From positions 1 through 39,343 of the forward strand of contig JAHFIC010000004.1 of the NCBI GenBank assembly GCA_023246555.1: DNA of 39,343 nt. Reading direction: 5' to 3'. Below the pieces are notes generated by a model. The model worked only from the letters and a program-made list of their open reading frames with translations, searched no databases and had not been told where the DNA came from. Numbering within the stretch: the first letter of the stretch is position 1; the number at the start of each line of letters is the position of its first letter. Origin of the DNA: Candidatus Magasanikiibacteriota bacterium (lineage in GTDB: Bacteria; Patescibacteriota; Patescibacteriia; Magasanikbacterales; UBA922). A program made the translations under genes and the position numbers. Shown here one piece after another: positions 1-39,343 of this stretch.

Positions 1-725
1 GATGGTCGCCAAGCGAAATAACCTTGGGCTTCTGGTAAATCCGGATTGATGCGAATGCGGGCATCCGTAATTCTATCTGGATATTGAGCACGCAAGACCA
101 GGCTGACTTCTTGAATCTCCTCACCTACCACGACTGATTCATGAGAAATGCGCAGGTCACCAAACTCAGAGTGCACGTATCCATTGGCATTCACGCGAAA
201 ACTTGTATCCACTGGAATCCAGCCGCTGGCAAAATCCCGTGACGGATCAGCCCACGCATATTCAATGTCATTATCAACAACATCGCCATATGTTTGATCA
301 GCTGTCCAGCGGAAAATAAATGTCGCTGTCCGCGCTTTTGTATTCACGTAATACTGTGATCCGGCAGTAGGATTACTTGGATTTTCTGGAAGAAGGGTGA
401 CAAAAGCGTTACCAGTTTCAATACTGTTGCCTCGCTCGGTAAAACCATTGACATTCGTCCAACGAAAATTGCCCCGTGTCGGACTGGTTGGGTGATTAAA
501 ATTGATTCGAAAAGATACAGTCGTAATGTCACCGGGTGTTTCGTACGGAATAACCAACTTGGCCGCCTGAACATCGGCGCTATTGGCCTGTTGCACCCGT
601 TTCCAAATGCCTCGCAGTATGGGATCAGTGCTTGGCACGATTTGTGCCGAAGCTATATTACTCGCGCCAAACATAACGGCAAGCAACGTTATTCCTGCCG
701 CGACTACTGAAAACGCCTTTTTCAT
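1..725 (-). CDS. Secreted hypothetical protein (partial, runs off the window start)
   Basis: Hand translation from ATG 725 gives MKKAFSVVAAGITLLAVMFGASNIASAQIVPSTDP..., a signal peptide with an ASA-Q cleavage site. The frame stays open to position 1. It is absent from the ORF track because there is no stop in the window. Confidence 0.8.
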   Translation of the reverse strand, partial: MKKAFSVVAAGITLLAVMFGASNIASAQIVPSTDPILRGIWKRVQQANSADVQAAKLVIPYETPGDITTVSFRINFNHPTSPTRGNFRWTNVNGFTERGNSIETGNAFVTLLPENPSNPTAGSQYYVNTKARTATFIFRWTADQTYGDVVDNDIEYAWADPSRDFASGWIPVDTSFRVNANGYVHSEFGDLRISHESVVVGEEIQEVSLVLRAQYPDRITDARIRINPDLPEAQGYFAWRP

Positions 726-754
726 AGCGAAACTATGATTAAAAATGATGCGTT

Positions 755-783
755 ATCTTAGCATTTCTTTACTTTTTTGTCAA
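755..783 (-). promoter_or_regulatory. Sigma70-type promoter for the secreted protein
   Basis: Minus strand TTGACA (778-783), 17 nt spacer, TGc-TAAGAT (755-760). Confidence 0.55.
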
Positions 784-820
784 TAGCAATAGCCACGCCG
801 AGGCGGGGCTATTGTTATTG
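781..820 (-). terminator. Long inverted repeat downstream of rpoD, probable terminator
   Basis: caatagcaatagcc...ggctattgttattg arms around a cgcc-ga-ggcg core, 12 nt after the rpoD stop; T-rich run follows on the minus strand. Confidence 0.55.
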
Positions 821-832
821 AAGTAAAAAGGT

Positions 833-2077
833 CTAATAATCTCGCAATCGAGTAATCACATCCATGCCCTGAATCTTCTCGAGGGCCTTGGCTTCGATCT
901 GGCGAATACGCTCGCGCGTAACGTCAAATTCCTTGCCAACTTCCTCGAGCGTGTGCGTCACTCCGTCGGTCAAACCAAAACGCATCTCCAAAATTTTCTG
1001 TTCACGTGGGCTTAGATCTTTTATGGCATCGCGAATATAATCGCGCAAGAGCTGTACGCCAGCTGCGTGCGCTGGGGAAACATTTTTTACATCTTCAATA
1101 AAGTCACCGAGCTGAGAATCATCATCGTCGTCGCCAACCGATGTTTCAAGTGAAATGGTTTCTTGAGAAATTTTAATAATGTGTTTGATTTTATCAACTT
1201 CCTCGCCCATTTCCGCCGCGAGTTCTTCCGGCGTCGGGTCACGGCCCAAATCCTGAAGCAATCGGCGCTGCACTTGTTGAAATCGATTGATGGTCTCCAC
1301 CATGTGGACGGGGATCCGAATCGTGCGGCTTTGATCCGCTAAGGCGCGCGTGATCGCCTGCCGAATCCACCAGGTTGCATAAGTAGAAAATTTATACCCT
1401 CTTCGGTAATCAAATTTTTTTACCGCCCGAAACAAGCCGATATTGCCTTCTTGAATCAAGTCAAGAAGTGAGAGTTGTTTGCCCACAAATTTTTTCGCGA
1501 TAGAGACGACAAGACGCAAATTCGCTTCGATCATTTTTCGTTCAGCTTCCCGATCCCCGCGTTCTTTGCGTTTGGCATATGAGACTTCTTCTTCGGCGTT
1601 GAGAAGTGAAATTTTTCCAATCTCACGCAAATACATTTGAATGGAATCCTGCGAAATGCTCCCCAAATCAAAGGATCCTTCCATATCGGGCTGAGATCCT
1701 TGCAAGGTCGCCAAAATTTCTTTATTTTCCATGGGACGGCCCAGAAAACCCTCCCGCATTTCAACCACCGATACGCCGCTATAATCCAAAACATCCAAGA
1801 ATCCTTCGTAGAGAGGAATGCAGTTTTCTACATGCGAAAAAATCGAAAGAATTTCCTGTTCAGTCACAAACCCGCGCCCGCGTGCTTTGTCGAGGAGTCG
1901 CCAAATGGCTTCTTCTTCGGGCGGCGTCGGCGGCGCTTCTTGAACGGGTACCATTGATTTCTTTTTCATCGGCTTCTTTTTTTGCGTCTTCTTTCGCGAA
2001 ACAACAAAAGCGCGGCGCTTCATTTTCGCAATGATTTTTTTCTTTTTCAGTTTCACCTGTTTCTTTTTGTGCGGCAT
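833..2077 (-). CDS. rpoD: RNA polymerase primary sigma factor RpoD/SigA
   Basis: Region 1.2 [11 protein letters not shown], region 2 [38 protein letters not shown], region 4 [24 protein letters not shown]; downstream of dnaG. Confidence 0.97.
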
Positions 2078-2087
2078 GTTGATATGA

Positions 2088-3866
2088 TTAACGCAAAGTT
2101 TCGAAAACCGAATTTAAATGAGCAATCCTCGTCGCATCCCCGGCTCGCTCCGCAAGATCAATTTCCCGTTCAAGAATAATCCGCTCTGCTTGCTTCCATT
2201 CCTTCTTTATTTCCGCCACAATAACGGCAACCTCTTTTTTTGCTTGCGACTCATGAGTGTTCTGAAACAATAAATCACCCTGCAAGATCAGAGTATCTAC
2301 AATGTTCTCAATATTTCCATCGGAGAACGCATGACGAAGATTGTCACGACTGATTGAATGTTGCGTAGTATACCCGCTTCCAACACTCTCGTAAAGATGC
2401 GCGAGGTCTGGTGTGGATAACATTGGCGTTACCCCTCCTGGGAGGTCCCATTCTTCATACGCAGTGGGATACCGAAGGACAAGAACAAGAAACCGCTCAA
2501 CCAAGGCATCCATACGAGTCTTTTGGGGAGGATATGGAGACACAACCTCATTGGGCTTTGCCTGCTGGGGTTTGGATTTTGGACTCCGTCGTATGCGCTC
2601 CATATCTTCTTTCAAAATGTCCACATCAACACCAATTCTCCCGGCGAGTTCTCGCAGCCAGTGATCGCGCTCCACGGCATAGGGAATCCGTGAAATGTCT
2701 GGAAGCAGCTCGTTGGCAATTTGTTGTTTCTCCTTTGGATTCGTGATGTTCCTGCCCCGGAACACACCTACAAACAGCCATTCAATATATTCTTCCGCAT
2801 TCAAAACCGCATCAAACCATACCTCTGGATTTTTCTTTAGACACTCATCCGGGTCTTTTCCGGCACCATCGGGAATGCGAATAATGGTGATATTCATGCC
2901 TTCTTGAAGGGCAACATCCCGACCGCGTTTAGCGGCGGCGATGCCAGCAGAATCCGCGTCAAATGAGATTGATACATTTGAAGAATACCGCTTTAACACC
3001 TCTACTTGTTGCTCGGTCATGGCCGTGCCACTGACGGCCACCACATGCTTCATACCCGCCTGGTGACAGGCGACCACATCCATTTGCCCCTCGACCATAA
3101 TCATCCGATCGTTCTTTTTAATTTCTTGTTTGGCTTTATTAAGTCCAAAGACGACGCGCGACTTATCATAAAGCGGTGTCTGCGGTGTGTTCACATATTT
3201 GCCTCCCGATGTTTCAGTCTCCACCAGCACGCGTCCGGTAAAGCCGACAACCGTATCATGAGCGTCCCAAATTGGGAACATGATTCTGCCGCGAAAGCGG
3301 TCGTAAAATCCGCCTCCGTCTTTCTTAATCGTGAGTCCTGAGACAACAAGGTCATCAATACCGTAGCCTTTTTTCAAAAGATACTGCGTGAGAAGATCCC
3401 ATTGATCAGAGATAAAGCCAATTCGCCACTCTTCAATGGTCGCCTCTTTCAATCCTCGCTCGTTCAAATACTGGCGCGCGCCGGCCGCGGCTGGCATCTG
3501 TAGTAAAAATTGATGAAAAAACCGCGCGGCTTCCACGTTAATGTCTTTGAGACGATTCTTTTGGTTGCGATCTGACTCGCTCCGTGTATGTGTGAGCGGG
3601 ACACCGGCTCGATCTGCCAGAAATCGAAGCGCTTCAATAAATTCCATGCTCTCGATTTCTTGAATGAAGGAAAAAATATCTCCACCTTTGGAGCAACCAA
3701 AACAATGCCATGACTGGCGCTCGCGGCTCACCATGAAAGACGGCGTTTTTTCGCGATGAAATGGACAAAGCCCCTTCTGATTCACGCCAGCAGGTTTGAG
3801 TTGCACATACTCGCCCACCAAGTCCACAATATCGATCTTATCTTTAATGAGTTGGGTATCGGACAT
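2088..3866 (-). CDS. dnaG: DNA primase
   Basis: CHC2 zinc finger [11 protein letters not shown]...[37 protein letters not shown] and FDADSAG, GKDPDE. Confidence 0.97.
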
Positions 3867-3870
3867 ACTT

Positions 3871-3898
3871 TGGCTTTCGGCTATTAGCTATGAGCTCA
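3871..3898. repeat. Degenerate 7-bp tandem repeat immediately upstream of dnaG
   Basis: tggcttt cggctat tagctat gagctca. Confidence 0.5.
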
Positions 3899-3914
3899 AT
3901 CTACCGCTACAATA

Positions 3915-3942
3915 ACAAAAGAGAGGCTTCCGTGGAAGCCCC
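3915..3942 (-). terminator. Rho-independent terminator-like hairpin
   Basis: ggcttcc-gt-ggaagcc stem; ctctcttttgtt follows on the minus strand; lies downstream of the 77-aa ORF. Confidence 0.5.
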
Positions 3943-3969
3943 AAGGCGATTGAAAACGAAATGAAGGAA

Positions 3970-4203
3970 CTAGACCCGCTTTTTTGCCGAACATCTCGGT
4001 CTTCGGGTATTGTGCTCCCTCTCTTTACCCATACGGCGCAGGGTCTGGCGCAGATGGTAGGCAAGCGTCTCGCCGAGTGCCGATGCGAACCGTGCTCTAT
4101 CCTCCGCCGATCCGGTTTTCGCGGCCCGATCGGTCGCGATCGCTAAACGCTTCTTGAGCCGCGTCAATTCCGACGGTTGTCTTTTTTTATGCTTTTTCTT
4201 CAT
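3970..4203 (-). CDS. Small basic hypothetical protein (77 aa)
   Basis: ATG preceded by a GAGGTG SD-like site; co-oriented with neighbours; terminator-like hairpin downstream. Confidence 0.5.
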   Translation of the reverse strand: MKKKHKKRQPSELTRLKKRLAIATDRAAKTGSAEDRARFASALGETLAYHLRQTLRRMGKEREHNTRRPRCSAKKRV

Positions 4204-4212
4204 TTCTACACC

Positions 4213-4548
4213 TCAATCAATACCCGGACCAACTGCTGGCGCGTAGATACGGTTCATACGGCAGAGAATTTCTGCCCGCTCAACTGCGCCAAGCTGTTCA
4301 GTCCAACCAGGAATCGCTGGCAACTTGGGGTCCCGCCTCATGACAATTGGGGTGAGTTCCCCTTTTATCCTCATCATCCGCGCGTCATCCTTCAGGTCTC
4401 CGGTTAGAAACACCGCCGGAATGCCGCTTGGCAATTCTTCGACAGAGACACTCACGCTTGCCGCCGCGCCATCCGGCAGAATCGCCAACAACCCCTTCCG
4501 CACTGCGGGATCGATAATTGCTCTCTCGAGCTCAGTTTTGGTGAACAA
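4213..4548 (-). CDS. Hypothetical protein (111 aa)
   Basis: TTG start preceded by AAGGAG; fills the gap between pyrG and the next ORF. Confidence 0.55.
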   Translation of the reverse strand: MFTKTELERAIIDPAVRKGLLAILPDGAAASVSVSVEELPSGIPAVFLTGDLKDDARMMRIKGELTPIVMRRDPKLPAIPGWTEQLGAVERAEILCRMNRIYAPAVGPGID

Positions 4549-4571
4549 AGACAGCTCCTTTCTCTTGTTTT

Positions 4572-6206
4572 CTATCCACGTTTCATCGCCGCATGAACAA
4601 ATGCTAAAAATAATGGATGCGGATTCATCGGACGTGATTTGAATTCTGGATGAAATTGAGTGCCCACAAAAAACGGATGGTCTTTGAGTTCGACAATTTC
4701 CACGAGGTCGGTTTCTGGATTTACGCCGACGATCCGGAGTCCTGCATGATCAACCATTTCTCGATATTCATTGTTGAACTCATACCGATGGCGGTGGCGT
4801 TCGGATATTTTGTCGCTCCCGTACGCTTTTCTTGTCCAACTCCCCTTTTTCAAAGCGCAATCATACGCGCCGAGGCGCATGGTGCCGCCATACCGGTTCT
4901 CGCGAACATTTTTCGCCTGCCGCGGATTGATGTGAATAATCGGATATGGTGTTTTCGGATCAATTTCTACCGTATTCGCCTGATGCTTTCCCAGTACATT
5001 TCTCGCAAATTCAATGCTCGCCAATTGCATGCCGTAGCACAAGCCGAAATACGGAATCTTTTTTTCACGCGCCAAACGGATCGCCTGAATAATACCTTCG
5101 ACTCCACGGTGACCGAATCCTCCCGGCACAATAATGCCGCTATATGCCGACAAATCATGAACCAACTCCGAGTTACTTTCGTATGCCTCGGAATCAATCC
5201 AGTCCATAACCGGCTTTGCGCCATGGTGCCACGCGGCATGCTTGACCGCCTCAATCACTGAAATATACGAATCAGACAGTGTGTATTTTCCCGTCCCAAA
5301 ATATTTGCCAACAACTGCGATATTTACTTGTTTTTCAGCGCTGTGGATTTTTTTCACCAAATCCTGCCATTGCTTCAAATTGCTCGACCGACGTTTCAAC
5401 CCCAAAATTTTCAATAAATTGTTCCCTGTCTCCTGCTCTTCAAATTTGAGCGGAACCTCGTAAATAGAAGCAACATCAGGCGCGGAGATGCAGTTTTCTG
5501 GACGAACGCCGCAAAAAATCGCGAGCTTTTCGCGCCGCGGACGGTCGAGCTCGGACGGGCCACGAGCGATAATGATATCAGCCGCAATTCCCGCTGAATT
5601 CAATGCCCGGGATGCATGCTGTGTTGGTTTGGTTTTCATCTCTCCCAAATGCGACGGCACAGGAAGATACGATACGAGAACAACAGCAACATCTCCGGGA
5701 GACTTTAATTTCATCATTCGCACTGCTTCCAAAAAAAGAATATTTTCATATTCCCCCACGGTGCCGCCGATTTCAATCGTCGTAATATCGGCATCACGCT
5801 TCTGCGCGGCTTCTTCGATGCGACGGATAATTTCATTGGGAACATCCGGGACTACTTGAACGCACCTCCCTTTATATTTCATGCTTCGTTCATCTTCAAT
5901 GACTGACAAATACACGCGACCGGTGGTCATGTAGTTCACGCTACCAAGATCGGCGTTCAAAAACCTCTCGTAATTTCCAATATCCTGATCCGTCTCATCC
6001 CCATCGTCGGTAACAAATACCTCGCCATGCTCAATCGGATTCATGGTGCCGGCATCCACGTTAATATACGGATCGGCCTTAAGCGCCGTAACGCGAAAGC
6101 CTTTGGCCGAAAAAATGGCGCCCAAAGACGCCGTCGCGACTCCCTTGCCGACGCCGGAGAGCACGCCGCCAACTACAAAAATATATTTACGCTGTTTTTT
6201 TGCCAT
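4572..6206 (-). CDS. pyrG: CTP synthase
   Basis: KYIFVVGGVLSGVGKG, DPYINVDAGTMNP..HGEVFVT.DG.ETD, glutaminase GLCYGMQ, ERHRHRYEFN, QFHPEFKSRP. Start taken at ATG 6206. Confidence 0.97.
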   Translation of the reverse strand: MAKKQRKYIFVVGGVLSGVGKGVATASLGAIFSAKGFRVTALKADPYINVDAGTMNPIEHGEVFVTDDGDETDQDIGNYERFLNADLGSVNYMTTGRVYLSVIEDERSMKYKGRCVQVVPDVPNEIIRRIEEAAQKRDADITTIEIGGTVGEYENILFLEAVRMMKLKSPGDVAVVLVSYLPVPSHLGEMKTKPTQHASRALNSAGIAADIIIARGPSELDRPRREKLAIFCGVRPENCISAPDVASIYEVPLKFEEQETGNNLLKILGLKRRSSNLKQWQDLVKKIHSAEKQVNIAVVGKYFGTGKYTLSDSYISVIEAVKHAAWHHGAKPVMDWIDSEAYESNSELVHDLSAYSGIIVPGGFGHRGVEGIIQAIRLAREKKIPYFGLCYGMQLASIEFARNVLGKHQANTVEIDPKTPYPIIHINPRQAKNVRENRYGGTMRLGAYDCALKKGSWTRKAYGSDKISERHRHRYEFNNEYREMVDHAGLRIVGVNPETDLVEIVELKDHPFFVGTQFHPEFKSRPMNPHPLFLAFVHAAMKRG

Positions 6207-6234
6207 AACGAACATTTTCACTTCTAGTATACGG

Positions 6235-7566
6235 CTATGCCGCCACTTTTTTCAACCGCTCCTTGGTGGTCAAAATTTCGTTGTACAAATCCCACGATAA
6301 GCTAAGTGCAACCTCGGCCGCTTCAGCCGGAGTCAGCTCCTTTTCTTTTGTCCAACCACTCTTCTCTAGCTGTGCCACAATGCGATCCGAGGTTGTCATG
6401 CGGCTTTTCAGCATATCCTCGAGCGGCTGAAGGATTTTCTCCCGATTTTCCGGCACAAACTGCTTCGCCATCCGGAAAAACGCCTGACAATAGTTGAAAA
6501 CAACATCGTCTGCAAGCCCCTCGTATGCCGCGCGGCGTTGAAGATTTTTCCTCACAAAACTATCGGGTGGAATAACAATCGTCTTTCCATCAAAAGAAAA
6601 CGGATGCTCCACCCCTGTATCTGCCGGCAAGATACGAATATGTTTTTCCTGGATTTCTTTCAGAAGAAATTTTACCAAGATAGCAATGGCGGCAATAATA
6701 TCGGGGTGGTTCATATCCATACCGCGGATTTCCATCGTCCCGTGAGAATTGATTTTGACCGGATTCCACGTGTTGTCCAAAATAGATCCATGTTTAGAAA
6801 ACATGGCGATTTTTGTTCCGACGGATTTGAGGATCTCTGCCCAATCCACGAACCGGTCGGCAATTTGACTCAAAATATCCGTGCTGGTTGTTTTATATTG
6901 CTGTAGCGCGCCGAATTCAGGCAAATTGGCATACAATCCTTCTGGAGAATCCAAATCTTTTCCGCCGCGATACATAAGGACGCGGCTATCCTTTGCCAGG
7001 TACTTTCCCTGATAGAGCGGAGAAGACTGCGCAAAGGTAAACAGCGCCGGATCCATGGCGATGCAGAGGTTATAAATATCCACCATGGTTTGCATGTTTT
7101 TGGAACGAATGAGGGGTTTGATGATTTTTTTAATGTCATCAAAAACACCCCAAGGAAGCGAATAATGGATATGAAGCCCGACACAACGGCCGGCAATAGC
7201 GAACCGCTGTTTGCCTAAAATTTTCTGCTGTGCCCGGTAGCGACGGTGCACATGAAACTCCGGAGTGAAAGCACCCGGATAGGTGCCGTAAGCATACAGC
7301 ACAAGTTTTTCTTCGGTCGCCGCGACCGCCACCACTTCGAAATTCTCCATGGCACGAATCATCGCCGCTGGCACATCAGTTTCGACCGGCGTCGTTATCT
7401 CGATCATGTTTTTGCCGCACTCACGCTTGATGTCAATCTCGGGATGCTCCCGTTTTACGCGTGCGATGAGCTGGTCAGCGCCGTTTGCCATGTATCCTTT
7501 TTCATCGAGCGTAAACAATTCAAATTCAATGCCAAAACGCAATGTTTTTTGCACTTTCTTTTTCAT
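6235..7566 (-). CDS. Glutamate--cysteine ligase family 2 (GCS2/YbdK-like) carboxylate-amine ligase
   Basis: FGIEFELFTLD, IEITTP, GLHIH, SSP, TMEIRGMD motifs. Start taken at ATG 7566 just after the antiporter stop. Confidence 0.8.
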   Translation of the reverse strand: MKKKVQKTLRFGIEFELFTLDEKGYMANGADQLIARVKREHPEIDIKRECGKNMIEITTPVETDVPAAMIRAMENFEVVAVAATEEKLVLYAYGTYPGAFTPEFHVHRRYRAQQKILGKQRFAIAGRCVGLHIHYSLPWGVFDDIKKIIKPLIRSKNMQTMVDIYNLCIAMDPALFTFAQSSPLYQGKYLAKDSRVLMYRGGKDLDSPEGLYANLPEFGALQQYKTTSTDILSQIADRFVDWAEILKSVGTKIAMFSKHGSILDNTWNPVKINSHGTMEIRGMDMNHPDIIAAIAILVKFLLKEIQEKHIRILPADTGVEHPFSFDGKTIVIPPDSFVRKNLQRRAAYEGLADDVVFNYCQAFFRMAKQFVPENREKILQPLEDMLKSRMTTSDRIVAQLEKSGWTKEKELTPAEAAEVALSLSWDLYNEILTTKERLKKVAA

Positions 7567-7571
7567 GATTC

Positions 7572-8540
7572 TTAGGGTAGCACATCCGAGATCCCGTGGG
7601 CAAATCCGAATGCGGCACGAATAACAAAATACGATACAAAAATAACAATCAGCGCAATCGCTTCTTTCGTGCTCAATTTCATGCGTGTTCGAAGCAAGAG
7701 TGTGGCCAGGATGCACGCCACAATAAGAAACGGAAAATCAAATGAAATGACCGACGCTGGAACCGTGAGGTTTTTTGCAATGACCGCTCCAAGCCCGACG
7801 ACAAACAGCATGTCAAAAATATTGCTTCCGACCAGATTCTCAAAGACAAAGATTCCCTGATTTTTCTTCATCGCTGTGACCGTCGCGGCCAGTTCGGGGA
7901 GACTGGTGCCCAATCCGACCAAGAGAAGCCCAACGAGCGCCTGGCTGACATGAAAACGCTCCGAGAGCAACAAGGCGTGCGTTACGGTTACATACGACGC
8001 AATACAAAGAAGCGCCAAGCCGCCGCAAAGATACAGGAGCGGTCCAATGCGTTCGATATTTTTCAAGGGAATCGCTCTCGCTTCACGGCGCTCTTCACGA
8101 GCGATCATAAAAAGGTACAGGATATAGACAGCGATCAGCGCCAGCCCATCGAGTCGGGAAATCGTGCCATCCAGTGCGGAAAAAAATAACAAAAAAGAAG
8201 ATATGATCATCATGGTGCCGTCGCGCAGCAATAATTTTTTTGTAAGCGTAATCGTGCCAATGAGCCCGGCGATGCCCAAGATAAGCGTTGCTTGGCTGAG
8301 CACCGTGCCAACAATTTCCCCGAGTACGAGCCCGGAGGTATTCATACCTTTGGCTTGCCCAATAGCGCCAACACCCACCACAAAAATTTCCGGAAGGTCA
8401 GTGCCAATCGCGACAATCGTGAGGCCGATAAATGCCGGCGTCAAACGAAACCAGTGCGCAACCGCAAGACCGCGAAGGACAAGCTTTGCGCCGGTGATGA
8501 GGGTCGCGAGACCAAGGATAACAATGAGAATGGACATCAT
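7572..8540 (-). CDS. Ca2+/Na+ (CaCA family, YrbG-like) antiporter
   Basis: Two alpha repeats AIGTDLPE and GLGTSLPE...GSNIFD; about 10 hydrophobic segments. Confidence 0.9.
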   Translation of the reverse strand: MMSILIVILGLATLITGAKLVLRGLAVAHWFRLTPAFIGLTIVAIGTDLPEIFVVGVGAIGQAKGMNTSGLVLGEIVGTVLSQATLILGIAGLIGTITLTKKLLLRDGTMMIISSFLLFFSALDGTISRLDGLALIAVYILYLFMIAREERREARAIPLKNIERIGPLLYLCGGLALLCIASYVTVTHALLLSERFHVSQALVGLLLVGLGTSLPELAATVTAMKKNQGIFVFENLVGSNIFDMLFVVGLGAVIAKNLTVPASVISFDFPFLIVACILATLLLRTRMKLSTKEAIALIVIFVSYFVIRAAFGFAHGISDVLP

Positions 8541-8556
8541 GCACCGATAGTATAGT

Positions 8557-9540
8557 TTACTTCAAGAAATCACTCAAAAGCGTTTCCAACTCCCCTAACG
8601 TATTTACGCGCACCAATTTTTCGCGCATAACTTTGAGGCCTTCCACTTCAAAACCAACTTTGTTCGTTTTGAAATACCATGAAAGATGCTTGCGAAATGA
8701 TACCATGCCGCGTTCGCCATACTGCGCAGAGTGTAATCGCGCATGCTCAAGAACAACCCGAACTCGCTCGTCGATAGATATTCTAGAATTTAGATTCTGT
8801 ATTCTAGATTCTGTCAAACGAAAAAACCACGGATTCCCCAACGCCCCGCGCGCGATTAAGACCCCGTCCGCACTGGTGATGTCCAACACTTCCCGCACCT
8901 GATGCGGCTCATGAATGTCCCCATTCGCCAAGATCGGCACGCGCGCGATTTTTTTTGCTTCTCTAATCCGCACCCAATCGCTTTTCCCGCTGTACCCTTG
9001 TGCTTTTGTCCGTCCATGAATAGTGATAAGCTCGGCGCCGGCATCTTCAATGACAGGAATAAACTTCCTGAATTCATCCGGGTCACTCCAGCCCAAACGA
9101 ATCTTCACCGACAGCGGCGTCTCGCCGATCGCGCGTTTCATTTCACGAATAATTGCTCCTGCGCGCTCCGGCTCCTTCATGAGAGCGCACCCATTAAAAT
9201 TGCTGATAATCTTATACACCGGACACCCCATGTTGATGTCGATACCTTCTGGACCCGCATGCTCCATCACAATTGCCGCGGCTTTTGCCATGGTCAATGG
9301 ATCCGCACCAAAAATCTGTTGCACAATCGGTCGTTCTGCTTCCACAAAATCCGTCATGCCAAGCGTTTTTTGGTTCTCTCGAATAAGCGCTTCACTCGAG
9401 ACCATTTCCCGAAACACAACATCGGCCCCACCAACTCGTCGGACAATCTGACAGAAAGCACTGTCGGTCATATCCGCCATCGGTGACAGCGCCAAAATTT
9501 TCTTGTTTTTTTGCAGAACCTCTTCAATCCACATACCCAT
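8557..9540 (-). CDS. dusB: tRNA-dihydrouridine synthase (DusB/NifR3 family)
   Basis: LSPMADMTD, QQIFG, IDINMGCP, SVKIRLGW, TIHGRT, ANGDI, IARGALGNPW. Start at ATG 9540 or 9534. Confidence 0.9.
   Translation of the reverse strand: MGMWIEEVLQKNKKILALSPMADMTDSAFCQIVRRVGGADVVFREMVSSEALIRENQKTLGMTDFVEAERPIVQQIFGADPLTMAKAAAIVMEHAGPEGIDINMGCPVYKIISNFNGCALMKEPERAGAIIREMKRAIGETPLSVKIRLGWSDPDEFRKFIPVIEDAGAELITIHGRTKAQGYSGKSDWVRIREAKKIARVPILANGDIHEPHQVREVLDITSADGVLIARGALGNPWFFRLTESRIQNLNSRISIDERVRVVLEHARLHSAQYGERGMVSFRKHLSWYFKTNKVGFEVEGLKVMREKLVRVNTLGELETLLSDFLK
8780..8814. repeat. 7-bp tandem repeat within dusB
   Basis: attctag aatttag attctgt attctag attctgt, encoding TESRIQNLNSRI. Confidence 0.75.
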
Positions 9541-9598
9541 AAATTTTGCATTTTGAGTTATCCACAACTGTATACTTTTTTAGCTAAAAAATCAACAT

Positions 9599-9627
9599 TT
9601 GACCAGCTAAAACGATGGTGCTATAGT
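9599..9627 (+). promoter_or_regulatory. Sigma70 promoter upstream of the riboswitch
   Basis: TTGACC (9599-9604), 17 nt spacer, TGc-TATAGT (9622-9627). Confidence 0.65.
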
Positions 9628-9643
9628 CCCTCTACAATTCAAC

Positions 9644-9756
9644 AACATATTTGTGGAAGTGAGGTGATCCGCCAAAGGCGGACAAGCATTCCTCTACTGT
9701 GCCGCAACGGTAAAGTCCCGATGGAATCGGGAACAAGTCCGGTCTTCAAATATGTT
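9644..9756 (+). ncRNA. Cobalamin (B12) riboswitch aptamer, compact form
   Basis: Closing stem aacatatttg/caaatatgtt; GGAA-gt-GAGG-TG...ATT-CCTC (P4); CTGtgccgCAACGGTAA (P5/P6); short cccgat/atcggg hairpin; B12-box AAGTCCGG. Lies upstream of DUF4430 genes. Confidence 0.85.
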
Positions 9757-9760
9757 TTAC

Positions 9761-9831
9761 GCCCGAGCAGGTAACGACGCGCTTTGCGTCTTTCTCCATC
9801 TCTACCTGTCCGGCTAGAGTTTTTTTATTTT
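9761..9831 (+). promoter_or_regulatory. Putative riboswitch expression platform (terminator-like)
   Basis: gcaggta/tacctgt outer stem with an inner gacgc/gcgtc hairpin, followed by a T-run (9820-9831) directly before ATG 9832. Confidence 0.5.
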
Positions 9832-10377
9832 ATGAAGGAATTTCATGCCAAACACAAGCACCATATTCGTCTGTGGATTCTTCTCGCCCTTCTAACCACG
9901 GTGAGCGGATATGTTGGGTACGGGCGATCATCGACGCCGAAACCAGAAGCCGGAAACCAAAAGTCGGAAATAACCCAGGGAAATGAATCGGTGGTTCAGA
10001 AAACACCAAACGATCAGGAAATTGTCTATACAAGCGTAGACAAACAGACGAAATTTGAGGAAACCACAGAAGCGGTATTTGTTCCGATTACTTTAGTGAT
10101 TGGTGAAGCCGAGTATATCGTACCCACCCCGCCGGACAGCACGGTTTACGCGCTCATGGAGACGGCACAAAGAAGCGGCGTCCTTCAATTTTCCAGTAAA
10201 AACTTCGGCGGCGACTTGGGCTATCTCATCGAAGAAATCAACGGCGTCAAAAATAGCGTCCGAGACAAAAAATATTGGATTTATTATATCAATGGGAAAA
10301 AAGCGGCGGTTGGAGTCTCAAACTACAAACCGCAAACGAACGACACCATCTCGTGGAAGTACGAGGACGAAGAGTGA
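9832..10377 (+). CDS. Membrane-anchored DUF4430 (transcobalamin C-terminal beta-domain-like) protein
   Basis: N-terminal TM helix, then STVYALM...GYLIEEINGVKN...KYWIYYINGKKAAVGVSNYKPQTNDTISWKY, the DUF4430 pattern. Confidence 0.85.
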   Translation: MKEFHAKHKHHIRLWILLALLTTVSGYVGYGRSSTPKPEAGNQKSEITQGNESVVQKTPNDQEIVYTSVDKQTKFEETTEAVFVPITLVIGEAEYIVPTPPDSTVYALMETAQRSGVLQFSSKNFGGDLGYLIEEINGVKNSVRDKKYWIYYINGKKAAVGVSNYKPQTNDTISWKYEDEE

Positions 10378-10411
10378 AATTTACCAATTTACTAATTTTC
10401 AAAACAAACTT

Positions 10412-13054
10412 ATGCATCTTCAGGTATATCGTCTTCTATTTATCCTCATTACCTTCCTCGGTGTCTGGAATGCCTCCCCTGCCCTGGCGGCTGATCCTGT
10501 GACTACCCACCTCACGATTCGACATGAAGATGTGATTGTTTTTGACGCCGATGTCTCCACCACAACAGAGGGAGCGACCACGGTTCTCGCAATGCTCCAG
10601 GCCGCGGATGAAGCAAGCGACGACTTTGCAATCACTGACCTGGCGTATTACGCCTCATTCAATGATTATCTCCTAAACTGTATTACATTCGGAAATCCAG
10701 AAACAAACGCCTGTTACAGTTGGAAATATGTGGTGAATGGCGAGTATCCGTTTCTTGGCATTGGCTCATACACGATTTCGGGCGGCGAATCGATTTACCT
10801 CTATTTCGGCGACCGCTATCGACTGGAGACGGAAGCTACAGAAGTGACACCGGATGATCCACTGATTGCCAGATTCTCTGAATACGATTTTGAAGCCAAC
10901 GCCTGGCTTCCCAAAGGTCAGAGTGAACTGCTTGCGACCGAGCCAATCTTACCTGATTATTCCAACTGGCCACCGGCGACCGTGCTCACAACCACAACCG
11001 ACAACGCCGGCGCCGCATCATTTCTTTTTTCCACAACCGGCACCTATTACATCACCATTCCAAATGACTACTGGCCGGGAGTAACCGTGGGGGTGATTGA
11101 CCCACCGGAAGAACCAGCGCCGTCTGTGCGACTCGTCGTGAGATATGGAGAGACATTTCTTTTTGATGAAGAAGTCGTTCTTCCGACCTCCACCGTAATT
11201 TCCTATACTGACTCGGCCACCGGCGCACCGGGAACGACCACCACGCTTCAGACATCCGTTTTGTCGCTCCTTCTCGCGACTGACGCGGCGACGAGTTCGT
11301 TATCGGTCACCCCGCCGGTGTACTACGAACAATTTGGCAGTTTTCTGGTGAATTGCATAAATGACGCGTGTTACAGTTGGAATTATGTCGTAGATGAACA
11401 ATATCCGCAGATTGGCCTGGACCAGTATCGCCTCCTCGGTGGAGAAACAATCTACGTTTATTTCAGCTCGCCGTGGCAGATCACAACGCCGTCCACAACC
11501 GTTGAAGTGGGAGAAGAAGTATCATTCGCCACTTGGCGGTATGAATACGACAATATTGAGGGATCCTGGACGCCTGACCCGAATACCAGTGTACAAATCT
11601 CTGTGCCAAATCCAGCGCCAACGGGATGGTGGGACGCGACAATTCCCGTAGCGACGATCACATCCAATGAGTCTGGTATTGCGACGACAACGTTTTCCGC
11701 GACTGGTACCTTTTCTGCAAGCATTACCTCGGCTGACTTTTCCAAGTGGAGCAGTCCGGTAACGGTGGAAGTGGTTGAGCCGGCCGTCCCACTACCGCCA
11801 GCGAACAATACTCAAAACTCGAACGGTGGTGGAACGAGTGCGCCGCCCGCATTTGACGTGCCGAGAGCCTTAATTTTCATCACCACTCAACAGAATTCAG
11901 ACGGATCGTTTGGCACACCTCTCTATACGGACTGGGCAGGAATCGCCCTTGGCGCCGTTCCCGGAACTTCTGCAGCCGAGGATCGGCTCCGCGCGTATCT
12001 TCTTACCAATCCAGACCCAGGGAGTCTGCTGACTGACATTGAACGCCGCGCTATGGCCCTTATGGCACTGGGTATTAACCCATACACAGGCACACAAACG
12101 AATTATATTGAACGCATTGTGGACAATTTCTCGAATGGTCAATTCGGTGATGTCGGTCTCTTCAACGACGACGTCTTTGCATTTTTTCCACTCATTCGCG
12201 CCGGTGTTTCTCCGAGCGATCCGCGCATCGCGAGCTCAACGGCATTTATTCTTTCTTTTCAGGAACCAAATGGCTCATGGGGAAGTGTTGATATGACTGG
12301 CGCGACGATCCAGGCCTTGGCGCTTGTTCCAGATATCCCCGGTGTTTCCGCTGCCACAGTCCGCGGAGTCGCCTACCTTGAGCAAACCGCAACCGATAAT
12401 GTGTTCTCTGCCGCGTGGAGCAATCAAGGCCTAGCGGCGGCCGGCAGGGCCGTAAATGATGCGCAACTTCTTTCGTTTCAAGAAGCTGATGGTGGCGTTA
12501 CAACAACTCCGCTTACTCCCAACAATCGTGTCTGGGGAACAAGTACCGTGATTCCGGCGGCATTGCATTTGCCATGGGGACAAATCTTGGCTGCTTTCAC
12601 GCCACCAATGCCAGCGGAAACTAATCAACAAGCGGGCGGTAACAACAGCCAGGCAAGTGGTGGTTTTGTGATTCCTCCGCAACCGGAAGAAGTCGCAACT
12701 ACGACCACCACCGGTTTGGAAGAACCGCAAACAGAAACCCCCCTTGCGCCGACAGATATTCAAGAAGGGTCGAATGATTCCACCAATGGAGAAACAGACC
12801 AAACACCGGTGGCATCTCAACCATCAGCCGATCCGACCGCGTCTGCCAATTCATACACGCCACCGCCGACATCCGAAGAAACGCCAGCTACAACGGCAGA
12901 TGAGATCACGGCAACACTCCCCGCTTCCGAAAAAACTGTTCTGTCGCAAAATCCGATTCAGGAAGCGGCCAGAGATGTGTTTGCCGGCTCGGCTAGTATG
13001 ACTGCTGGTCTCGGCCTATATCTCGCTTGGCGATTTCTTAAATTCATCGTATAG
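10412..13054 (+). CDS. Large surface protein: signal peptide, two DUF4430-like domains, prenyltransferase/squalene-oxidase-repeat alpha/alpha barrel, P/T-rich stalk, C-terminal TM anchor
   Basis: Signal MHLQVYRLLFILITFLGVWNASPALA; repeated CYSW[KN]YVV...YP..G...Y...GGE.IY.YF; QQNSDGSFG, QEPNGSWG and QEADGG repeats; C-terminal AGLGLYLAWRFLKFIV. Confidence 0.8.
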   Translation: MHLQVYRLLFILITFLGVWNASPALAADPVTTHLTIRHEDVIVFDADVSTTTEGATTVLAMLQAADEASDDFAITDLAYYASFNDYLLNCITFGNPETNACYSWKYVVNGEYPFLGIGSYTISGGESIYLYFGDRYRLETEATEVTPDDPLIARFSEYDFEANAWLPKGQSELLATEPILPDYSNWPPATVLTTTTDNAGAASFLFSTTGTYYITIPNDYWPGVTVGVIDPPEEPAPSVRLVVRYGETFLFDEEVVLPTSTVISYTDSATGAPGTTTTLQTSVLSLLLATDAATSSLSVTPPVYYEQFGSFLVNCINDACYSWNYVVDEQYPQIGLDQYRLLGGETIYVYFSSPWQITTPSTTVEVGEEVSFATWRYEYDNIEGSWTPDPNTSVQISVPNPAPTGWWDATIPVATITSNESGIATTTFSATGTFSASITSADFSKWSSPVTVEVVEPAVPLPPANNTQNSNGGGTSAPPAFDVPRALIFITTQQNSDGSFGTPLYTDWAGIALGAVPGTSAAEDRLRAYLLTNPDPGSLLTDIERRAMALMALGINPYTGTQTNYIERIVDNFSNGQFGDVGLFNDDVFAFFPLIRAGVSPSDPRIASSTAFILSFQEPNGSWGSVDMTGATIQALALVPDIPGVSAATVRGVAYLEQTATDNVFSAAWSNQGLAAAGRAVNDAQLLSFQEADGGVTTTPLTPNNRVWGTSTVIPAALHLPWGQILAAFTPPMPAETNQQAGGNNSQASGGFVIPPQPEEVATTTTTGLEEPQTETPLAPTDIQEGSNDSTNGETDQTPVASQPSADPTASANSYTPPPTSEETPATTADEITATLPASEKTVLSQNPIQEAARDVFAGSASMTAGLGLYLAWRFLKFIV

Positions 13055-13077
13055 TTTCACTATCTCCATCTATTAAT

Positions 13078-13611
13078 ATGCAAAAAAAACTTGACTACAT
13101 CCTCGTGTTCTTCCTCATCGCCCTGGGCGCAACCGCGCGGCTTTTTCCGCATCCGGCAAATGTCGCGCCCATCGGCGCGATCGCCCTCTTCGCCGGACTG
13201 TATCTGCCCCGCCGCCTGTCGCTTATCGTTCCCCTTTTTGCAATGTTTTTGAGCGATCTTGTCATCGGCTTTTACAGTCTGCCAATTATGACGGCGGTTT
13301 ACGGAAGTTTCCTTGTCTCGATCGCCATTGCGCGCATCATGAAAAGAAAAAAAACTATTCCGTTTCTCATCGGTGGTACGACGCTTGGCGCGATTGTCTT
13401 TTTCCTTTTGACCAATGCCGCGGTCTGGGCTTTTGGAACAATGTATTCGCACAGCCTTTCAGGCCTTGCGCACAGCTACAGTAGGGCTATTCCGTTCTTT
13501 CGAAACAGTCTCGTGGGAGATCTCTTTTTTGTCGGTCTTCTTATTGGTGGGTATGAACTCCTAGCCAAACTTCATCGGCGGCGGTTCGTTCACCTCTTCG
13601 AGCGAACCTGA
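13078..13611 (+). CDS. DUF6580-family membrane protein (ECF S-component-like putative transporter)
   Basis: RLFPHPANVAPIGAIALFAG, SDLVIGFY, FFLLTNAAVW, Y..AIPFFRNSLVGDL; 177 aa, about 5-6 TM segments. Confidence 0.8.
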   Translation: MQKKLDYILVFFLIALGATARLFPHPANVAPIGAIALFAGLYLPRRLSLIVPLFAMFLSDLVIGFYSLPIMTAVYGSFLVSIAIARIMKRKKTIPFLIGGTTLGAIVFFLLTNAAVWAFGTMYSHSLSGLAHSYSRAIPFFRNSLVGDLFFVGLLIGGYELLAKLHRRRFVHLFERT

Positions 13612-14952
13612 AATTGGAGCCACCACCCGTTCGATCGGCAGTGTTGCCGGCGGTTCGGCGCGCTTGCCCTCAATTTTCTGCAGGGATGGGGTCTTGATGT
13701 GCGACATGGGAAAATGCCAGATCGTGGCCAATTCTTCAATATTCAAAATAAATGGATTCGCACCCACCTTCATTTTGCGCTTTTTGTAGGCATTCATGAG
13801 GAGCCGTTTACGATAATTCGCGCGCCACACAGCGCCGACATACGACGTGTGCACCCCATACGTTGGCGCCAAAGAATTCGCTGATGGGATATTGAATTGA
13901 TTGATCGCGCCAATGAGCGCCGATACCGCCCGCTGAACTTTAAACACTTCCTTTCGCGCAATATACACGCCGCGCATTTTTGTTTTGAACCCAATCTTTG
14001 AAATTTTTTCTTCGATCCCTTCAACAAGTTTGCTTTCCCCAGGTGTTAAATATTGTATCTTATTGGGCGGACCGCTGTCATCATTGGATTCCGCGTGGGC
14101 ATCTTCCTCACCGCCAAAAATCTGCTGCCCGGCGAATTCCAACACCTTGATTGGTGCGTTAGCCAGCGCTTGGAGTATCTGCGATCCACCATGATGCCCA
14201 TGGCCCGTATCGCCAACAAGTTCTTTCACTTTGGCAATACCCTTCTCCTTCCAGTCATTGCCTGTCGGCTGAACAAGAATTTGGAACCAAAGTTGTTCGC
14301 CGGGGCCAATGCGCGTAAAACTTTCCAAAAATGCCGCCATCGGATCTTTCAATTGCGTATCTTTTGAAATGGTATGTTCAAAGTCCTGATAGGTGCGAAG
14401 CGGGTAGGTGTCGGATTCTGTAAGGGTAAAGTCAGCGCCCCACATGTTGTGCGTTTCATTCGGAAACTGGGTTGGAACACTCGTCACATAATCATCAACT
14501 TCTGTAATTTCCACCTCCGGATATTGAGCGTACACCGCCGCTTCGACCAGATCGCGAAATGTTTCTTCGGTGCGAATAAGAAACTGAATATATCCTTCGA
14601 TGCTGATAATTTCAAAGCTAAAATGCGGTTGTTTATACCCGTGCCAAAACTTTTTTGCGATGTCCTCATGCTCATGCGCTCCTGCCAAGTGCGCAAAAAT
14701 TTGTTCTACGGCTTTTGGTGTCTGCACATTAAGGAGCGGAATATCGACTGCCAGGACTACCCATTTCCAATGGGCGGTATATCGCGATTCTTTCCATTCC
14801 ACCCACATCGCAAGGCCGGCAAAAAAAAGGAGATGGAATAAAATAAGCCAACCACCCATGGCAGTAATTTGAGAAATGATCTCCCACGTCGACTGTTCAG
14901 AAAAAAAACGATTGATTTGATCGACGTCAATGTAGAGCGGCCCAAATTGCAT
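13561..14952 (-). CDS. Conserved CPR-type membrane-anchored protein resembling the N-terminal region of VirD4/HerA-like ATPase fusions
   Basis: N-terminal TM; PKAVEQIFAHL, SFEIISIEG.IQF, AVYAQYPEVEITEVDDY, ILNIEELATIWHFP; no Walker A motif seen. Confidence 0.6.
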   Translation of the reverse strand: MQFGPLYIDVDQINRFFSEQSTWEIISQITAMGGWLILFHLLFFAGLAMWVEWKESRYTAHWKWVVLAVDIPLLNVQTPKAVEQIFAHLAGAHEHEDIAKKFWHGYKQPHFSFEIISIEGYIQFLIRTEETFRDLVEAAVYAQYPEVEITEVDDYVTSVPTQFPNETHNMWGADFTLTESDTYPLRTYQDFEHTISKDTQLKDPMAAFLESFTRIGPGEQLWFQILVQPTGNDWKEKGIAKVKELVGDTGHGHHGGSQILQALANAPIKVLEFAGQQIFGGEEDAHAESNDDSGPPNKIQYLTPGESKLVEGIEEKISKIGFKTKMRGVYIARKEVFKVQRAVSALIGAINQFNIPSANSLAPTYGVHTSYVGAVWRANYRKRLLMNAYKKRKMKVGANPFILNIEELATIWHFPMSHIKTPSLQKIEGKRAEPPATLPIERVVAPISGSLEEVNEPPPMKFG

Positions 14953-15020
14953 AGCTACTAAAGCTTCAAAGCTACTAAAGCTTCAGAAGCTGGGGAAGCT
15001 CCGAAAGCTTTGGAAGCTTT
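14953..15020. repeat. AGCT-centred 8-9 bp tandem repeat array
   Basis: agctactaa agcttcaa agctactaa agcttcaga agctgggga agctccgaa agctttgga agctt fills the whole intergenic gap. Confidence 0.85.
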
Positions 15021-15199
15021 CAATGATGCCCTCCGCCGCCGGCGGTAACCAAACCATAGATAACAAAATAGACACCGATCACGGAGATCCCTGCCCACCA
15101 CCATTCGTGAATGCCAGCAACATAGCCCGAAAAATAAACCAGTCCGGCAATGAGCGTACCGACAAACGCCACGAAATGTCGTATAAAATTTTCTGTCAT
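15020..15199 (-). CDS. Small two-TM membrane protein (59 aa), not in the ORF track
   Basis: MTENFIRHFVAFVGTLIAGLVYFSGYVAGIHEWWWAGISVIGVYFVIYGLVTAGGGGHH*; co-oriented between secF and the next gene. Confidence 0.7.
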   Translation of the reverse strand: MTENFIRHFVAFVGTLIAGLVYFSGYVAGIHEWWWAGISVIGVYFVIYGLVTAGGGGHH

Positions 15200-15203
15200 A
15201 CTA

Positions 15204-15305
15204 TAGCTACTTTAGCTTCAAAAGCTGCTGAAGCTTCAAAGGCTTTTGTATTGTACCACAAAAAAACTTCGGAAGCTAATAAAGGCTTCGGAAGCTTTGG
15301 AAGCT
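15204..15305. repeat. Second AGCT-centred ~9 bp repeat array, in two blocks
   Basis: tagctactt tagcttcaa aagctgctg aagcttcaa aggctttt ... aacttcgg aagctaata aaggcttcgg aagctttgg aagct. Confidence 0.8.
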
Positions 15306-16296
15306 AAGCAGTAGCGAGCCGTTTCTGCCGCCATTCCTCCCATGCGACGAGGATAGCGCTCGCGACAAACACCGATGAATAGGTACCGAACCCGATGCCA
15401 ATAATAAGAGCCAGTGCGAAATAATGTATGGAAAGACCTCCAAAAATATACAGGGCGACGAGAACCAGGAGAATAGTCAAGGAAGTGTTAATGGAACGCG
15501 CTAGTGTCTCTTGCACTGCTCGCGAGACCACAGCGCCGAAGGCCTGCCCGCGATAGCGAATCAGGTTCTCGCGAATGCGATCAAAAACGACAATCGTATC
15601 ATTCACCGAGTAGCCAAGAATTGTCATGAGTGCTACCACAAACGGCACGTCTACTTCTACACCACGGTATTTCCCCAGAAACGCGAAGACACCGGCAGTA
15701 ATGACGACATCGTGTATCAAGGCAATAATCGTCGAAAGACCGTATTTCCAGGACGCGACTGGCTTTGAAACCCGCCGAAAGGCATATGCGACAAATAAGA
15801 GAATCGCGACATTGACTGCCAAAAGCATAACAAACGATCGACTCCGAAGTTGGGAGCTAATAGACGGCCCGATGGTTTCGATACGTTCTTCAAGAATATC
15901 CGGCAATGCTTTTGCTCCGAATGCCGCCCCAGTAAGCTCTTCCCCACCTTCGGTGACGATCGTGACCGGAGCGCTCGCTTCTTTTCCAAACACCGTACGG
16001 ATCGTTCCAAGAATCTGTTGATGCTCTGCTTCGGAAATAAATCGCATCTTCAGAATCATGTTTTTTTCTTTTGTGGGCTGAATAACCATCACCCCGAGAT
16101 TGAGCGGCCGCAGGGCATCTTCCATTGCGGTTGTTTCTGGTCGCTCTCCGGCAAACGAAATTTCGAGCAGTGAGCCGCCAGTAAAATCAAGCCCTGGTTT
16201 TAGACCGTACGCGATGAGAGCAACCACTGCCACAAGAAAAACAGTACCTGAAAAAAGAAACGTGAATTTTTTATACTGAATCAAATCAATCATCAT
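15304..16296 (-). CDS. secF: Protein translocase subunit SecF
   Basis: GLDFTGGS, IGPSIS, ALIHDV, ILGYSVNDTIVVFDRIREN, TLARSINTS, GTYSSVFVA. Confidence 0.96.
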   Translation of the reverse strand: MMIDLIQYKKFTFLFSGTVFLVAVVALIAYGLKPGLDFTGGSLLEISFAGERPETTAMEDALRPLNLGVMVIQPTKEKNMILKMRFISEAEHQQILGTIRTVFGKEASAPVTIVTEGGEELTGAAFGAKALPDILEERIETIGPSISSQLRSRSFVMLLAVNVAILLFVAYAFRRVSKPVASWKYGLSTIIALIHDVVITAGVFAFLGKYRGVEVDVPFVVALMTILGYSVNDTIVVFDRIRENLIRYRGQAFGAVVSRAVQETLARSINTSLTILLVLVALYIFGGLSIHYFALALIIGIGFGTYSSVFVASAILVAWEEWRQKRLATA

Positions 16297-16305
16297 AGAG
16301 AGATA

Positions 16306-18366
16306 TCACGAATTCTTGTTATCTGCCGGATGCGCTTTTGCACCCAAAAACAGCCGATTGGCAAACTCCGGAAACCACGGAACGACAAACCGCAAAAAAA
16401 CACGGCTGACCGTAACGGCGGAGAATAGACTCATAAGCACCCCGATGGCAAGCGTAATCGCGAACCCTTTCACAAAGCTAATACCAAACCACAAGAGAAG
16501 ACTGCAGCTAATGAGCGTTGAAAGATGGCTGTCCCGAATGGAGGACCACGCACGTAAAAATCCTTCTTCCACCGCCGCCCGGAGACTTTTGCCACTTCGC
16601 AATTCTTCTTTCATGCGTTCAAAAATAAGAACATTCGCATCAACGGCAGCGCCAATAGAAAGAACAAAACCAGCAATGCCTGCCAAAGTGAGTGTAATGC
16701 CGAAGAGTTTAAATATGGCCAGGCTCACCGTGATATACACCAGAAGCGCAATCGCAGAAATCAACCCCGGCAAACGATAATACAGCACCATAAAAAGAAT
16801 CACCAGGAGAAAACCAGCGATGCCCGCATGCAAACTCTTGGTGATAGAATCCGCGCCAAGCGTAGCCCCGAGCGACTGCTGACCAATAAGCTCTACCGGC
16901 ACAGGCAGAGCGCCCGCATTCAAACGTTGCGTAAGGAGTCTTGCTTCAGCAATCGTGAAGTTCCCCGTAATGACTGCTTTACCCTCCGCAATTGCCTGCT
17001 GTACCGTAGGGATGCTAATTGGCTGTCCATCTAAGAAAATTGCAACTGGTTTCCCGACATTTCTTGTGGTAATTTCTTCAAACAACTTTCTCCCCTCTTC
17101 ATTGAATGTGAGGGACACCTGTACCGCGCCCGTCGTCGGATCTTGAACCACTTCAGAACGCGCCAACTGCTTCCCGGACAAACCGGTATTTTTCCATGGA
17201 TCGACAGGAGGGAGAAAATCAGCCTCACTTTTCGTGCGAACAAGAATGCGGGAGATATCGTATTCTTGTGGTGTCTCTTCGGCAGTTTTCCAAATAATGT
17301 GATATCCGAATTGCGTCTCAACTGGTCCGATAATTTCTCCGACTTTTGCTCCAAAAATTGCAGATTCAAATGTCGGTACCATGGCGCCTTTTGGGAAAAA
17401 TCCCAAATCACCGCTATTATCGCGATTGCTGGCATCCGCGGAATATTCTTTGGCCAACGCCGCGAAGGTGTCCGCATTCGCTTGCGTATATATTTCCTGT
17501 GCTTTGGCGAATGCCTCTTCTTTTGTGTATTTGGTATCCGTACAGCTTGTGGAACCAAGATAACAGATCAAGATGTGACTGGCGCGCACTTCGGAAGCAC
17601 CTGCCTTTTCCACCCCACGCTTGGCAATACTATAACCGTCGGCTGTCCGGATGAGGGTTGATGAGATCTGTTCTTCTTTGGCTGTTTTTGCCCATTCATA
17701 GAGAGCAGCAAACGGGGTGCTTTTACCGATGGAGCCTAAGAAGCCGCCATTGTTTTTGCTCTGCTCATCTTCAGATGATTCTTTTGCAACCGCGGCAAAA
17801 TCAGCCCCACCACGGACTTTTTTCAACAACTCTTTTCCTCGTTTTTCCGCGTCTTTGTTCATTGCATCAAGCTGTTGTTTTTCCTCTGCCGTAAGCTCGC
17901 GAGGTGGGTCGGTATTTCCTTCACGAAATTCCAAAATCGGTGTTTCACCAATCATGGCGATGGCCTCTGCCACATCTGAAACCCCCGGCAATTCAACAAT
18001 CAGTCGAAATTCATCGCCAACTTTTGTGTTTTGAATATTTGGCTCTCCAACACCAAGGCCATTGACCCGGCGATCAATAACGTCACGCACGCCCTCTACG
18101 GCCTGCGCGCGATCAGCCTCTGGAATATCCGAAACATCTGCCGCATATGAAAGTTGGGTTCCTCCTTGAAGATCAAGCCCAAGACGAAAATTCTTTTCCG
18201 GAATGTGCGGCAATCCTAAAGCCACGGATTGATTAATAAGATCAATCGCTCGGTTGGTATACCCGGGAGCAACAAACATTCCGGCAATGATCAGGAGACC
18301 AAAAACACCGGCAATCCCCCATCGGATTTTCGCGCGTAATTTCGATGCAACCTCAACCCTCGGCAT
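16306..18366 (-). CDS. secD: Protein translocase subunit SecD with inserted tandem parvulin PPIase domains
   Basis: LGLDLQGG, RVNGLGVGEP, LNAGALPVP, IGAAVDANVLIFERMKEE, VKGFAITL; the insert carries FAAVAKESSED..SKNNGGFLG and VRASHILI...SGDLGFFPKGAMVPTFESAIF...GPVETQFGYHII. Confidence 0.93.
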   Translation of the reverse strand: MPRVEVASKLRAKIRWGIAGVFGLLIIAGMFVAPGYTNRAIDLINQSVALGLPHIPEKNFRLGLDLQGGTQLSYAADVSDIPEADRAQAVEGVRDVIDRRVNGLGVGEPNIQNTKVGDEFRLIVELPGVSDVAEAIAMIGETPILEFREGNTDPPRELTAEEKQQLDAMNKDAEKRGKELLKKVRGGADFAAVAKESSEDEQSKNNGGFLGSIGKSTPFAALYEWAKTAKEEQISSTLIRTADGYSIAKRGVEKAGASEVRASHILICYLGSTSCTDTKYTKEEAFAKAQEIYTQANADTFAALAKEYSADASNRDNSGDLGFFPKGAMVPTFESAIFGAKVGEIIGPVETQFGYHIIWKTAEETPQEYDISRILVRTKSEADFLPPVDPWKNTGLSGKQLARSEVVQDPTTGAVQVSLTFNEEGRKLFEEITTRNVGKPVAIFLDGQPISIPTVQQAIAEGKAVITGNFTIAEARLLTQRLNAGALPVPVELIGQQSLGATLGADSITKSLHAGIAGFLLVILFMVLYYRLPGLISAIALLVYITVSLAIFKLFGITLTLAGIAGFVLSIGAAVDANVLIFERMKEELRSGKSLRAAVEEGFLRAWSSIRDSHLSTLISCSLLLWFGISFVKGFAITLAIGVLMSLFSAVTVSRVFLRFVVPWFPEFANRLFLGAKAHPADNKNS

Positions 18367-18411
18367 ACAAATAATTTCAAAGCAAAGTGGAATTATTGTA
18401 CGATAGTGTGT

Positions 18412-18873
18412 TTAATCCGTCAAGGACGGCCTATCCCAGTAGTGCCGGCCATGTCGATAGGCATCAATTTTCAATTGTGCCGGGCCAAACAGCGGATCCG
18501 GAAGCGCATTGATGTCATACCATTGCCAACCACAAATTTTCTCCGGTTCAAGATTCTGCGGCTCTCCAAAAGCCCAGTCCGCGACAATGCCGATATCCAC
18601 ATAGTGCTTCGGCGCGTACCAATCGAGGTTTGCAAGCGACAGAAAACGAATGTTCTTGATTTCGACGCCGCACTCTTCGCGTGTTTCCCGCCTTGCGCAA
18701 TCCTCAAATGATTCCATGTATTCCAGATGCCCGCCCGGAAAGGAATAATCGCCCGCGCCGTGCGAACCGATTCTTCGGCCAACCAAAATTTTTTTATCTT
18801 TAAAAATAAGGACGCCGATGCCGACTCGGGGATATTTCTGAACTTCAATATTTGGAGATACATTATTGTCCAT
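18412..18873 (-). CDS. NUDIX hydrolase (NUDT15/MTH2-like nucleotide pool sanitiser)
   Basis: [31 protein letters not shown] Nudix box, [12 protein letters not shown]. Start at ATG 18873, overlapping the secA stop. Confidence 0.85.
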
Positions 18874-21631
18874 GACACTTCTTATATTTCTTTCCGCTAC
18901 CGCAAGGACACGGGTCATTGCGACCGACTTTCGCGGCTCCCCCATGGCCGGTATTCGCTTGGGAGTGTTCACCGCCCATTTCTTTTTCCGCGCCTTGAAG
19001 TGTCAGCCGATCGGAGGCCATGATCGTTGGCGCTAGCTGAAACCCGATACCGATTTTAAAGAATGAGTAAACGATCTCTTTTTGAATACTCGCCTGCAAT
19101 TCTTGAAACAGCTGATAGGTTTCCTTTTTATACTCGACCAATGGGTCTCGCTGGCCATACCCGCGCAGTCCAATACCGGTTCTCAAATAATCAATCGCAA
19201 GCAGATGATCCACCCAAAGCGTATCGATCGCGCGCAGGAGAACACCTTTTTCCACTTCACGCATAAGGCTTTGGTCTGGTATTTTCCCCTCAATCCGGGC
19301 ATACTCTTCTTTCGCCCGATCAAAGAGGTAGACAGAAAGCGCTTCCCGCGCAAGAACTTCATCGAGTTTTCCATTCTGCACCGGCGTCATGGCCGACAAT
19401 TTTTCTTCGTCTTCTGCCGACAATGGAAAAATGGTTTTTGTTGTTTCAATTATTTCTCGCATATTCCAACCACGCTCATGAGAGACTTCGGCAGCTGGAG
19501 ATTTTGACATTTCGAAAGTATCTGTTGTTGGATTTGTATGAAAAGAAACGACAAATTCGATCTCTTGTTCTATCAACTCAAGGATCATGTCTTTTGTTTT
19601 TTCAGATTCTAAAATATCGCGGCGGCGCTTATAGATGACTTGGCGATGTTTGTTCAAAACGTCATCGTACTCAAGCAAATGCTTTCGCATGTCAAAATGA
19701 TGACTTTCCACTTTTTTCTGCGCCGTTTCGAGGAGTTTCGTGATCATGCCCTGCTCGATTGGCATATCATCCGGCACATTGAGCCGGGTCATGACATTCT
19801 TCAATCGGTCGCCGGCAAAAATACGCATCAGATCATCGTCGGTCGAAACAAGAAATTGTGTCTCACCGGGGTCACCCTGACGCGCCGATCGCCCGCGAAG
19901 CTGGTTGTCGATACGGCGAGACTCATGCCGTTCGGTGCCGAGCACAAAAAGCCCTCCGGCCCCGATAACGGTCTCGACATCGGTGGACTCTCCCGGAACG
20001 CCGCCCAATTTAATATCCACGCCGCGACCCGCCATGTTCGTGGCCAGCGTCACCGCTCCGGGCCGTCCGGCTTGGGCAATAATTTCACCCTCGCGCTCAT
20101 GATTTTTTGCATTCAAAATTTCATGCGTAATTCCATTCGCGGTGAGATATTCCGAAAGCGCTTCATTCTTTTCCACCGAAATGGTGCCAATAAGGATTGG
20201 TTGTTTCTTTTCTTGGCATTCCTTCACGCGATCAATAATTGCTTTGTACTTGCCGAGTTCTGTTTTGTAAATCCGATCATTATGATCGGTGCGGCAGTCG
20301 GCTTTATTTGTTGGGATAACCACCACCTCAAGATTGTATATTTTCCCAAATTCCTCGGCTTCCGTGACCGCCGTCCCGGTCATGCCGGCGAGTTTTCCAT
20401 ACATGCGGAACAAATTTTGAAACGTAATCGTTGCCAAAGTCTGGCTTTCGCGCTGAATCGGTAAATGCTCTTTGGCTTCAATCGCTTGATGCAACCCTTC
20501 AGAATACCGGCGCCCCGGCATTTTCCGGCCGGTAAACTCATCGATAATAACAATTTCTTCTCCGTCAACCACATACTCGCGATCGCGCGTAAAAAGGACT
20601 TCGGCCTTAAGCGCTTGTTCAATATGGTGAACGAGCCCAATACCGCCTTCCACGTATAAATTCTCCATGCCAAGCCAACTCTCAAATTTTGCAATCCCAG
20701 CATCGGTGAGCGTCGCCGCGCGCAATTTTTCATCAACATTGTAATCATCGTTTTCTTTCAGTTGTTTGACGAGCGATGCGAACCGATAGTACTGATCGGT
20801 CGCCTTTTCGGCCGCCGCGGAAATAATCAAAGGCGTGCGCGCTTCATCGATGAGAATGGAATCGATTTCATCGACAATCGCATATGGCATCTCGGTTCCT
20901 GGCCGCATGACCATATCGCCCAAACGCTGAACCATGTTGTCACGAAGATAATCAAAACCGAACTCATTGTTCGTGCCGTAGGTGATATCGCATCGATACG
21001 CCTCTTGCCGAGAGCAAGGACGGAGATACTCGTATTCCACCTTGAAGCCACCAAGCGTATCGCGCTCAATATCAAGAGCGCTGCCTTCGGCTCTCGACTC
21101 AACGCCGTTTGCTGATTGCTGACTGCTCATAGCCGCATCGTACACATAACTCACCCGCTGATTTTGTATGATTCCCACGGTCAGTCCAAGCGCGTCATAA
21201 ATCTGGCCCATCCAGACCGCATCACGACGAGCCAGATAATCATTGACCGTGACCACATGGACGCCCTTGCCCGTGAGCGCGTTCAAATACGCCGGGAGCG
21301 TTGCGACCAATGTTTTCCCTTCACCAGTGCGCATTTCAGCAATTTTCCCCTGGTGCAATACGATGCCGCCCAGAAGCTGGACATCGAAATGGCGCATGCC
21401 GGTAACGCGGTGAGACACTTCACGGACGATGGCAAAGGCATCGGGTAACATGTCGTCGAGTGTTTTTCCGTTCTTGAGCGCGTCTTTTAATTCCTGCGTT
21501 TTGGCCTTGAGCGCTTCATCAGAAAAAATTTTGTAGGCCGATTCAAGACGGTTAATCTCATCCACGATCGGCTGTAATCCTCGGAGAAACTTTGCGTTTG
21601 GGTCGCCGAAAATCTTGGTAATGAGGGACAT
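18863..21631 (-). CDS. secA: Preprotein translocase ATPase SecA
   Basis: [76 protein letters not shown]-terminal [19 protein letters not shown]. Confidence 0.98.
21099..21133. repeat. 7-bp tandem repeat within secA
   Basis: tcaacgc cgtttgc tgattgc tgactgc tcatagc, encoding [12 protein letters not shown]. Confidence 0.7.
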
Positions 21632-21674
21632 AAAAATATATACGACCACTCAACAATAGCAATTTTTCGGACGC

Positions 21675-21703
21675 TTGACAACCCCCAAAAGGTGTTATAG
21701 GAT
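21675..21703 (+). promoter_or_regulatory. Sigma70 promoter divergent from secA
   Basis: TTGACA (21675-21680), 17 nt spacer, TAGGAT (21698-21703). Confidence 0.65.
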
Positions 21704-21710
21704 TATTCAT

Positions 21711-21894
21711 CCCTTCCCGACTGAAGGGCGCAGTGATACTTCACTGGACATGTTCTTTTACACGAAAGATTGGACGAGCGTCTGGTTACCATAGGGAACA
21801 ATGGTCGCCGTCATGCTCGTCTGATCCTCGCTACAACTCACTTTCCTCACCCGCCGTATGCCGGCAGGTGAGCTACCCTTGAGGAGGGTAAAAC
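21711..21894 (+). ncRNA. Highly structured 5' leader or candidate cis-regulatory RNA
   Basis: Five consecutive hairpins: 21711-21728, 21731-21746, 21768-21826 (14-bp outer stem), 21846-21872 and 21874-21890 (covers the SD). Confidence 0.5.
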
Positions 21895-22071
21895 ATGAGG
21901 AATCTCTTGCTGCTCGCCGGGGTCTTGGATCTCTTTTTTCTGTTGCTCCTGACCGGAGCAACCAACGGGTGGGCGGGGTTGCTGACCAACGCCCTCGCGT
22001 GGTCAATTTTCCTGACCAAGGTCGGCCAAATCTCGCTGATCGCGTGGGCGATGAAAAAGAGGGTCGAATAG
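21895..22071 (+). CDS. Small hydrophobic membrane protein (58 aa), not in the ORF track
   Basis: GAGGAGG SD then ATG; MRNLLLLAGVLDLFFLLLLTGATNGWAGLLTNALAWSIFLTKVGQISLIAWAMKKRVE*; terminator follows. Confidence 0.7.
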   Translation: MRNLLLLAGVLDLFFLLLLTGATNGWAGLLTNALAWSIFLTKVGQISLIAWAMKKRVE

Positions 22072-22099
22072 ACCTAACCCGCACAACCATCGGCCACTG

Positions 22100-22138
22100 G
22101 CCCGTCTCGACACCTCGTCGGGGCGGGCTCGTTTTTTG
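22100..22138 (+). terminator. Rho-independent terminator
   Basis: gcccgtctcgac-acctc-gtcggggcgggc stem, then tcgtttttt. Confidence 0.75.
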
Positions 22139-22140
22139 TA

Positions 22141-22169
22141 TTGACCAAACACACATAAGCTGATATAAG
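22141..22169 (+). promoter_or_regulatory. Promoter for the HAD gene
   Basis: TTGACC, 17 nt spacer, TGa-TATAAG; GGAGG SD before ATG 22190. Confidence 0.45.
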
Positions 22170-22189
22170 AATTACGGAGGAACTACAAA

Positions 22190-22846
22190 ATGGAATTCCG
22201 CTGTGTGATCTTTGACGCTGGACAGGTTCTGGTAAACTTCCGGAACGACCGATTGCTTCAGGCCCTTGCCGAAAAAAGCGAAGCCGAGCCGACAAGAGGT
22301 ACTCCGGCGTACCTCGACTATCTACTGTTCGAAGCGCCGGAGGCTCTGGTCAAACCATTCGAACGAGGCGAATGGACAAGCACGCAGTTCTTCCAGATCG
22401 TGCGAGCGGCCATCAACGCCCCGTCCCTCACGGAAGATGAATTCTTCCGCATCTGGAACGATATCTTTCTCCCGAACCTCGGCATCGACACGGTGCTCGA
22501 CCGGATTCAGAAGGGTGTCCGGAAGATGATTCTCTCCAACACCAACCCGCTTCACTGGGGAGAGGTGAAACGAGGCCAGGAGGCCCTGCTCAAACATTTC
22601 CCGGACGATGCCCAAATTCTCTCGTATCGAGAGAAAGCGAGGAAACCGGAAGAAAAAATCTTCCGCGCCGCTCTCGAGCGCGCCGACGTGGCGCCGGGGC
22701 GAATCGTCTACGTCGACGATCGCCAAGAAAATCTCGACACCTTCGTCGAATTCGGCGTACACGGAATCCGCTATGACTGTCGCACGGACAATGCGCGGGT
22801 GCTCGCAAGCCAACTCGAAGAGCTCAACGTGATCGCGACATTCTAA
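22190..22846 (+). CDS. HAD-superfamily phosphatase (YihX/subfamily IA-like)
   Basis: Motif I VIFDAGQVLV, motif II ILSNTN, motif III RKPEEKIF, motif IV YVDDRQEN. Confidence 0.9.
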   Translation: MEFRCVIFDAGQVLVNFRNDRLLQALAEKSEAEPTRGTPAYLDYLLFEAPEALVKPFERGEWTSTQFFQIVRAAINAPSLTEDEFFRIWNDIFLPNLGIDTVLDRIQKGVRKMILSNTNPLHWGEVKRGQEALLKHFPDDAQILSYREKARKPEEKIFRAALERADVAPGRIVYVDDRQENLDTFVEFGVHGIRYDCRTDNARVLASQLEELNVIATF

Positions 22847-22876
22847 AATAAGATTCAGAACAGACCCGCCAACCAA

Positions 22877-22917
22877 AAGCCCGCCCGAGGAGACTCGCGA
22901 CGGGCTTCATTTTTTTT
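22877..22917 (+). terminator. Rho-independent terminator between the convergent HAD and hpf genes
   Basis: aagcccg...cgggctt stem, then a T-run. Confidence 0.75.
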
Positions 22918-22921
22918 AAAC

Positions 22922-23269
22922 TTACTCTTCTTGGTATTCTTTTTGGGCTCGAATGCCCTTTTTGTCCTTTGTGCGCATTTTTTCTTTCCGCTTTTCGAGA
23001 TCCACTTTCAGGTGATCTTTCACCTTATCAATCGCTTTATAGAGATCCTCCGAATCCTTCTCTACGCGAACCAACTCCCCGGGCACATGCAGATTTACTT
23101 CCGCATAAAAAATCTTGCCCTTATTGTGATGATGCGAACGCAGGCCGATGTCAATATCCGCTTGCCGGATATTGTCGAAAAACTTCGTGAGTCCGCTGAT
23201 TTTTTCTTCCGCGTACTGTTTGATTGCTGTGGTGAGTTCAATCCCCGTACCGTGGATGTTGATGATCAT
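22922..23269 (-). CDS. hpf: Ribosome hibernation promoting factor (HPF/RaiA, short form)
   Basis: INIHGTGIELTTAIKQYAEEKI..L.KF, AEVNLHVPG, DLYKAID. Confidence 0.9.
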   Translation of the reverse strand: MIINIHGTGIELTTAIKQYAEEKISGLTKFFDNIRQADIDIGLRSHHHNKGKIFYAEVNLHVPGELVRVEKDSEDLYKAIDKVKDHLKVDLEKRKEKMRTKDKKGIRAQKEYQEE

Positions 23270-23280
23270 ACGCAAAAAAA

Positions 23281-24666
23281 TTATGATGTTTGTCGTTCAC
23301 GAATAAGCTGTTCTATCTTGGCAAGCGTCTTTTCCTCCTCATCACCTCCAACGAGCACCTCATCGATTTGTCTTTTCAATTCGCCGCTTGGATCGCTTTC
23401 TTGAAGAATCGAATCAACTGAAACGTGCTGGGTCTTGCCGAACAATTTTCTCACCAACTTCCCTAATCGATTCTCATCAACCAATGTTTCAATCCTTAAA
23501 GAAATTCTTTCGGGTGGAACGTCGGATTGTCCGACAAAATCCGTTCTTTCTGCAGGAGTAAGCGATGCGAGAAAATCCCTTTTTGTATCCCGCAAAACTT
23601 GATTCTTTGCCGCAGCTAATTCTCCCTTTCCCACGGCTCTGTTTCCACCACGTACACGCAAACCTTGCATAGCAGTGATAAATGAATCACTGGCCACTTG
23701 CGGCAATGTGAGATACTTGGCACTCTTTGTGTCAATCCCTGTTAAAACAAAAACACGAAGCGGAATAATTTTCCCTCTTTCATTTTCAGGATAAATACGA
23801 ACGACCCGTTTTGCTTGCTCAACTTTTCGTTCTGAAGGAGCTTCTCCTTCTCGCAATAGACGAAGTCCTGAAACATCGCCTCGCACAAAACGATCTTTTG
23901 CACTTTCTTTTCTCGGCAGAGTTACCTTCAATTCCTTAACGCCGAAATCCATTTGTAACTTTTGTGGATCATCGTGATACAAACGCCCCATGGCGTGTAT
24001 ATGCTCAGACAAACGGTCTGGGTTGTGCGCTGGAATCCCTTGATAGATAAGATCGTCTGAGATTATTTTCATCTGTGTATCGATAGCGTCATCATGAGTA
24101 TCAGGGAACCGCTCAGGTTGGGGATCCGCAAGACTCTCGGCTGCCATGCGCGCGTGAATCATTTCTCTTTTCAATTGGGGCAATACCTCTTTTGGCCAAC
24201 CAGCAATCGTGCCTTTTTCTTGCAGCTCGATCAATTTCTCTTGATCAAGTCGTGCACCAAGAATTCCAAAAAGTCTGTCTTGATTTTCTGTGTCAGTTTC
24301 TTCAAGTGCTATTCGAAACATCCCTTTGAGAATACTTCGAACGCCATCAAAAGTAAGATCGTTCGATGTTGACCCAAAAAGCCGCGCCATTCCTTCAAAG
24401 GAATACAAGCGCTGTAATATGTGGCCTGACCGTGTATAGATATCACGCAAAGCAGTGTTGGCGTCTTCGAGCGATATTTGTTGAGAATTACACTGCTCAA
24501 AGATACGACGAATTTCAGATTTTGTGGCTTCAATACTACGACGAACTTCCACCGCTGGTTCAGGAATATTAAAAAGCTCTTGTTTTTCAGTACTCGGTGC
24601 CGTGGCTCTTTTTTGTTCTCCTGATATGGCAAGAATTTTTTCCATGTCCTCACCGCGTTCATTCAT
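23281..24666 (-). CDS. Hypothetical protein (461 aa, charged and helical)
   Basis: Long ORF tightly packed between murB and hpf; no recognisable motif. Confidence 0.7.
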   Translation of the reverse strand: MNERGEDMEKILAISGEQKRATAPSTEKQELFNIPEPAVEVRRSIEATKSEIRRIFEQCNSQQISLEDANTALRDIYTRSGHILQRLYSFEGMARLFGSTSNDLTFDGVRSILKGMFRIALEETDTENQDRLFGILGARLDQEKLIELQEKGTIAGWPKEVLPQLKREMIHARMAAESLADPQPERFPDTHDDAIDTQMKIISDDLIYQGIPAHNPDRLSEHIHAMGRLYHDDPQKLQMDFGVKELKVTLPRKESAKDRFVRGDVSGLRLLREGEAPSERKVEQAKRVVRIYPENERGKIIPLRVFVLTGIDTKSAKYLTLPQVASDSFITAMQGLRVRGGNRAVGKGELAAAKNQVLRDTKRDFLASLTPAERTDFVGQSDVPPERISLRIETLVDENRLGKLVRKLFGKTQHVSVDSILQESDPSGELKRQIDEVLVGGDEEEKTLAKIEQLIRERQTS

Positions 24667-24671
24667 AGTAT

Positions 24672-25607
24672 TTAAATAATCTGTATCTCTTCCTCCAAGG
24701 CTACGCCAAATCTATCGTACACCTTTGTTTTAATCTCATCAATCAGCGCGAGCACGTCTGCCGCTGTCGCGTGGCCGTTGTTCAGAATAAAATTGCAGTG
24801 CTTCGTGGACACTTCCGCACCGCCGACCACCGCGCCTTTGAGTCCCGACTGATCAATCAACCATCCAGCGGAAATTTTCCCTTTTTTCAAAAACTCCTCT
24901 GGCAAATCAGAAATTTTGAGATTTTGAGATTTCGATATCTCGAAATTTTTAAAAACACACCCAATCGACTGTCCTTGCGGCTGGGTTTTCGCGCGGTAGG
25001 CTAAGTGTTCTAGCGCCCGTTTTCGACCCTCAATATTTTCGCCTTTGCGCAGTGTGAGTGTCGCGCGAAGCACCACTCCACCCCCGTGTTTCAACGTGCT
25101 ATCGCGGTAGCCAAATGCACATTCTGTGTTTGAAAGCGTTACCACTTCGCCATCTCGATACGCCTCGATCTCTTTGACCACATCTTTCATTTCCCCCCCC
25201 ATGGCGCCGGCGTTGCCACGCACCGCGCCGCCGATCGTGCCCGGCACGCCCACACCCCATTCAAATCCAGTCAGTCCTGAAGAGAAAGATTCTTGAGCAA
25301 TCTGAGCGGTGATGCACCCGGCATCCGCTTGAATGTAAGTACCTTTGGTATTTGAACTTTGGCATTTGACATTGACCGCGACACCGCGGAAACCGTTGTC
25401 ACGAACTAACATATTGCTCCCACTACCGATAATGAAATACGACACTCCTTCACCATCAAGAAACCGCAATGCTTCAACCAACTTTTCGGTGGAATCAATG
25501 GTCAAAAAAACATCGGCCGGTCCGCCAATGCGAAACGTCGTACGTTTCGCCATTGGTTCATTGATTTTGACAGAACCAAATTGTTTTAATTGATCGTATA
25601 ATTCCAT
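24672..25607 (-). CDS. murB: UDP-N-acetylenolpyruvoylglucosamine reductase
   Basis: TTFRIGGPAD, IGSGSNMLV, GVPGTIGGAVRGNAGA, FGYRDS, SAGWLID..GLKG, KHCNFILN, LEEEI. Confidence 0.95.
   Translation of the reverse strand: MELYDQLKQFGSVKINEPMAKRTTFRIGGPADVFLTIDSTEKLVEALRFLDGEGVSYFIIGSGSNMLVRDNGFRGVAVNVKCQSSNTKGTYIQADAGCITAQIAQESFSSGLTGFEWGVGVPGTIGGAVRGNAGAMGGEMKDVVKEIEAYRDGEVVTLSNTECAFGYRDSTLKHGGGVVLRATLTLRKGENIEGRKRALEHLAYRAKTQPQGQSIGCVFKNFEISKSQNLKISDLPEEFLKKGKISAGWLIDQSGLKGAVVGGAEVSTKHCNFILNNGHATAADVLALIDEIKTKVYDRFGVALEEEIQII
24911..24950. repeat. 8-bp tandem repeat within murB
   Basis: aaattttg agattttg agatttcg atatctcg aaattttt, encoding KNFEISKSQNLKIS. Confidence 0.7.
25344..25371. repeat. 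7-bp tandem repeat within murB
   Basis: tttggta tttgaac tttggca tttgaca, encoding VKCQSSNTK. Confidence 0.65.
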
Positions 25608-25644
25608 ATTGCCAAGGCAGGATGCTCCTTATATACTCTTTATC

Positions 25645-26964
25645 ATGATGCAGAAACTTCTCGAACAACTCGCGGCAACCCCTGTCGCCTACATAGCGCG
25701 GGATATCGAACGCGCGCTTGGACTTACGCTCCCGACGAGAGGATATTGTATTGTCTCAAATGCAACCGCCTTTGCCAAGAAAATTGCCAATGGATCTGAT
25801 GACGCGCTCCTCATCCCCTCCGAGCATCCGCTTGATACCGAAGAGCTTCTGCGGCATGAACTGACAATGCCCTTTCTGCGCAAGCATGGCATTCGCCGCG
25901 TCGTTGTGTTTAAAAACACATCGCACATCGAACGCGCCGCGTCTGCTCTGGGATTAGAGCTCCTCAATCCGCCGGCAGATATTTCAAAAATAGTGGAAGA
26001 AAAAATATCTCAAGTGCGGTGGCTTGGGGAACTTGCCACTTATCTCCCGCCGCACACCATAACCACGTGCAAAAAGCTTGAATGGACTGGCACCGACGTG
26101 ATCGTGCAATTCAATCACGCGCATACCGGCGATGGTACGCTTCGCCTGACATCAAAAGAAACGATGCGCGCGCTGGCCGAACAATTTCCTGATCGCGACG
26201 TGCGCGTGATGGATGTGGTCAATGGTCCGACGTTCACCAATAATAATGTTGTCGCGCGAGACGCCGTACTGTTTGGAAATGTGAATTACCAAATCACTGG
26301 CCTCACCCCGTTTACCGATCGGCCGTTTGCCACGGTGGGAAACGATTGGGGGCTCGCGGAACGTCTCTTGCCGGAATCGGCGAGAGCGACATACACCGAA
26401 ATGGTCGCGACGATCGGTAATCAGTTACGGCAGAGCGGCTGGCGCGGGCTCTTCGGTGTGGACGTGATGTACGATGAAGACAAGAAAAAACTTTTTCTCA
26501 TCGAAATCAATGCGCGTCAACCCGCGTCAGCGACGTTTGAATCACAATTACAGCACAGCCATCGGCTATCGGCCAAAAGTCCCGCACACTGCGGGACCCC
26601 GCCCGAGGGCGGTGGCCAAAAGTCCCGCACACTGCGGGACCCCGCCCGAGGGCGGTGGCTGAAAGCCATAACAATCTTTGAAGCCCACCTGGCGGCGTTG
26701 TTGGATCTGCCGCTTGGTGATAAAACCTTGGTCACGATCCACGACGGAGCGCAATTGGTGAGACGAATCAGAGATGATGAATCAAAAATGACGGATATAT
26801 CCGAAAAAATCGAAAAGCTGAAGGCAGCAGGATTGACGGTCATGCGCTATGACAACACCGAGCCTGGTCAAGACGTGCTCCGCATCCAAAGCGAGCGTTC
26901 ACTCATGGAGTCGCATCATAAATTAAATGAGCGTGGGCGGCTGATCCAAAGCATGGTGTCGTAA
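25645..26964 (+). CDS. ATP-grasp domain protein
   Basis: VEEKISQ, HTGDGT, GWRGLFGVDVM...LFLIEINAR (ATP-grasp E-x-N-x-R). Start taken at ATG 25645. Confidence 0.8.
   Translation: MMQKLLEQLAATPVAYIARDIERALGLTLPTRGYCIVSNATAFAKKIANGSDDALLIPSEHPLDTEELLRHELTMPFLRKHGIRRVVVFKNTSHIERAASALGLELLNPPADISKIVEEKISQVRWLGELATYLPPHTITTCKKLEWTGTDVIVQFNHAHTGDGTLRLTSKETMRALAEQFPDRDVRVMDVVNGPTFTNNNVVARDAVLFGNVNYQITGLTPFTDRPFATVGNDWGLAERLLPESARATYTEMVATIGNQLRQSGWRGLFGVDVMYDEDKKKLFLIEINARQPASATFESQLQHSHRLSAKSPAHCGTPPEGGGQKSRTLRDPARGRWLKAITIFEAHLAALLDLPLGDKTLVTIHDGAQLVRRIRDDESKMTDISEKIEKLKAAGLTVMRYDNTEPGQDVLRIQSERSLMESHHKLNERGRLIQSMVS
26571..26656. repeat. Perfect 43-bp tandem duplication of a double-hairpin, REP-like element inside the ATP-grasp ORF
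   Basis: 2 x ggccaaaagtcccgcacactgcgggaccccgcccgagggcggt; each unit has gtcccgca-cac-tgcgggac and ccgccc-ga-gggcgg. Confidence 0.92.
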
Positions 26965-26969
26965 TTCCT

Positions 26970-27407
26970 ATGCGCGTAGAAAGTCCAGTTTTTTCAAATA
27001 ACGAATCCATTCCGGTGGCGTATACCTGTGATGGAAAGGAAAAAAATCCGCCGTTCCAATTTTTTGATGTACCAACTGAAGCAAAAAGCTTGGTACTGAT
27101 CGTGGACGATCCTGATGCTCCGGGTGGTGACTTCGTGCATTGGCTGGTATGGAATATTGATCCCAGAACAACAGAAATTACTGAAGCGAGCGTGCCGCCG
27201 GGCGCGATCCAAGGCACAACGGATTTTGGAACCACCGGGTATGGCGGTCCGTGTCCACCATCGGGAACGCATCGCTATCAATTCAAACTCTACGCGCTTG
27301 ATACGTCGCTGTCTCTTCCGCCATCAACCAAAAAATCCGCACTCGAGGCGGCAATGAAAGGGTATGTGCTCACCGAAGCGCGGTTGGTTGGGTTGTATAA
27401 AAGATAA
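26970..27407 (+). CDS. YbhB/YbcL family (PEBP, Raf kinase inhibitor-like) protein
   Basis: YTCDG, SLVLIVDDPDAP, FVHWLVWNI, GYGGPCPPSGTHRYQFKLYALD. Confidence 0.93.
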   Translation: MRVESPVFSNNESIPVAYTCDGKEKNPPFQFFDVPTEAKSLVLIVDDPDAPGGDFVHWLVWNIDPRTTEITEASVPPGAIQGTTDFGTTGYGGPCPPSGTHRYQFKLYALDTSLSLPPSTKKSALEAAMKGYVLTEARLVGLYKR

Positions 27408-27427
27408 AGGGTGTTCCCCGAGCCGAG

Positions 27428-27461
27428 AAGAAAAAAGTCCCGCGGCAACCGACACGGGACT
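27428..27461 (-). terminator. Rho-independent terminator for the small peptide gene
   Basis: Minus strand agtcccgtg...cgcgggact followed by a T-rich tail. Confidence 0.7.
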
Positions 27462-27496
27462 CCGAGTGAGCTGTGCGCCTCCGCGCTCCCCTATTA

Positions 27497-27613
27497 TCAC
27501 AGAGGATTCCGCATCTGTGCCCAAGCGTAGACTAGCACTGCCCCAACTACGGCAGGCGTAACCGCGATAGCGACGCCGTACCAAAACGCATATTTCAATT
27601 TGCGACAATCCAT
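27497..27613 (-). CDS. Small single-TM peptide (38 aa), not in the ORF track
   Basis: AAGGAGG SD 6 nt before ATG; MDCRKLKYAFWYGVAIAVTPAVVGAVLVYAWAQMRNPL, then TGA TAA TAG; has its own promoter and terminator. Confidence 0.7.
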   Translation of the reverse strand: MDCRKLKYAFWYGVAIAVTPAVVGAVLVYAWAQMRNPL

Positions 27614-27643
27614 TTCGTGCCTCCTTCCATTTCTGATTGTTTT

Positions 27644-27674
27644 TGTTATACTGCTCCTCACCATATGGAGTCAA
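27644..27674. promoter_or_regulatory. Overlapping divergent promoters
   Basis: Minus: TTGACT (27669-27674), 18 nt spacer, TATAAC (27645-27650). Plus: extended -10 TGt-TATACT (27644-27652). Confidence 0.45.
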
Positions 27675-28435
27675 GCACGCTCTCACAACCAGCATTGAAA
27701 ATGATCGCCGCGTACGAGCATTTGCCGTTTGAACACACCACGGTTGTCTGTCCGTATTTCATCAATCGCCGCCAGCGGATTCGCGGCGCGCTTCGGGCGC
27801 TGGTCGGCAAGGGCAGTCCGGACGATATTGTGGAAGAAGCCGTGATCATTGCACTCAAAGAAAAAGTTGATTTAAAATCGCTCGATGCCGAAGGGCTGAA
27901 AAAATTTCTTGTTGACCACAAACTTGGTATTGATTGCTCTGGGTTTGTGTATTATGTTCTCGACGCGGAATTGCGTGCGAGGAATATGGGCGCCCTTAAA
28001 AAACACCTCCGTTTCCCCGACAGAATGAGCCTCCTTAGAAAATTGATCGCCAAATTCCGCCCCGTGGAAAATACCGACGTTGGAGTCTTGGTAGAGGACA
28101 CGAATAGTGCGATCGTTTCATTGGACCGCGCGCGGGCCGGGGATATCATAACCATGCGCGGCATTGGGCAAGCGCAGGATCGCGACCATGTTCTTCTCGT
28201 CTCTGCGGTCGATGCTTCCGCAATTCATTACGCACATGCATTTCAATGGTCGACCGATGGAAAATATCTTCATGGGATAAAAAAGGGGCGGATCGAAATC
28301 CTTGATCCAAAAAAATCGCTCCTTGAGGAGCGATGGGTAGAGGCGGGAAAAATTGGTGAAGACAGTGAGACATATCGGCACGCAAAAAAAACACAGATGA
28401 TTGAACTTCGACGATTGAATATTTTGGAGAATTAA
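27665..28435 (+). CDS. NlpC/P60-like (papain-fold) putative cell-wall peptidase
   Basis: GIDCSGFVYYVL catalytic Cys motif, RAGDII, DHVLLV, IHYAHA. Confidence 0.65.
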   Translation: MESSTLSQPALKMIAAYEHLPFEHTTVVCPYFINRRQRIRGALRALVGKGSPDDIVEEAVIIALKEKVDLKSLDAEGLKKFLVDHKLGIDCSGFVYYVLDAELRARNMGALKKHLRFPDRMSLLRKLIAKFRPVENTDVGVLVEDTNSAIVSLDRARAGDIITMRGIGQAQDRDHVLLVSAVDASAIHYAHAFQWSTDGKYLHGIKKGRIEILDPKKSLLEERWVEAGKIGEDSETYRHAKKTQMIELRRLNILEN

Positions 28436-28475
28436 AAAAGCGTCCGGGGAATCGTTGATTCGCCATCGGACGCTT
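28434..28475 (-). terminator. Terminator-like hairpin between convergent genes
   Basis: aagcgtccg...cggacgctt arms with an A-run on the left, i.e. a U-tail on the minus strand. Confidence 0.6.
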
Positions 28476-28515
28476 GCGTGTGTGGACGGGAAGTGTGTCA
28501 GAACGAGACGAGTCG

Positions 28516-29109
28516 CTAGTTCAGCGCCAGCCCGAGCGAGGTCGCTCGCTCCCGCGCGAACATCGGCAACGCCCTCACGCTCTGACGCGTCTCCGCGAGG
28601 CGCTTGGGGCTCGTGTTGAAGCCCCAAAGGAGCCGCTTCGCCTCCTTCCTGTGCCGCCGCGCGAACGACGGCTCCATCATGAGGAGCCGAACGAATCGCT
28701 CGATCTCGGAGTTGATCTCCACATGGGTCGGTTGCGGCGTGAAGGCCACCATCGGCGCGGACTCCCGCGCCTCGACGGGCCGGAGGTCGTAGATCTCGCC
28801 GACCTCGATCGTCGGCGGAATCGAAACCGGCCACCCGGCCGCGATGAGCTGCTTCTCGGCCTCGGCGCGCATGTCCTCGTTGACCTCGGCGAGGATGAGG
28901 GGGATGAGCTCGACGCGGAGCGACGCGAGATCGGACATCTCGAGGATGCTCGCCTTGCCCGTCATCTGGGTGTCGTTGCCGGGCGCCCGGCAGATGTGGT
29001 AGGCGATCTTCGCCGCAACCTTCTCCAGCGCGGCCTCACCCACCCAGCGAGCGATGTCTTTCCGATCCATAGCGAAACGCCAGTACTTCGTGGGGTAATT
29101 GATCATCAT
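28516..29109 (-). CDS. Hypothetical protein, GC-rich coding sequence
   Basis: 197-aa ORF (alternative start 29070) with G/C-ending codons in this frame, a promoter upstream and a terminator downstream. Confidence 0.55.
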   Translation of the reverse strand: MMINYPTKYWRFAMDRKDIARWVGEAALEKVAAKIAYHICRAPGNDTQMTGKASILEMSDLASLRVELIPLILAEVNEDMRAEAEKQLIAAGWPVSIPPTIEVGEIYDLRPVEARESAPMVAFTPQPTHVEINSEIERFVRLLMMEPSFARRHRKEAKRLLWGFNTSPKRLAETRQSVRALPMFARERATSLGLALN

Positions 29110-29238
29110 TTATCGAACTCTCTTCTTTACTAGTCGAATTTGTAGTCCATCTTCCACCGTCCTTGGCAGAATCCGAACAAATGAACGATTGTACTCTTCG
29201 CCGTACCAAGACTCCTGTCTTGTACAACAAAGCCCAAT

Positions 29239-29289
29239 AACTTAGCATATTTTTCTTATATTGTCAATAGCCGAATCTCCTGGTATAAT
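29239..29289. promoter_or_regulatory. Divergent promoters; near-leaderless mraY transcript
   Basis: Minus: TTGACA (29262-29267), 17 nt spacer, TGc-TAAGTT. Plus: TGg-TATAAT (29281-29289), 8 nt before the mraY ATG. Confidence 0.55.
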
Positions 29290-29297
29290 CTTCCCGT

Positions 29298-30428
29298 ATG
29301 TCGCTCGGTGAAACCCACCTGGAACTTCTCAAAAATGCCCTAGGTTACGGCATTTTTTCCTGTTTTGTAGCCTTTCTTTGGGCGCCGCTTCTCATCAAAT
29401 TCCTCTACCGATTCAACATCACCCGCCAGCGGGAATTCGATGCCACACTCGGATTCGACGCGCGAAAACACAAAGCCGGCACCCCGATTATGGGTGGCCT
29501 TTTGGTCATTCTCACGGTCGCGATCGTCACCATCTGGTTCAATTGGGAACGCCGGTTCACCTTTGTCCCGGTCGGCGTCATGGCGCTCGCGGCCACTTTA
29601 GGCGGCATTGACGACATCATGCACGTCTACGGCAAAGAGCGACGCAATCGCTCCATCCGCCACGTGCTTCGCTTGATTCGTGTTCATGCCGATTGGCGCG
29701 AGCGTCTCTGGCTTGTGCTCACATTGCCATGGTCCATCTTCAAACGCGCGTCGCTGTGGCTAGGGTCGCACCCGGGTCGCGGCGTGCATGTGCACGAAAA
29801 ATTGCTCCTGCAGTTTATTGCTGGTTCTATTACCGCCTACTGGATTTATTTCAAGCTGGGCGAGCATTGGCGGAATATCTTTATTCCGTTTGACGGCTAC
29901 ATCAACATCGGCTGGTGGATCATTCCCATAATTATTCTCTTTGTCATGTTCACGGCAAACGCGGTTAATGTGGCCGACGGCATGGATGGCCTGGCCGGCG
30001 GTACGCTTCTCATTACCTTTTCGGCGCTCACGATTCTCTCGTGGCTTGAAGGATACCAATCCATTGCGATTTTGAACGCGACGACTGCTGGCGCGCTTAT
30101 TCCGTACACATATTTCAATATCAAACCCGCGCGCTTCCAGATGGGCGATGTTGGGTCTTTGGGTCTTGGAGCACTTCTCGCCATCAATGCGATTGCGATC
30201 AATCGCATGCTCCTTCTGCCATTTTTAGGATTCATTTTTTATATCGAACTTACTACCGTCATGATCCAAGTGTTCGGCCGTTATGTTTTGGGCCGCCGCA
30301 TTTTCCGCATGGCACCGATTCACCACCATTTTGAATTGCGCGGCTGGTCGGAAGAGAAAGTCGTGATGCGGTTTTGGATTATGCATGCCGCGATGGTGAT
30401 GCTTGGGTTGTGGATTGCTCTGTACTAG
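29298..30428 (+). CDS. mraY: Phospho-N-acetylmuramoyl-pentapeptide transferase
   Basis: KAGTPIMGG, GGIDD, NAVNVADGMDGLAGG, FNIKPARFQMGDVGSLGLG, FRMAPIHHHFELRGWSEEKVVMRFW. Confidence 0.93.
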   Translation: MSLGETHLELLKNALGYGIFSCFVAFLWAPLLIKFLYRFNITRQREFDATLGFDARKHKAGTPIMGGLLVILTVAIVTIWFNWERRFTFVPVGVMALAATLGGIDDIMHVYGKERRNRSIRHVLRLIRVHADWRERLWLVLTLPWSIFKRASLWLGSHPGRGVHVHEKLLLQFIAGSITAYWIYFKLGEHWRNIFIPFDGYINIGWWIIPIIILFVMFTANAVNVADGMDGLAGGTLLITFSALTILSWLEGYQSIAILNATTAGALIPYTYFNIKPARFQMGDVGSLGLGALLAINAIAINRMLLLPFLGFIFYIELTTVMIQVFGRYVLGRRIFRMAPIHHHFELRGWSEEKVVMRFWIMHAAMVMLGLWIALY

Positions 30429-30441
30429 CTAAGGGATTCCA

Positions 30442-31089
30442 ATGTATCTTTCCTGGAACGAACAAATTATCACCGACTTCTCCGACGCGCACATCAATAC
30501 ACTCTACAGAGAAGGGTATCTTTTTACGCGTGTCGACCGCGGTGTCATGAAGCAAACCAGAAGTGTTAGGATTGATCTGTCTCAATTCGAACTTTCCAGT
30601 GAAAACCGCCGTATACTCAAAAAAACTGAATGGATAGAAATAAAAAAAGAAACCCTCCCCTACGCGAACTACTCGTGGAAAATCGGAAAATTGGCCAAAG
30701 ACTTTTACGAGACAAAATTCGGCAAAAAAACTTTTTCTGCCAATAAAATAAAAGAATTACTCACAACCAATAAAAGCAATTTCAATCGAGTGTTCGTGTA
30801 TTCATACAATGGTGAACCAATCGGATATTGCATCGCACGAGAAACAAATGAAATGATCCACTATTCTTATCCGTTCTACACCCTCAACTCTCAACTCTCA
30901 ACTCTCAACCCCGGCATGGCAATGATGACGCAGGCGGTTCTTTTTGCGAAAGAACACGGCAAAAAATATATCTATCTTGGCAGTGCCCAGCGTCCGACCG
31001 ATACCTACAAACTGCAATTCGCGGGGTTGGAGTGGTTTGATGGAAAGGAATGGAAGACCGATCTCGCGGCGCTGAAATCCCTTTTATGA
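30442..31089 (+). CDS. GNAT-fold protein resembling arginyl/leucyl-tRNA--protein transferases (ATE/Bpt C-terminal-like)
   Basis: RSVRIDLSQFELSSENRRILKK, YSYPFY, G...M..AV..AKEHGKKYIYLGS.....YKLQF..LEWFDG. Confidence 0.6.
   Translation: MYLSWNEQIITDFSDAHINTLYREGYLFTRVDRGVMKQTRSVRIDLSQFELSSENRRILKKTEWIEIKKETLPYANYSWKIGKLAKDFYETKFGKKTFSANKIKELLTTNKSNFNRVFVYSYNGEPIGYCIARETNEMIHYSYPFYTLNSQLSTLNPGMAMMTQAVLFAKEHGKKYIYLGSAQRPTDTYKLQFAGLEWFDGKEWKTDLAALKSLL
30881..30908. repeat. 7-bp tandem repeat within the ATE-like gene
   Basis: ccctcaa ctctcaa ctctcaa ctctcaa, encoding TLNSQLSTLN. Confidence 0.85.
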
Positions 31090-32420
31090 AACATGTCCAC
31101 TTCATCGGCATTTGCGGTGTTGCCATGTCGGCCTTGGCCATTGCCTGCAAAAAAGCCGACTGGCACGTCACTGGCTCGGACGCCGGATTTTTCCCTCCCG
31201 TTTCGACGGCGCTCACACACGCCGGTATTTCTTTTTACCCCGGCTGGCATCCGGAAAAAATGGGTATACCTGATCTCGTGGTGGTCGGCAATGTCGCGAG
31301 TTCCACGAATCCGGAATGGCTTGTCGTACAGGAAAAAAAAATCCCCTACCTCTCGTATCCGGAATTTATCGCCAAATACCTTGTGAAACCAATATCCGTC
31401 GTCTGCGCCGGTACCTATGGTAAAACGACCAGCGCTGCACTGTTGACATGGATCCTCACACAGGCCGGAAAAAATCCGAGTTATCTGTTTGGCGGACTCG
31501 CGATCGACGCGTTTGATTCAGCTGCGCTTACTGATAGCGACATAAGCGTCCTCGAAGGCGACGAATACAAAAGCGCGCGCTGGGACAATCGGCCGAAATT
31601 CGCGCACTACTCCCCCACCCATCTCATTCTGACCGGCATCTCCTGGGATCATGCCGATGTGTATCCAACCGAGGAATCGTACAAAAAGGTGTTTGCTGAG
31701 CTTCTCCAATCTGTACCAAAAAACGGTGTTGTGATCGCGGCCGGCAAAACCTATGGTTCAGATGCCAATCTGCCTTGGCGCTACGAAAATGTGAACTCCC
31801 CGCCGCAGGGAATTGCTTTTGCTATCGTTCACGATAAAAAAACCTACCATGTTGAAAGTCCGATGCTTGGTGAATACCAAGCCGCGAATATTACCGGCTG
31901 TTTTGCCATGGCGCACGCGCTTGGAATTGACGCGGAAACAACCATTGCCGCTATAAAAAATTTCCAAGGACTCAAGCGCCGACTCGAAAAACGACTCGAT
32001 GGACCGATCACCATTTTCGACGATATCGCCCACTCCCCCGCCAAGGCCAAGGCGACGCTCGCAACGCTCAGAAAAATTTATTCAGGAAAAATTGTCGCGG
32101 TCTTTGAACCGAATACTGGAAATCGGAAAACGATCGCTCTCTCAAGTTATGCTGACGCCTTCAATAACGCCAATGAAGTAATTATCCCTGCATTGACAAA
32201 AATCAAAAAAGATGTGAATGATGAAGGTGCCACCATGGATGGCGAGGGGTTGTGTGCAGTCATTGGGAAAATTCACCACAATGCCCAATATATCGGCGAT
32301 GATGTGAAACTGATCGATCATATCCGGCGCATAGTACAGTCAGGTGATGTAGTGGTATTCCTCGGTTCCCATGGATTTCGCGGGATAATCGACGTATTAA
32401 TAAAAAAATTACACCTATGA
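31086..32420 (+). CDS. mpl: Mur ligase, Mpl-like (MurC/Mpl group)
   Basis: HFIGICGVAMSALA, VTGSD, PDLVVVGN, AGTYGKTTS, EGDEYKSARWDNRPKFAHY.P (Mpl-like), DHADVY, GLKRRLE, DDIAHSP, AVFEP; ATGA overlap with the upstream gene. Confidence 0.75.
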   Translation: MKHVHFIGICGVAMSALAIACKKADWHVTGSDAGFFPPVSTALTHAGISFYPGWHPEKMGIPDLVVVGNVASSTNPEWLVVQEKKIPYLSYPEFIAKYLVKPISVVCAGTYGKTTSAALLTWILTQAGKNPSYLFGGLAIDAFDSAALTDSDISVLEGDEYKSARWDNRPKFAHYSPTHLILTGISWDHADVYPTEESYKKVFAELLQSVPKNGVVIAAGKTYGSDANLPWRYENVNSPPQGIAFAIVHDKKTYHVESPMLGEYQAANITGCFAMAHALGIDAETTIAAIKNFQGLKRRLEKRLDGPITIFDDIAHSPAKAKATLATLRKIYSGKIVAVFEPNTGNRKTIALSSYADAFNNANEVIIPALTKIKKDVNDEGATMDGEGLCAVIGKIHHNAQYIGDDVKLIDHIRRIVQSGDVVVFLGSHGFRGIIDVLIKKLHL

Positions 32421-32995
32421 AAATCCCATCCCAAGCAAAACGCGTTTTCAAAGGAAAAATTTTTGACGTCTACCAATGGGAACAACAAATGTTTGATGGC
32501 TCTCATGAAACATTTGAAATGCTCAAACGCCCAGATACGGTGCAAATCATCGCGACGGGCGATGAAAAAATATTTATTGCAAAAGAACAGCAGCCAAATC
32601 GGACCGAGCCGTATCTTACGTTGTTCGGCGGCCGAGTTGACGATGGCGAGGAACCGCTTGCCGCGGCCAAACGGGAACTTTTGGAAGAAGCCGGTATGAC
32701 TACGAACGATTGGGAACTCTGGTGTACGAAAGAACCAGCAAGCAAAATTGAATGGACGGTATACACATTTATTGCCCGCGGATGCAAACAAACCCATGCG
32801 CAGTGCCTTGACGCGGGAGAAAAAATTACTCTCCATGAAGTAAACCTTGATGAATTTGTCACCAACGCGACACACCCATCATTTCGCAATCTTGGTATTA
32901 CCTGGGAACTCTTACGGCTTCAGCTTGAACCAAAAAAGCTGGAGGAATTTAAGAAAAAACTGTTTATTTCCCCTCATCCGCCACTTCAGCAGTAA
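32417..32995 (+). CDS. NUDIX hydrolase (ADP-ribose pyrophosphatase-like)
   Basis: VFKGKIF, GGRVDDGEEPLAAAKRELLEEAG, LDAGEKI. Confidence 0.85.
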   Translation: MKIPSQAKRVFKGKIFDVYQWEQQMFDGSHETFEMLKRPDTVQIIATGDEKIFIAKEQQPNRTEPYLTLFGGRVDDGEEPLAAAKRELLEEAGMTTNDWELWCTKEPASKIEWTVYTFIARGCKQTHAQCLDAGEKITLHEVNLDEFVTNATHPSFRNLGITWELLRLQLEPKKLEEFKKKLFISPHPPLQQ

Positions 32996-33131
32996 CGCCG
33001 CTATCCACCACATCCAGAATCAGAAGCGAAATGCCGCAGTGATTGCACTCCACCACCTGATCTTTCACAAGCGGCTGCGGGAGCGCTGAAAGATCGACTG
33101 AATTTTTGCATTCTGGACAAATCAACGTCAT
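32964..33131 (-). CDS. LysW-like zinc-ribbon small protein (55 aa) with a non-canonical C-terminus
   Basis: MTLICPECKNSVDL...DQVVECNHCGISLLI...AEVADEGK; size and two-CxxC layout resemble LysW, but EDWGE is absent. Confidence 0.65.
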   Translation of the reverse strand: MTLICPECKNSVDLSALPQPLVKDQVVECNHCGISLLILDVVDSGVTAEVADEGK

Positions 33132-33179
33132 AAAAATAAAAGAAAAATACGAAAACAGTATAACCAGAACTTGAATGAT

Positions 33180-34028
33180 ATGCAAACTCCACAAGAATCA
33201 TTCCCGGCGCTCGCGCATGCACTTGGTGTTCCAAGCATTTTTTTGAAACGGGAAGACCTTCACCCGCTTGGTTCTCACAAAGGGCGGTCGATTCCACCAA
33301 TGATAGAGCACTATGTGGCCAATGGAGTCCGTAATTTTGTTATTTCCTCGTCCGGTAACGCCGCGATTGCCGCGGTAAAAACACTGCCGGAAGGTTGTAC
33401 GCTGAAAATACTTATCGGCGAGAAGATTGGTGTTGAAAAAGAGAAGCAATTGAAAAAAGAGATCGGAAATCAAAAATCAATTATTTTGGAAAAACGAAAA
33501 AATCCGAAACAAACGGCGTTTCTCATGGAGAAAAATGGACAAGCAAAGAACCTCCGCCAATCGACGGACGATACGGCGCTATCGGGGTACGAATCGCTTG
33601 CCGAAGAATTAAAAGCGATCCCAAACCTCCAAGCAGTGTTTATTCCAACCTCATCGGGCACGACCGCTCAAGCGCTCGGAAAAAACCTGCCCGGCGTGCA
33701 AATCCATATTGTCCAAACCGCCGCCGTGCACCCGATCGCGGAGACTTTTGATAAAAATTTTATTCCGCAAAAAAACAGCGTGGCAAACGCAATCGTCGAT
33801 GCCGTCGCCCACCGAAAAAACGCCGTCATACGAGCCGTCAAACAATCCGGTGGTTCCGGTTGGGTTGTTTCGGACGATGAGATACAAAAAGCGGCCATAA
33901 TCGTAAAAGAAACCATCGGCCTCGGTATCTCCCCAAATAGCGCTCTCTCGATCGCCGGACTTGGCAAAGCCATAAACCATGCTTGGCGATTTCCCGATTC
34001 AGTCGCCTGTCTCACGACTGGCGCGTAG
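33180..34028 (+). CDS. PLP-dependent fold-type II enzyme (threonine synthase/cysteine synthase-like)
   Basis: FLKREDLHPLGSHKGR (PLP lysine), SSSGNAA, VFIPTSSGTTA, VSDDEI, TTG. Confidence 0.85.
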   Translation: MQTPQESFPALAHALGVPSIFLKREDLHPLGSHKGRSIPPMIEHYVANGVRNFVISSSGNAAIAAVKTLPEGCTLKILIGEKIGVEKEKQLKKEIGNQKSIILEKRKNPKQTAFLMEKNGQAKNLRQSTDDTALSGYESLAEELKAIPNLQAVFIPTSSGTTAQALGKNLPGVQIHIVQTAAVHPIAETFDKNFIPQKNSVANAIVDAVAHRKNAVIRAVKQSGGSGWVVSDDEIQKAAIIVKETIGLGISPNSALSIAGLGKAINHAWRFPDSVACLTTGA

Positions 34029-34683
34029 CGATCGAGACGATATTCATTCCCCGGGCATCAAATTGCTTTTCCACGACCAGCCCGGCGATCTCGCACCACT
34101 TCGCGATATCTTCCGGCGTATAAGCGTAGTACAGCCGCTCGCCAATCACCGCTCCGCGAGCGTCTTTCCACGGCACTATCATCTCCCGATCAATACTTCC
34201 TAATCTCCATTTTCCCGTTTCTAATTTCTTCTTCGCCCAACCTGAATGCAGATTCCAATTCGTCATGACGAGCATTCCGCGTGGTTTCAATACTCGCCGA
34301 ATCTCGCGAAGAGTTTGTACGCGCTCCTTGTCTGCCGAAAGATGGTGAAACGCCGCTAGGCAAAAAACGATGTCGAACGATTCATCGGGGCAAGGAATCC
34401 GCGTCATCTCGCCCAATCGAACATCAATATCCGGAAAACGCGCTCGCGCCAGCTCGAGCAGGGCTTCGCTAAAATCCACACCGACGTATTCAATATCCTT
34501 GACTGTTCCTTTTTCTACAAATGCCTGGTACAGTCGCGCATTGCCACAGGCCAAATCCAACACCCGACTGTCCGGTTTCGCATACGCGGCGAGGACAAAG
34601 ATCTCCTCTGTTACACGGGATCGCGTTTTTGAAAAACGCTCTCCGATGATATTATAAACATTTTGGTTATTAGAATTGTCTAT
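34012..34683 (-). CDS. Class I SAM-dependent methyltransferase (Trm9/ALKBH8-like N-terminus); start uncertain
   Basis: VLDLACGNAR, GVDFS, FDIVFCLAAFHHL, RVLKPRG. The frame extends upstream of the track's start (34563) through VYNIIGERFSKTR to ATA 34683. Confidence 0.75.
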   Translation of the reverse strand: MDNSNNQNVYNIIGERFSKTRSRVTEEIFVLAAYAKPDSRVLDLACGNARLYQAFVEKGTVKDIEYVGVDFSEALLELARARFPDIDVRLGEMTRIPCPDESFDIVFCLAAFHHLSADKERVQTLREIRRVLKPRGMLVMTNWNLHSGWAKKKLETGKWRLGSIDREMIVPWKDARGAVIGERLYYAYTPEDIAKWCEIAGLVVEKQFDARGMNIVSIATRQS

Positions 34684-37600
34684 AATATAAGAGCGAAGAA
34701 CTTAAACAACTGTTTTAATCGGTTGCCTGTCGGAGCGCTTGACGATGAATGACAATCGCTCGGGCATGAGCCGGTTGATTCTCCATAATCGCATGTGCCG
34801 TTGCCATTGCAGGCGGTCCAACTGCCGCTTCCGCCGCAGTCAGATGGACAAGAACTATAAGACTCATTGGATTCGCAAGCGCCGTTGTTGTTGCAGGAAC
34901 TACTGCCGCCGCCGCAGTCAGATGGACAAGCTGAGTATGATTCGTTTGAGTCGCAGACGTTGTTGTAGTTGCATCCTGACGATCCGCAATCGCTTGGACA
35001 CGAACCAGTTGATTCTCCATAATCGCATGTGCCGTTGCCATTGCAGGCGGTATTCCCGCTTCCCGCGCAGTCCGATGGGCAGGATGTTGTCGACTCATTT
35101 GAATCACAAACACGATTGTTGTTGCAGTTCGCTGTGGTGCTACCACTGCTCGCGCACCCGCTAGGACAACCATTATTATCATAGGTGCACCATTGCGTTG
35201 TGGATCCGGGCGCAGGACATGCGCTACAAGCATTTGGGTTACTGCACGTCACGCTGTTTTTCACACATGAATTGGTGGTACTGTTCCATGTCCAGTCTGG
35301 ACCGCAGGAGGAGCTTGTTCCGCCACCGCCGCTTGAAGCGCAAGGCGCGCTTGAACTATTAGAATAACAGGCCGAGGTCGAGTCGCACCACGTGAAGTTA
35401 TGCGCCTCGCAAGTGGAGCGAGAAGTGCATTTTACCGGCATGGCCGAACAGGAGCTTGAACTGCAATCATTCGGACATCCGGTTCCCGTTTCACCGCTAT
35501 CGCAGATCCCGTCGTTATCGCACTTAGGCGCGCAGTCAGTGACACACGATGTGACGGTTTCTCCGCTATCGCAGATGTTATTCCCGCAATATCCGCCGAC
35601 AGTTGTTTGGCACGAAACCGGACAGCCATCGCCAGTCCACTGGCACCATTTTGTCGCGCTCGATGTGCGGCATGCGTCACACGCCTTTGGCGCTGAACAC
35701 ACAACTCCATCGCGCACGCAGGACCGCGCTTCAAGATCATAGTGCCAGCCGCTCCCGCCGCAATAGGTTGTTGTGTCTGATGAGCAATCAGACGGACAGG
35801 AAGCGATGGTTTCATTGCTATCGCAGGTGCCATTCTTATTGCAAGTCGTCCCCGAGCACGCGGCGCTTTGGCAGGCGCCGTTGCACCAGTAAAACCCATG
35901 TGAAGTGCAGTCAACCTGGGTCGTACAGGCCGATGGGGTCGCGGTGCAAAAAGATGTTATTGTACCCGTACAATCATAAGGACATTTGGTTGAAGTTTCT
36001 CCCGGATCGCACACCGCGTTTCCGCAGAACGCTCCGCCGTCTTTGCAGGCTGACGCCGAACAACTATTGCCGCACCAGTATGAACCGCGGCCGATACATC
36101 CGGTCTTTGTTCTACAGTAATATGGGCTGCCATTACAAAGCGGATCTTCTCCCGGGGCGCAGTCTTGAAGACAAGATTCTGTAGTTTCTCGTCCGTTGCA
36201 AGCGCCATCACCGCACCACGGCGTCGCCGGGCATTCAGACGGACAAATGGTTGATGTTTCGGATCCGCCACAGACACCATCCCCATTGCACACAGTGGTA
36301 GAACCGCAATCTGAAGGACAGGAGCCGGAAGATTCTCCGTACTCGCAACTGCCGTCGTTGTCACAAGCCGTAGTTCCGCCGCAGTCAGAGCGGCAAGAAT
36401 CATAGGTTTCATTTGATTCGCAAACGCCGTTGCTATTGCAAACAAGCGCCACGGTATCGCAATCGGACGGGCAACTTTCTGCGGTTTCACTGCTATCGCA
36501 GATATTGTTGCCGCAGATTGGCGTTATGGGTTGTTCATCCGGAACACACGATCCATAAATACTGCAACCCTGCTGATCGATTGTGATGTCACGATGCATC
36601 GCGCTAGGGCATGGACTTGGCCGCGTCGGACAAGCAATCGGCTTTGGCTCTGGCGGCAAAACACATGACCAATCAGCGCACGGATTTTTTCTCTTATCAG
36701 GAGGCAATGGCGCTTCTCCCGGCGCGCATATTCTTGGCATCACTGCCGGACAAATCGGCGACTGACATTCGGAATAAATGGTACAGCCGTTTTGATCAAC
36801 GCTTTCGCTTCTAAATAGTCCGACCTGACAATCAACTGGTTTCGCCGGACAGCGATTTTTTTCTATCGGAATACATCCGCCCGGAACCCAGCAGCCATCG
36901 ACTTTTTGTTTCGTCTCGCGGTATTCTCCATTCGGACAGGAAAGATACGAAGTTATCGGACAAATCCGAGTATCAAAAGAAGCACAAGAACGCGACCCTT
37001 CATCCCAAAATTGGCCATGTCCACAACCCCGCCGATTATCCTTTTCACAACGTCTCAAGAGATAATCATAGTAAAATCCTTCTTCGCACGAAGCAATGTT
37101 CGTTGGCACGCAATCTCGCTTCCCGCTATCCCAGAAAAACCCGCTTGAACAAACTTGCGCAACATTAGTCGTACAATCCTGCGGATAGGAAATGGTCCCA
37201 TTTGAACCAATGGTTGGTTTACAGTTTTCTGTCTCATTTGTTTTTCGACAAATCCCTTGCCCGCCATCCCAATAAAATCCGGTGCCACAGGCAATAAACC
37301 TCTCTGGGGGCTTAAAGAATGGATCTGTCAGGCAATTTTTTCCATCCCAATATGTGCCAACGGCACAGGATTGCTGAACCGATGTTTCGGTCGTTGATAC
37401 GCATCGCGCCTGTCCAGCATCCCAGAAAAAACCTGGGGCACAGGCAACCGGCTGTAATGCCACAGTGATCCACTGGCACTCTGGCACTTTCTGGTTTTTA
37501 CGACAATAAGTCTCACATGATTCTGAGGTGTTGCACCTCGCCGCAAGCGGATTATCCAGCTCATATCGCGCTTTTTCCAATTCAATATTTTTACGCTCGC

Positions 37601-39343
37601 GTTCCAAATCATCGCCCATGACCTCGCGCTGATGGCGCAGTTCCTGATCCAAAAACTGAGTCTGGATCGACTGACAGGTCTTGTCACAGCCAAATGGATC
37701 AAGACTCAATCTGGCCTCAAACAGGCGCTTTTGTTCGGCATAGCGCTCATTGAGACGGGCATACGAGTCCTGGATTTTTTCTTCCCACAACTGTTTTCTG
37801 GTATCAAAATTATCCCACTTTGTCTCATTCAATTTTCGGAAAAACTCATCATTTTCCTGCCGTTCAACCCGATCTGTTTGATGCCGCAGTTCTCGCTCTT
37901 CATAATCAATTTGGGAACGGGCAATCTGGCGTGATCGCTCTTCCTCCAGCCGCTGTTGTTCGATTTTTCTCCATTTGAACTGCAAAGCGTTTTGAAACTC
38001 CGGATCATAGGCCTTGATACTGTCGATCGCAACCTGTGGAGCTGAAACGAAGCGCTCGTACACCCGATCAAACTCTTCCGGCCGCTCGGCATCGCGAACA
38101 TAGGTCGCGAGCTTATCAATCTTTTGCTTGACAATGGCGGATTTCACCTCCGGGCTGATTTCGATCGCTTCAATCGAAGCAATGTCCTGCGGATCGAGCG
38201 AGGCATAGCGCTCGGCAAATCGCTCGCCCTCGCGGCGATACCGCGCCTCGACTTCGCCTGTCATTTGATTTTCTAGAGACTCCAGGAAGCCGCTTTTTTC
38301 CGGGTCGCCCTGCACCTCTTGTTCGAGTTCACGCAAAAGTGCAAATGTTTTAGGAGTCGGATTTTCGATCATTTTTCGCGACAATGCGGTAAACAGTTCT
38401 GCTTGATTTTGCGAGGTCGCGTCAGTAAAACGCGCCTTAAACGCGGTCACGGCCTTTTCATGGGCATCCGCCAAATCTTTTGCCACGACACTTCCCTGCG
38501 TCAAGCGATTGCGAAAATCTTCGAGGGCAATAACTTGTCCGGCATCGGACAAATCACGATGTTCAATAAGAGACGCTTTCACGACCGGATCCTGTATCTG
38601 TTCGAACTTGCGTTCAAATTTTTTCGAAACCAACTCTTTCGCCTCCTCGAGCTTCTCGAGCACGTCTGATGGCACATTGGACGTATTCTTGATATCTTCA
38701 AGAAGCGTAAACAACCGTATGTCATCGCCTGGAGAAAACTCCACATACCGCTTCAATTGCTCCGCCCTCACTATTGGCGGCAAATTTTTCACCCGCATCT
38801 CGAACTGCTCGACAGTATTTTTCTTCGCTAGTGCCACCGCCTCTTTGATATTGTCCGGCGCGACGTCGCTCATTGACGTGAGAATAACCAAGTGGCGCAG
38901 ATCTCGAAGGTCAGATCCGGTTTGCTTTTTAAGCGCCTGTGTGAGCCGCTCACTCGCCGCCTCGGGAGTAGGGTCCACCATACCGAGCACGTTCACGAAA
39001 TTTTCGGTCATTTTGCTTTTGTTTTCATTGATCACAGTGACAAGCTGTTCGGTTTCTTTCGATACGGTCTCACCTTCGCCTTCAGCCACGAAAGCGGCTG
39101 CTGTGATCACTGTCTCCTGAAGCGTATCAAGAATTTTTTGTTCTTTAATATGCTTATCAGCAAAGTTATCCATGAGGGCCGCGACAGCTTCTGGATCTTC
39201 TTCCCGCTCTTTGCTCAAGTCAGCCGCCGCACTGCTTACATCAGAAAGTCGCCCCTCAGAGCGCTCAATCGCAGCCGCAATCACATCGGCGTCCACGGCG
39301 CTAACACCCTTCTCGTCCACAAGCTGTTTCACTTCCCACAGCT
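34680..39343 (-). CDS. Giant cysteine-rich surface/extracellular protein (partial, >1550 aa)
   Basis: Frame open to the window end. Helical/coiled-coil N-terminal half, six CxxGxxW/YD...C repeats, many CxxxxxCxxxExxxxCPxDC repeats, hydrophobic C-terminus. Confidence 0.85.
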   Translation of the reverse strand, partial: LWEVKQLVDEKGVSAVDADVIAAAIERSEGRLSDVSSAAADLSKEREEDPEAVAALMDNFADKHIKEQKILDTLQETVITAAAFVAEGEGETVSKETEQLVTVINENKSKMTENFVNVLGMVDPTPEAASERLTQALKKQTGSDLRDLRHLVILTSMSDVAPDNIKEAVALAKKNTVEQFEMRVKNLPPIVRAEQLKRYVEFSPGDDIRLFTLLEDIKNTSNVPSDVLEKLEEAKELVSKKFERKFEQIQDPVVKASLIEHRDLSDAGQVIALEDFRNRLTQGSVVAKDLADAHEKAVTAFKARFTDATSQNQAELFTALSRKMIENPTPKTFALLRELEQEVQGDPEKSGFLESLENQMTGEVEARYRREGERFAERYASLDPQDIASIEAIEISPEVKSAIVKQKIDKLATYVRDAERPEEFDRVYERFVSAPQVAIDSIKAYDPEFQNALQFKWRKIEQQRLEEERSRQIARSQIDYEERELRHQTDRVERQENDEFFRKLNETKWDNFDTRKQLWEEKIQDSYARLNERYAEQKRLFEARLSLDPFGCDKTCQSIQTQFLDQELRHQREVMGDDLERERKNIELEKARYELDNPLAARCNTSESCETYCRKNQKVPECQWITVALQPVACAPGFFWDAGQARCVSTTETSVQQSCAVGTYWDGKNCLTDPFFKPPERFIACGTGFYWDGGQGICRKTNETENCKPTIGSNGTISYPQDCTTNVAQVCSSGFFWDSGKRDCVPTNIASCEEGFYYDYLLRRCEKDNRRGCGHGQFWDEGSRSCASFDTRICPITSYLSCPNGEYRETKQKVDGCWVPGGCIPIEKNRCPAKPVDCQVGLFRSESVDQNGCTIYSECQSPICPAVMPRICAPGEAPLPPDKRKNPCADWSCVLPPEPKPIACPTRPSPCPSAMHRDITIDQQGCSIYGSCVPDEQPITPICGNNICDSSETAESCPSDCDTVALVCNSNGVCESNETYDSCRSDCGGTTACDNDGSCEYGESSGSCPSDCGSTTVCNGDGVCGGSETSTICPSECPATPWCGDGACNGRETTESCLQDCAPGEDPLCNGSPYYCRTKTGCIGRGSYWCGNSCSASACKDGGAFCGNAVCDPGETSTKCPYDCTGTITSFCTATPSACTTQVDCTSHGFYWCNGACQSAACSGTTCNKNGTCDSNETIASCPSDCSSDTTTYCGGSGWHYDLEARSCVRDGVVCSAPKACDACRTSSATKWCQWTGDGCPVSCQTTVGGYCGNNICDSGETVTSCVTDCAPKCDNDGICDSGETGTGCPNDCSSSSCSAMPVKCTSRSTCEAHNFTWCDSTSACYSNSSSAPCASSGGGGTSSSCGPDWTWNSTTNSCVKNSVTCSNPNACSACPAPGSTTQWCTYDNNGCPSGCASSGSTTANCNNNRVCDSNESTTSCPSDCAGSGNTACNGNGTCDYGESTGSCPSDCGSSGCNYNNVCDSNESYSACPSDCGGGSSSCNNNGACESNESYSSCPSDCGGSGSWTACNGNGTCDYGESTGSCPSDCHSSSSAPTGNRLKQLFKFFALIL
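34774..35051. repeat. Exact DNA duplications within the Cys-rich repeats
   Basis: 44-bp identity at 34774-34817 and 35008-35051; 22-bp identity at 34831-34852 and 34909-34930. Confidence 0.85.

Follow-up and report, generated by a model that had tools for sequence, protein, structure and literature searches.

The three-gene cassette in the 39,343-nucleotide stretch of DNA analyzed here (the window) is probably an operon for scavenging cobamide (vitamin B12) in a small-genome, Patescibacteria-type bacterium. At low intracellular adenosylcobalamin, the leader aptamer would be unliganded and the three genes would be on; the membrane-tethered product of gene A (DUF4430) and the stalked product of gene B, with its beta domains and alpha/alpha barrel, would trap extracellular cobamide, and gene C (DUF6580) would move it over the membrane, apparently without ECF ATPase or EcfT, as is thought for BtuM. 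The imported vitamin would then be adenosylated, by a PduO-type enzyme of the kind adjoining nrdJ in the closest relatives, and would serve as cofactor for class II NrdJ, the only ribonucleotide reductase (RNR) detected. This reading draws on sequence features, folds, homologies, co-occurrence and gene linkage, from which we infer both the independence from an ECF module and the mode of switch action. The cassette and its leader contain the following features:

9599–9627, + strand: sigma-70-like promoter candidate, TTGACC-17-TATAGT, 10/12 matches, extended -10 TG
9629–9792, + strand: putative AdoCbl-type cobalamin riboswitch aptamer (RF01482), conserved core 9644–9757
9760–9831, + strand: candidate expression platform from folding, an interrupted hairpin (~9760–9814) followed by a U-run (9820–9831)
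9832–10377, + strand: gene A, 181 aa, Pfam DUF4430
10415–13054, + strand: gene B, 879 aa, start taken at an ATG internal to a 984-aa ORF
13078–13611, + strand: gene C, 177 aa, Pfam DUF6580

The three co-oriented ORFs are separated by gaps of 37 and 23 nt, in agreement with the initial annotation (gaps under 40 nt), and the genes on either side of the cassette lie on the opposite strand. Genes for an ABC/ECF ATPase, BtuF or BtuB are absent from within the cassette, as that annotation had stated, and its description of a DUF4430 protein, a stalked surface protein and a DUF6580 protein was borne out by Pfam matches for genes A, B and C and by the AlphaFold model of gene B. Overall, its observations were partly confirmed and its interpretation was supported. 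The promoter it proposed has a well-placed candidate that stops 2 nt 5' of the aptamer match, but sites of this kind are no more numerous across the region than expected by chance (2 observed vs 3.8 ± 1.8 in shuffles). Its terminator-like platform was not confirmed: a terminator scan of the leader flagged none on the + strand, and the folding z-scores of the hairpin were just -0.7 to -1.4. The U-run begins 5 nt past this hairpin and abuts the gene A start codon.

The cobalamin riboswitch appears to be real but is weak by Rfam, its predicted fold being backed by the leaders of relatives and by covariation. A permissive scan of 9450–9900 placed RF01482 (AdoCbl) at 9629–9792 with 37.1 bits (E 2.5e-5), 13 bits short of the gathering score of 50 bits, in an alignment that spans the full model (positions 1–149). 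At gathering score, Rfam gave zero riboswitch matches in the whole window, and RF00174 and RF01482 recovered nothing when run against the entire genome. The window aptamer shares the conserved core of relatives that exceed the threshold and differs from the model by an additional hairpin in one loop. In line with the riboswitch of the initial annotation, cobalamin-clan (CL00101) matches at or above gathering score lie directly 5' of the homologous cassette at 9 of 60 related loci. A lineage model (R1) built from nine seed sequences scored the window aptamer at 63.7 bits, a value that is not independent because the window is one of the seeds. At E <= 1e-4, R1 matched 23/60 loci, 15 of them non-seed, in every case on the cassette strand and 5' of the cassette genes; at E <= 0.01, a riboswitch was present at all ten loci with a large, gene B-type protein. 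Across 12 whole genomes R1 gave 13 matches, each 5' of a DUF4430-type gene (one of these genes matching DUF4430 below threshold only), and the single match in the window's own genome was this aptamer. Covariation was seen in three aptamer helices, and 90.9% of the cells in the alignment were paired, vs 37–49% with slid partners.

The consumer anticipated by the initial annotation, a class II RNR located outside the window, was found on another contig (TIGR02504, 477 bits vs a 400-bit cut-off), where nrdJ is interrupted by the contig end. Neither class III RNR nor a PF02310 (B12-binding) domain was found in this genome, which is 94.7% complete in 56 contigs, and NrdJ is the sole RNR detected there; a search of the same genome for an adenosyltransferase found none. 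At 25 of the 60 related loci, nrdJ lies co-oriented and <=6 kb 5' of DUF6580, the gene separating nrdJ and DUF4430 was a CobA/BtuR adenosyltransferase at 9/9 loci tested, and a riboswitch and/or nrdJ is present at 42/60. Among 301 genomes of the phylum, DUF6580 occurs in 74, DUF4430 in 80 and both in 69, an association that makes DUF6580 the most constant partner gene of DUF4430 (69/74). NrdJ exceeded the cut-off in 57/74 DUF6580-positive genomes, and 15 of the other 17 carry RTPR-like RNR or PF02310 proteins, several adjoining the cassette. Since NrdJ is widespread in the phylum (170/301, including 113/227 DUF6580-negative genomes), its co-occurrence with DUF6580 represents only modest enrichment.

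Gene A matched PF14478 (DUF4430) with E 1.2e-14 at residues 104–178. Its hydrophobic N-terminal segment, a membrane anchor, is joined by a linker to the DUF4430 domain at the C-terminus, which is of the SLBB, transcobalamin beta-like type and matched the intrinsic factor beta domain weakly (E 0.5). A gene A homolog is located immediately 5' of DUF6580 in 44/74 genomes. Gene A is probably a CbrS-like B12 binder. Gene B also matched DUF4430 in Pfam (E 5.6e-9), and its AlphaFold model (mean pLDDT 81.2) contains DUF4430-like beta domains at ~28–135 and 237–355, each followed by a beta-sandwich, a 12-helix alpha/alpha barrel (480–725), a disordered Pro/Thr/Ser-rich stalk (739–845) and a C-terminal TM helix (847–878), with a signal peptide at the N-terminus. 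The resemblance of DUF4430 to the transcobalamin/intrinsic factor beta domain, asserted earlier, was recovered at profile level: the gene B family profile matched the beta domain of intrinsic factor/transcobalamin-1 (TC1) with E 4e-5, and it matched squalene-hopene cyclase repeats with E 1e-12. PF01122 (Cobalamin_bind) is located on the barrel in 28/60 family members; the window's own gene B protein did not reach PF01122 in the Pfam search, and a whole-protein fold search ranked alpha2-macroglobulin/TEP proteins, not transcobalamin, at the top. Genes A and B would bind B12 and hand it off between them.

The captured ligand could instead be heme or another tetrapyrrole, with a B12 link that is regulatory or coincidental. 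Heme is argued, in the available portion of the preprint 10.1101/864751, to be the substrate of the homologous L. sakei lsa1836–1840 ECF system, which includes proteins resembling the beta and alpha parts of transcobalamin, B12-making archaea may use SLBB proteins for another metabolite according to an excerpt of PMC1796856, and the barrel of gene B is as similar to terpene-cyclase/TED alpha/alpha barrels as to transcobalamin. However, cobalamin-clan riboswitches precede the cassette at 23/60 loci and, at E <= 0.01, are present at all ten loci with the large protein, nrdJ and a corrinoid adenosyltransferase belong to the same gene string at many other loci, and the sequence relative CbrT carries cobalamin and cobinamide (PMC5997447, in part); we regard another ligand as most improbable.

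For the preferred cobamide reading, gene C is the membrane transporter candidate. It matched PF20221 (DUF6580) with E 3e-45, and its structure model (pLDDT 94.5, pTM 0.86) has the ECF S-component fold that the initial annotation had assumed, with BtuM ranking first by two methods (TM 0.73–0.75; Z 15.7, rmsd 2.7 Å, 161/175 residues), followed by RibU, BioY, ThiT and FolT. In the ECF-CbrT structure 6FNP, the DUF6580 family profile matched the membrane chain of 182 aa with E 1.6e-6 over profile positions 4–121. Gene C is a probable cobamide importer, CbrT-related and BtuM-like, that would carry out transport itself, apparently with no need of an ECF module. Alternatively, DUF6580 might be a membrane receptor, docking platform or B12-processing protein, with import by another transporter elsewhere in the genome: its transport role is a prediction, BtuM has decyanation activity besides presumed transport (PMC6072759), and the 113 DUF6580-negative genomes with NrdJ must therefore import B12 by some other route. 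This is very unlikely, as solved proteins of the same fold with Z >= 10 are all CbiM or S-components that translocate a substrate, no permease of the FecCD/BtuC type exceeded the cut-off in any of eight genomes tested (the window's own included), and DUF6580 is the steadiest partner of DUF4430.

A further alternative, which we consider unlikely, is that DUF6580 is an ordinary CbrT-like ECF S-component whose energizing module is too divergent or unassembled to recognize, giving a standard ECF-CbrT-type transporter with accessory binders. The profile match to CbrT favors this, as does the state of the assembly (94.7% complete, 56 contigs). An AxxxA-type pattern, a motif linked to EcfT contact, lies within the first 45 residues of 35/60 DUF6580 family members. 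In one genome (G026) an EcfT gene adjoins a DUF4430 gene; this genome, however, has no DUF6580. A lone S-component may moreover be insufficient, because solitary CbrT without the ECF module did not complement E. coli in the experiments covered by the available part of PMC5997447. Against a hidden module, the EcfT search of the window's genome found none, and PF02361 (EcfT/CbiQ) was detected in only 6/301 phylum genomes and 1/74 DUF6580-positive ones (G250), some of the negatives, G192 and G071 among them, being closed or 100% complete, whereas the same search was positive in 11/14 control genomes. BtuM, the top structural match, is itself a solitary S-component, found in organisms that lack an ECF module (PMC6072759).

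Gene C is comparable to CbrT, the vitamin B12 S-component of L. delbrueckii (6FNP; Santos et al. 2018), in that its family profile matches that protein and its fold class is the same (Z 8.0 over 132 modelled residues), but CbrT requires EcfA/A'/T (PMC5997447, in part) and EcfT was not found here. Like BtuM (Thiobacillus denitrificans, 8C7P/8OVV; Rempel et al. 2018), it is apparently solitary with predicted B12 import, but sequence similarity between BtuM and DUF6580 is undetectable (the profile search lists 6FNP alone at E <= 10), and the invariant, essential Cys80 of BtuM, a cobalt ligand, has no counterpart in gene C, which lacks Cys altogether, as do 18/60 family members. BtuM is proteobacterial and BtuB-linked, whereas in this phylum DUF6580 goes with DUF4430 binders. 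Pfam DUF6580 was found in 0/14 control genomes, L. lactis included. CbrS may belong to DUF4430, as two observations hint: the DUF4430 search was positive in L. lactis, and an L. rhamnosus DUF4430 gene lies beside rtpR (PMC9963975).

Transcobalamin, intrinsic factor and haptocorrin (PF01122 + PF14478) contain both building blocks, alpha/alpha barrel and beta domain; gene B differs in its reversed order (beta ... alpha), duplicated beta module, beta-sandwich spacers, stalk and membrane anchor, and in a barrel that falls short of PF01122. In the portion of PMC1796856 (Burroughs, Balaji, Iyer, Aravind 2007) available, bacterial SLBB + alpha/alpha toroid proteins were predicted as B12 scavengers; they are secreted or anchored, with a transcobalamin-like beta-grasp, the toroid on either side and Ig-fold domains, in B12 non-producers, a description that genes A and B fit. 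The CbiO-like ATPase and CbiQ-like genes of those operons are absent here, where the partner is DUF6580. In L. sakei lsa1836–1840, an S-component is co-transcribed with separate transcobalamin beta and alpha homologues proposed to scavenge ligand and pass it on; that system, unlike this one, has a full ECF module, unfused alpha and beta parts and heme as argued substrate, and a riboswitch goes unmentioned in the portion of the account at hand (10.1101/864751). The part types are already known, close precedents being this ECF operon and the L. delbrueckii nrdJ-cbrS-cbrT-pduO cluster (PMC5997447, in part), with nrdJ, a small upstream gene (cbrS there, DUF4430 here), an S-component and a corrinoid adenosyltransferase. 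The initial annotation overstated the novelty because it missed the CbrT relationship and the transcobalamin-like scavengers and ECF operons described in 2007; what is new is a proposed function for the DUF6580 family, one apparently independent of an ECF module.

Analysis of the window, which is contig C43 of a 770-kb genome (56 contigs, 94.7% complete), revealed a lone plus-strand unit consisting of a leader and three genes, flanked by two minus-strand genes. Its interpretation in the initial annotation as a B12-scavenging cassette was supported overall. The features of the region are as follows.

8557-9567, minus strand: dihydrouridine synthase gene, flanking the cassette
9599-9627, plus strand: promoter-like site (TTGACC-17 nt-TG-TATAGT), ending 2 nt before the aptamer
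9832-10377, plus strand: gene A, tethered DUF4430 protein of 181 aa (Pfam DUF4430, E 1.2e-14)
10415-13054, plus strand: gene B, stalked surface protein of 879 aa (Pfam DUF4430, E 5.6e-9)
13078-13611, plus strand: gene C, DUF6580 membrane protein of 177 aa (Pfam DUF6580, E 3e-45)
13561-14952, minus strand: 463-aa ORF on the other flank, convergent with the cassette

The intergenic gaps are 37 nt between genes A and B and 23 nt between genes B and C. The convergent 463-aa ORF overlaps the final 51 nt of the DUF6580 gene and had no Pfam match at E ≤ 0.1. No NCBIfam model matched the proteins of genes A, B or C, and their homologs are labelled by source as Patescibacteria, Falkowbacteria, Magasanikbacteria, Wildermuthbacteria and Paceibacterota, in agreement with a CPR organism. 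The GC content of the cassette (0.45-0.54) barely differs from that of the flanks (0.46-0.50), which gives no case for recent transfer. Elsewhere in the window, a SecD homolog (16306-18366, minus strand) contains a rotamase domain of the PPIC peptidyl-prolyl isomerase type at residues ~246-359, located between the initial portion of P1 and the P1 head; such a foldase-Sec fusion is unusual.

A permissive scan of 451 nt yielded a full-length alignment of the leader to RF01482 (AdoCbl) at 9629-9792, with 37.1 bits (E 2.5e-5). This is below the gathering score of 50 bits; Rfam gave no match at gathering anywhere in the window, and whole-genome scans with RF00174 and RF01482 found nothing. The case for a riboswitch therefore rests on comparison with relatives, for which we used 60 loci around DUF6580 genes in other genomes of the phylum (L034-L093). 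Matches to the cobalamin clan at gathering were present in nine of the 60 (RF00174 in five, RF01482 in three and RF01689 in one), all of them upstream of cassette genes and on the cassette strand; one of the nine is from G071, which belongs to the window's order and has its three genes arranged in the same way. The leader of the window has the core sequence common to the passing loci, with an extra hairpin in one loop, and its P1 helix (ATATTTG/CAAATAT) is related to that of G071 (ATATCTG/CAGATAT) by a compensatory change. RNAalifold analysis of the window and eight loci gave 16 pairs, 11 of which showed compensatory changes. The initially proposed check with cobalamin covariance models was thus answered in part: the window itself scored below gathering, whereas its relatives pass and the helices covary.

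Promoter-like sites were no more common in this region than in shuffles. An interrupted hairpin (~9760-9814) is followed 5 nt later by a U-run that continues up to the start codon. This structure was not flagged by the terminator scan, and its fold was no better than those of shuffles. The terminator of the initial annotation was accordingly not upheld, while the other parts of the cassette described there are real. A 10-nt sequence 3′ of the aptamer, CCCGAGCAGG at window 9762-9771, is identical in the leader of one other locus (L061, genome G212) and may represent a conserved element of the platform or a kissing loop.

A lineage covariance model, R1, was built on the nine-sequence alignment (the window and eight loci). 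Searching 61 sources with R1 gave 27 matches at E ≤ 1, all on the cassette strand and upstream of cassette genes; at E ≤ 1e-4 there were 24, comprising the window and 23 loci, 15 of which were not in the seed. Among the 27 matches, 90.9% of cells were paired versus 37-49% with slid partners, and the covariation score was 0.698 versus at most 0.152, figures that are favoured by the fitting of this alignment to the model. As a control of specificity, 12 whole genomes gave 13 R1 matches, 11 of which were cassette leaders; the genome of the window gave a single match, the cassette leader. The 12th, in G071, lies upstream of a second DUF4430 gene (118 aa). The 13th, in G192, lies upstream of a lipoprotein-like ORF with a sub-threshold DUF4430 match (E 0.0028):

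L094 5468-5570 (G192, contig C1), minus strand: R1 riboswitch, the only R1 match in G192
L094 4984-5301, minus strand: 106-aa ORF with a twin-arginine-like, lipobox-like N-terminus

No riboswitch was detected at the DUF4430-DUF6580 pair of G192. Detection in the 60 cassette loci was 9 at Rfam gathering versus 23 with the lineage model (E ≤ 1e-4). Rfam cut-offs thus miss most cobalamin riboswitches of the phylum, which are probably under-annotated there.

The co-occurrence of the two domains across the phylum, suggested initially as a check, was confirmed in a sample of 301 genomes: DUF6580 was present in 74, DUF4430 in 80 and both in 69. The sample includes the unpublished G154, which adds one NrdJ-positive, DUF6580-negative genome and nothing else. 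In 44 of the 74 DUF6580 genomes a DUF4430 gene lies on the same strand within 500 nt upstream, and in 12 more within 5 kb. Analysis of the 60 loci revealed a co-oriented nrdJ within 6 kb upstream of DUF6580 in 25, and a riboswitch, nrdJ linkage or both in 42. The gene between nrdJ and DUF4430 was a CobA/BtuR adenosyltransferase in all nine loci tested; one further ORF, the tenth examined, encoded a HAD hydrolase. A large protein of the gene B type was encoded in 10 of the 60 loci, every one of which had an R1 match at E ≤ 0.01.

NrdJ over cut-off (rows at E ≤ 1e-120, taken as cut-off equivalent) was found in 170 of the 301 genomes, 57 of the 74 DUF6580-positive and 113 of the 227 DUF6580-negative ones, an enrichment that is only modest. 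As so many DUF6580-negative genomes encode NrdJ, the phylum must have a second route for importing B12. Among the 17 DUF6580-positive genomes without NrdJ, seven had a strong RTPR-like match and 10 had PF02310 proteins over cut-off, together accounting for 15; G235 and G073 were ambiguous. Several of these RTPR-like and PF02310 genes adjoin the cassette.

The window's genome contains one PF02867 ribonucleotide reductase (RNR), on contig C4, with a class II N-terminal domain. It passes the NrdJ equivalogs (TIGR02504, 477 versus 400 bits; NF005122, 871 versus 859 bits), so the class II RNR that had been named as the likely consumer is present. The window has no adjoining nrdJ, and the gene on C4 is truncated at residue 734 by the contig end. 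PF08471 was dropped as a class II RNR marker in favour of TIGR02504, as it matched in none of 14 control genomes. Searches of the genome detected no class III RNR, no PF02310 B12-binding domain and no EcfT, nor any PduO or CobA adenosyltransferase. A PduO gene is present in G071, G158 and G192 (same order as the window, 100% complete), where it lies directly downstream of nrdJ, and in G295; G175 has CobA. The absence of an adenosyltransferase from the window's genome is probably an assembly gap.

Several genomes of the sample contained two to four consecutive full-length matches to NrdJ models, some within one frame of ~2,000 aa, at the following positions.

Consecutive NrdJ matches: G152:C7:11243-17104, G024:C1:781946-787588, G132:C39, G250:C9, G205:C1, G124:C10, G088:C46, G011:C12

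Those in G132, G250 and G205 lie just upstream of the cassette. They could represent class II RNR copies in tandem or fused to one another, or else arrangements of the intein type.

The protein of gene A consists of an N-terminal hydrophobic anchor, a linker and a DUF4430 domain. DUF4430 (PF14478, transcobalamin beta-domain-like, SLBB; cut-off 23.8 bits) matched gene A with 54.9 bits and gene B with 36.8 bits; the second DUF4430 copy of gene B was visible in the structural model only, and the predicted model agrees with the architecture initially described for this protein, two DUF4430-like domains plus an alpha/alpha barrel. Among the small DUF4430 proteins, 37 of 43 had a hydrophobic N-terminal segment, and a crude pattern found a lipobox-like motif in six of 43. 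A profile of the gene B family matched the beta domains of intrinsic factor and transcobalamin-1 (E 4e-5) and squalene-hopene cyclase repeats (E 1e-12). Pfam matches in 60 family members were SQHop_cyclase_C in 50, PF01122, the eukaryotic cobalamin-binding protein family, in 28 (at E ≤ 0.001; Pfam cut-off 25 bits), DUF4430 in 26, and Prenyltrans and TED in 12 each. PF01122 mapped on the barrel in all five members examined (29.7-32.6 bits), and the window's gene B had no PF01122 match at E ≤ 0.1. The predicted domain order of gene B is beta, beta, alpha, with unreliable inter-domain packing (pTM 0.46). Foldseek with the whole protein placed TEP1, alpha2-macroglobulin and complement proteins on top (global TM ~0.2), a ranking that reflects the combination of beta-sandwiches with an alpha/alpha barrel and does not settle the closest barrel family. 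Bacteroides BtuH was considered as a DUF4430 carrier and dropped, as the BtuH paper mentions no DUF, Pfam or transcobalamin.

Gene C matched PF20221 with 154.8 bits (cut-off 27; E 3e-45) over profile positions 6-157 of 162; the NCBI name for DUF6580 is 'putative transport protein', and a feature search of the ESM Atlas gave no usable match beyond PF20221. The structure predicted from a 60-sequence alignment (pLDDT 94.5, pTM 0.86) has the six-helix architecture of S-components. Foldseek ranked BtuM-B12 complexes highest (TM 0.73-0.75, E 0.015-0.05), followed by ECF S-components. BtuM also led the exhaustive VIA search (Z 15.7, rmsd 2.7 Å, 161 residues), ahead of RibU (14.1), BioY (13.9), ThiT (13.7), FolT (13.6) and others down to CbiM (10.1); CbrT, the B12 S-component of ECF-CbrT, reached Z 8.0 over 132 modelled residues. 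Such Z values can be generic for helical bundles; nonetheless, the best 15 rows (Z 10.1-15.7) were all S-components or CbiM. The S-component fold suggested initially for DUF6580 is therefore supported by the predicted model.

At the sequence level, a profile of 60 DUF6580 proteins searched against PDB sequences matched the 182-aa membrane chain of 6FNP (E 1.6e-6, 31 bits) over 118 of 180 profile positions and, at E ≤ 10, nothing else, BtuM included. We infer the identity of this chain with CbrT from the chain's length and name, together with the S-component fold seen for chain E; the match makes DUF6580 a relative of a characterised B12 S-component. Invariant residues of DUF6580 are R21, N28, D60, F108, N113, Y123, G129 and F140, and H25 occurs in 45 of 60 members. 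The window's protein has no cysteine, as is the case in 18 of 60 members, and the richest cysteine column is occupied in 32 of 60. The invariant, essential cysteine of BtuM thus has no counterpart, and DUF6580 does not appear to be a member of the BtuM family. Predicting a complex between DUF6580 and the gene A DUF4430 domain gave a score of 0.00; the prediction was run without controls and counts neither way.

EcfT (PF02361) was found in only six of the 301 genomes, including one of the 74 that are DUF6580-positive (G250); the window's genome had no PF02361, in line with the initial expectation for ecfT. No FecCD/BtuC permease was over cut-off in eight genomes tested, the window's included. 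In the DUF6580-negative G026, EcfT (PF02361, 106 bits) adjoins a DUF4430 gene (G026:C28:14908-16382, minus strand); this pair is a classical ECF-linked version of the binder in the same phylum.

We regard it as possible, if somewhat short of probable, that cobamide import in Patescibacteria relies on a CbrT-like S-component acting on its own, without ATPase or EcfT, and loaded by a transcobalamin-like surface relay; under the same tentative reading, the relay would comprise a short tethered and a long stalked binder reaching outward, possibly to a host cell. If so, ECF-independent S-component transport would be a widespread mode and not a proteobacterial oddity confined to BtuM, occurring in about a quarter of the sampled phylum genomes, in Planctomycetota and, joined to TonB receptors, in Acidobacteriota, and DUF6580 would supply the missing link from CbrT to BtuM. 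The ESM Atlas contains a 158-member DUF6580 cluster, commonest in Planctomycetota, along with an Acidobacteriota cluster of 95 members whose DUF6580 is linked to a TonB-dependent receptor (Plug and beta-barrel, 794 aa); this fusion may be real or an artefact of gene calling. As a lead, these clusters would extend the idea beyond the phylum.

The literature searched, outside which most subscription journals lie, contained no mention of DUF6580, no cobalamin riboswitch in connection with Patescibacteria, and no Patescibacteria cobalamin transporter in connection with ribonucleotide reductase. Relative to it, three points were not found in print: that DUF6580 is assigned to this role and related to CbrT, that in this phylum it occurs systematically in the absence of EcfT, and that nrdJ-adenosyltransferase-DUF4430-DUF6580 strings are conserved. 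A Pfam family of unknown function thereby obtains a predicted, testable function, cobamide import. It could also explain the cofactor supply of ~0.8-Mb genomes whose sole detected deoxynucleotide route is a B12-dependent RNR and in which no B12-binding-domain enzymes were detected; given this reliance, their dependence on hosts or neighbours may in part concern the supply of B12. Many natural CbrT-related S-components in EcfT-less genomes also bear on how solitary S-components move substrate.

Precedents exist in published systems for the riboswitch, for this type of S-component and for the capture proteins, and also for a connection with class II RNR. The transcobalamin-like SLBB clade was defined by Burroughs et al. 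2007 (PMC1796856), who noted bacterial members that carry signal peptides and anchors and are fused to Ig domains and to an alpha/alpha toroid, the latter on either flank; members occur in B12 non-producers and in operons with CbiO/CbiQ-like genes, from which B12 scavenging was inferred. An L. sakei preprint (10.1101/864751), which argues for heme, describes an ECF operon in which the transcobalamin beta-like and alpha-like parts are separate proteins, and in L. rhamnosus a DUF4430 gene adjoins rtpR (PMC9963975). Transcobalamin and intrinsic factor have an N-terminal alpha barrel and a C-terminal beta domain that enclose B12 between them, whereas the order in gene B is reversed. ECF-CbrT transports cobalamin and cobinamide, cbrT lies within nrdJ-cbrS-cbrT-pduO, and CbrT alone fails to complement (Santos et al. 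2018, PMC5997447). DUF6580 shares sequence homology with CbrT (E 1.6e-6); however, CbrT works with an ECF module, and EcfT (PF02361) was not found in the window's genome or in 73 of the 74 DUF6580-positive genomes. The clustering of CbrT with nrdJ and a corrinoid adenosyltransferase is matched in 25 of the 60 related loci; in the window's genome nrdJ is on contig C4, where the contig end cuts it. BtuM is a solitary S-component whose invariant Cys80 is an essential cobalt ligand (Rempel et al. 2018, PMC6072759); DUF6580 resembles it in structure and in apparently occurring without an ECF module, but has no counterpart of Cys80, and the PDB profile search (E ≤ 10) gave no sequence match to BtuM. 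Taken together, these comparisons support a cbrS/cbrT-like B12 uptake system that is extended by a fused surface protein of transcobalamin type and apparently lacks an ECF module.
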